A stretch of DNA of 61,836 nt, filler included, from Squatina squatina (lineage: Eukaryota): the NCBI GenBank assembly GCA_031763465.1. It is 3 parts of 3 records of this genome, joined end to end, with 100 filler letters (N's around TTAATTAATTAA, not from the genome) between each part and the next. Parts side by side here need not be neighbours in the genome. Positions count along the whole stretch, not along the records: positions 1 to 25,488 come from JARFOE010000051.1; 2 more parts are not named here. One strand, written 5' to 3'. The notes beneath the pieces are model-generated. The model was not told the DNA's origin. It made no database searches and saw only the letters and a list, made by a program, of their open reading frames with translations. Shown piece after piece: positions 1 to 61,836 of this stretch (the first letter of the stretch is position 1; every line of letters starts with the position of its first letter). Position numbers and translations under genes: made by a program.

Positions 1-242
1 TCCCTCATTCTGTGAATCGAGGTGTATTTGCAAGAGTGTCCCTTTGCGCAAGATGCAGCAGGAGATTGTGGCCCTGAACAGAATGTTAGAGGTACACTAT
101 CTTAACCCACTTTAAAAAAAAATACATTTTGAATAGTAAATAATGTAGCTTCCAATCCAAAAACATGAGCCTGAAAGTGAATGAGAAATTGAGGGGGAAA
201 TAATTTAAACACAGTGGATTCTTTTCTGTATTTCCAAATCAG

Positions 243-477
243 CTGACCAATTCCACGCGGTGCACATCGTCACAAAAGCAATCAATCAGCGAGTGGATGA
301 CAATTTGAACGAGAAGCTTCCTGACCCATTCGCTGCTGCGAGGGCACACTTCTCCCATTGTGGTGAGGGAGAACCAAAGGAGATTGAACCACTTTACAAA
401 ATGCTGAGCATAAACTGGTGTCGGGGGGATGCCGTAGTGGAAATAGTGGATGGAACGACAGGGAAGATTACAGAAGA
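243..477 (+). other. Possible internal coding exon of an unidentified gene
   Basis: Pyrimidine tract and AG (cttttctgtatttccaaatcag, ending 242) and a consensus GTAAGT donor at 478 flank a stop-free frame (DQFHAVHIVTKAINQRVDDNLNEKLPDPF...GTTGKITEE). Protein not recognised. Confidence 0.3.
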
Positions 478-1140
478 GTAAGTCTTAATGATTCTGCTTC
501 AGCATCATGGGTTCCACCCTGCCTGAAATATAGATGTTTACAACCAATGCATACAATCTATTTAACTGGTAGAATGTTGTTGATATTGGGATACAACTCA
601 CTTGCTGCTATTCTCAGCTGAACATTTGCATAGCATTAAGTTCCACTCTACACTGTTTTGACAGGGTCAAAAGGGTTGTCTGATATTTTTGGACTTCAGG
701 TAGAAAATAGAAGGTAAATATATCACTGCTCCCTAGCACTCAAAACTAGTGATAGGATCTCCTCACCCGCTGACTCTCCAGGAGCTAACAGGTGCTGCCT
801 CAGTCCTAGATCCGATCCGCCCCAGACTATGANNNNNNNNNNNNNNNNNNNNNNNNNNNNNNNNNNNNNNNNNNNNNNNNNNNNNNNNNNNNNNNNNNNN
901 NNNNNNNNNNNNNNNNNNNNNNNNNNNNNNNNNNNNNNNNNNNNNNNNNNNNNNNNNNNNNNNNNNNNNNNNNNNNNNNNNNNNNNNNNNNNNNNNNNNN
1001 NNNNNNNNNNNNNNNNNNNNNNNNNNNNNNNNNNNNNNNNNNNNNNNNNNNNNNNNNNNNNNNNNNNNNNNNNNNNNNNNNNNNNNNNNNNNNNNNNNNN
1101 NNNNNNNNNNNNNNNNNNNNNNNNNNNNNNNNNNNNNNNN

Positions 1141-2600
1141 TATCACCCTGTTCATACCTGCGGACATCAGGCTCTGCCTCACTGGAGATGCACTGGCCGG
1201 GCTGTGGCACCCACTGCAGGACTTGCATTACTGATGCTCGAGGACACGACGGGGGCATTAGGCAATCTGCTGTGAGTAGATGCACCAAACAAGCCCCCTG
1301 AGTGTGATTTTCCAGAGGAGATATCTTAGAGTCACATAATCTCACAGTACAGATCGACGACCAAGATTGAACTGATGTTGGAGCTTTGATTGAAACAGGC
1401 TTCAATGGTGGCTACGCCTTGGGAACAGAGAAACATACGTAGTTTTTCACCCCCTGATGCCTTACTGCCATTATATTAGACTCCCGCTTATCTGTATCTT
1501 AATTCCATGTAACAGCCTATAATCCATAACCCAATGCCCTTCCAGGTGGTCCTGTGCTGGCAGTGTTTGACTGTGTGCATTTCCTCCATATGATTCCCCA
1601 TTTTGAAGAACGGAGCTGCAATAGAATGAAAGACTGTTTGCATCTTAGCACAGCCTCTGGGTTTGGGGGCAAGGCACATAGATCATTTTCTCATGAAAAT
1701 TCACCTACAGCAAGACGGTGTGTGAATTAAGACGGCTATCACATCGGTGAGGATCTGGTTGTGGAATTGGGAGAAAGCCCGTACTGATCCCAGATGACGG
1801 TGAAGAGGCAAAGGAGATGCGAGAACCCGATAGCTGATTTTTTCAAGTTAGTATTGGGGACACAGCAGGCCTCGCCCTGGTCGTATCTTTGGAGATCTCG
1901 CGTTTCCAACTCGCTATTCAATGCACGTAGTACACCGGGTGCTGCTCCATCGGGTTCCCCGTCACTGAGAGGAGATTGATATGGCAATGGGTTCCACTGG
2001 CACACAAGGAGGTGCTGTACAAAATCTAAGGGGTGGAACTGGAGGAGGACAATGTGATGGCAGGTAACAGTATATGGGTTGTGTTCGGAGTTGGTGCAAT
2101 GGTGAAATGGGAGCTGGGGGTGTAGTGGATGCAAGTGGAGAACAGGTTGGGTTCAGAGTTGGGGCTGGAGTTGGAGCTGCTGAAGCGGTTGGTGTGTGGT
2201 AGTTGAAGGACATGCTGCTGCAAGTGGAGAATAGGTTGGGGCTGGAGTTAGTGTTGGAGTTCCTGGAAGTGGTGATGTGGGGGATTGTAACAGGTGCGAC
2301 AGTTAATGGTGGATAAAGTGCGGGTGGGCAACAGAGAATAGGGAATGTTCATGATGCAGGGTTGAAGACACCCCTCAGACAGAATGGACTGATTCACTAA
2401 TGCAGTGAGTGCAGCATGATTGCCTGGTGGACCAAATTCCTGCAGAGTCTGGACTGTAAGCCTACAGCTGGACTGTAGTCCATCACACTGTAATTGAACA
2501 GAGTGATAGTTCATTTGCAGCACTGTGACAACACTTTCTAACTCTGCCAATTTTTCCAGGAGGACTCTCAGTTGATCGAACCTTTGCAGCAAATTTCTGA
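1141..2600 (-). mobile_element. Decayed coding-like region, possibly gag-like remnant of an LTR element
   Basis: Broken minus-strand ORFs: a coiled-coil-like start (LQRFDQLRVLLEKLAELESVVTVLQ), a Pro/Asn/Ser low-complexity spacer at 2100-2280, and a twice-seen D-x-[RQ]-RY[ED]QG[DE] motif. No diagnostic motif. Confidence 0.22.
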
Positions 2601-3199
2601 GCTTTTTCTCCCTTCATTATCTCTACAGTTTGTTATTTATCTGCAATGTGCTTCTCATCCTGAATTTCTATTAAACTCTCCTCCTTTCGTTGTTTACTTA
2701 ATTCCTTCAGTCTGTCACACACGTTTCTGAGATACATATTGGACTTGGCTATAAACTCAATCAAGAAAAACTCTCCTGAGGACCCGGGCTAACTCACTTA
2801 GCTCTCTGTATTTCCCCTGAAATCACTAACCCTCAGAGTTTTCCCACTATGTGGTGTCGAATGGGTGTCGATATGTTCGCCCAGATCATCCATATTCCCC
2901 GAATCTGTATTGATCTGTCTGACTGGAGCTGGCCAGTCACCAAATGAGACATTTTAACTCTTAATTGTTCTGTGTCCTTTCACAGTCTCAAATTATGTTG
3001 TTTTTATGGGATACTAAATTTTACTTTTGCTTAATTCAAGTTTGTGGACTAAGATATCAAATTAATATATGCCCTTTTCAAATAATTGATCCACCCTTTA
3101 AATGCCGTGTACGTGGGTGCGGTACAGAATGTTATTCACATGCAAGGTACTCATCCGGTGTTGTAAGCACGTGTTATTGACTCCTCACACTCGTCTACG

Positions 3200-4485
3200 T
3201 TGTTAAAGGCACACTGCCTTTGATTAACTTGATTGAGCTCTTTGACAAATTTGATGATCATGGTCTTTTTGGTGTTGTCCATGTGCACTTTCAAAAGACG
3301 TTTCCTGAAGTGCCACATCGCAGATTTCCCAGCAAAACTTTAGCCCATGGTTTGCAAAGGACAGTGGTTGGATATATATATATATATGTATATATAAGAT
3401 ACTGAAGGGTATTGGCAGGTTCGATGCTGAGAGCTTCTTCCCACTGACTGGGGAGTCCAGAACTATGGGGCAGAGTTCAGGATATGGGGCTGGCCAATGA
3501 AGACTGTGAAGAAGATGAATTTCTTCAGTAATTCTTTTGAATTATCTGCCACAAATGGTTGTGGAAACTCAGTCGTTGAGCATATTTTGGGCTGAGGCAG
3601 GTAAATTCTTGGAGTCTAGCGGAATCAAGGGACATGGAGATCAGAAATGAAAGAGAAGTTGAGGTCGAAGATCAGCCATGAGCTCACTGAATTTTAGAAA
3701 AGACTCGAAGGTCTCTATGGCCGACTCCTGTTCCTAATTCTTATGTTCTTAACCGGAATTGTTAGTAAGACAGAAAGCAGAGCGCCTGCTTATCAGACTG
3801 AGGGCCAGGAGTACCTGGTGATGCTCCCCCAGGTAACGGTGCTCTTTAATGAAATATATTTATGTTCTGGACTTGAGCATGCAGGGCACAATGTTAAAGT
3901 TTTCAAATGTCGCAAAGTCAGAAATGTATTAAATGGTGAATGTTGCAGAGTTCAAGATGACATAGACAGACTGGAGAAATGGGCAGAAAAACAGCACTTG
4001 AAATTTAATGTTGAGAATTGTGCAGTGCTCTATTTTGGAGGTAAAGATTTGGAGAAGCAATGCAAACTAAAGGTTAGAATTTTAAAGGGTAATCGGAACA
4101 CGAAGATCTGTTACTTCACTGATCCGGGAAGGTGTGGGGAGATTTATTAGAGTTGATCCAAATGATGAATGGCCTGGTGAGATTAAAGAGAGAGATTTTG
4201 TTTGCACTGGCAGCAGGTTAGGTAACCAGACGACACTGAACTAAGATACTTGACAAGAAATCTAGTGAGGAAGTAACGAGTTATTTTCACATCGAGCATT
4301 TCCATCGTAAATGAACTCCCTGAAAAGGTGGATGGTTCTGATGCAGTAATAAATGTAAACAGGGAACTGGATGATTACTTGAGAGTGAAACATTTACTGA
4401 CCTATGGAGTAAGATGAGCAGACCTAAGTTGTTGCAAAAAGCAGGCAAATGAACGTTGGGCTGAACTACTTGCCTCTGTGCTGTG
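3200..4485 (+). mobile_element. Nested degenerate CR1-clade LINE fragments
   Basis: CR1 ORF2-like peptides (LINLIELFD...VHFQKTFPEVPHRR; VQDDIDRLEKWAEKQHLKFNVENC) and an internal CR1-type 3' tail near 3720-3750. Confidence 0.75.
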
Positions 4486-4886
4486 TGAGTCTAGAAAAGT
4501 TTTCAGTGGATGTCCTGAGCATGTCGTCTTTACAGCTCAGGCTCCCTAGTCTGAAGTCACTGAAGGGCTCCGGTGAATTGTACATTTTATCAGGTTCATT
4601 ACATACTTGCTACCTGATACTATTATGTCAACGTTACTTTGCCTGTTCAACACATGAGTGTGTTAACCTGAGAGACCACCATTTCAAGTAACATTTCCTT
4701 TCAATGTGGCTGGAGCAATAGAATCTATATTGATTTAATTGTACTTTCTGCATGAGAAACCAACGATTACCATCATGGCCTTCTCCTTCTTATTTCCTTT
4801 CACTACACCTTTTATGTAGCCCTATTCGGCTTGTTCAGAATATGCAAGGGAATTGAGTTCCGATATTGCAGAATCTTCAGTTCTTT

Positions 4887-5782
4887 TCATAATTTAATAT
4901 ATGTAAAAATTAGAGGAAAGGGAAATTTCACCACATTCTTCAACAGCTCCCTGAACTTAATCTGGGTCACGGCATAAATACAAGTGTTCGTGCAGCAACT
5001 CAGCAGCTGGAGCATGAATCCTATTTCTTGTAGAAAAGAAGGTAGAAAGAGAGTATCATCACCTAAGTGATACATCCGGTTCCATATAGAATACACCGTG
5101 AATACCACCCATAACAGAACGAAATTCCCCGAGATAACAAGCAGTAGAATGATGGATTTCCTTCGCCTCTCAATCTCTGCGTCACTGGGATTCTCTTCAC
5201 TGCTGTGATCCCGGAGTCTCCTGCGGGCTCTGCTGGCCAATAAAATGTGTCTGATAGTTAAAACATTCAGCAGCAGAATCAGAGCAAATGGGATGCACGG
5301 CGTTAGAATAAAATGAAAAAACTCGATTGTTGCCCACAAATTTGAAACCATTACATGAACACTCACATAGCAGAACCAGGGAGTATTACTCAAACTGTAC
5401 CAAGGTACATACATGAAGTACCAGAATATATTCTTTAAACAGCTAAGCACAGAAACTGTTCCGAGAACCACAGCTGCAGTTTTCTCAGTGCAATATTTAT
5501 TTTTCAGCTTCTGACAACAAATTGCCACAAATCGATCCAAGGTGAAAGTGACAGTGAACCAGACAGAACAGTCTGTGGCTGTATAAAGCAGGACAGCATG
5601 GATATTACACACTGGGATGAACTGCACAAATAGCAGTTCATGCGCGATTGGAATCTGTCTAAGTATCAGGTCGCTGATAACAACCAGTAGATCTGCTGCT
5701 GCCATGGCCACCAGGTAGCGAGCGACACATTTGGAGAGACCGCACTTTCCCCGAGACAGGATCACAATCGTCACTAAGTTAA
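4887..5782 (-). CDS. GPR139/GPR142-like orphan class A GPCR, exon 2 (end of TM1 to C-terminus)
   Basis: Acceptor cccacAG at 5784-5783. Phase-1 join gives GIPVNLVTIVIL. Motifs: MAAADLL (TM2), LDRFVAICC (DRY-like), FVLLW (TM6), SCCTNTCIY (NPxxY variant). TGA stop at 4889-4887. Spliced CDS is 981 nt = 326 aa. Confidence 0.92.
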
Positions 5783-6371
5783 CTGTGGGGAAGGCAAATA
5801 AACAGCAAAATTAACACAACAGGATGGAAGTGAAATCAGGATGATGAAGTTGTGGTGAACTTTCAACACATATTACTTCTTGCCTTGATGGAATTTAATA
5901 ATGTTCCTAAGAAAGGGCTTTTTGCTGCAGACAGGATTTGCAATGAAAATTGTATGATTCACTAATGTGTAATGAATAAGAACTGAACACAGCAGTGGGA
6001 TACACGAGTAATGTGCAGTCTAAAATAATCATCATAGGATCAATGCTAAAGTGAGAATATCCCTCATATCCTGCTTTGTTAAGTCAATGTTAAGTACAGG
6101 CAGAACACTGGAATCACCCAGCTCCTCGGATTACATTCCCAGTCTATACTCAATCAGGAATTAGTTTGGGACATCTGGGACGAGTCATAATTTCCAAGAG
6201 GGTTAATCCAGCTTTCACCACCAGCGCTGCCGAATAACAGCAGACAATCAGGAAATACCAGGACGGGAATTATAGGAATGTAGTCTGGGGAGAGTGAGTC
6301 AGTGACACGGCGGAGTGTGTGTGTGTGTTCGGCAAAGTGAGTCATTGACCCTTGAGATAGAATCGAGAAGA

Positions 6372-7272
6372 GCTGGGTGGGATTGTGAGCTATGAGGAGG
6401 ATGCAGAGAGGATCCAGTATGATTTAGACAGGTGGAGTGAGTGGAAAAATGCATGGCAGATGCAGTATAATGTGGATAAATGTGAGCTTATCCACATTGG
6501 TGGCAAAAACAGGAAGGCAAGTTATTGTCTGAATGGCGATTGATTAGGATTGGGAGACGTGCAACGAGACCTGGGTGTCCTCGTACACCAGTCGATGAAA
6601 ATAAGCATTCAGGTGCACCAGGCAATTAAGAAGGCAAATGACATGTTGGCCTTCATAGCGAGAGGATTTCAGTACAGGAGCAGGGATGTCTTACTACAAT
6701 TGTGCAGGGCATTAGTGAGGCTATATCTTGAGTATTGAGCGCAGTTTTGAAATCCTTACCAGAGGAAGCAGGCTCTTGCTATGGAAGCAGGGAAGGTACA
6801 CTAGACTGATTCTTGGGATGCCAGGACTGAGGTATGAATAGAGATTGGGACGATTGGGCTTCTATTCGCCAGAGTTTAGAAGAATGTGAGGGGACCACAT
6901 TGAAATGTATAAAATCCTGACGGGACTGCCCAGACTTGATGCAGCAAGGATGTTTCCGATGGTGTAGAGGTCTGGAACAAGGGGTCCCAGCTAAAGGCTC
7001 AGCCATTTGGGACTGAGATGAGGTGGAATTTCTTGAACTAGAGAGTGCTGAACCTGTGGAATTCTCTACCACGGAAGGCAGTTGAGGACAAATCATTAAA
7101 TACATTCAAGAAGGAGTTCGATACATTTCTTATGGCGAAAGAGATCAAGGGATACGGCGAGAAAGCAGAAACAGGGCACTGAATCTGGATGATCACAAGT
7201 GATGATATTGAATGGCGGAGCAGGCTGGAAGGACCGAATGGCCAACTCCTGCTCCTATTTCATATGTTTCTA
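6372..7272 (+). mobile_element. 5'-truncated CR1-clade LINE in the GPCR intron
   Basis: ORF2 C-terminal peptide QRDLGVLVHQSMK...LVRLYLEY and 3' UTR ending ctcctgctcctatttcatatgtttct. Confidence 0.9.
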
Positions 7273-7911
7273 GCATGAACAAAAAAAAACAGAGGAAAGA
7301 ATGTGCGGGTCTTGTGTGTAACTTGCTCAAATTGGGTTGTGATCCCCACTGTGCTGATTGAAAGACTCCGTGGTTTCGGGCCGCAGAATGGAGGGAATGC
7401 TGGCGGTGAGAAATGGAGAAGTATTCAACATTTTAAAACGGTTAGAAAACAAGGATAAAACAGGACAATAATTCTACTTCCACTAAAATCTTAAATTTCA
7501 TATCCACTGGAAGTAAGACATAATTGTGAAACATTTTGAACGACTTTCCAAACACAGAATCTCCACTTCGCTCCAAATAATCTCGACTTTAAATGTTCTA
7601 ATAATTTGACCAACCTTGTTTTGAATAGGACCTCACCTAACCTGTTGACACTTCCTTCTCTCCACTGATATTTGGTGTATTTATAACTATCGGTGCTGAT
7701 GTATAATGTACAATATGGACCCAGTCCACCTGACACTCCCTGCGTTAATGCATTCATGGAAACCATGCGCAGTGTATAAGTAGTGGCCAATTCGAATCAC
7801 ACGTTTTACAACATTGCTGTAAGTTCATATTCTCTCCAGCTGTGTGACTGTAGAATTCCTTTGAATGTATTTGATGTGAAATCGATTGAATTAGCCCCTT
7901 TTGTGTTGGGT

Positions 7912-8072
7912 AAAGTATCTGAACCCAACTAGATCAACGCTAGCCTAGAGGTCTGTATCTATCGGTGAGACTTATTTAAGTGTCTGAACTCAACTTGATT
8001 GGTGGCAACCCAGAGTTACAGTTCTATTGGTGAGGTTTAATTAAGCTTCTGAACCTCACGAGTTCAGCGCTA
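7912..8072. repeat. 65-bp minisatellite, left half (about 2.5 degenerate units)
   Basis: GGTGAG anchors at 7964 and 8029 (65 apart). Shares gtatctgaacccaactagatca with the 10474-10700 array. Confidence 0.85.
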
Positions 8073-8097
8073 ATACAAAACTAAACACTGTAAATCA

Positions 8098-10473
8098 TAA
8101 ATAAAAACAAAAAGTGCAAGAAATACGCTGCACCTCAGACAGCCACAGTGGCGAGAGAAAAACAGAGTTCGTGTTTCAGGTCTGTGACCATTCACCACAG
8201 CTGGAGAAAGTTAGAGATGTGGAGACAGAGCCAGAGTTAATGTTTCAGACCAGTGACCTTCAATCAGAACTGGAGAGTTTTGAGATTTAAAAGGTTTTGG
8301 AGCAAGTTCAGGGACAGGAAAAAGGGGAGGTGTGAAATTAACAAAAGGGAAGAGCTGTGATGGAGTGGGTCAGGAATGATTAAGAGACAAAAGTGTTGAA
8401 GGTGCAAAGCTCAATGTAATGTTAATGGGCAAATTAGAAACAAAAGACAAGTCTACACAGGGTGCAAATGAAAATGGCAGAATCATCAGCAGCTGTGACG
8501 GGAGAGGGAGACATAAACAAAAAAAAACATAGTCAGGGGTGAAGGTCTAAAATTGTTTAACTCGCTGTTTGGTACAGAAGATTGTAAAGGGCCGAACCAA
8601 AGAAGAGGTGCGGTTATTTGAGCTTATGTTGAGCTTCATTGGTCCAGTGGAAGAGGCTGCAGATGGAGAGATCAGAGTGGGAGTGGAGCGAAGAACTAAA
8701 GTGACAGGTGGCCAGAAGCTCACGGTAGCTCCTATGGACTGCACAGAGGTATTCTGCGAAGCGGTCACCCAATCTGCGTCTGGTCTCCCAGTGTAGAGAA
8801 AAATGCATTGTGATCATCGAATGTAATATTCTAAATTGAAAAACGTACAAGCAAATCGCTCTTTCACCTGGAAGGAGTGTTTGAGGCCCTGGAAGTGATG
8901 AGGTAAAAGGGCAGGTGTTGCATATCCTACGCTTCCAACGGGAACGGCGCCATCGGAAGAGCAGTGAGTGCTGGGATGATGCAGGACTGGACCAGGGTTT
9001 CACGGAGGGAGATGTCCCTTTGGAATGGTGAAAGGGGAGAGGAGTGGAAGATGTGTGTGGTGGTGGGATCACTCCGGATGTGGCAGAAATAACGGAGGAT
9101 AATCCGTTGACCACGGAGGCTTGCTGCCTGAAAGGTGAGGGCAAGGCGAACCCTATCATGGTTGTGGTTAGGAGGGGAAGGGGCGAGAGCAGAATTGTGG
9201 GAACAAGAACAAATGCTCTGGTGGCCATGTCAACCATGGTAGAGGGGAATGCTCGGTTGAGGAAAAAGGAAGACATGTAAGAAGCAATGGTGTGGAATGT
9301 GGTTAGTCATAACAGAAATGACGGAGAGAGAGAAACTGGGAGAATGGAATACTTACAGGAAGTGGGGTGGTAGCAATTGTAGTCCAGGTAGTTTGGGAAT
9401 CACTGGGATTAGGGTGTATGATTGTCGATTGTCTATTCACAGAAATGTAGACAGAGTAGTCGAAGAAGTGAAGGGAAGATTCAGAGATGGACAATGTAAA
9501 CGTGAGGGAAGAGTGGAAATGGGAAGCATTGTGAAAAAGAATTTCGAGTTCGGCACAAGAGCAGTAAACTGCACCAATACAGTCATAAATGTACTTGAAA
9601 AAGAGGTGACGGAGGGGAGCTGAGTCGGACTAGAACACAGAATGTTCCACAGATCCCGTGAAAATGCAGCACAGCTAGGACCGATGCGAGTTCCCAAAGC
9701 AACACCTTTAATTTGAAAGAAGTGATTGTAGTCAAAGGAGAAGTTGTGCAATGTGAGAACATTTTCAGCCAGCTGGAGGAGGCTTGTGGTAGATGGGGAT
9801 TGTTCGGGCCTTTGTTCAATGAAGAAACAGGGCGCCCTCAGGCCATCCAGTCGGGGTGGAGGTGTGGAAGGATTGAACGCACAGAGTGAAAAGGAGAAAG
9901 GTGAGGCCAGAAAATTGTAACTGTTAAAATGGCGGAGCAGCATCAGAAGAGTCGTGGATTTAAGAGGACGAGAATGTACAAGCGGAAAACAAAGAGTCGA
10001 GCTAGGGGTAAGAACAAATGGAAAGAATAAGTGTACGAGAGCAATCCTGTTTGTGGAGTTGAAGGACTGAGGTAGAAGCAGGCTGAGCTTGACGGCTGTG
10101 GAGGGAAGATCTCCAGTGGTGCAGAGGTTTGTGACAGTCTGGAAAATGATAGATTGATGTTCATTAGTGTGGTCAAAGTCCAGGTGGAGAGAGAAGAACG
10201 TGTCCGCAAATTGGCGTTTAGTCTCCATAAGGTAGAGGTCGGTTCGCTGAAACACAACAGCGTGACCCTTGTAATCCAGGTTTAATGACAATCTTGAGGA
10301 CGGATCTGAGAGAATGGAGTGCTGCAAGTTCAGAATGAGGTAGGCTGGAGTGCGTGAGGGGAGTGGAAAAATTGAGCCAGCCAATGTCACGCTGGCAGTT
10401 AGCAATGAAATGATCCAGAGAGGGTAAGAGGCCAGACAAATGGGCGAAGGGAGAGTGAGAATTATGAAAGCGG
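8098..10473 (-). mobile_element. Penelope-like retroelement (RT + GIY-YIG endonuclease), frameshifted
   Basis: PLE RT motif LLQLAENVLTLHNFSF...QIKGVALGTRIGPS, a decayed RYIDD (KYIYD), CNTCP linker cysteines, the LYTGETRRRLGDRFAEYL endonuclease motif, and a PLE-type terminus at 8098-8300. Confidence 0.88.
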
Positions 10474-10700
10474 AATCAGCACGAACCTGGAGTTCTGCAT
10501 CTGTGGATGAGATTGAATTAAGCATCTCACCCCAACTAAATCTGTGCAAACCTGAAGTTCTGGATCTGTCGGTGAGATTTAATTAGGTATCTGAACCCAA
10601 CTAGATCAGCACAAGCCCAGAGATCTGCATCTACTGGTGAGATTTAATAAAGAATCTTAATGCATCCAGATCAGTGCTAACCAAGAGTTCTGTATCTATT
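10474..10700. repeat. 65-bp minisatellite, right half (about 3.5 degenerate units)
   Basis: G[AG]TGAGA anchors at 10506, 10571 and 10636 (period 65). Confidence 0.85.
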
Positions 10701-11242
10701 GTCATTTTGCTACTACAAAGCCATCTCGACTTGCATTGACCTCCACTGACCATCAACAAGAGTCAGTTATATGGAAATAGAGCGGGAGGTGGGACAGAGA
10801 CATCTAAGGTATAACTGATTGCTTGACGGGCACAGGTTGGGGTGGGATTCATTTTTTTTCAAGTATGCACCCTGGATACCCATGGAGACACCTCTCCGAT
10901 ACGATGCAGGTGCTTAGTGCAGACACAGGCTGCCAGCTGCTTTAAAAGAGAATTAGCCTTTAACATTGTCTATGCTGCAAACTAAAAAAAGATCCCGGTC
11001 TCTACCAGCCCCATAACATGGAAAAAAGAACGAAAGATGAGAATTCCTGTCCATTGCACTCAGAAAAGTGAATGGGTGAATGTGTCCCAATTAGAGTGAG
11101 GAACCACAGAACATTGTCAGATCCACAGCCATAGAGAAGCTCTGGGTTCAATTAGTTTCTGGATATTTTGACATCAATGAGAAAACACTGTCACACAGTT
11201 AAACAAGTTAGACCACATGAATAGCCGGATATAATGACTTAC

Positions 11243-11327
11243 CAGGGATCCCGACAGCTGCCAGAATCGGGTAGTATATCTTTTCTACCGCATAAAGAAT
11301 TTTCAGTATCTTAAGCTCAAGATACAT
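11243..11327 (-). CDS. GPR139/GPR142-like orphan GPCR, exon 1 (N-terminus and start of TM1)
   Basis: ATG at 11327-11325 gives MYLELKILKILYAVEKIYYPILAAVGIP plus G, then a GTAAGT donor at 11242. Length 85 nt, phase 1, in frame with exon 2. The start codon is less certain than the donor. Confidence 0.88.
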
Positions 11328-11418
11328 TCTTCTCCTCTCGGTAGCTTCGCTGACTAGTGTTAGTGCTGGAGGTGGTGTTCTCTCTGACACTGTGGAACAA
11401 CACATTGAAATGATTCCC

Positions 11419-11427
11419 TTATTAATA
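11419..11427 (-). promoter_or_regulatory. TATA-like element upstream of GPCR exon 1
   Basis: TATTAATAA(GGG) on the minus strand about 92 nt upstream of the ATG. Position is the only support. Confidence 0.3.
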
Positions 11428-11944
11428 GACGAAGAAAACCTCCAGTGACACAATTCGGGTCCATGGAGAGTGATACGAGTAATGGCCACTGAGCAAACAC
11501 GTTGATTGAATCCATGGAGACTGGTGTGATTTACAGTCACTGAACAGACAAAGTCAGTTGACCTTTTTCAGAGCAACACTCCTTAAACAATTAAAATTAC
11601 TTAAGGAATGGAACATGGATGTACAGTAGTACCTCGCACAATAGGGACGGTATTTTAAGAACGATAGGGAAGGATAAACATTGTCAAACTAAAAGTATGA
11701 ACACACTGATTGTCACTTTGTTTTCTTCAAGCTTGCCATCTCCATCACCACTCTTCTTTTCTCTGTCACTTACAAAGCCATCTCTGACAACTTTGTGATT
11801 CGCTCTTCATCCACATCTCCTACTGCCCTCCGAACCAAGATTGTTCTGTATCCATGCACAGAAAAAATACTTCGGACTTTTTTAAAACTCAAAACTTTGT
11901 CAATTTTCTGGATGCTTCTGCAGCTGTGGATCTGTTCTTCCAAA

Positions 11945-13345
11945 GAAACATAGAAACATAGAAGATTGAAGCAGGAGTAGGCCATTCGGCCCTTCGAGTC
12001 TGCTCCGCCATTCAATATGATCATGGCTGATTTTGCAACTTCAGTAACCTGTCCCTGCTTTCTCCCCCTATCCCTTGATCCCTTTAGCCTTAAGAGATAT
12101 ATCTGAATCCTTCTCGAATATATTTAATGATTTGGCCTCAACTGCCTTCTGTGGTAGAAAATTCCACAGTCCCAAAGCTATGTTGGTGAAGAAATTCCTC
12201 CTCATCTCAGTCCTAAATGGCTTACCCCTTATCCTGATTCGTTGACCCCTTGTTCTGGACTCAACCGCTATCGGGAACATTATTCCTGCATCTAGTCTGC
12301 CCAGTCCTTTTCGGATTTTGTAAGTTTCAATGAGATGCCCTCTCATTCTTCTAAACTAGAGCAAATATAAGCCTAACTTAACCAATCTCTCTTCATACTT
12401 CATCAGTGCCATCCCACTAATCCTTCTGGTGAATCTTCGCTGCCATCCCTCCATGGAAAGAACACCCTTCCACAGGTTAGGCGATCAAAACTGCACACAA
12501 TACTCAAGGTGTGGTCTCACAAAGACCCTGTACAACTGCGAAAAGAAATCCCTGCTCCTGTACTCAAATCTACTTGCTATGAAAGCAGCATACCATTCCG
12601 CCTTCTTACCTGCCTGCTGCACCTGCATACTTACCTTCAGCGACTGGGGCACAAGGACACGAAGGGCTCATTGCACCTCCAAATTTCCCAATCTATTGCC
12701 ATTCAGATAATAATCTGTATTCCTGTTTTTGCCAACAACGTGAATAACCTCACACTTATCCAAATTATACAGCATCTGCCATTCATTTGTCCACTCGCCC
12801 AACCTGTCTAAATCATTCTGAAGTTTCTCTGCATCCTCCGGCCGCACACACGCCCACCCAGCTTTGTGTCATCTGCAAAACTGGAGATATTACATCGAGT
12901 TCCCTCATCTAAATCATTAATATATATTGTGAATAGCTGGGGTTCTAAAACGATCCCTGTGGTACCCAACTAGTCACTGCCTGCCACTCGGAAAAAGACC
13001 CAGTTATTCCAGCTCTTTGCTTCCAGTCTGCCCACCAGTTCTCTATCCAAGTCAATCCCATGTATTTTAACTTTACACGATAATCTCTTATGCGGGAGCT
13101 TATCGAAAGCCTTCTGAAAGTCCAAATGCTCCACATCCACTGGTTCTCCCTTATCTATTCTTCCAGTTACATCGTCAAAAAATCCAATAGATTTATCAAT
13201 CATGATTTTCTTTGTAAATCCTTGCTGACTTTGTCCGATCCTGTCACTGTTATCCAAATGCTCTGCTGCTGCATCTTATATAATGGACTCTAGCATTTTC
13301 CTTGGTGTCAGGCTATCCGGTCTATAATTCCCTGCTTTCTATTTC
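11945..13345 (-). mobile_element. CR1-clade LINE fragment
   Basis: Peptides DFQKAFDKLPHKRL, VPQGS and MRGHLIETYKI; (catagaaa)n tail at 11945-11963. Confidence 0.92.
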
Positions 13346-13559
13346 CTCACCTACAAGTTGAATGTCCTTGTCTCCAGTATTGCCCTTGCCTTCTCCTACC
13401 CTGGTCAATTCCCCAGGAATAGAAACAATTCCAGTGAACATTGGTCCCAGCAAAGATTTGATCGGAGCTGACGCACAACTGGTTCAGACATACATTGCCA
13501 TATACAACTCTCCACAGCAAACCCTGTTAGATCTTGCTTCCCTCTCCAAAAGCAGTCCC

Positions 13560-13900
13560 AATCTCCAACATTATCTTAGAAAGCAAAGACGGCCCCCAGC
13601 TTCTTATCAAAGTTAACAAACAAAACGATAAACACCTCTGCCCTGTTCCTCCTACACACACCTCCGACAACAGCTCGGTGGAACTGAGCAACTTCTTTGT
13701 AACTAACACTGAAAGTATCTACGCACTTGAATTAGCCACATAACCTTCCCTGTTCCAACCCATCTTGCTCCAGCTCGGAAGCAGTGATCTTTCTTTAGAT
13801 TCTCTTATATATTCCCTCAATTCCTTCCCGAGCTCATCGTGTCCATGAGTAAAACCTCCTGTTATTTTGAAACTATTGCAAACAAACTGTGACATCCGAT
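13560..13900 (+). mobile_element. Degenerate L2-like LINE fragment
   Basis: Peptide KDGPQLLIKVN...ELSNFFVTNTESI resembles the L2 ORF2 region before RT. Confidence 0.4.
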
Positions 13901-13926
13901 CTTCTCGTGCTGATGTGCATGCTAAT

Positions 13927-14165
13927 TGGCCATTTTAAGGACAGATCCACCACCATCTCAATGCCTTCACCATGAACAGAAAGGCCCAGCATCCCCTCAA
14001 GGCTCTCCCAGTTAAAGAGAAGGCCCACCATTAACACTCACACTGCCCATTTAAGGAAAAGCCCATCATCAGCTCCCGGCTCTACCGGTTAAAGAGAATG
14101 CCCATGATCAACACCAGGACAATATGGTTAAAGTCAAGGCCCACCTTCCTCTCAAGTACTGCCAG
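13927..14165. repeat. Degenerate 38-39-bp minisatellite, about 6 units
   Basis: Recurrent ttaaagagaaggccca core; GCCCA anchors at 13984, 14023, 14061, 14100 and 14139. Confidence 0.8.
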
Positions 14166-14231
14166 AGTTGTCATTTGTGGTTCTGTCAGTCTGTTCAGTT
14201 GATTAATATAGTTTCTTAACGTTATAGATAT

Positions 14232-14588
14232 ATGGGGACATCATTGAAACTTATAAAATTCTGACAGGAAGAATCATATTAGATGCAGGGAGGAGGTTTC
14301 CCCTGGTTGGGGAGTGCAGAACCAGGGGTCACAATCTCAGAATACGGGGTGTGCCATTTGAGATGAAGAGAAATTTTTCACTCAGAGAATGCTGAACCTG
14401 TGGAATTCTCTACCACAAAAGGCTGTGGAGGCCAAGTCATTAAATATATTTCAGAAGGAGATAGATGTATTTCTTGATAGTAAATGCATTAAGGGATGTG
14501 GGGAGAACGGGGAACATGATACTGAGTTAGATGATCAACCATGATCATATTGAATGTCCTACTCCTGCTCCTATTTTCTTTGTTTCAA
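14232..14588 (+). mobile_element. CR1-clade LINE 3' end
   Basis: IETYKILTG peptide and the same 3' UTR as the 6372-7272 copy. Confidence 0.88.
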
Positions 14589-15744
14589 TGGCTACATTTT
14601 GTATAAACAACAAGTTACACTTTAAAGTGTTGAAGCTGCACTTTACAAAGTGCTCTGGAGAAGTTTATGCCCCCTTTCCTTTGGAAAAAGACAACCATTC
14701 CCGGTGCTACTTCCTCACATGTGCATGTTTAACTCTCTCTTTCCCTCCGTGGATCTTCTGCACTGCTGGAGAACAAAACCCCTTGGATATACCCTCAAAA
14801 AACGTGAAAAAAATCCATCCCACCACAGGGACAAGGCTTGTGCATCCCATATCTGTCCTTCAGCACCAGATGTTTCTGTTTACTTTTCCTTCAGATAATG
14901 ATGAACCCTGCAGATCTTGAATGCAACATGAGTTCTAACTGCCTAGTACATTTTGGCGCATCAGTATTATTTGCCCTAATTGCTAAAGAGGCACAGAAAA
15001 GTTAAATTAATACATTTTTAGTCTGGCAAACTTATTATGAATCTGCAATCTAGCAAAACTTAATAGTGAAAAACAGTAACGGGATTTGAAATGATTAAGT
15101 TTCAGCAACTATCAACAGATCATAGAGCACATATCCACAATCAAATAGGAGAGTTAAAAGATGACTATATTGGCAGCATAAATTCTCAAACTGGTTTTCC
15201 GTCGCTTCCCACAACAATAAAAATGTTTGTGGCCATTAGTCATGCGACACCTGCTATTTTTCAACCTGAGAGTTCAAACACAGTGTATTTGGCAGCAAAG
15301 CAGTTCCAGCTAAACATATAGCAATGGAAGATGGATTCGGATTTTGTTTAGTCTCATATGACTAAGTTTTTGGTTTAGTTTTACTTGTAATTCTAGACTC
15401 TGATGCAGCTAGACATAAGGAATGTTCAGAAGATGTTCTTCCCAGGATGCTTTATGGGCAGACTTTAGTTGACTGAGCTGTTTAATGTGGGAGCAAATGT
15501 AGAATGTGCGATTTGTGTCTGGTGATTTATTTTTGGGCCCACTATGGAAAACTAGAGGCCAATGCAGTCTTATGATGAGAAGTGGGACAATGTAGCTTTG
15601 AAGGATTGCCATTGTCCTAAATTTTGAACAAGTTGACATTTGGAGTTATGATTGAATATCCTATTTCTGGGGTTCCTGTTCACGATAGCACGTGTCAGGC
15701 TGTAATGAATCAGCAAGGGCATTACATGTGACAGGATGCTTATC

Positions 15745-16195
15745 AAGATCTAAAACTCCACCCCTCGAGCCTGCTCTGCCAATCATTACGGTCATGGCTA
15801 CTCGTCTTCGCCTCAACAGGCCACCTGTCTCCCATAACCTTTGACTCCCCAGTAGTTCGAAAACCTGTCTGTCTCAGCCTTGAATATATTGAATGACTCA
15901 AACTGCACAGCTCTCTGGTGTAAAAAATTCCAAGGATTCACGATTCCCTGAGAGAAGTTATTCCTGAAATGGGAGAAGCTGCATGCTGAAATTTTGCCCC
16001 CGAGTTCTATATTCCAACACGAGAGGAAACATTCTCCCAGCAATTAACCTGTCAACCTGCCACAGAATCCTATTTGTGTCAATAAGATCACCTCTCATTC
16101 CTCTAAACTCCAAAGTGTTTTGGCACAGCCTGCTCAACCTCTCCTCGTAAAATAATCCCTTCTTCCCAGGATTCAATCTCATAAACCTTCGCTGA
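15745..16195 (-). mobile_element. CR1-clade LINE 3' end
   Basis: YEERLSRL...MRGDLID peptide and CR1-type 3' UTR. Confidence 0.85.
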
Positions 16196-17967
16196 TGTCC
16201 CAGAGAGTTGGGCTGGTGTGTGAGAAAGATGTAATTAAAAGCAGCCATATGTTTTCTTCAAATATGTGGCTCACATTTGCGCAAAGAAAATTGCAAACAT
16301 GCTAATTGATAAGTTAAAACTACAAGTGCAGAGTGTCAAGACACATCAACCAGGATTTGCGAATGTATCAGTTATGCTGGCTCAGTTGAAACTGCCAGCT
16401 ACCCTACAGCCCAAGGGCCAGGGAGTCAGCAGGCTCTACAGGAACTGGATGTTTGACAAACAGAGAGCAACAAATTTAAACAAAAGGTGGAAGATGTTAG
16501 AACAGCCTTGCATGAACTTATGTCTCAGCCAATAACAGCAGTGTGTCTCATCCAATGTGTATGAATTGCAAGGAGCCTGAAATAGAGTGGGAGCTCAGGT
16601 CTGTGCTGTCACTTCTGGAGAGAAAACAATAGAACAAAAAAAATGCTGGAAATCGGAATAATTTGCACCGAGAGGTTACATCTGACCGTGATCCCGATTG
16701 TAATGAGGTGGGACCTGGGAAAGTGCTACAATAGCCTGTCACCACTACTCGACCCAATGCGAACTGAGCTGGTGCTATTTCTGTCTCCAATAATAGATCC
16801 TTGTTGCACAAGATATGGAAGCGCTGGTGAGCGGGTGATTGATGATACAGATTGGGGAGTGTTTAATATTATGTAGTGCTCTGTCTCCATTTAGCACATG
16901 CATGGTGAATTGAACAATGGGGAATACAATGCTAATCAGCAATATACCTGGACTCCCCTCACAGTAGGTTCAGAATTCTCCTGCTGTTATTCGCAAGAGA
17001 ATGGCAGTGATGGTCAGTTACATTTCAAGTCCAGGTAGTTTTCTACGGTGTGTCATTTATTTGCTTCTTGACACCGAAACTCAAGACGAACATATCGAAC
17101 TGCTCCAGGAAGTGCTGCAGCTTCTGAAAGGAACTGGTGTTAAAATTAACCCTATCAAGGTTACTGCAAACTGAAGCTACTTTCCTCTGCATTAATGTTG
17201 CGGATCAATGTCTTATCAACAAACAGTAGATTTGATCTGCAGCCTCACGCTGCCTGCTTGGACGACATTTTTGTGATCTTTTCTGGCGGTTGTTGGGCTG
17301 TCAGCGACCACTCACTCCACAATGTGCCAAGTTCCCTGAACCAGTGTATGACCTGCTCAAGCTCCAGGGCAAATAACTTGAAGAGAGCTAGGCAGAAGCA
17401 AACACCAAGGCAATCGAACAGTGAAAGGCTGCAGGTGATGGAAGCTACTTGCCTTATCTCAGCTGATCCAGATAAACCGTTCCACCTTGAAGTCGCTGCT
17501 GCGTTTCAAATCTTAGAAACATAGAACATAGGCTTTCGAACCTGCACCACCATTCAATATTTCTAAGGCTGATCAAAGCATGGCTGCAGTTTGAAGCCAA
17601 GACGTTCAGGACAAATTACTTCTCATTGAATTTTCCTCACGATTTCTGATCAGGGTGGATCAGACTTTTCAAGCCTGTGAGAGACATTAATTAGCCACGT
17701 TTGGGCAGTCCAGCAATTCACATTTATCATCGGTCTGCAACTACTCATTTTCTAACCTCTTAACACACCACATAATCTCTTGATGCGACAGGGATACAAA
17801 CTTGTTTCCTCTGCAAGGCTGAACTGTTGGACCATGTTATTGATGGAGCCTGATTTCCTTAACACCGCAAAGAAAATAATCTTGGACCATATCCTGGGGA
17901 ACCTTTCAAGTGTCCACTGCCTCTGGTGGAGTTTGATAAACCGCCGGTGCTTAAGGAGTCACTGCCA

Positions 17968-18192
17968 GATGGGGGGGATGTGTATATCTATAGTCTGCCT
18001 TTAGCAAGATGGTAAGGATGTATATGTGGATGCTCTGCCATTAACAAGATGGTGAGGATGTATATAACGATGGAATTTCCCCAACATGTTGAGGATGTTT
18101 ATATAGATAGGGCGGTCTTTCAGCATATCCATGGATCTTCCGATATCTATGATCGTGAGGATGTGTATGTTCATGGGACTATCTTTCAGTAA
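17968..18192 (+). repeat. Tandem 37-42-bp repeats (5 clear units) derived from the RNase H first catalytic motif
   Basis: Units start at 17968, 18008, 18048, 18085 and 18151; consensus GATGGTGAGGATGTRTATRTNGATGG (DGEDVYVDG). Confidence 0.85.
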
Positions 18193-19021
18193 GATGAAAC
18201 AGCTATGACTGGATTTGCTGTGTGTACTCCTCACGATGTCAGCCAGTACAAGGGTAGCCCTCTTTCAGCTCAGTGGGTTGAGCGATATGCTTTTCTGACT
18301 GCTGTGAAGAACACATCATTATCTGGCCAGAGTTTCACTCCACTCTTAAAAGCATGCGGTCAAACCCGCTGTACCATAAACATAATTCCAACAGGTCAAC
18401 GGGAAAACCTGAATACAAGCATCACTTTTTATTTCTTTAGGGCACGCGCCCAAATCCAGACAGGCCACATTGGTAAAGTGAAGACATACTAAAAGAGGTG
18501 GTTAACCTTCACAGAGAATCTCACTGGATAATAGTGCAGCTAACGAGGCAGCTCAGATAGGGCAGCCGCGGCAACCTCCCCAGCTCAATGTTCTAACCTT
18601 AGCAAAGGCAGCACCACAGGATTTGGGTTTAGTGTCCCCGCAGGATTCATTTGAACTTTACTGAAGTGTTCTGTAGTGGTGTGCCTCTGGCAACCCGCTG
18701 AATCAAACGACTAAATGGGCTGAGGATACGGAGGTGAACGGGACAGATCAGATCATATTTGAGCATAAACTGCACGATTGCCCACTGTTTTCTGTGTGTG
18801 TATAATTAGTGCTTGCTGAGGATGCCTTTCACATGTTTCATTCCTAAACTGCACGGGGCGCTTACTTCAACGGGATAATTTACCACAAGTGAGTATGATG
18901 ATTGGTGACCTGGCATTGAAATACGTTGCCAATATTGTTTGGTTTGCTTGCAAAATAATCCTTCTTTTTACACTAAGCGTGCCTTTCTTAGCTCTGCTCC
19001 GTCCCCTGAGAGACCACGGAT

Positions 19022-20685
19022 TCATAGAAACATAGAACATAAGAGCAGGACTCGGCCATTGGGTCCTTTGGACCCACTCCACCATTCCATATCACCATGG
19101 ATAATCCTCTAGCTCAGCACCGTTTTCCCGCTTTCTCCCCATCGGCTTTGATGCCTTTAATTTCAAGAAATATATCTATCTCCTCCTTCAATATATTTAA
19201 TGATCCGGCCTCCACAGCCTTCTGTGATAGAGAGTTCCACACAGTCACAACCCTCTGATTGAAGAAATGTCTCCTCATCTCAGTCCTAAATGGCATTCCC
19301 CGTATACTGAGGCAGTGACCCCCTGGTTCTAGACTCCCCAGCCAGGGGAAACATCAAGAAACATGTTAGAATTTTATAAGTTTCAATGAGGTCCACTCTC
19401 ATTCATCTGGTGGGTACAGGCCAAGTTGACCCAACCTCTCCTCATACGACAGTCCTGCCTTCCCAGAAGTTAGGCTGGTGAACCTTCGCTGCACTCCCTC
19501 CAATGCAGAAATATTCTACCTCAGATAAGGAGAAAAAAACTGCGCATAATACTACAGGTGTGCTTTCACCGAGGCCCGATAAAATTGCAGTAAGACATCC
19601 TTGCTGCTGTACTTAAATCCTGTCACAACGAAGGCCATCATACCATTCGCCTTCCTGACTGCTTACTGCACCTCCATATTTGCTTTCAGTGACTGGTGTA
19701 CATGGACACCCAGGTCTCTTTGCATCTCCACATTTTCAAATCGATCACCATTCAGATTATAATCTGCCTTTCTGTTTTTCCGGCCAAAGTGGATAACCTC
19801 ACAATTATCCATCATGCTGCTGCTGCAGCTGCCATGTTTTTCCCCACTCACCCAACTTGTCTAAATCGCCATAAAACCTCTTTGCATCCTGCTCACAGCT
19901 CACATTCTCACCTATTTTATGTCGTCTGCAAACTTGGAAATATTACATTTAGTTCCCTCATCCAAATCATTTATAAATATTGTGAATAGCTGGGGCCCAA
20001 GCAATGATCCCAGCGGTACCCCACTCGTCACCGCCGGCCACCCCAAAAAAACACCTGTTTATTCCTTCTCCCTGTTTCCTGTCTGTTAACTAATACTCAA
20101 TCCATGCCGGCATATTACCCCGAATGCTATGTGCTTTATTTTGCACTCTAACCTCTTAGGTGGGACCTTTTCAAAAGCCTTCTAATAATCCAAATACAGC
20201 ACATCCCTAATCTATTCGACTAGTTGCATCCTCAAAAATCTCCAGTAGGGTGGTCAAACATGATTTCCCTTTCCTAAATCCTTGCTGACTTTGTCTAAGC
20301 CCATTGATGCTTTCGAAGTGTTCGGTTATCACATCCTTTGTCACAGACTTATGCATTTTGCGCATTCCTGATGTTAGTCTAACAGCATTGTAACATCCTG
20401 CTTTCTCTTGCCCACCTTTTCTAAAAATATTGGGGTTATATTTACTCCTCCACAATCTGCAGGAACTGTTACAGAATCCACAAAGTTTTGGAAGATGACA
20501 ACCAATGCATCCACTATTTCCATGGCCACCTCCTGTACTACTCTGGGAAGTAAATTATCAGGCCCTTCGGATTTTCCAACATTCAGTCCCATTAATTTCA
20601 CCAGCAATATTTTTTTACTGAGAATGTTTTGCTTCAGTCCCTCCCTCTCACTAAACACTTGGCTCCCTAACATTTCTGGGTTCAA
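19022..20685 (-). mobile_element. CR1-clade LINE inserted into the ERV-like pol
   Basis: Peptides KSEGPDNLLPRV, GFRKGKSCLTTLLEIFE and QRDLGVHVHQSLK; catagaa tail at 19023-19042. Confidence 0.92.
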
Positions 20686-21399
20686 CTCCAAACAGTTGTT
20701 TTGGAACTGTGCACAGTTCCAGTGCTGGTTACCAGTATGGCTCAGTGATTAATGATACAGTCACTGAATGAATTGAGGCATTCCTATGCCGAACGAACAT
20801 GGAGATCACTGCAGCACACTTGTCAATGGGTTTGGTGATCTACAGGTTGGGACCATCAGTCCGGGCGGACAGTGATCAAGATTCACATTTCAATGGAAAA
20901 TCTTTAAAAGCATTGCAAAACCATTGAGAATTACACAGCAATTGCATAGATTTCATCACCCTCATTCAACAGCCGGGTAGGAAGTGGAAAAGTGTGTTGA
21001 AAACTTAAAACAATTTGTGCAGATCATCCAACTAAGGGTGCAACTGTGTTGCAAAGGTGCTTAATGGCGATGTATTCTAACCCACATTCCACTAAAGCAG
21101 ATTCACACGGCCAAGCAGTGACTGGGCGATTAATTCTTACCCCAGGCCTTCTTAGGTTAATATAAGAAACACTATTGTTGTTGGGAGCTATTGCAGACAC
21201 ATGGTTTACTAATATGACTGGCCATGTACAAGCCTCTGATCAGCATGTACCCCAATAGAACATGCACACTGCAAATCAGATAAAGATTAATTTCCATGAA
21301 ACGTTTGCATCTTTTGAATATTCTATAACCTATCCAAGGGAACTTTAGCAAAGTGTTTCATTTGTGGGACGAGTAATTCAGAGGTCTGGACTCATGCAG

Positions 21400-21640
21400 A
21401 AGCGTGCGCACAAATCTCACCGTGATGGCTGTGGAATTTAAAATCTGTTAAATCATTAAAATCGGAAATAAAGTGAAAATGTTACTAATGGTGAACATGA
21501 ACCTTTCTTAAATTTCGTAAAATTCAACCGGCTGGCTAATGCTCTTGTGGGAAGAAAATCTGCCATCCTTACCTGGGCTGGGCTATATGTGAATCCACAC
21601 CCACAGCAATGTGGTTGACTCTTAACGGCCCTCTGAAATG
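21400..21640 (+). mobile_element. SINE fragment (LF-SINE-like central domain)
   Basis: ggaagaaaatctgccatccttacctgggctgggctatatgtgaatccacacccacagcaatgtggttgactcttaa resembles the LF-SINE-related body as I recall it. Family name not verified. Confidence 0.5.
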
Positions 21641-21679
21641 TATTCAGCTTTTTTTTAAAGAGCGACAAGAAACAAATTA

Positions 21680-23710
21680 GGAGACCAGCTGCCATAATCA
21701 TCATTACCAGCTACGACAAAGGCACATCCAGACCAATTGACCCTGCAAGGACCTCGATACCAACATCTGAGGAGTTGTGGCAAAATTGGAAGAGCTGTCC
21801 CACAGACTAGTCAAGCGAGGGCCGAGACTCCTCCTTCACCCATCCCTGGTATGTCTCTTCCCACTAGGGGCTGCTGCACAGTGGCATATAGTCGGGATGG
21901 ATTGGCCCTGGAAAGACGCAGCCCTGGATTCCATTAATTTTCTGGACCCCCATTATTTTTCATGGCTTTAGCTCACCTGTTGAATCAATACTCCTCCATG
22001 TTGGAATTCTTGGTCGAAGCAGTGTGAAATCAAGTGTACACAATGTAACCTGGCTGTGCGGACTTCTAGGCCCATCACCAAGAGTCGCTAGTTAACACCA
22101 ACATTGACCAAGCTGGCCGATATAACTGCAGACTGGGCCTGCAACAGGCAGTGAGAGAGCCAGCACAATGAAAAAGACGACTTGAAATCGGCCTCAAGAA
22201 ACTAACTTTTGCAGGTGCCATTGTCCATCATCACCGGTAGCAGTGACCACTGCACAAATCCTTGTGGAGCCGAAGTCGCTGAGAAGACCTTTCATCATAT
22301 TGATTTGCATTACCACCGTGCAAAATGGGATAGATTCAAATCAGATCTAGCAGCTGAAATCTGGGCAACGACTGCAGTAGAATTGTATTCTATGACAAAG
22401 TTTAACCTCATGGCCTGGCATATTCCTCACTCTCCCTTAACAATCAAACACCTAGCCCAAGCATTGCAATTAGGAGTGTTGAAGCCATGCCCGGAGCAGC
22501 ACCAGGCATTAGTAAAAATGAGGTACCAGCCGGGAGAATTTGCAACTCAGGAAGTCATGCATGCCACAAGGCGAAAGCAGCATTGCATAGATAGGGCTGA
22601 GCAATTCCACACTCAATGGATTAGATCACAGCTCTGCAGTCCTGCCGCATGAAGTTCTGAATCATAGTGGATGACTAAGCAACTAACAGAGTTAAAGGAG
22701 AAGGCTCCTTGAATGTCCCCAGCCTCAGTGATGAGGGAACGCAATATGTGAGTGAAAATGTAAGTTTGAGTGTTTGAACCATCTTCAGCCAGAAGTGCCA
22801 AATGTCTGATCCATATCGGGCTCCTCCCGAGTCGCCACCATCACAGAAGCCAGATTTCAGGCAATTCGATTTTCTCCACGTGATATCAAGAAACAGTTGA
22901 GAGGACTGGACACACCAAAGAATATGGGCCCCTGCAACATCCCAGCTGTCGTGCTGAAGATGTGCTTTGGAAGTAGCCATGCCTCTAGCCAAGCTATTCC
23001 AGTACAGCCACAAAACTGGCATTTGTCCGACAATGTGAAGACTACTGCACCATCAGTCTACTCTCAATCATCAGCAAATTGGTAAAAGGTGTCATCGACC
23101 ATTCTATCAAGCGGCAATTGCTCACTGAAGCCCAGTTTGAGTTGTGCCAGCACCACTCAGCTCCAGACCAATACAGCTTAGGTCCAAACATGATCCAGAG
23201 GTGAAGTGAGAGTGGCTGCCCTTGACATCAATGCAGCAATAACCCGAATTGGCATCAAGCAGCCCTAGAAAAGCGAAGGTCAGTGGGAGTCAGGGTAAAA
23301 GTTCTCCACTGGCAGGAGTCATACTCAGCACACAGGGAGATGCTTGGGGTTGTTGGAGGTCAGTCATCACAGCTCCAGGACAGCGTTGCAGGAGTTTCTC
23401 CGGGCATTTTCCTCGGCTCAATCATTTTCAGCTGCTTCATCATGGACATTCTCTTCATCAGAAGGTCAGAATCGTGTTCACTGGCTCTCACAGCTCCTCA
23501 GATAATAATGCTGTCCATGCCCGAAGGAAGCAAGACCTGGATGACATTCAGGCGTGGAGTGATGATTAGCAAGTAACTTTTGCGCAAAAGAAGTGCCTGG
23601 CAATGATATCTCCAGCAAGCGAGTGCCTAAACATTGCCCCTTAACATTCAATGAAATTACCATCACCGAATCTCCAACAGCAACATCCTGGTGCGTCACC
23701 ATTGACCACG
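21680..23710 (+). mobile_element. Second, divergent CR1-group LINE family (endonuclease + RT remnants)
   Basis: Peptides GSSDH, HYHRAKWDRF, LDTPKNMGPCNIPAVVLK, VAALDINAA, VAGVSPGIFLGSIIFSCFI and QDLDDIQAW, with many frameshifts. Confidence 0.8.
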
Positions 23711-23896
23711 GAGTGTCAGTGGAACCTGGCGTGACGGTAACATAAGTTATCCCGAGGGAGAATGTCATGTACTTGATTTGTCCATTCTGCTTAAATAATA
23801 AACCTAATATATTTATTGAAGATATTGTTCGTAAGTAAACATTTGTTTTACCCAACGTCTCCAGCCAGTAGTAGGAATAGGCACATTCCTGGGCAA

Positions 23897-24160
23897 CCAT
23901 AGAACATAGAACATAGAACATACAGCACATAACAGGCCCTTCGGCCCACGATGTTGTGCCGAACCTTTGTCCCANNNNNNNNNNNNNNNNNNNNNNNNNN
24001 NNNNNNNNNNNNNNNNNNNNNNNNNNNNNNNNNNNNNNNNNNNNNNNNNNNNNNNNNNNNNNNNNNNNNNNNNNTATCCATGTCAGTACCTTACCCCCAA
24101 TCCCATGTGCTTTAATTTTACACACTAATCTCTTATGTGGGACCTTGTCAAAAGCCTTTT
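23897..24160 (-). mobile_element. CR1 fragments either side of a 100-N gap
   Basis: (catagaa)n tail at 23897-23921; KIKAHGIGGKVLTWI after the gap. Confidence 0.8.
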
Positions 24161-24299
24161 GATGAAACCTTTTGACTGTATTACAGTTCCTGAATATACT
24201 GCAAACCAGTTATTATTCTTTTTTTGACATTTATTCATTGGGTAATGGAAAGTGTGATGTAGTAATGCAGCTTGTCTGACAGCTTGTCTTGGTTGAGCA

Positions 24300-24510
24300 G
24301 AAACTTCCTCCAATTAAATATTGGGAAAACCGAAGCCATTGTCTTCGGTCCCTCCCACAAACTCCACTCCCTGGACACTGAATCGATCCACCCTCTCCAT
24401 CACCAAGACCACCTACTTCCACCTCCATAATATCAGCTGTCCCCAACCCTGCCTCAGCCCACTGGCTGCTGAAAACCCTCATCCATGCCTTTGTTACCTC
24501 CAAACAGAGA
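24300..24510 (+). mobile_element. L2 LINE fragment
   Basis: ITKTTYFHLHNI peptide, similar to the 38147-38712 copy. Confidence 0.7.
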
Positions 24511-24757
24511 ACAAAACTGGGGCCTGTTGAAGAGAAGGGGACTTCAGTGCCCTTCATTTTACAATCTCCTCTTCCTCCACTCTTCCTTCCCTAGCCCTTT
24601 TCTGCCCTCTCCTGATCACCTCAGCACAATAATCCCTTTGTTCTCTAACCCTACATGNNNNNNNNNNNNNNNNNNNNNNNNNNNNNNNNNNNNNNNNNNN
24701 NNNNNNNNNNNNNNNNNNNNNNNNNNNNNNNNNNNNNNNNNNNNNNNNNNNNNNNNN

Positions 24758-25488
24758 ATGCATGCACTATTTCTGGGGCTACTTCCTTAAGCACTCTGGG
24801 ATGTAGAACATCAGGCCCTGGAGAATTATCTGCCTTCAATCCCATCAAATTACCTAACACCACTTCCTGAGTAATGAGGATTTCCTTCAGTTCCTCCTTC
24901 TCGCTAGACACTCGATCCCCTAATATTTCGGGGAGATTATTTGTGTCTTCCTTAGTGAAAACAGAAACAAGGTAGATATTCAATTGGTCTGCCATTTCCT
25001 TGTTCCTCACGATAAATTCACCTGTTTCTGACTGCAAGGGACCTACATTTGTCTGCACTAATCTTTTCCTCCGCACATCTCTATCAAAGGTTTTACAGTC
25101 AGTTTTTATGTTCCCTGCAAGCTTACTCTCATACTATATTGTCCCCTTCCTAATTCAATCTTTGTCCTCCGCCGCTGAACTCTAAATTTCTCCCAGTCCT
25201 CAACTTTGCTGCTTTTTCTGGCAAACGGTATGCCTCTTGCTTGGATTTGGTAGTCTCTAATTTCCCTTGTTAGCCACGGTTGAGCCACCACCCCTGGTTT
25301 ATTTTTACGCCAGATTCTGATGAACACTTGTTGTAGTTGTTCAATGCGATCTTTAAATGTTTGCCATTGCACATCCACCGTCAACACTTTAATTATCATT
25401 CACCAGTCTATCCCAGCCAATTCACTTCTCCTACCACCAACGTTACCTTTCATTAAGTTTAGAACCCTTGTTTCTGAATTCACTCTAT
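24758..25488 (-). mobile_element. CR1-clade LINE internal fragment
   Basis: QTNVGPLQSETGE...SVFTKED...SPGPDVLHPRVLKEVA and QPWLTRE peptides. Confidence 0.9.
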
Positions 25489-25588
25489 NNNNNNNNNNNN
25501 NNNNNNNNNNNNNNNNNNNNNNNNNNNNNNNNTTAATTAATTAANNNNNNNNNNNNNNNNNNNNNNNNNNNNNNNNNNNNNNNNNNNN
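25489..25588. other. Artificial contig-concatenation spacer
   Basis: 44 N + TTAATTAATTAA (25533-25544; stop codons in all six frames) + 44 N = 100 bp. Confidence 0.97.
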
Positions 25589-25930
25589 AATAAGGGCGCT
25601 TTAAAAAAATTACCTAGTCCTCCTTTGGCCAGTCGGCTCCTCCTCCCATGGTGCTGCTGCTGGACTGCAGACAGAGCGAGATTCTCCCTGCCTTGACATT
25701 AATATTACGTCGCAGCGCCAATGACATCATCGGGCCACGACATCTGCATCTTAAGTAGGTCACCACCTGCTTTTAGCTGGAGCCTCGTCGAAGGCTCGAA
25801 TTATCGGCCTTAATATTTCGGTGGGAGGGAAAGCAGTGGGTTGGAGGCGGAATTTGGACTTTTGGGATTTTCAACTCCCTGCCCGACCCTTTCCTGCCGG
25901 TCAGAAGGGAGGGGGCATAAAATCGAGTCC
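25589..25930. mobile_element. GC/CpG-rich non-autonomous DNA-transposon-like repeat fragment
   Basis: Abrupt CpG-rich block without an ORF in AT-rich intron. Similar-style blocks at 26383-26650, 30620-30848, 32170-32397, 39190-39400, 46515-46853, 47855-48085 and 57220-57545. Confidence 0.4.
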
Positions 25931-27427
25931 CATGAATCAGCATTACCCAATAGCCCATTGGTTTACTCTGCTGTGTTGTACAGAACACATTATAGTATGA
26001 CACAGTGTAGTCCATTTGTTACTAATGAAGATACGGTGGAAATTCCATTGACATTAACAGGGTAGAACTCAATTAACACATCCTCATCAAATGTTGGCAA
26101 TGTAATGTGTTCAGACCTTTGAAGATGTGTCCTAACTCATGCCCCTAAAGTTCTGTAGCTAGCGGGACCAAATACACTCAGTATTTTACAATATATATAT
26201 AATGCTATTTCTTCCCTTCAATTATAGTGGACACTCAACAGTGCATTATGAAAAAACCATTCAGCCTGCAGCCTCACAATATTGTTCCACACAACCATTC
26301 CTGGCACCATACTATAATTGAAGGGGAGATAGGTAAGTAACAGCATTGGCAGATATATGAATGACTAACAAACATTTTCCCCCTTATTTTGTAACTAATT
26401 TGTGCCCTTTCTTCCATCCTTTGAACGCCATAGGCCCCGATATTTACAGGCAGGCAGGGAGGGTGCGGAAGAGGCTGAAAACAGCAACTTCGGGGACATG
26501 GAGATCCTGCCGAACTTAACAGCAGGACCTCATTAACATTTTCATGTTCCATTTCTCGCCTGGCAGATGACCAAATGGTCAGGCTGGCTGATGGGTGGGC
26601 GGGAACACCAGCGAAGGGGACCCTTGCAATCTCCTGCCCATCGTGGGAGGGTTAATATAGAAGCCATTCTCACTGATACTTTCCAATCTGTGCTTGCTTT
26701 AATGGATCGACAAATACCTTCAGAAACAACATGTTTACTGATTTAGTTAAAACTAAGGTGCAAGGAAAATTTCATGCTCTCTGTGCACGATAGGTATTTT
26801 TAGGCCCATTAACCATAACTGTAATAACACCTTCCCAAGGCTGTACCGAGTTAGATGTCTCAGTAACTTCAGTTCATAGGGCAATATATACAAATGATGA
26901 CATTATCAAACAAATGTATTACTTTATTAGCAAACAGCAAGTTACAAATACATGAGCGATTACTTTCTTTAATTTGCACAGCAGCAGGTGCATAGGATAG
27001 TTTCACTTCTCCAGACTTCCATATTAAATGGCTTTAATTTCACCTTTTTGACATTATTCCGTTTATGACCTTATTTGCTGGTGGCCTTTGTTTCTGCTGC
27101 CTTCCAATTTCACTTACTACTTTTCTGCCTTCTACTTCCAGCTTTGTTTCCCTCCCTTCTGAATCTNNNNNNNNNNNNNNNNNNNNNNNNNNNNNNNNNN
27201 NNNNNNNNNNNNNNNNNNNNNNNNNNNNNNNNNNNNNNNNNNNNNNNNNNNNNNNNNNNNNNNNNNCCATGATCTTGTTGAATGATGGAGCAGGCTCAAA
27301 GGGCCAGATGGCATACTCCTGCTTCTATTTCTTAGGTATATTTTCCTTCACATGAGATAATTTACCCAATGTAACAATCAGTTTTGGTTCCTATTTATGA
27401 TACAGCCATTGTGCCCTTCTTTTTCAG

Positions 27428-27585
27428 TTCGGATTCACCTTTCAGTATTGAGGGTACAAGGCGGCAACGAAGATCTGAGTCCCCTGACTCGAAGAAACGG
27501 CGCATTCACAGGTGTGATTTTGAGGGCTGCAATAAAGTGTACACAAAAAGCTCTCATTTGAAAGCACACAGGAGGACGCATACAG
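27428..27585 (+). CDS. KLF12: Krueppel-like factor 12, penultimate coding exon (basic region + zinc finger 1)
   Basis: Acceptor ttttcAG at 27426-27427, donor GTAGG at 27586, 158 nt. Encodes [52 protein letters not shown], characteristic of KLF12. Confidence 0.95.
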
Positions 27586-27828
27586 GTAGGACGCTACAAC
27601 AGCTTGCCTTGATACACGACCTTTAACATGAAACAAATGGAATTAGATAGGGGAACGGGCACCAAGTCCTGAAGCAAGAGATTCGGACTGTTGGCCAAAA
27701 GGTTTGTTGAAAAGATGGGTTTTTAAGACCAGAGAGAAACGGAAAGGTTGAAGGTGAGAGTTGATGTGGCTAAGGCTTTGTGGGGCAAAAGGGGGAGATA
27801 TAACACACAAAAGGTCAGAGTCAGAGGA

Positions 27829-27918
27829 CAAGAAAGAAAGAAAGAAGGAAAGAAGAAAAATGAAAAGAAAGAAGAAAGAAGGAAAGAAGAAAAATGAAAA
27901 GAAAGAAGTAAAGAAAAA
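27829..27918. repeat. Imperfect (GAAA)n purine-rich microsatellite
   Basis: Run of aaag/gaa units leading into an N gap. Confidence 0.9.
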
Positions 27919-28018
27919 NNNNNNNNNNNNNNNNNNNNNNNNNNNNNNNNNNNNNNNNNNNNNNNNNNNNNNNNNNNNNNNNNNNNNNNNNNNNNNNNNN
28001 NNNNNNNNNNNNNNNNNN

Positions 28019-28230
28019 CCAGCAATTCTGGAATGCACTGCCTGAAACGGTAGTAGAAGCAGATTCAATAGTAACTTTCAAAAGGGAATTGGATATATAT
28101 ACTTTGAAGATGAACAATTTACAGGGCTATGGGGAAAGAGCAGGGAAGTGGGACTAATTTGAGTAGCTCTTTCAGAGAGCCGGCACAGGTATGATGGGCC
28201 GAATGGCCTCCCTCTGCATGATTCTATGAG
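28019..28230 (+). mobile_element. CR1-type 3' end fragment in the last KLF12 intron
   Basis: WNALPETVVEADSIVTFKRELD followed by the gatgggccgaatggcctcc tail. Confidence 0.8.
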
Positions 28231-28320
28231 TTGTTCTTCTTAGATATATTCTGATAATGATTTCAATATTAGAATTAATGGAATATTTTCATTTTGCAGT
28301 GAGATTGTCTTCAGTAGTGA

Positions 28321-28623
<303 letters not shown>

Positions 28624-31600
28624 AAAGTGTTTTGAAGAACAGTGGGGCATCAGAGCAGGATCTCTTCCAGACCCCAGAATTCAGCTGGGCTGAATTGTCA
28701 AGAGTATTGATCGAGGACATCTCCAATTGTCCGAAAGGAGAAAAAGATAAAACAGCACTCTAATCTTTCCTGTTGCTGACAGTCAAAAGCGACTGTCAGC
28801 GATTTGGCAATTTCGATTATTATTTCAGTTTGGCCTGTGTTGTTGTCCAAGGCTTTTCATAATGAGTTGGTGCATTTTTTTTTAAATAGTTCTCAGATTT
28901 TAAATCAATTTGTCTTTACTACAATTCTTCAACTACTGGATAAACCTATGGCAAAAGGCCAGTATTTAGTGCTAAATGTTAGCTCAGAACATAATTTAAC
29001 CGATCATTTCTATTTCCATTTAGTCTTTTTATATGAGCTCAGAAAGCTCTGCCTCATGCAGACCTCATTTGAAAAATGAAAAAAAAAGAGGATAAAGACT
29101 TGGCGATATTTTCCTCTGCCGTATGCACATGCCTCAAAATGCAGTGAATGGAGGATAATATAGCCCTTACTTCAGTTACATGTCAGTCACAGTGTTATGG
29201 ATCATGATGGACTGGTCATTATTCTGCAACAGAATCAATCAGATCCCTCCTTTAGTTGAAGAATTATTCAACTGCAGTGATATCTTCTGGGTTGCATAAT
29301 TAAATTGAGCGGGAGGGGTGGATAGAGGCAGTACGGCTTCAGTAAGTTGTTATACTCCACAGTACGCTATAACTTGGTGTTATGCTTTTTGAATATCCTA
29401 CCACCTGCATGACTGCACTCACCAGGGAATGTGCATTTCTCACTAGAACCACATTGTTCCTGTTTTATTTTTCTTTTAAATTATGTAGGGATGTATCATA
29501 TAGTGTTGAAGAAATGTATTGACTAACCATCTGATGTGCAAATTAGCAACATGGGATTTTTTGGGGGGGCCGGGCAAAAAGTTATTGGTTCTTTGATCTG
29601 TTAAAAAAGTAGGAAGCCCTATTAGAAGCCTGTAAATTCTATCCTTGTAATAGTTTTAATCACATTCAATGGACTTTCATAAATACCTGAAGCCTTATTT
29701 CTTTTTAATTGTGTTTTCATCGGCAAATATCATCTAGCAGAACTCTGGCATAAAAATGGAGGTATTATATTGACCCAATAATATTCAAAAGCAAATTTAC
29801 CATTAAGTGCAGTGTTACATTGGCCTCTAAGACTAATAGCAGGGGCAACATATAACAAAATCCTTTTATACTCATACAATCTAATGTATACGGCTTAATC
29901 CCATCCCTCCATTGGCAGTTATGCCTACAGCCGTCTAGATTCCACTGCCTGACATTCCCTCCTCCAGCTCCTCTCCGTCTGTACCTTTCTTTTCCGTTAA
30001 GACCTTTTTTTAACATCCACTCCTTTGGTCACCCTCTTAATCCGCCCTCCTTTGGCTTGGTGTCCGTTTTTCTCATGCCTCCTTGAAGCACTTTGAGGCA
30101 CTTTATTACGTTAAAGGCATCACCAATTTGCAAGCTGTTTTCTTGATCAGTTGATCCGTTATTCTCGCTATGCACTACGGATACATCAGTATTGCACAAC
30201 AGATACAAAATATAGCAGCTGTTTTATTGAATTACTCTTGAGAGTCGAGCAGTGGTCAATTCTTGCAGACAGTTAGCGCAGAGGCAGTGTTTACAGGTTA
30301 ATTAATAGCTGTCCATTGCTGCTTCTCTAACGAGCACAACCCAACTTTGCTATTTGCAGCAGAAAGACGAGTATTGCAGGTCACATTCAATTATTAGATC
30401 TTACATGACAGTGTGGGCTTGTTGCTATTTGATTGACAGCCCAGAAATAGCTTGGTTAACCTGATAGGAGAGCAGATATTGCAAAATGTTAGCGTGCATG
30501 CATGTGGTCAAAGCTTACAAATGGTCTGAATGTCCATTGTTGCGATTTGCAGACTATAGAACAGCATTTGAACTTACTTATGAGGTAAGTTATTATGGGT
30601 ATACCCAAATCTAACACCATGGGGAAGAAATTTGGCTGCTTTACGCCTCCCATTAGTGCCTGCGGGGGACAGTAACAGGGCGCTAAGGGGTTACCGACCG
30701 GGCGCGGTGAATTCAGCGACGCCCGCGAGCCTGCAGTGCCGGTTTAGCCCTGGCGCTAACTCTTACCGCCTGGGCCTCTAGCGCCTCGCAGATCGTGATG
30801 TCATAAAGTGCGCAGCGCCCCGTTACCACCCCGGAGGTGAAATTACCTNNNNNNNNNNNNNNNNNNNNNNNNNNNNNNNNNNNNNNNNNNNNNNNNNNNN
30901 NNNNNNNNNNNNNNNNNNNNNNNNNNNNNNNNNNNNNNNNNNNNNNNNTCAAAGCAGAGTTGTGAACTTCCCCATCTATTGGTTGCTGGCACCGTCCATT
31001 AGATCACATAATACTCCACATGAAAACAAGATGAAACTAGGAAGAGGTTCTGCAGATGACAGGCAGAGGTGATGGGGAGGAAATGAGAAGTTCATTATAG
31101 TTAACCATTGCTTAAGACTACCAGCGAAGTAGTTGCTGCAGCTCTCCAGAGCGTCAGTCATTACTAAGAATTATATATTGCAGTGTATTACTGTACAAAT
31201 TAGAAGTGCATGGATTAGACTCCTTTTTTCTTAACAGGGAAACGGCCAACAATAAGTTGTTCGTTAAGTAAGAGTTAAGGTCCACTTTGCTGGGTTTCAG
31301 TTACAGCACCTAACGATAATGTTTCTTGCATATAGTAGGCCTTTTTTAAGTGATCACTGTCTTAATCATACAGTCACAGTTAAACTCTTTCACCTCACTG
31401 TTGGGGAAACCACACAAGTTTTCTACGAGTGTTTACCCATATTTTCTTGACTGGTTGAAATCTACTTTTTAAAATCATATGTACAGTAGAAGACAGTTCA
31501 TTCCACTCATCTGCTTTAAGACAGCAATACTTCTAAGGAAAGAAAACATAACAAAATCAAAAAAAAGACTGATAAAACACAGCAGTGAGCTGTTCTTGTT

Positions 31601-33050
31601 GATATTTGAAGCCTGCCAGTAGCATCTTCTAACCTGATTAATGTGACGTCGTATCATATGAAGAAGAAAAGGAAGAGTCGGAGGTGTCTTTCTTCTGATA
31701 TGCTGATTTCTATTTGTCTTTTCAGCGAGACAATATGTTTGTACAAATGTGAAATTGGAATACTAATAGTGCAGAGTTCATTCTTGTGTTGCACAAACTC
31801 TCAATAATGGTGAAAGTATTAAAACCCTCCCCCCTCACAGGGCAGTATTCTTCAAGGAACAAGCTGTTGGCCTTCATGGTGAACCTGACTCAGGCACCCC
31901 CAGAAAGAGACAGAACCATTGCCTCTAACATCTTAATTTTCTCAATCCAAATTCTTCAGTTTTGTTCAACAACAACCTATCTTGTGAAACCGTCAGAACA
32001 TCCATTCCACATATATTAGTAAAATACTTGTGTTAATAAAACTGTAAGCGTTTGATAAAATATGTGTCAACCTCATGTCGTGAACTTACTAACAAAATGG
32101 AATTCTGCTATAACCTGGCATTTTGTAAAGCAAAAAAAAAAATTCAATCTCTGTGTGGGCATCACTGACAAGACATTTAATGGCCGAAATACATTTGTGC
32201 CCCTTTGGGGCATTTTTCGTGCCAGCTCCTGCCCAGCCCACATCAGAATTCGCAGTTCCAGGGCAGGAGCAAAGCGCGCCACTTTCGGCCTCGCTCCTGG
32301 GCGGCCTGGAACGTTGCTGGCGTGGCTTCCGCGCCAGCGACTTGAGATGTGCTGCGCTAGTGCTGATGTGAACAGCACTGTCAGGTCTCCCTTAAAGNNN
32401 NNNNNNNNNNNNNNNNNNNNNNNNNNNNNNNNNNNNNNNNNNNNNNNNNNNNNNNNNNNNNNNNNNNNNNNNNNNNNNNNNNNNNNNNNNNNNNNNNNNN
32501 NNNNNNNNNNNNNNNNNNNNNNNNNNNNNNNNNNNNNNNNNNNNNNNNNNNNNNNNNNNNNNNNNNGTTTTCTTCTTTAATAAATAAATCCGAGTTTTGA
32601 ATCTTCTGAAGAAGATTTGTTTTTCTTGTTCTTTGTACACTATTTAGTTCAGGCAATAAGTATGTGACACGTTTACTAACATTTATGTAAGTGTTGTTCT
32701 TGTATTTATGTACAATGTATGTATTGTAAATATATCCAGAGCTTTTCATCTTACTGTAAAATGATGGTATCACCCAAAAATGTAAAGGGAATCCCTGTAA
32801 TGAAATTCTGTGGGAGGATGTTCTGTTTTGCCCCAGTCTCTTCTGAAAGACAAGAAATGAACAAGTGTTTAGTTTTCCATGTGTCCCAAAATTTCTCCGT
32901 CAGTGCTTCGCGTTTCTGTATTCAACTTTCCTATGAGCTGAGCTGTGAATTGAAGAACTATAGTACACATCTTTAAACGTATGCATTTGTAATTACCTGA
33001 ATTATGAATGGAGGCATGAAGGTTAAATAAAGTTGCTTTTGTATGTAACA
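28624..33050 (+). promoter_or_regulatory. Probable long KLF12 3' UTR with candidate polyA signal AATAAA at 33026-33031
   Basis: AU-rich sequence after the stop; Pumilio-type TGTAAATA at 32725-32732; TGTA-rich distal region. Contains gaps, so the end is inferred. Confidence 0.5.
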
Positions 33051-33719
33051 AATCCAAACTCCTGGGAGAGTCAGAACAAACTACAGGAATGGTGGAAAGT
33101 TCNNNNNNNNNNNNNNNNNNNNNNNNNNNNNNNNNNNNNNNNNNNNNNNNNNNNNNNNNNNNNNNNNNNNNNNNNNNNNNNNNNNNNNNNNNNNNNNNNN
33201 NNGAGTCTTTTCATAGTGAAAATCTGTTTGCTCCTGAATACTAAAACAGAGTTGTCTTGTTTGCCAAGGGTTTCCATCACTCTGACGGTATGTAGTGACT
33301 GAGATATTTTGTGGGGATTAAAAACTGCGTCCAATGTTATTTTTATTCGCCATCTATGGATTTAGAGTTGATCAACAAACACAGTGTGTCAAATGTCTGT
33401 TAGCAACTTCCCAACAACTTCCAAAACAAAACAGCTATTTAAACACAACTGATGCCAGATCTGGTTACACTTAATGCTAACTGCTTTTTAAAAATGTGCT
33501 ATTTTTTAACCTATTGGACATACCAGACAGGAACAGAAATAGAAGCTGCACCAAACTTGAGCCTTTAAGAACACTTAAAGGTGAAGTATCCCTTCTCCAA
33601 TATATATCCTTATCGCTTTTCCTATATTTAAACAAAGCAGAAATAGCGAAAGGTGTGGTTGGAGGCCTGTTAACGCTGAATTAAATACACTAAAAGTTCT
33701 TTGTATTCACAATCAAACC

Positions 33720-34020
33720 ACCAGCAACATGCATTTGCATAGCGCCTTTAATATAGAAAAGCATCTCAAAGCTTTTCATGGAGGTGCATCAAAACAATGG
33801 ACACTGAACAATAGAGGATGCATCAGAAAGGGTAAGCAGAAGCTTAGTCAAAGAGGTCGACTGTAAAGAGGGTCGTAAAGGAAAAGAGAGAGATGGAGGA
33901 GTTTAGGGCCAGAATTCCAGACCATGAGGCCTAGACGGCTGAACCTGCAGCCTCCAATGGTGGGGTAAAGGGAGGGAGGGATACTCAAGAGGCTAGAGTC
34001 GGATGTACGGAGACCTTGCA
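33720..34020 (-). mobile_element. L2-tailed SINE/LINE 3' fragment
   Basis: Reverse complement resembles the repeat at about 29900-30140 (+) and the L2 tail near 38147-38230. Confidence 0.6.
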
Positions 34021-35397
34021 GAGCACATTGTAGGTTAAATAGANNNNNNNNNNNNNNNNNNNNNNNNNNNNNNNNNNNNNNNNNNNNNNNNNNNNNNNNN
34101 NNNNNNNNNNNNNNNNNNNNNNNNNNNNNNNNNNNNNNNNNNNGAGCAATAAATCACTTAACAAATAACTTGCTCAGCATGTAAGAGTGAATTTTCCGCC
34201 TATCGATTGTGGAAATAAATCTTACGTAGCACTTTCAAATTGAAATACCAGAATGTATTTTCATCAAAGGAGAACAGAAGCACTTTGTTTCCTGCTCACC
34301 AACCTGATAGACTGGAGCAGGGAACCATTTACATCTTAGAAGCCTGTGTCTTCACAAAGAACCCCCTGGTTAGGAATACGGCAGACAGACAGAGATAAAC
34401 TGCCTCCTCCTCACTCCTACAACGTGCCCTAGCCTCAACCTCAGAAAAGCATGTCCGACCACGATGGAACACTTCCACTCCCGCACTCCCCTCTTTATGG
34501 CCTGGGTGAATTTGGCAACATGCGAATTTGTGCTGTGCGTCGTAGCCCACTAAAAGCTGGCTTGAGACGACCAAGCTCATTTTGCAATGTACCTCGACGC
34601 CCAGCACAGGGAAGACTTTCATCCCCTTCAGTTGGGACGGCATTTCAACCCAGGCTCCAGAGGAGAAAAGGCAATCTGCAAACACACTGTATCACTCAGT
34701 ANNNNNNNNNNAGCTAACAACGCAATTTTAAAAGAAAATTCACTGCATTAGGAAGAAAATTGTAAGTGAATTTTGGTGGTAATGCAATCTTGGGGTTCAG
34801 ATGACAAAATATAAACTGCTCCAATTTGCTTTTGTAGTTTATGATGTAATTTAAGCCTCTCAGTTGCTTGTAATTGACTTAGCTGCACTCATTATATACT
34901 GCCCTCTGTCAAATGAATCATAAGTACAGTGAGTTATGAGACATATAACAGGGCTGTGTGTAAATTACTCAAGATTCAGAGTGCGTTAAGACAATTAAAG
35001 CTTGCAAGCTGATTACGTGGCACTTGAAATATGTATATGTGCGGCTTGGAAGCATTCTACGACATTAATACAAGTCTGATTGTGTCTAATTGAGTGCAAT
35101 GAGTTAAAGGCTCTGTGGTGTGGGATCAATGATAATCAGCTGAATAAATATAAAACAATTGGATAACTGTTAATTAGGGTTAGGATTCAGAAGCTGAATC
35201 AAATATATTGTGCAATATTTCCCCCTCCTGATTAAATTTATTCCGAAAGTTAACTGCACTTGTTGAAAGTGACCACATCTTGACAATCAATAATGATGGG
35301 ATAATTTGTGCTAATTGCTGATTAATGCAACTGGGATTCAGCTAGTCTTAATGCTGAGCACTGTACTAAAAGATTGTCAACAATACCAAAATATATA

Positions 35398-35635
35398 ATA
35401 AAAACAGAAAATGCTGGAAATACTCAGCCGGTTAGGTGGGCAGTATCTGTGGAGAGAGAAACAGAGTTAACGTTTCTGGTCGATGACCCTTCGTCAGAAC
35501 TGAAAAAGGTAGAAATGTAGCAGGTTTTTAAGCAAGTGCAGGGGTAGGGAAAGCGGGGAGGGGGAGGAAAGAACAAAAGGGAAGGCAAAGATAACCAGAT
35601 GTACAAAACCACAGAGCAGGACAGGCAGGTGTGAA
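35398..35635 (-). mobile_element. Penelope-like terminal repeat fragment
   Basis: aaaacagaaaatgctggaaatactcagc...gagagaaacagagttaacgtttc is homologous to the end of the PLE at 8098-8350. Confidence 0.8.
35465..35501 (-). ncRNA. Minimal type I hammerhead ribozyme-like motif (PLE-derived)
   Basis: Minus strand reads AGUU CUGACGA AGGGUC AUC GACCA GAAACGUU AACU: CUGANGA and GAAA cores, stem I AGUU/AACU, stem II GGUC/GACC, palindromic ACGU helix III, GUU cleavage triplet. Confidence 0.7.
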
Positions 35636-35735
35636 NNNNNNNNNNNNNNNNNNNNNNNNNNNNNNNNNNNNNNNNNNNNNNNNNNNNNNNNNNNNNNNNN
35701 NNNNNNNNNNNNNNNNNNNNNNNNNNNNNNNNNNN

Positions 35736-37902
35736 ACAGTTTAGTGCTGAATTTTTAATTTTATTTACATTTGTCCCCCTCACAAATACCAACCTTCTCA
35801 TTCTATTTAATGCAGGTTGTAGAAATATACAGCCACAACATTAGGGAAATACCATGTAACGAAAGGAAAGTCAAGCCGAAGCAAAATGACGCAACCACAT
35901 TTGCCCCTTTGTTCAAAGTATAAACTTTGCAGCCTCTTATAAAATTATGTACATCTTTCAATGCTATTTACAGATTCGCACTGCCATTTTTTTGCCAAGC
36001 TATCACAACGAAGAACACTATAATTTATCAGGTTTGTAAACGATCCATTTAGAAAGCCATTTTACGATTAGAAATAAATAAAACAAAGAGGATAGTTATC
36101 TTAAACAGCATTTTTTTTCACAAAGTCAGACCCAAGTGGAGTTTAACCATTGGTTTCAAATGCCTTCTTTAAACCAGCCAGCCCAAGCCTGCACAGCCTA
36201 TTATTAATAACCTCCATACCTCATAAATGCATAATACTCGCATTCAACTAAAAAAAGCATTTTAGCAATTTGAACAACAAATACAAATTAAGAGTTACGG
36301 CAATATAGATCAACAGTGAAAAAAAACCGAACTGCCATCTTCTCTCTCCTGTTTTTTCCCCCCAATCTCAGGAAATGAAAAAAAAGAGTTCAGAAGGGGG
36401 AAGATCTGGAGCAACAGGAATCAAGGTTTTCTTTGGGATAGGATTGCCCTACATATGCAAACAAGAGATAACTGCNNNNNNNNNNNNNNNNNNNNNNNNN
36501 NNNNNNNNNNNNNNNNNNNNNNNNNNNNNNNNNNNNNNNNNNNNNNNNNNNNNNNNNNNNNNNNNNNNNNNNNNNNNNNNNNNNNNNNNNNNNNNNNNNN
36601 NNNNNNNNNNNNNNNNNNNNNNNNNNNNNNNNNNNNNNNNNNNNNNNNNNNNNNNNNNNNNNNNNNNNNNNNNNNNNNNNNNNNNNNNNNNNNNNNNNNN
36701 NNNNNNNNNNNNNNNNNNNNNNNNNNNNNNNNNNNNNNNNNNNNNNNNNNNNNNNNNNNNNNNNNNNNNNNNNNNNNNNNNNNNNNNNNNNNNNNNNNNN
36801 NNNNNNNNNNNNNNNNNNNNNNNNNNNNNNNNNNNNNNNNNNNNNNNNNNNNNNNNNNNNNNNNNNNNNNNNNNNNNNNNNNNNNNNNNNNNNNNNNNNN
36901 NNNNNNNNNNNNNNNNNNNNNNNNNNNNNNNNNNNNNNNNNNNNNNNNNNNNNNNNNNNNNNNNNNNNNNNNNNNNNNNNNNNNNNNNNNNNNNNNNNNN
37001 NNNNNNNNNNNNNNNNNNNNNNNNNNNNNNNNNNNNNNNNNNNNNNNNNNNNNNNNNNNNNNNNNNNNNNNNNNNNNNNNNNNNNNNNNNNNNNNNNNNN
37101 NNNNNTAAGTCACAGGGCTTGAAAACTGACTTCAGAAAGAGGATACGAGAACAAGGTTTGGCAAGGCCCGCCTAAATCAGCTCTCCGAAATCTTGAAAGC
37201 AATTTGCTTTCCATTTGCTAATTGCAGTTTAAAAGCACCCCACATGTATGCTGATTCTGCACTATTGTCTTTATTAAACTCAGGTTAGTTGTCTTAGCCC
37301 AGGCAACCTTTTGTAGTTATACAGTTAAATTCAACACCCCACATCCTGCTGAGGAGATGAGAACTTCCAAAGTGATTTGGTAACCTCAAGTATTTATCTA
37401 GGCTCTATTCCCTTTCTGTGTTCAGTAGAAAATATTATCTGCATTCGTTCACACTGTGCCCTTTGTGAGATCTTTTCAATGTCCTCAGCTACATTTACTA
37501 AACACTGCCAAGACCATACAGTGCTTTGGTCAAAACATAAGAAAAGGTTTAACGCTGGGAGCTTGGCAGAGGTAAATACCAGCACTAACCAACTACACTG
37601 TAGTGCAAGTGTGTCTAGGAAATGGACGTGAGCTTAGGTTATACATAAAACAATTAACCAAGTAAAATCAATCCCCATTATAAATTTCATAAAGTTTGCC
37701 TATTAAACACAGCTCTTAATTCCCAGTGAATATGTACAAAATATACAGGGTTCCAGTTTTAAAACCTTAAGTCAAGGTTATGTGTTTCATCAAAACTACA
37801 CAGAAGAAAAGAAGCTGTATACACAATGGTAGTCTGGTATTTTGTTTGGACAACAATGTCTTGTTTGCATAAGGAGCCTCAGTCTCAGGGTGGATCCATC
37901 TT
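35736..37902 (-). promoter_or_regulatory. Probable KLF5 3' UTR
   Basis: Follows the stop codon. miR-145 8-mer match at 37751-37758, TGTAHATA elements at 37731, 35965, 35946 and 35762, AATAAA at 37275-37270. Interrupted by a 630-N gap. Confidence 0.5.
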
Positions 37903-38046
<144 letters not shown>

Positions 38047-38146
38047 NNNNNNNNNNNNNNNNNNNNNNNNNNNNNNNNNNNNNNNNNNNNNNNNNNNNNN
38101 NNNNNNNNNNNNNNNNNNNNNNNNNNNNNNNNNNNNNNNNNNNNNN

Positions 38147-38712
38147 CCCAGGCAGCTGCTGAAAGTACGGCCGCCAATGGTCGAGCGATTAAAATGGGGG
38201 ATTTGCAAGATGCCAGAATTGGAGGAGTGCAGAGACCTTGGATCATTGTCTGGCTACAGAGATGGGGAGAGGTGAGGCCATAGAGGGATTTTAAAACAAG
38301 GGTGAGAACTTCAAAGTAGAGGCGTCACTGGACTGGAACCCAATGTAGGTCAGCGAGCACAGGGGTGATGGGTGAATGGGTCTTGCTGCGAGTTAGGATA
38401 TGAGCAGCAGAGATTTGGATGAGCTCAAGTTTATGTAGGTTGGAAGATAGGAAGTGGGCAAGGAGAGGATTGGAATAGTCAAGTCTAGTGGTAACAAAGA
38501 CCTGGATGAGGGTTTCAACAGCAGTTGAACTGAGGCATGGGTGAAGTCGTGTAATGTTACGGAGGTGGAAGTAGGTGGTCTTGGTGATGGAGCAGTAATA
38601 TGGTCGGAAGCTCATCTCTGGGTCAAATACGACAAGCAAGGTTGTGAGCGGTCTGGTTCAGGCTCACAGTTGCCAGGGAGAGGCATGGAGTCGGTAGCTA
38701 GGGAACAGAGGT
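38147..38712 (-). mobile_element. L2 LINE 3' fragment
   Basis: ITKTTYFHLRNITRLHPCLS...TTRLDYSN...ITPVLADLHWVPV. Confidence 0.9.
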
Positions 38713-39534
38713 TCAGTGTCACCAAACCTGATTACAAACATTCTGAGATGTGAGCAGCAGGAGTGTTCTAGCTGTGAGATGCCCACGTTAATCTTTCATT
38801 GTTAAAATCAAAAGTTGAACAGTTCTGAACTCTTGTCACTAAGTTATACTGCACAATGCTTTTAATAGTCAGAACCAAATGGTAACTTCTCCTTCAGTTG
38901 GGAATTCAATGTGGGCAGGTGGTCTCGTCTCCTGATGGCAAGGATGAAGATCTGGAGGAGGAGAAGCAAGTCAAATCTGTAATCTTTGGAGCGACCATAT
39001 ATACAGTTTTGCTAAAAGTGCAAAGGTGACCTGAATATGTAATAAATCACCAGGACATCCCTCATTCTAAACAAAACGGAGCTTTCACTCTGCTCTTGTG
39101 CAACCATTTTACATGCAGCAGGACAATGAACCTAAATTTATAGACTAGCTTACATTTGAAAATGTGGGTAACCGCTCCTACAACAATTTCCCCCGAAATT
39201 CCCGGTCGGTGCCGCTTCAGTGCAATGCCCCTTTTATTTATCTCAACCCGCTTTGCTGAATCCCCTTGCAGTGCCAGGCTATTAACCCACATCAGCAGCC
39301 AAACAATGACTGGAGGAAGGGGGAAAAAAATTATGTTTTTCTGCCCTCTGAGGAAACGCCCACCGTTACCCAGACCTACCACGGAATGCTTGCATGGTGT
39401 AAAGGTGTAATGTGAAATACAAATTGACCATTGTTAATGCTCCCTGTATATAGGGAGCATTAACAATCCGACTCTTCCTGTCCCCACCACTCTTCTAAAA
39501 TTGAGCACTCTGTACGGAGTCTTTTCTAAGCTTA

Positions 39535-40345
39535 TAAGTTCTACTAAAACTGAGAGGCTATATCTATCAGGAAAGATTAAACAGGCTGGGGCTCTTTTCT
39601 CCAGAAAAGACAAGGCTGAGGGGTAACCTAGGTACATAAGGGAGAAAGGAATAGAAGGATCTGTTGATAGCTTTTAGATGAAGTAGGGTGGGAGGAGGTT
39701 CGTGTGGAGCGTAGACACTGGCATCGACCAGTTGGACCGAACAGCCTGTTTCTGTGCTGTACGTGCTATGTAATAACTTGCCGTGGAGTGATTTGAATTC
39801 ATGGCCACTACACCAGCATACACCTGTTTACAATAGGGCGACCACAATTCTGGTCACCATACCATAAGAAGGATATAGAGGCACTGGAGAGGGTGCAGGG
39901 AAGATTTACGAGGATGATACCAGAAATGCGAGGGTATCCCTATCACGAAAGGGTGAACAGGCTGGGCCTCTTTTCGCTTGACAAAAGGCTGAGGGGTGAC
40001 CTAATTGAGGTCTTTAAAGTTATGAAAGGTTTTGATATAGTAGGTGCAGAGAAAGTGTGGGGAAGAGCATGACTTGAGGCCATCAATAGAAAATAGTCAC
40101 CAAGAAATCAAATTGGGAATTCAGAAGAAACTTCTTTACCCAGAGAGTGATGAGAATGTGGAACTCGCGAATAGTATAGATGCATTTAAGGGGAGGCTAG
40201 ATAAGCCTATGAGGGAGAAGAGAATAGAGGGTAATGCTGATAGATTTAGATGAGGAAAGACGGGAGGAGGCTAGAGTGGAGCATAAATGCCGGCATGGAC
40301 TGGTTGGGCCGAATGGCCTGTTTCTGTGCCGTAAATCCTATGTAA
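39535..40345 (+). mobile_element. Two tandem CR1-type 3' fragments
   Basis: KDIEALERVQGRFTRMIP...LRGDLIEVFK and repeated ttgggccgaatggcctgtttctgtgc tails; a further piece lies at 41042-41200. Confidence 0.85.
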
Positions 40346-41226
40346 AGTTAACCAACTAATAATTTAAATTCTCTTCAGTTTCTTTTCCTCCAGATAAAAC
40401 ACAGATGCTGTTGAGGAGGAGGGAGAAAAAGTGGATAAAGCCCTTCCACCTCTGTCACCCCGACCACATGCTCACCCATGCCATCATTTATCCTTTCTTT
40501 CTCACTCAGCAGCCCAGAGAGATTCACGCAGGAGGCAGCAAGAAGATCAAATGAGGATTTGTCACAAGATGCGAGGGTACTCGAGGAGTCAGGAGTGACA
40601 GTGGTTTCTGATAACGGAGAGTAGAGGATCTGCAAATGCCAGTCCTTGGCTCAAGATCCTGGAGTCTCAATTTTCAGGGGTCGCGTTCTAAAAAGGATGC
40701 TCAACAAGCATCACATGAACATGCAAATACTAAGGAACATCTTGCATGATGTGAGGAGGATGGCAGGGATTAGTCACGGTGGAGTTTAATGCCATCCTTT
40801 GCACCAAGCTCTGAAAAAACTTTAGGACGATGCAGTGCTACCGGGAGCAAGTGGAAGAATTGGAATCATCCTCACCTAGCCCCCAAAAGAGATGCCTGCA
40901 GACCAGTCAGTCCCTCCAGTATGGAGGTATAGGACTCGCCTNNNNNNNNNNNNNNNNNNNNNNNNNNNNNNNNNNNNNNNNNNNNNNNNNNNNNNNNNNN
41001 NNNNNNNNNNNNNNNNNNNNNNNNNNNNNNNNNNNNNNNNNGGTGAATAGCATTGATGCATTTAAGGGGAAGCTACATAATTGCACGTGGGAGAAAGGAA
41101 TAGAAGGATATGCTGATAGGGTGAGATGAAGAGGGGTGGGAGGAGGTTCATGTGGACCAGTTCGGCTGAATATCCTGTTTTTTGCTGCACGTTCTATGTA
41201 ATTCTGTTGAGAATTATACAACGTAC

Positions 41227-41997
41227 CTGGAAAATCACAGTGATGAATCCTTCTCTTCTCTAGCTCCGGGTTGTTTCTCCGGTTGAACTTAACCGGTGTG
41301 ATGTTCGGTTGTGTTGCTTGCAAGGTTGCTGGGTGGGCATGGGTGACAGTGGGTGACCCCATCTTGCAGGCAATAGAGGCAGCATACGATGGAGGTGGCG
41401 TCATAGTTTGCAGTAGTTCTGGCTGCCTGTCGGGGCTTCCGGGCTCAGAGTTTGGTGGTGAGGGCGGCAGGTAGGTGGGCTGTTGTGGGAAGAACTGCGT
41501 TGGCACGGCAAATGTGCCTGCTGAGATAGAGTGGAAGTGTTTCACTGCCGTCTGCGGACGCACCGCGGCCAGCGAGTTCATGCCAGTCATTCCTGTCGAT
41601 ACGGAGACATTGGTGAGGTTGCCCATACACGCTGTGTTACCTTGTGTGTGAGGAGTGTTACCAGGCATGCTAATCAAATCTGGGGAACTCAGCAGCTGGT
41701 ACAAGTGACCTTGTTGCGGGGATGGAGGCAGATGCATTTCAGGCGAGGGCAGCTCCTGTTTGATGAACACGGTGTTGACATCTGTTGACTGCGAGGTGTT
41801 GAACACACTGGTGAATTCTGGCAGGGCCTGGGTTGTAATTGTTCTGTTTGCCTGGGTAAAAACGGTAACGTCTTCCGAAGGGGGCTGAGCCATGGATGGT
41901 CTTTGCGGCTTATAAAGGCCAGTTCGCAGGTAAGTGATGTCTGGCAGGATCACATTGATGTTGACGCTGTACGGCGACGTTCTCTCGTCCTGGAAAA
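41227..41997 (-). CDS. KLF5: Krueppel-like factor 5, large coding exon (5' part in gap)
   Basis: FQDERTSPYSVNINVILPDITYLRTGLYKPQRP...TQALPEFTSVF...FIKQELP...PPSPPNSEPGSPDRQ...TPPPSY...NPELEKRRIHHCDFP, with phase-1 donor GTACGT at 41226. The short finger-1 exon is not visible. A KLF5-like paralog is not fully excluded. Confidence 0.92.
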
Positions 41998-43889
41998 NNN
42001 NNNNNNNNNNNNNNNNNNNNNNNNNNNNNNNNNNNNNNNNNNNNNNNNNNNNNNNNNNNNNNNNNNNNNNNNNNNNNNNNNNNNNNNNNNNNNNNNNTAT
42101 TGGTACTAACTGAGTTACAACACTAGGGTGAAGTACTGACGATTACCTTATGTTAGTGAAATCAATTTGAGGTGATGAATTAACAGTCATACAACCTTAA
42201 TGCACATTGGCTTAAATGCACCTTTTTTTAAATGACATTGGTATCAATACATTTAACACATCCAGCAACAACATCAAGTACACATCTCTAATAGGGGTCT
42301 ACTATACACATGAACTTTTGGCAGCTTACAAATCTAGCCGTTCCATTTGTTTGGGATAGGATTGTACAGAGTCATCTGAAACTGGTACCAGGAATTAGCA
42401 GCCACCTCCAGCATACCAAAAACATTTCACTGCACTCTCACAACAGCAACCTAATCCAGCTGCCTCTTACTCCTTGGCTTGTTTTACTCTGATCTTCTGA
42501 AGCACTGGAATACGTAAACTTTAAAATGACAGAGACTTAATCTTAAAATGTTTCATGTGACACATCCATATTGTTTGGCACTCTGAATAACCACCTAAAA
42601 AATATCGAAAAATTTACGTATAAGGATTAAGATGTGTGGGCTACCACTTGAAGTGAAGCAGCACACTTAGTTACTTAGGGAGAGCACTATGTAGAGATTT
42701 TAGTTTTTTTTAAAAAAAGTATTCCTTTAAAATAATACATAAATAAGGCTTTGCTATACCTTTACGATATATGGGGGAAATGAGGTTATACATTCCTTAT
42801 GAGTTCAAAAAAAGTTGAAGCAATACTTAAACTGCAAGACAGTTGCTCAGATATTTTCCAAAACAGATCAAAATATCTGAAATAGAAAACGTCATTGGGT
42901 AATGGCCTGACACACAAATCAACACAGCCGGGGGTGGTGGGTTTTCACAGTCATCGGGAAAACATTCATCGAGCACCGTTGAAGATACGAATGCTACATT
43001 CCCCCTTCATCTGTAAAAAGCTCTACATAATGCCANNNNNNNNNNNNNNNNNNNNNNNNNNNNNNNNNNNNNNNNNNNNNNNNNNNNNNNNNNNNNNNNN
43101 NNNNNNNNNNNNNNNNNNNNNNNNNNNNNNNNNNNGGACTTCCCCACCATCGGGAACATCCTTCCTGCATCTAGTCGGTCCAGTCCCGTCAGAATTTTAT
43201 AAGTTTCAATGAGGTCCCCTCTCAATCTTCTACCACGTGTAAATAGTTAAGATGTACTTGCAGATAAAATTCAGGTCAACAGCGGGTAGCTGGCACACTT
43301 TAACCTATAAACATTCAGAACATTAAACTGGAGCTAAATATATATTCACAGCTTGGGTTTTGAGATTGATTGTGTAAGGTGGGGATGCATCAGTATCTCA
43401 GATAATGGAAACTACTGCAAACCTCTCCGTACAATATTAAATCTTGGAACGTTACCAATACTGCAGTAGACAGTCGGAGCAACATTTCACATTACAACAC
43501 AGAGCGACACCAAATATGGAATGGCCGGTGAATGAGAACTCAGCAGCAGCCCAATCCGGAGAACATTCCCCATGTTACAGGTTCCACCAGTGCACAGCAA
43601 CCATTTCAGTGGCAAACAAATTGTATTCAAATACCAGAGAATTTAATAAGAAATACAGAACCTGGGTTTGTAAATTAAGTGACTGTTGAAGCGGAATCAT
43701 TTGATGGCAGACAAAAAGAACGAACTCGCATTTACGTAACGCCTATCACGATCTCTAGATCCCCAAAAGGTGCTTCACAACAAATGCAGTTGTTGTTGTA
43801 ATATAGAGAGGTGTTGGGATACAGGATCCGAGGTTATGGATTTAACTCTGCAATGCATTCTACTACACAGTACCACACTCTGAACATAC

Positions 43890-44345
43890 TCATCAGGCAC
43901 TTGCTGCAAGAGGACTCGAACTGCAAGTAGCGTTACTTCCTGTCTCACTTCGCAGAAACACACTTCTTGTTATCAAGCAGGACCGATGGAGAAATGCTTG
44001 TTAGAACGGTCACGCACGGAATGGGTTCCTTATAGAGGAGCCCACAGTACAACCTGAAGGATCAAACCTTCCTCGCAAACAGTGGACAACCATCAACTGC
44101 CTCAAAACCGGTCACAGTCGATGCTGCCACCTTCTCCATAGATGGAAGATTAAAGCATCCCCATCACGCGACTGTGGAGCTCCTAATCAAACCCTGGAGC
44201 ACATCATCGAGCACTGCCCTCAGAGGATATTCGCAGGCAGCCTACAAGAGATCCATGCTGTTACATCGGGAGCTTGGGCCTGGATATCCGACTTAGATAT
44301 TTGATATTTGATTTGCTTTGCTACTACCACACGAAAGAAGATGAC
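43890..44345 (+). mobile_element. Vingi/Ingi-like LINE 3' end
   Basis: Frame missing from the ORF track: LPRKQWTTINCLKTGHSRCCHLLHRWKIKASPSRDCGAPNQTLEHIIEHCP (CCHC-type knuckle), then a very short 3' UTR ending acgaaagaagatga. Confidence 0.7.
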
Positions 44346-46189
44346 TTCCATCTCAGCATTCACAGTTGTCATCTTGATCAGGCAGCCTCTGTGATTGCTT
44401 GGAGCTTCTGTCTCCTTTGTATGTTATTAACAAAAATATAAAGTGTTTTTATATGCTGCTGCATTTACCAATAAAAGTATTTACTTTTTTCAATCAGTGG
44501 CACATACGTAATGATAGGCATGAGATCATGCAGTTCTATTGTGCCATTCTTGAAATGTGGAAAATGCAAATTGGTATACAGTAGATTGGAACCTTACTGG
44601 TTTGGCAAGGTGCCAGCATGCTGCATATAGAATGAAATGCTCCTTCAACCCTGCCAGTACGTTTCCTTAACTTACTACTCAATTTTTTCCATCTAAAAGT
44701 TTTAGTTACTGCACTTTTGACAAAATCCCACAGACACTTCTATAACCCTATCCTATAAACATTAAAAGTTATTTGCTTTATTCATTAAAATGTAACTTAC
44801 TGATTAACAGACCACTGAATTAATTTATTCTCTTAAGTCCTGCTCCTGTATCTGATGCTATTAAATCTAAGTCTGCCTGAGCTCTGAAATTTTATATTCC
44901 TTACTTTACTAACCTTACTTCAGACTGTATGATTCCAATAGACTTTACATATAAAGTTTGTGAGTTCTCTATATCAAGAACAAGGAGCACAGGGTATATT
45001 AAAGTGCATATCAAAATTAAAATTAATATAAGTTATGCTTTGCTGTTCATTGCAAATTCTATTCTGTAAAATTACAATGTAGATAATAAAAAATATTACA
45101 TTTCTGAAATTATTTTGGAACAATATAGATAAAAAGCACAAAACATCATAGAGGAAGGCAAGAAATGAAACAAGTTCAAGGTGCATCTAGTTCACCTTCT
45201 ACCATCACGGTNNNNNNNNNNNNNNNNNNNNNNNNNNNNNNNNNNNNNNNNNNNNNNNNNNNNNNNNNNNNNNNNNNNNNNNNNNNNNNNNNNNNNNNNN
45301 NNNNNNNNNNNGGTGGATATTACCAGCTCTCATTTTAGATTGTCAAACAGCACCGCAGTAATGGCGAGCAGCTGGTGAGATGTTACAACAGCATCAGCGT
45401 GCTCGACAGGAGCCCAGGAGCGTGAGGTCACAAGGTTAGCGCCACAGTGGAGGGGTCCAGAGAAAATGATGGCTGATAATTATAAAGACATTTCGAAGCC
45501 AAGCTTATTCATAAACAGCAGTGCTCAAAAGTGGAATCAAATTAACTCAACTCAAAGGCATTGATGAAACACTGGTGTGAAATGTTTTTGAATAAGTCAC
45601 ACCCAAGTTATAGGGAGTTACTCCACAGATTTTGAACTGGATCACTGGTGAGCGCAACAGGAATTTAACTGCTAAACACAGTTCATTTTATGGTTGAAAG
45701 TTTAGATTGTGTTTATAAAACACTCACCTGTTTCTAAGCAAACCTGGAATGTACCCAATACTTTACAATCTGAAGAAAGCTTCAAAAATTGCAAGTGAAT
45801 CAAACAGTACTAAATTTAAACCTTTAGTGCTTGGTACACAGAGCTTAATTTTTAAGTTAATATTCCCATGACTGGCAAAGTGGGTGGGCACAGCAGCAGT
45901 CCAACACTGCAAACCGATGCCAAAGTAAATATGAAAACCATTACATTTTCCAAAGGACTTTATGTAAAAATATAAATATTTGAAATAGGCGAGCACTACA
46001 AGAATATGATTGGAAAATGCCCACTACAGGGCAGGGCAGCTTTAAAACAAATTAACTTCCTGTGTGAATACAGTATTCAGTGAAGTTGAACCAAAGGTGG
46101 ATCAAAAGCAAATTGACACTGGCTTTTAAAAGCATCACAGACTCAACAGTAGAGGAAATACAGATATGCAACAAGTGTTTACAAATTCC

Positions 46190-46513
46190 TCCATGGCCTT
46201 AGCCCCTCCCCATTTGTAATCACCTCCAGCCCCACATCCCTCAGATATCTGTGCTCCTCCAATTCTCACCTCTTGAGCTTTCCCAATTTTAACGGTAGCC
46301 ATGCCTTCAGCTGTCTGGGCGCTGTAATTTCAGCTCAAAACTCTTTCCTCCTTAAAACCTACCTCTATTTCGAAGAGGAGCAGGGGAGTTATCCCCAGGG
46401 TCCTGGCCAATATTCATCCCTCAATCAACATCACAAAAACAAATTATCTGGTTATCACCACATTGCTGTTGGTGGGAGCTTGCGGTGTGCAAAATGGCTG
46501 CCACGTTTCCTAC
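46190..46513 (+). mobile_element. L2-tail fragment followed by a Deu-domain SINE (SacSINE1/AmnSINE1-like)
   Basis: gaagaggagcaggggagttatcccc...cctggccaatatt...cacattgctgttggtgggagcttgc...aaatggctgcc (46371-46513) matches the DeuSINE central domain as I recall it. Confidence 0.75.
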
Positions 46514-47679
46514 ATCAGTGTTTCCCAAACGGGGGTTCGCGAGAAAAATTCCATAATGGCAGAAGCAAGTGTTTGTGCGGCAATACGGAATTATTTTGGC
46601 GCCTTGAGGCGATATTTTTGTAGCCTGCTTTACTGAGCATGCGTCACTGGTGCTGGACAGCTTTCCCTTGCCCCCAGCAAGGCCCAGAGGGAACAAGCCC
46701 CCAAGCTCTGCTCTGTCACTGCCTGCGTTGAAGGGGATTAATCCAACGCTATGTCAGGGCCCGTCTCAGCCCACCACTCACCAGCTTTCCAATTGAAACT
46801 CGGGGCACGGGGGTTCCACAGGTACCAGCACCTCCTCACCTGACCAGGGTTGGNNNNNNNNNNNNNNNNNNNNNNNNNNNNNNNNNNNNNNNNNNNNNNN
46901 NNNNNNNNNNNNNNNNNNNNNNNNNNNNNNNNNNNNNNNNNNNNNNNNNNNNNCCTTCAGTAAATGGTCTCTGTGAGGCAAATTGTGAGAGACTGAGACT
47001 CTTCTTAAAACTCGCAATCGAAATTTTGCAAATTATACATATATAGATTGACATCAAAATCAAGTTCACATATGTTTCAGTTTTTGTTGAAAGTTTATTT
47101 ATTTTTTAAAAGTCCAATTATGTAAAATTATACTATACTTTGGCTGCTCATTTATCACAGCATGAGATTACATTAAATTATATAAAACTAAAACCTCCCG
47201 GCATGTGATCCATTCCATGTGCTCGAATTACGGGTCCCGTGCCTTCCCATTAGCCTTTTTGAGTGACTGTGTAATGTCTGGAGCAGCACAACCATTGCTA
47301 ACAGAGATGGTGTCTAAGTTACATCACTTGTAACATAACTGCTTGGAAAGGATGGAAGCTGATATGACAATGATGACACCGAGCTATAATAGCTTCTCAT
47401 AGGGATTAACATTTGCTTGGTCAAGGAGGGGAGGAACTTTTAGGGGTTTCAAATACACATTGCACGTTTTAAGATTTATTACCATTTTTCCTAGTGAATA
47501 TTTTTCCTTTATGAAAAAAAATAGCACTGAAAACCTCAATATGAAACAAAGATCGCTGCAAAAAATAGAATTTTTAAATCGAGAGCGATGCAATCTGTCC
47601 AATAAAAGCAGGCAAGACAAATAACATTTTGGAATGCGATTGAAAGTTGATCACTACTGCTGGAAATCTGGAACCCAAA

Positions 47680-47852
47680 AGGCTTTTGACCTGAACTATC
47701 ATACCGTTTGTCATTTAATCTCTCCTGCCTTCCACCCTAACACAGACCTTCCCTTTCATTCTTTCCTCCCCCCCGACCTCTGCACTTGCTTTAAACCTGT
47801 TATATCTCTAACTTTAACGAAAGGTCATCGAATTAAAAAGTTAAAACTCTGT
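47680..47852 (+). mobile_element. Penelope-like terminal repeat fragment, degenerate
   Basis: Reverse-complement similarity to 35460-35600; hammerhead core decayed (ttaacgaaaggtcatcga). Confidence 0.7.
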
Positions 47853-48085
47853 GGGTGCCAAATTCGAGATTTTCTTTTGGCGCTAAACCGGCGTTAAGGG
47901 CTTGACGTCGATTTTTGGCACGAAATTCGTCCCCCGTTAACACCGGCGCTAAACGGGCGCTGACTGCTTAAGACCACAATCGCAAGTTTCAGCTTTAGAG
48001 TGTCTCGATGACGTCCTCAGTGGGCGCAATGCCCAAAATGTCTGCCTGCTGTAGAATTCGACAAGGCTACAGTGCCTTAAATTTA

Positions 48086-48185
48086 NNNNNNNNNNNNNNN
48101 NNNNNNNNNNNNNNNNNNNNNNNNNNNNNTTAATTAATTAANNNNNNNNNNNNNNNNNNNNNNNNNNNNNNNNNNNNNNNNNNNN
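48086..48185. other. Artificial contig-concatenation spacer
   Basis: 44 N + TTAATTAATTAA (48130-48141) + 44 N, identical to the first spacer. Confidence 0.97.
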
Positions 48186-48589
48186 ACATGGAGAATTGGC
48201 CTCCCATTTTGGTCTCTCTGCACCTTGTATAGAGAACTGCTCGCTCATCAGAATGTAAAATCAGGTGGCTGATGCACAGACGTCACTCTCCCAAAACTGG
48301 ATTAAGTTTTCTTTTGTAAATCGGAAAGCATCACGTTCAAAGCCTCAGTTGATCGGAGTGAGAAGCAAGCTGGGATAATTGAAAAATACGACGAGAAAAT
48401 GTGGAAGCTTTAGGTCCATGTCTCTGCCAGATTAAGTAATGGAGCATTTTTGTTTGCAATGTCATCAGAGGTTCTCTCTCACTTTCAATACTCGGGATTC
48501 GCTGTTCCACATATGGGTGTATTGAATCAAAACCTGACATCATGGTAAGTTAGATGTCTGGCCAAGCTTTTGTTCCCCTCCAAGGCACA

Positions 48590-48770
48590 CTACAACCCTA
48601 CTTGTTTATCATTCCTGGGTTAAAATCCTGGAACAGTCTACCTAGCACCATGGCGGGAGCACCATCAACACAAGAACCGCAGAGGTTCAAGAAGGCAGCC
48701 CATTACCACCTTCTCTGGGCAACTGGGGATAGGCAATGAATATCAGTGTTATCCTCACCCAAAGAACAAA
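48590..48770 (+). mobile_element. CR1-group 3' tail fragment
   Basis: KSWNSLPS...QRFKKAAHYHLL peptide, typical of a LINE ORF2 end. Confidence 0.7.
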
Positions 48771-50008
48771 TAAAAAGTGTACAAATTAATATGCACAAGA
48801 ATTATTTATTTTTTTTAAAAAGGAAGAAAAAGCATAAAAATAGGCATGTTGGAAAACATCATTATTCAAGCAAAAAACTTCAAAACCTCAGGTTGTTTCA
48901 AAAATGCCATTATGAAGTAACATAGTTTTATAAATCAAATCATCTGCAAATTTTATATATGTGTCAATGTTGGAACGATATCAGTGTTTTCTTCGTCACA
49001 GGATAAAAGTGTTCTTTTTTCAAATGAGGAGTTTCTTTGGCAAAACATTTACCTAATGCCATGGTCAAAGGGACCACAATGATTTTTTCAGAAAAATTGG
49101 GCCATTAGAGAATCATTTGCTGGAACATTCCTTCAATGTTGCATCAAGTTTTTGAAGAATGTCAATTTTCAACTACATTCGAGCTAAGGCTCGTTTAAGT
49201 GATCCTGCACGCTCTTCAAACGAAAAAGGACATTTGTAAAAGAACTGCTTTGAATGAAAAATATCTATCAGTGTTTACTTTTGAAATTGTTGTTTGCTCA
49301 CAGGTGCAATATTAAACAATTGGGACAAAAACGGAGCACTGATAGTACTATAAAGGCCCAAACACTCATGTATTAACCAAATTAAAACCTACCCACCACA
49401 GACCACATAAATGCACCATGACTAACAATTCTTTCTTGCCTGGGTATTACCTTTAGCTGAATAACTTTTTGCTATAAAGTACACAGTAGTCATAATTTTC
49501 AGTAATCATGAATAAATTATATAATGGGCACATTTTGATCACCTCGAGCTTTTAGTTTGATCTCTGCTCATTCCGAACAAGAAATTAATATTTAAATGAT
49601 ATGATAATGAGTGAACAATTCATGTTTGCATCCCCAGTGGCCATGTTAACTGCTGCACACAGGTCACCAGAGGTACCCTGCCCTTCATTATTCATTTTTC
49701 CTCCTTTCTGTGTTGGGGGAGGGAGGGAAGAAGAGCTTTCATGGCTAATTCTGTTCCAATAGGGAAATAAGTGCATATGCCCAGTAATTTTGCTAATATT
49801 TTGTGGACACTTTTTCATGAGTTTTACAAAAAAAAATACATTTGGTTTCATTCGTGCACAAAGCATGTTATTCACCCATTCTATCAAAACAGAGTCACCA
49901 AGATGTTCAACAGAGGCAAGGGACATGTGTCAGACTTTTTACACTCGGAGTTGTCCACATTGGGTGGTTAAGATTATTTTTGCGATAGAGATTTGAAGAG
50001 AAGCTTAC

Positions 50009-50212
50009 CATCAGTACGCAGGACTAACGGGGTAGGTGGGCTCAGAACTCTCTTATTAGTTACTGTGTTTTCTATCTCGCAGATGTAAGCGCCAACATCC
50101 GATACCTCCACTTTTGATATGTATAAGTTTCCGGTTTTCTGAGACACAAAGCGACGATTGTCTTGTTCCACAAAGGTTGGAAACTGGTTAAATATCCAAG
50201 TATATTTCAGCT
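50009..50212 (-). CDS. Contactin family (CNTN5-like; CNTN3/4/6 not excluded) Ig-like domain 2 exon
   Basis: Acceptor tttttcAG at 50214-50213, donor GTAAGC at 50008, 204 nt, phase 1-1. Encodes [67 protein letters not shown]. Confidence 0.9.
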
Positions 50213-52467
50213 CTGAAAAACAGTAAATTGTTCCACGGAATTAGTACATTTGTTTCACGTCAGATCGAACCCTTCAAGAAATAAAGTACTGNNNNNNNNN
50301 NNNNNNNNNNNNNNNNNNNNNNNNNNNNNNNNNNNNNNNNNNNNNNNNNNNNNNNNNNNNNNNNNNNNNNNNNNNNNNNNNNNNNNNNNNNACTATGCAA
50401 CCCAAATTGTAGTGAATTTCACTGACGAAAATAAGCAGTGAAGTGGAAATTACCATTATGATCATTGATTAGCAAGTTGAGGTTGAAGAATGTAAAGCTT
50501 ATTAAATGTGCATTTTATGGAAATTACGAAAAGTCCTAAAAGACTAGTGTACAAAAGAAACATTTCCTCCTCCAGTAACCAAACACTAGCATCTTCAAAG
50601 AGGCAATTTGTTGATTTTTCACTGTGGTCAATTGACTGAACAATGTTTCAGTGAAAACGTGATCAGTTTCACAGGACTGATTTAAAAATAGAACAAAAGG
50701 CAATAAAGGCAGGTTCTTTGAGAATATCACAACTTCACGTTTTTTCCCCCTAACCTGTTCATCTGCTGTGTTGCAGAGAAATTAAATATTCTTTTTGAAA
50801 GCTTATGGAAAGATAGATTAAAGTCGTTCCATCAAATGTGTTCTGCTTGATGAGTAGAATTTCTGAATTAAGTGTATTTGTCTTCTACTTGCCACGTTCC
50901 TTATCAGCCAGGAATTTGTGATTGTAACGATGGCAAAGCTATTGGCAGTCGGTATCATTAATATGTAAAACTGACAGCAACTTCTGGTGTCAGCACATGC
51001 GCATTTAAATGCATAAATCTTGAAGTTGCTGTCAGTGATACCCTGCTCCTCCACAGGGTGCTCTGTTGCAATCCTTGCAGTTGGAAATCAACCAGATATC
51101 ACTGAAGTGAACTTCCACTTCTTATGCACGATTCTTGCTGTAAAAACCCTTTGAAACTAAACCTAGTTGAATGAGGTGTAACCAAGGTCTTATAGGCATG
51201 CTAAGTCATAATTACTNNNNNNNNNNNNNNNNNNNNNNNNNNNNNNNNNNNNNNNNNNNNNNNNNNNNNNNNNNNNNNNNNNNNNNNNNNNNNNNNNNNN
51301 NNNNNNNNNNNNNNNNCAACACAGCTTCAGTAGAGGGTAAATCTTACTTCAGTTATTCTCGACAAATTAAATTCTATGGTGAGAGCTCTGTTCGTATTCT
51401 GAGAAAACTGTCAAAGCTAAATTTCTGTATAAAAGCTATGAACCTATTAATTAAAAATTCCATGTCACAATCTAACTGTCTTTGAAAAAACAAGAAGTTA
51501 AACAATAGAAAACCACAGACCATTTGGTTCTTGAAATCTTGTCAAGATTTCCGAACGCAGAAATGAAAGCTAATTAAAGTAATCTAACTAAAAGAAAATT
51601 ATGTATCCTTGTCCACATACTAAGTGTACAGATTCATTTAACTGGCTATACTATGAGATTAAAAAACCTTCATGGTTCATTAATGTACAGGAACATAACT
51701 TCACTGAGGTAGTAACTAAATTGGCTTTCTGTGCTTGGGTTTGATGAATAGTTCAATCAGCTTTATTCACTGAAGACAACAACACTCACGAGGAGCATAA
51801 ATTGCAAGTTTACCTATGCTCACTTAATTGTAAGCAGATTGAACAATTTATCAAGTCAAATATAAAATCCACTGCAAATTGTCACCTCAATAAAGTTTCA
51901 TCTTGATTTACTAATAAAGTCTGGCACTTCAGACATGTTGCCATGTGACCTTTTTATACAAAATGTAAACTTGGAAACAGAGGGAAAAAAAGCACAGCTT
52001 GAATGTTTATCTCGGTTAAAAAATGAAAACCAAGTAAGCTTAACACCAAAGTATGTTGCGTGGTACAGCAGGGTTTGCAAGAAACATTGTTAATCTTGTT
52101 TGGCCCAAATATGTTTATGACTGATCCCTCAGCGAATATTTCTTTCTATTTCAGGCAGAAGATGGCTTAAGAGCTGATCGCATATTTTCTACCAACCACG
52201 GTTATGTTAAGATGACAGACTGCATTGCTCTGAGATATTACTTCAATTCAGGAGGTCAAATTCTTTACTTAGCTCTCTGAGACTTTTTATGCTTGGGAGC
52301 TGCTACAGTTTCAAAAAGGAAGACGTACAATTCCATAGCTGCTATAGATTGTGAACCACAAAATGTTCCAGAAATGTCAACTGATATCACCAACTATATT
52401 TTGCAGATTCTCTAAAGATTTACAGCTGTTCAATATTTTAGGATGAAATGACCTTCAAAGACAATGT

Positions 52468-53219
52468 CCCTGAGTTTGCGGTCAGAGGCTTCCCGCAGGG
52501 AAATGCCTCCGATTCGCAAATAAAATGCCCGCGTACCTGGTGGTCCGGGAGGTACAGAGATTCGCAGTCCTGGGCCTCTCTGGGTACCCATCGGAAGAGG
52601 CCCACGTATCCCAGGTTTGCACGTGGATCACAAGCATCGCTGGGATCACGTGGGCCGGCCCAACGAATAAAACAAGGGAATCCCCATTCTACTTATGCGA
52701 ATTCTATATGTATGAAAACCCCATAAGCATAAATAGGAACACCTCCAAAAATACATCGCAACATCAAATAAATTTAAAAAAAAAGCCCANNNNNNNNNNG
52801 GCCAAGCCAACGAAAGAAAGGGATCCCCATTCATGCTTATGGGGATTCCATCTGTATAGAATCACCATAACCGTGAATGGGAATAGCCCAAAAAATACAT
52901 GTCGATATCAAATACATATTTTAAAAAATTTAAAATTTAATTAAATACTTTAAACAAAAATTTAATTTTTTGAAAAATAAATGTAAATGTTTTAAAGGGG
53001 CTAAAAATAACCTTACATACAGGTTTGTTAATGTTTAAATGATTGGAAAAAAGATTTTTATGTTCATTTAAACTCTTACGCTGGTAACAGCTGGCCTTAC
53101 TCTCCGCCCGCGAATGCCCTTTTTCCGGGGATGTGTTGGGTCTGTCAAGAAGATTCGCCTGTGCTTCAGGCGTGAAAACCCAGGACTTGAGTGGCCCTTA
53201 CGGGGCCGCAAGTTATGGG
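52468..53219. mobile_element. MITE-like element with imperfect terminal inverted repeats
   Basis: ccctgagtttgcggtc (52468-52483) versus ggccgcaagttatggg (53204-53219); GC-rich arms, AT-rich core, internal duplicated block across a small gap. Confidence 0.55.
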
Positions 53220-53454
53220 TCATTAACATGTGTTTGAAGTAGAGCCTGTGACAATACAACTAAAATAATTTTCCTCAGCATCTTTGTAAAACACACATTC
53301 TTTTGATATGACGATACCTTGCGACTGGCACAATATGGAAAGTTGGTGTGTGTCCGGAACAACGACTTAAAATAACAGTTCATTTCACAACATTTGATTT
53401 TAATATTTCCAAATTAGAAAAAAATGCAACATATTGATAAAGGTCTAAAAAGGA

Positions 53455-53667
53455 ACATAGAACATAAGAAATAGGAGCAGGAGTCGGCCATTCAGCCCCT
53501 CGAGTCTGCTCTGCCATTCAAGGAGATCATGGCTGATCTGATTCTGACCTCAACTCCACTTTCCTGCCTGTTCTCCAGAACCGTTGACTCCCTTGTTGCT
53601 CAAAAATCTGTCTATCCCTGCCTTGAATCTATCCAATGACTCAGCCTCCACAGCACTTTGGGGCAAA
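53455..53667 (-). mobile_element. CR1-type 3' end
   Basis: acatagaacataagaaataggagcaggagtcggccattcagccc tail. Confidence 0.85.
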
Positions 53668-56600
53668 NNNNNNNNNNNNNNNNNNNNNNNNNNNNNNNNN
53701 NNNNNNNNNNNNNNNNNNNNNNNNNNNNNNNNNNNNNNNNNNNNNNNNNNNNNNNNNNNNNNNNNNNCATGCTACATGACCATTACTTGTTCGATATTAA
53801 CAGGCTCCTCATCCACTGTCATCAACTTAGCCCAGCAAAACGGCAATCATGACAGAAGCGGGAAGAAAAAGACAATGTTAATAATTCATCAAAATAAAGA
53901 CAGGTAAGGGGTAAAGTACTGACATATATAGATTTTCTTTTGAGCTTTAAATGCACGTACTCAAAACCAACACATACTGCACAACAAGGGACATCACACA
54001 CGTTTGTATTTCACCCATCTTCATCCATTATTCTACTGGTAAACAGAACAATGTCAATAGTAAACTAATTTCTTCGAGAGAGACCATCATATGATTATTG
54101 ACTTTGTGAAATTACTCACGCCATGTTGTGCCTCACCTTCTTGCTGTGCATCAGTCAATGTTCCTGAGCAACTAACACAAGATTAATGTTTCTGCACTGC
54201 ATGGTTTTCGACAGTATTTCATTCAATTGCCTGCACAAGAAATTACTACAGGCAATACTTACCATGTTGCCACATTATGATTAGATGCGGACAAAAAGAT
54301 GTAATGCAAATCAAAAAGCAAAAAAAAGCCCAAAGGTCAACGAACCCAACGTCAATTGGGGTGTTTGAAGGCAGTGATCTATGTGTGCATTTGTCACCGT
54401 TGCAGATGTCTTTGCACTTCCCATGGGCTCATGAAAAGAAAAGCAGGTCTAGACTTGTGGAACGGGCATTGACAGATTAGCCAAAGAAACAGCAGCACAG
54501 GAGATCAGCAGGAAGCCATCACAATGCTTAAGCACTTGAGACTATTGGGTGATTAAGAAGGTTTTCAATATCTACCAGCCATGCATAACTTTAGTTATTA
54601 GGGTCAGTACTCAGCACACTTTTGGTGTATTATTGGAGGATGGTATTCCGGCATTTAAATGGTTAAGTAGTTCCACAATATATTAGGATTATANNNNNNN
54701 NNNNNNNNNNNNNNNNNNNNNNNNNNNNNNNNNNNNNNNNNNNNNNNNNNNNNNNNNNNNNNNNNNNNNNNNNNNNNNNNNNNNNNNNNNNNNAATACAG
54801 AGTCGTGCTGTTATGACTGCTAAGTAGCTTCTTGGCAGGAATACAGAGCAGGGTTATCATTTGCAAAGGAAGTGACCCAAGTTGATTTTATTTCTGTCCT
54901 AAACATTTTTAGTCAAACTGTGACTCAGTGTTAGATGGGCATCTTTTACATTCTATATGCCTGAAAGTGATCACAAACAGACTGCTGCTCACCACAAATG
55001 TGGCCTCACACTTGCAGAAGCCAACGTTCAATCCATGAGACAGCTTGATAAAGGTATTGCTGTATTCGCCAAACTCAACTTTGCAGCTGCTGCTGTGGCA
55101 CTGTGACATTATCTGATGTTACAATTGCTACAGCAGCACTGGTGTGCATCCTTATGCCAAGGCTGTCTTCCACCAAAGGGTAACATGCTCGCTATTTGAT
55201 TAAGGGTAAGCTTCCAGCTGGATAAAACAAATAAATTAGGAAAGCAGCCAAGTGATGTGCTAAAATATGATTACTGTGTAAATAAATCTGGGATCATATT
55301 GTTTGATGAAATGCTTTTTTCCCCCCAACCTACCACTGAGAAATCAGCTAATGAATGCAATGTGGTGCCTGATTTATGCATTACAACCGTGCACNNNNNN
55401 NNNNNNNNNNNNNNNNNNNNNNNNNNNNNNNNNNNNNNNNNNNNNNNNNNNNNNNNNNNNNNNNNNNNNNNNNNNNNNNNNNNNNNNNNNNNNNGACAGC
55501 CCTCTATCTCACTTCCGGGGCGGTACAGCCAATACTGCGCCGCGAGCAGTACCTCTGGGCCTGGCACAAGAAATCCTGGCCCCGAAGCAGCGGCAGGGAA
55601 TTTCTACCCCCATGAGTTCCCTTTCAGGGGCTGTCGGGAGTGAAGTGTCACATCAAAATGGCACTTATTGAAGACTGCAAAGGATTATTGTATCATCACT
55701 CTGGAAAACCACAGGGAGTAGTAAGAGAGATAACTTGTAACTGGGAACCAAAATCACAGGACATTTTAAGTACATTTGAATTTAAAACAGTGTTTCTCTG
55801 TCAGTTGAAAAATAAGCAATAGGGCTGCACCTTAATGAGTNNNNNNNNNNAGTGTTGAGATATCAGAAATTGAGAGGGAGTGAATTAGAATGTCTTCATT
55901 AAATGATATCAACCTCAATGAAATGGAGTATCTTATTTGAAAACTGCAAAATTACAAATTGATAGAATTAGAAAAGTCTGATTTGAAATTAATACAACTG
56001 ATTAATAGCAGAACACAATATCAATTTCAAAAACAATTCTCGTTAAATCTGGATTTGTGCAGTTTGATGCAAACTGGTTGCCAGAACTAAAATTACTAAC
56101 CAACACCAAGCCCAGCAGTGGAATTAAAATATGGTCTGAATTAATTTGCATAGTTAAATAATTATATGCTACAAGACCTTTTTGGCAAAGTTCCAGAATG
56201 ACAAAATGTCATAAATCATTCAATGAAGTTCCTGTAATATGTGAAAAATACACTATACGTGCTGTCATTGTCATTTAGCAGGCAGTATACCTCTTGCTGG
56301 TTATGACATGCTGTTTTACAAAACACATCAAAATAAATTTCCACACTGTCCCCTTCCATTTTGTTCAGCAGACAGAACCCCAAACGCCACACAATTTGAA
56401 TAACTGAACAATAGACCAGAAAAGGTCACATGAGTGAGTTCTCAGAAATTGGAGGAAAGCCCTTGAACTTTGTTGGAATCCTGTATAAAGCCTTTTTTCT
56501 CCAGGTTCAAGCAATTATCTGAGGCTAGCATATGTTGAATTGTGAATGGTTTAGAATGAATATAGAAGTATATGTGACCTTCAGTCGATTTTGTGCTTGT

Positions 56601-56939
56601 GAATAAATGGGACCCTGTATGTACCTATAATTCACACCCTGAATAGTCGTGTTTTATTGATGTGTAATGTTAGTGCTTCATCGGGAGGATCATAGAATCA
56701 TAGAATGCTACAGCATAGGAACAGGCCTTCAGGCCCATCAACTTTGTGTCAGCGTTTTCTCCTCTTGATCCATCTGGTCGAAACCCAGTGTCAAAATTAC
56801 TCCAAATATCCTTTATTATTCCATTTTCAAGCAATTATTNNNNNNNNNNNNNNNNNNNNNNNNNNNNNNNNNNNNNNNNNNNNNNNNNNNNNNNNNNNNN
56901 NNNNNNNNNNNNNNNNNNNNNNNNNNNNNNNNNNNNNNN

Positions 56940-57050
56940 AAAATGCTGGAAATACTCAGCAGGTCAGGCAGTATCTCGACCTGAGACGTTAACTCTGTTT
57001 CTCACTCTACAGATGCTGCCCGACCTGCTGAGTATTTCCAGCATTTTCTG
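56940..57050. mobile_element. Inverted pair of Penelope-like terminal fragments (fold-back)
   Basis: 37-bp arms (56940-56976 and 57011-57047) with 2 mismatches and a 34-nt spacer holding half of the hammerhead motif. Confidence 0.85.
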
Positions 57051-60000
57051 TCTTCTCAGAGGCCTTCCTTTACCATCCAAATCCTTGCAAACATCCTGCA
57101 GCACTCCCTGTACTCCCTGCATGCTCTAAAAACTTTTAACTTCTATTGCACCAAGCCACTACTTCAATAAAATATTTTTTAAAAGTCCAAAAGCTTAAAT
57201 TCAAACCTACCTGAAAGATGTGTGTGTCCCTTTAAGAAGTGCTGACAGCATCCTTGTAGGGCTGCTTCACGCACGCTTTTCTGTATATAGTTAGGACACA
57301 GCGTAAAGGAGAGCGAGAACATCCAAATTAGCAGTTGTGGTGTCAAGCCAGGTGTTGGACGCCGATTTACGTCATAAACTGCTAATTTACATTTGAGAGG
57401 CCAGCGCTGTTAATGGCAGCACTATGGTCCTTATCAAAATATTGGTGCCATGTCTTGCGTCAGAAGTGGGCGGATACAAGGCAGTCGCCATTTTTTCTAC
57501 AAGTCGGGCCTTAACGGCCAGCGCTAGAATATTGAATTTTTAGGCTCATGTCTTTATTCATGAAGCCAAAGATGCAAAGATCATTTGAACCTTTGAATTG
57601 AATGTCAGCCTTGCAGCTACAGTCTATATAATTCAGGTGATCTAAGTGGACAGCATAGGTTTGTGGATTCATGTGCTTCAGTTAGTTTGATAATTATCTG
57701 TAATATTTCTCAGATTAACACAGCAACATTATTTTCTTACAATGAAACCTTATTACAATCCTGAACAAAAAGGAACTTTTTCCTTGATCCTGAGAGAAGC
57801 TCAATTATGTTCAGTGAAGGAGCTCAACCTTGATGAAATGAACCTTTTGATAAGATCTACTTCTCCAGACCCCAGGAGCTTTGTAATAACATAGCCTGAA
57901 TATATGGACTTGGTAGCTGAAGTCTTCATTATTTTATCTGCTGCAGTTAGCTGACCTTACTTAAGTGAGTCTGAATTATTTGTTTCTACATATATTCTCC
58001 ACAACACCAGTGCTCACTCCTGCAGGCTTATTTGAAATGTTACAGCATTGTTAAAGACACAATATATTCATCCCAGACAAGCATGGATATTTTATAATAC
58101 ATTTTGACCTAAAGTAATGGAACCTTTAACACAAAAGTAAACATTCATGTAAATGTACAGTTTTCAGCACATTTAAAGAAGTTTAATAAATCAGTAATCA
58201 TAAAGTCACACATCTTTTTCACACCCAAGCCAAAACTTGCATATGATGAAAGTAATTCATCTAAGAAGAAATGCATTGCATTTTCCTAAGCTACTTTGTG
58301 AATATGAAAGACTTAATCAAGTTCATTTGACCAAATTCGGGTTTATACTGAGTTCGACTGAGTGTTTTTTTTTAATGAAAGCACCACAGGAATATAATTA
58401 AAACAGTAGGAACAGCCACCCAATTTAAAACCAAATTCAGCCTCTTCTGGGCACCTTAAATCACTTCAATAATTACTTTGATTATGTCTTAGACTAATTT
58501 CAAATAACACAATCTAGTAAATTCCACATTATAAGCCATGAATATTTAAATTTAAAAATTCAAGTGTGTCAGCAAATCATGAGCTGAACCAGTTGGCCCA
58601 CACACAGTTACAAAGTGAAGTGCACTCATCTTAATCTCAATCTACTGTGAACTTCCCACAAGTGGAACTTCTTTCTGTGATTTAGATTCAACCTTTTATT
58701 AAACTTATTTGTCGTTAATGTGGACCATAACCTTTTCAGCAAGTATTTAATTGAACACCTCTGGCTTCAAAGTGATTGAACAAAAATGTTGTGAATGTAA
58801 TCCAGTAAGGAGGTAGTGGCTGAGGGTTTGCACTTCAGAGCTCCGCAGCCCACAAATATCTTGTCCATTAAAATGAATGGGAGGAAATCATGGATTGATG
58901 AGCTGACAAGTGGAAACCACAGCTAGTAACTTAGATTTGGAATTGGGCAAGTCGTACCAACCAATATGCTGTGTGCTGACCCTGCTGTAGCTCCGAGGTC
59001 AACCTCATTCAAATATTAAGGGTGAGCTCAAGTTGTCAAAACTGCCTCTGATTAGGATCTCCCCCTTTAAAGGATAGATCAGGTGTTGCTGCAGGATTTG
59101 AAGGCTTGCATGAGTTTAAAGGGGCCTGGCGTTGCATAATTTCCAAGAGACAGTGAAGCAACATTTGGGGAAGAGAACATGTCTGGAAAGAGTGCAGATA
59201 ATGCGTAGGTTTTCTGACAGAAGAGTGGGTAGATTTGGCAAAGACAGGGCCCCAAGGAGAATTACCCAGAAGTACTTGGAGTAGGACACCGGATTCAAAA
59301 TCACCAGTCCAAATATGTGTAAACAGAACAGGAAGAAGTTTAATATGACGTTACTAGCAGGTAAGATTTTAAAAAAACTCAGACTTCCATTAACGCACTC
59401 CACAATGTACATCTACCACTTACAATTATCTTCCCTCACATGCTCCAAGTGCTTAAAATCCTTATTATGAGGCAGCAGGGTGTCATTTACCATCCCCCAA
59501 ATCTCTCTCTCACCTGAAACTATTCCTGCATGCATTAACTGCACAAGATGACCAGAAAACATCCTTCAACAAGCTTGGAAATCAGGTCGCAAGAACCCCA
59601 ATGTCACTGGATCATAATAACTGCTGTCATGCTGCTCAGTGGCCATGGTGAAGCATTGCCCAGTAGCACAAGCATAGCTGGAATGAGGACAGATGACTAT
59701 GATGCTGTCTCTCAAGATGACCACACATCTGGAACCTCACATCACCCTCCTCCATTGGCTGCACAAGTGCAAGAAAGTGACTGAAGTGGCTCATACTGCA
59801 GTGGGCCTTCTTAGAGCCTTCCTACAGTGGTCAATGACCGTCTCAATCACATTGCCCACAATTTTCTGATATGCATGGGCGGCAGATGAGGTTCATTGAC
59901 ATCATTGCATATTCAGAGATTTTAGTGCTCCTGTCTCTGGGGACCACATAGAAGAAGCTACAGATTACAGCCACTAACAAGGTCACCAGGGTGGTAAACA

Positions 60001-61109
60001 GTAGCAATACAAGCAGTTCATATGTAAGTAAATAAAAATTTGCTGCGTTAAAGTTGTACTGCGTTCAGAGAATATTCTTGTTNNNNNNNNNNNNNNNNNN
60101 NNNNNNNNNNNNNNNNNNNNNNNNNNNNNNNNNNNNNNNNNNNNNNNNNNNNNNNNNNNNNNNNNNNNNNNNNNNNNNNNNNAAAGTTGCGTTACAAAAA
60201 GATGAAGAGGATCCATGGAGAACAATAAACGAGGAATAATGTCAGTGGGGAGCCACTCTTTGTTTTCACATTGTTATTGTGTTACTTCTACTCTGCAATC
60301 TTAAATAATTAAATTGCCATTGCCTCGTGTTCCCTGGACATTAAAGGTGTATTGCACAATGATGCATGCTGCCATATAAGATTTTGCTCCAAGACATATG
60401 CCGAACCAGCTGCCTTTTTACTTGGCTTTGTCAGCAATTTTGCAAATAATAAGTTTTGTGCAAGGTTGGTACTTTCAACCTTTGATACATCTCCAGTATA
60501 ACCTTTGGAGCTTCCGACCTTCTCCTTGTCTGCTTCTTACTTTACATATTGTTCTTACCCTCATTAGTATTTACAGCCCTTGTCAAATAATGCCTGTAAT
60601 GTTCAAAATCAAGACACTCGGATGATTTAAGGAGCTGGATTACAGAACCACAGAATCAACATGGAAGACACAAACAGTAGCTTCAAGTAATCAGAAATTA
60701 AAAATTTTAATCTTGAATGTCAGCAANNNNNNNNNNTTTATCTTCAAAGCTACTATCACAGGACAGTATTTTAACCTAATAAAGCTTGCTTCTATTCAGC
60801 AGCATAATGTATTAGATTATAGCTATATAAAGAAGGATTCCAACTGAATGGAAACTGGACCAGTGATAAATAGAAAGACTTTCCAAGAGAGCAAACCTTT
60901 CATTAATCTTCATCAGAACTGCTAATGATCTGAAGCTACTGTAATCACAAATAACAAAGAATTAAATAAAAATGCAGCAGTGAACAAAAAGCACACACAA
61001 CTATTATTGAATGTTGTAATAAAAGTCAGAGGGGTGTGTATCCAGGGCTTAGAACACACTATTTTCCATTTTTACATTCTCCTTTCCTTTGCCTTGTGTC
61101 AAAACAGAC

Positions 61110-61836
61110 AATGGGCTGGATTTTGCAGAAGGTCAGCGGGCGTGAATGATGGCGGGTCGGGTGGGAAAGTGTTTTTTTTTTCGCCCAGTGGGTTGGGACC
61201 CTGCTGTCAACCCACTACCATGCACCTTTACCAAATGTTGGGTCTCTCAGCGCTGAGCAGACCCAACACGCAGTGGCGGGGGAGGCAATTAAAATCATTC
61301 ATGGCTTGTTTACAGTCACTTAACAATGATTTTTTCCCCAGCTTTTTGAATTTGACAGGTAGACTGCTGTGTCTAGACCTCACCTATGAAGCTGAGGCAG
61401 GAGGTCACTTTTCATTGAATCAGCTGATGAGTTGACAGCTTCAAGCATCAAGTCCATTCAGTCTGACCTCATTACCTCTGCCACCATTGTCAGATCGCTT
61501 CTGTCATCACTACCTCACCTGCCATCTATTCCATCAACACGCCTGTCATTGAAACTCTCCCACCTTGGTCCTCAGAATCCCACCACGATCAGCCCAAACA
61601 CCAGCATCACCAGGCATACCAACAGCACCAACAACAACTTTCTTCACAATCAACTGATGCTGCACAGGGCACAGGGTATCAGCACCCAACCACATTGCTG
61701 CCTGGGAGGCCAGAGATGGTCTCACCATGGCCAGATTTATTTCACATGACGCTGAACACTCTGGCTGTCAAATGATGCCCAGGTTGGCTCCACCTCACAC
61801 CAGCACCATAAAGCATCCATGAAATGCCCAAGCCAT
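61110..61836. mobile_element. Old GC-richer DNA-transposon-like remnant, truncated by the window end
   Basis: Starts with gggctggatttt, similar in style to other GC-rich repeat ends here. No clear transposase motif. Confidence 0.3.

What the first reader, a model, noticed from the sequence alone, without database searches (positions are those of the whole stretch)
4887..11327. Intact, compact GPR139/142-like orphan receptor in a repeat-saturated locus
Seen: clean two-exon 326-aa ORF, very short N-terminus, intron within TM1, DRF for DRY, no TM6 proline in FVLLWV, and NTCIY for NPxxY, while every flanking element is decayed. Known: mammalian GPR139/GPR142 respond to aromatic amino acids and are related to invertebrate FMRFamide/myosuppressin-type receptors; to my knowledge shark annotations list many GPR139-like paralogs. 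Inference: member of an expanded, functionally uncharacterised chondrichthyan receptor repertoire, possibly chemosensory or immune. This is the best candidate for an undescribed system here.
Basis: partly seen in the sequence, partly recalled or inferred. Interest (0 to 1): 0.7.

Follow-up and report, generated by a model that had tools for sequence, protein, structure and literature searches.

The report
Large uncharacterised shark receptor gene family
This intact gene is one of roughly 200 related cell-surface receptor genes in this shark-type genome, mislabelled GPR139 by databases, whose outward-facing surfaces differ from copy to copy and which share one upstream control module, so the family is likely an overlooked set of chemical sensors, although where it is expressed is untested.

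Summary
The gene is real: two exons (11327-11243, 5782-4887), 326 codons, purifying selection on its own branch. It is not GPR139 or GPR142: this genome holds both elsewhere, plus a GPR210-like gene, and a clade of this gene with GPR139 is rejected (p-AU 1e-78). It belongs to a chondrichthyan family of 162 located and about 190-230 estimated loci here (70 open, 31 broken, 30 cut of 131 examined). Its closest bony-vertebrate relative is an apparently single-copy gene of amphibians, sturgeon and reedfish. Paralogs keep the G-protein face and diversify the outer half (dN/dS 0.3 versus 0.6; 28 of 28 pairs); the amphibian gene shows the opposite pattern. The charged GPR139 amino-acid contacts E3x32 and R6x51 occur in 0 of 70. 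Copies share a rigid upstream module ending in homeodomain-like, O/E-like and TATA-like sites, a loose match to olfactory promoters. Best reading: a chemosensory repertoire (about 50%); immune, reproductive or endocrine roles remain open because no expression data were found. Ten paper searches found no description of the family. This scan noted the family (82 findings, at least 15 genomes) and its promoter before on other DNA.

The parts
11243..11327 (-). Exon 1: start codon, very short N-terminus and outer part of TM1 (28 codons + 1 nt)
   Evidence: the same short exon with the same donor lies upstream of paralogs
5783..11242 (-). Phase-1 intron of 5,460 nt inside TM1, filled with repeat remnants
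   Evidence: a CAG or TAG acceptor at the same codon in 92 of 109 scorable family loci, and at the matching place in this genome's GPR142 and GPR210-like genes
4887..5782 (-). Exon 2: rest of TM1 to TM7, helix 8 and stop codon
   Evidence: (Pfam 7tm_1, E 2.4e-19)
11419..11427 (-). TATA-like box 92-100 nt upstream of the ATG
   Evidence: read by eye; aligned across 13 upstream regions
11439..11456 (-). Homeodomain-core-like 6-mer, 2 nt spacer, O/E(EBF)-like 10-mer; this copy departs from both consensuses (8 of 10 positions fit the O/E consensus of PMC3247239, counted by eye)
11474..11548 (-). Two copies, 51 nt apart, of the family's 24-nt upstream box (T-rich forkhead/Sox-like start, homeodomain-like end; these labels are recalled); both are degenerate here
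   Evidence: tandem copies at 51-nt spacing also occur at 5 other places

Best explanation
This is an intact class A GPCR gene of a birth-and-death family of about 200 loci in this genome, and the family likely works as a chemosensory repertoire: each member would bind a different external small molecule or peptide at a variable outer pocket and signal through one shared G-protein face in one cell type. Shown: gene structure, family size, DNA-level duplication with frequent gene loss, separation from GPR139/GPR142/GPR210-like, conserved inner half and diversified outer half, loss of the GPR139 amino-acid contacts, shared upstream module. Inferred: that the module is the promoter, that it drives expression in olfactory or other chemosensory cells, that ligands are external, and that the window's subfamily, whose deep pocket is polar and nearly fixed (R70, H90, D99, E182, H185, R264, E281, Q287), binds a polar or peptide-like class of ligand.
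For: Size: 133 matches at E<=1e-5 with only 132 of 744 candidates scored; 162 distinct places over four searches; a TM3 pattern gives 164 hits against 0 control, with recall 60 of 70 open loci; a TM6 pattern gives 163 against 40 control, recall 47 of 70. Turnover: 70 open, 31 disrupted, 30 cut of 131 fetched; non-coding flanks align between the window and three paralogs. Selection: dN/dS 0.28-0.31 inner half, 0.59-0.64 outer half, outer above inner in 28 of 28 disjoint pairs; entropy 1.0 versus 2.13 bits; 62 different 10-site pocket combinations in 70 genes. Control: 18 amphibian orthologues are 98.8% identical at the 27 pocket sites and 85.5% outer versus 75.9% inner, while 16 subfamily paralogs are 67.7%, 57.7% and 77.8%. 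Window branch: 27 synonymous and 18 non-synonymous private changes, ratio 0.21. Upstream box: 67 hits against 1 control; a family exon 1 follows at 21 of the 27 distinct places fetched, and 5 of the other 6 are cut by a contig end. O/E, homeodomain and TATA sites mark mouse OR promoters (PMC3247239). The catshark has only about 32 V2R and a handful of other olfactory receptors (PMC11979771).
Against: No expression evidence at all. Pooled outer-half dN/dS stays below 1 (0.59-0.64; above 1 in 3 of 28 pairs), so relaxed constraint fits as well as diversifying selection; no site model was run. The module is not the mouse Lhx2/Ebf composite: the one composite probe seen has a 1-nt spacer with the Ebf site facing the other way, whereas here the spacer is 2 nt and the C run is usually broken. 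This gene's own sites are degenerate and miss the pattern. EBF and homeodomain factors also act in B cells and elsewhere (recalled). Paralog promoters are alike by descent. The 50 most specific catshark brain-plus-olfactory genes included no GPCR, and catshark OR, TAAR and ORA genes are mostly expressed outside the nose. Pocket positions come from alignment numbering, not from a model of this protein.
Confidence: 0.5

Rival explanations
1. Immune or barrier sensor repertoire: the members detect microbial or damage-derived molecules on leukocytes, mast-like or epithelial cells, as Mrgpr and formyl-peptide receptors do in mammals.
For: The variable outer face, fixed inner face and birth-and-death turnover fit equally well. 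Sharks were reported to lack MAS1-related receptors (PMC8455134), which leaves the niche open. One clade has an octamer-like stretch in the module (label recalled).
Against: No family member is among the marker genes of the bamboo-shark single-cell atlas: 0 rows for 'receptor 139', 'GPR139' or 'capa receptor', and the 4 shark rows with 'G-protein coupled' are other genes (PMC11372145 supplement, cut when stored). This is weak, because sparse one-per-cell expression or multi-mapped reads would hide them.
Confidence: 0.22
2. Reproductive receptors, in sperm or the reproductive tract, that sense pheromones or tract peptides.
For: Inference only: fast-turning GPCR families are often testis-expressed (recalled), and three catshark V2R genes are testis-enriched.
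Against: No data here; the module's resemblance is to neuronal receptor promoters.
Confidence: 0.1
3. Internal peptide or metabolite receptors whose expansion is largely drift in repeat-rich regions; most copies are redundant.
For: The wider clade is activated by peptides with aromatic ends (PMC8557429). The amphibian gene has a fixed pocket. 31 of 101 loci not set aside as cut are broken. The deep pocket is nearly fixed inside the window's subfamily.
Against: Subfamilies are shared by sharks, rays and a chimaera and have distinct pockets. No two of the 70 open copies are closer than 4.8%. The inner half is under clear purifying selection.
Confidence: 0.17
4. The gene is the shark orthologue of GPR139 or GPR142, a Trp/Phe sensor.
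For: Database names (119 of 120 listed hits); best PDB match by sequence and fold is GPR139; shared intron position with GPR142.
Against: GPR139 and GPR142 lie on other scaffolds; about 25% identity; p-AU 1.4e-78; E3x32 and R6x51 absent.
Confidence: 0.01

Closest known systems
GPR139 and GPR142 (class A orphans activated by L-Trp and L-Phe; PDB 7vug, 9m42; PMC7318219)
   Same: Nearest solved relative by sequence (E 9e-9) and fold (rank 1, E 6e-10); no P7.50; H5x43 and W6x48 kept in this gene; TM1 intron at the same place as in this genome's GPR142.
   Different: About 25% identity; separate clade; E3x32, F3x33, R6x51 and N7x38 replaced by L, Y, F, F; has C3.25 and an ECL2 cysteine (68 and 67 of 70) that GPR139/142 lack; P6.50 lost; about 200 copies instead of one.
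GPR210A/B, extra GPR139/142 subtypes of coelacanth, gar and fishes (PMC6504862)
   Same: A GPR210-like clade (coelacanth P0246, silverside P0251, own C57 gene) is the next clade out and shares the intron and the cysteine pair. My matching of P0246 to that name is by taxon only.
   Different: This genome has its own single GPR210-like gene (61% to coelacanth). The paper covers no shark (0 mentions) and reports no expansion.
Unnamed gene of amphibians, sturgeon and reedfish (P0242, P0301, P0318; auto-named GPR139)
   Same: Sister to, or at the base of, the family in both careful trees (94/91 and 94/89); shares the ICL3-TM6 motif and short N-terminus.
   Different: One cluster per species, fixed basic pocket, keeps P6.50. 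Orthology is not proven: family plus GPR210-like is not rejected (p-AU 0.28).
Vertebrate chemoreceptor repertoires (OR, TAAR, V1R/ORA, V2R) and Mrgpr/FPR sensor families
   Same: Large birth-and-death family, short N-terminus, variable outer pocket on a fixed signalling face, shared proximal module with homeodomain-like, O/E-like and TATA-like sites.
   Different: Unrelated lineage (only Pfam 7tm_1); two coding exons; sensory expression and ligands not shown.
Protostome MIP, proctolin, RGWamide, FMRFamide and myosuppressin receptors (PMC8557429)
   Same: Sister group of GPR139/142; invertebrate members are the outgroup hits.
   Different: Those bind endogenous amidated peptides; 26-30% identity.

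Membership tests
Class A (rhodopsin-like) GPCR | 7tm_1 profile above cut-off, seven helices and helix 8 | tested here: met
   70.3 bits against 30.5; model of the 80%-identical P0005 has pLDDT 91.6, 7TM and helix 8
GPR139 / GPR142 orthologue | Groups with them in a tree and is the genome's only candidate | tested here: not met
GPR139 / GPR142 orthologue | Agonist pocket E3x32, F3x33, H5x43, W6x48, R6x51, N7x38 (PMC7318219) | tested here: not met
   2 of 6 in this gene; family counts 0, 9, 36, 68, 0, 6 of 70
GPR139 / GPR142 orthologue | Activation by L-Trp or L-Phe | not testable with these tools
   needs a cell assay
GPR139/142/210 supergroup | Clade against invertebrate peptide receptors; shared TM1 intron | tested here: met
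   100/96 and 100/97; intron matched in GPR142 and GPR210-like, GPR139 acceptor unreadable
GPR210-like orthologue | Inside the coelacanth/teleost/shark GPR210-like clade | tested here: not met
   that clade (100/99) holds another gene of this genome
Co-orthologue of the amphibian/sturgeon/reedfish gene | Exclusive clade and shared synteny | tested here: inconclusive
   best tree supports it (94/89-91), alternative not rejected; synteny not tested
Chemosensory receptor repertoire | Large birth-and-death family | tested here: met
Chemosensory receptor repertoire | Variable ligand side, conserved G-protein side | tested here: met
   control
Chemosensory receptor repertoire | Positive selection at pocket sites | tested here: inconclusive
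   pooled pocket dN/dS 0.57-0.63; no site model run
Chemosensory receptor repertoire | Tandem clustering | tested here: inconclusive
   one adjacent pair on C4, two copies 75 kb apart on C203; none within 100 kb of this gene, but the region is 57% N; most copies on small contigs
Chemosensory receptor repertoire | OR-type promoter (O/E, homeodomain, TATA) | tested here: inconclusive
   sites present by eye at fixed spacing; geometry differs from the mouse composite probe; no matrix score against background
Chemosensory receptor repertoire | Expression in sensory cells; response to external ligands | not testable with these tools
   no RNA holder listed; catshark atlas supplement unreadable

The most novel reading that the evidence does not exclude
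Cartilaginous fishes built their own large olfactory or chemosensory receptor family from the GPR139/GPR210 peptide-receptor lineage, several times larger than their known V2R set and driven by a homeodomain plus EBF-type promoter, so the accepted picture of a tiny shark receptor repertoire is wrong.
Probability: 0.35. Interest if true: 0.9.

Novelty: new variant of a known kind. Interest (0 to 1): 0.66.

Why it matters
Papers describe a 'relative paucity' of GPCRs in cartilaginous fishes (PMC8455134) and an olfactory repertoire of a few dozen genes (PMC11979771). About 200 loci hidden under an automatic GPR139 label contradict the first statement whatever they do. If they are sensory, they would be a further vertebrate chemoreceptor family of independent origin and would bear on how sharks smell with so few known receptors. 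One tissue panel tests this, and the conserved amphibian gene offers a route to the ancestral ligand.

Tried and rejected
Expression: no RNA holder was listed for exon 2, which is no evidence either way. The catshark atlas supplement could not be read. Only 12 of 24 whale-shark supplementary files were searched, with 0 hits. The nurse-shark spleen supplement (one 4,750-character file) had 0 hits. Synteny: 100 kb on each side is 57% N, with no other family copy and no tRNA gene; no neighbour gene was identified. Retroposition was rejected: long open frames suggested intronless copies, but the acceptor is kept at 92 of 109 scorable loci and exon 1 lies upstream across an intron. Allelic inflation looks small among open copies (closest pairs 4.8% and 5.9%); partial loci were not checked. 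A link to zinc-finger arrays, suggested by a fused annotation (P0351), found only 4 motif hits in the fetched loci. The bacterial promoter scan is irrelevant. The upstream module was not scored against a background, so its match to known factor sites rests on inspection. Search of earlier findings by sequence and by place gave nothing. No complex was predicted: no binding claim is made.

Full report
Observation. The window is a pack of three stretches; the gene lies in the first (1-25488, scaffold C51). Exon 1 is 11327..11243 and exon 2 is 5782..4887, with GT and AG ends and a phase-1 intron just before N1.50: 981 nt, 326 codons and a stop. Exon 2 matches only Pfam 7tm_1. A model of the 80%-identical full-length relative P0005 has seven helices and helix 8, with TM1 starting at residue 2; the window protein itself was not folded. 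Its best fold match and the gene's best PDB sequence match are human GPR139, at about 25% identity.

It is not GPR139 or GPR142. A pattern for GPR139 found one place, on C168; a search with that protein found GPR142 on C232; a coelacanth query found a third gene on C57 at 61%, which I call GPR210-like after PMC6504862. Two careful trees (39 and 35 rows, picked from 132 and 143) give GPR139+GPR142 (100/99-100), GPR210-like (100/99), an amphibian-sturgeon-reedfish clade (100/100) and the chondrichthyan family joined to that clade at 94/89-91. Holding the gene with GPR139 is rejected (p-AU 1.4e-78). Family monophyly without the amphibian gene is weak (83/62), and family plus GPR210-like is not rejected (p-AU 0.28). 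A Callorhinchus protein nests inside the family (97/89), so diversification began before chimaeras and elasmobranchs split.

Size and range. The own-genome search gave 133 matches (132 loci) at 45-100% identity with 132 of 744 candidates scored; three more queries raised this to 162 places. Pattern counts: 164 against 0 control with recall 60 of 70 open and 95 of 131 overall; 163 against 40 with recall 47 of 70 and 76 of 131. That implies about 190-230 loci, broken and partial ones included. I fetched 131 of the 162: 70 have a full open exon 2, 31 a stop or frameshift, 30 are cut or partial. An open exon 2 does not prove a working gene. 92 of 109 scorable loci keep the acceptor at the same codon, and non-coding flanks align between the window and L002-L004, so copies arose by DNA duplication. 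In public proteins 2,348 of 6,467 candidates passed E 0.001; the 120 listed are all from sharks, rays or skates, 119 named GPR139. Of 20 representatives looked up, the 12 family-level ones that carry a name or lie above 35% identity are elasmobranch or unnamed, and the rest are amphibian, coelacanth, teleost or invertebrate outgroups. The sister gene appears as one cluster per species in 21 amphibians, sturgeon and reedfish; single copy is inferred from that listing.

Anatomy and selection. Across the 70 open copies the inner face is nearly fixed and the outer half varies: entropy 1.0 versus 2.13 bits (159 and 124 columns, p 7e-23), 2.49 at 27 pocket positions. In 28 disjoint close pairs dN/dS is 0.28-0.31 inside and 0.59-0.64 outside, outside higher in 28 of 28. 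Because outer halves are often looser in GPCRs, I used 18 amphibian orthologues as control: they show the reverse, 75.9% inner, 85.5% outer, 98.8% pocket identity, against 77.8%, 57.7% and 67.7% in 16 paralogs of the window's subfamily. Inside that subfamily the deep pocket is nearly fixed and polar, and variation sits in the loops and helix tops, so pockets differ mainly between subfamilies. Of six GPR139 agonist contacts listed in PMC7318219 the gene keeps two, and the two charged ones occur in 0 of 70. The family has C3.25 and an ECL2 cysteine, absent from GPR139/142, and has lost P6.50 (2 of 70). The window's own branch is under purifying selection (ratio 0.21), while its nearest paralog, a 178-codon fragment, gives dS 0.068 and dN/dS 0.63. 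Pooled values never exceed 1, so positive selection is not shown.

Upstream module. Upstream of exon 1, members of distant subfamilies share an 80-nt block: a 24-nt box, about 17 nt, a homeodomain-core-like 6-mer, 2 nt, an O/E-like 10-mer, about 10 nt, a TATA-like box. All 16 invariant columns of a 13-sequence alignment fall in this block; 10 of the 13 were picked by the box pattern, so only the lower part and three sequences are independent of it. The box pattern has 67 genome hits against 1 control; 30 were fetched (27 distinct places), and a family exon 1 follows at 21, with 5 of the other 6 cut by contig ends. In the window the block is at 11419-11548 with the box doubled and degenerate. 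Mouse OR promoters are enriched in O/E, homeodomain and TATA sites, but the mouse composite probe has other spacing and orientation. The block points to shared control in one cell type; which one is not shown.

Mechanism and rivals. Best reading (0.5): a repertoire of chemosensors, with ligand choice at the outer pocket and common coupling through the conserved ICL1, ICL2 and ICL3-TM6 face. Immune or barrier sensing (0.22), drift-inflated endocrine receptors (0.17) and reproductive sensing (0.1) remain. No family member is a marker in the stored part of a bamboo-shark immune-cell atlas, a weak point against a broad leukocyte role.

Literature. Ten searches found no paper describing the expansion; 'GPR139-like' had 0 hits. 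The library lacks most subscription journals. Seen: passages of PMC6504862, PMC7318219, PMC11979771 (supplement unreadable; preprint searched, 0 hits), PMC8455134 (12 of 24 supplements), PMC8557429, PMC3247239, PMC5608512 (passages, supplementary files 2 and 7); reference-list passage only of PMC7270403; supplement searches only of PMC11372145 and PMC10529500. Unseen supplements of the catshark atlas could settle expression. Earlier notes of this scan report the same family in at least 15 genomes and the same promoter; I read them after my own results and they are not independent support.

Verdict. Real, intact gene; member of a large chondrichthyan receptor family that I found undescribed in print; function inferred, expression untested. 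Interest 0.66; new variant of a known kind.

Noticed in passing
L031:800-900 (G000:C168): This genome's GPR139 has an in-frame stop in ICL1, beside assembly gaps and a repeated segment; an assembly error or a real loss.
   Followed up: no
G000:C57:2408231 and C57:3507305: The GPR210-like gene and one family copy lie on one scaffold 1.1 Mb apart, a possible trace of the family's origin.
   Followed up: no
window 9440-10582 and 8617-9306, minus strand: Stop-free frames of 381 and 230 codons in the intron with no Pfam match; they resemble Penelope-type reverse transcriptase remnants (recalled). 6350-7270 resembles a CR1-type LINE end (recalled).
   Followed up: partly
window 28321-28620 (+), 37906-38046 (-), 41042-41995 (-): Second stretch of the pack: C2H2 zinc-finger exons and a long proline-rich exon that look like KLF12 and KLF5 (names recalled). 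Not linked to the receptor gene.
   Followed up: partly
G000:C36, C427739, C545134, C648066, C1061615: The upstream box occurs as 2-3 tandem copies at 51-nt spacing in front of some family genes, as it does twice in the window.
   Followed up: partly
P0242, P0282-P0301, P0318: An unnamed GPR139-related receptor conserved in frogs, salamanders, a caecilian, sturgeon and reedfish, with a nearly invariant basic pocket; no amniote or teleost hit among 80 listed.
   Followed up: partly
L095 (G000:C4:6327945-6330261): Two family exon-2 copies about 550 nt apart with a gap between; the only adjacent pair seen.
   Followed up: no
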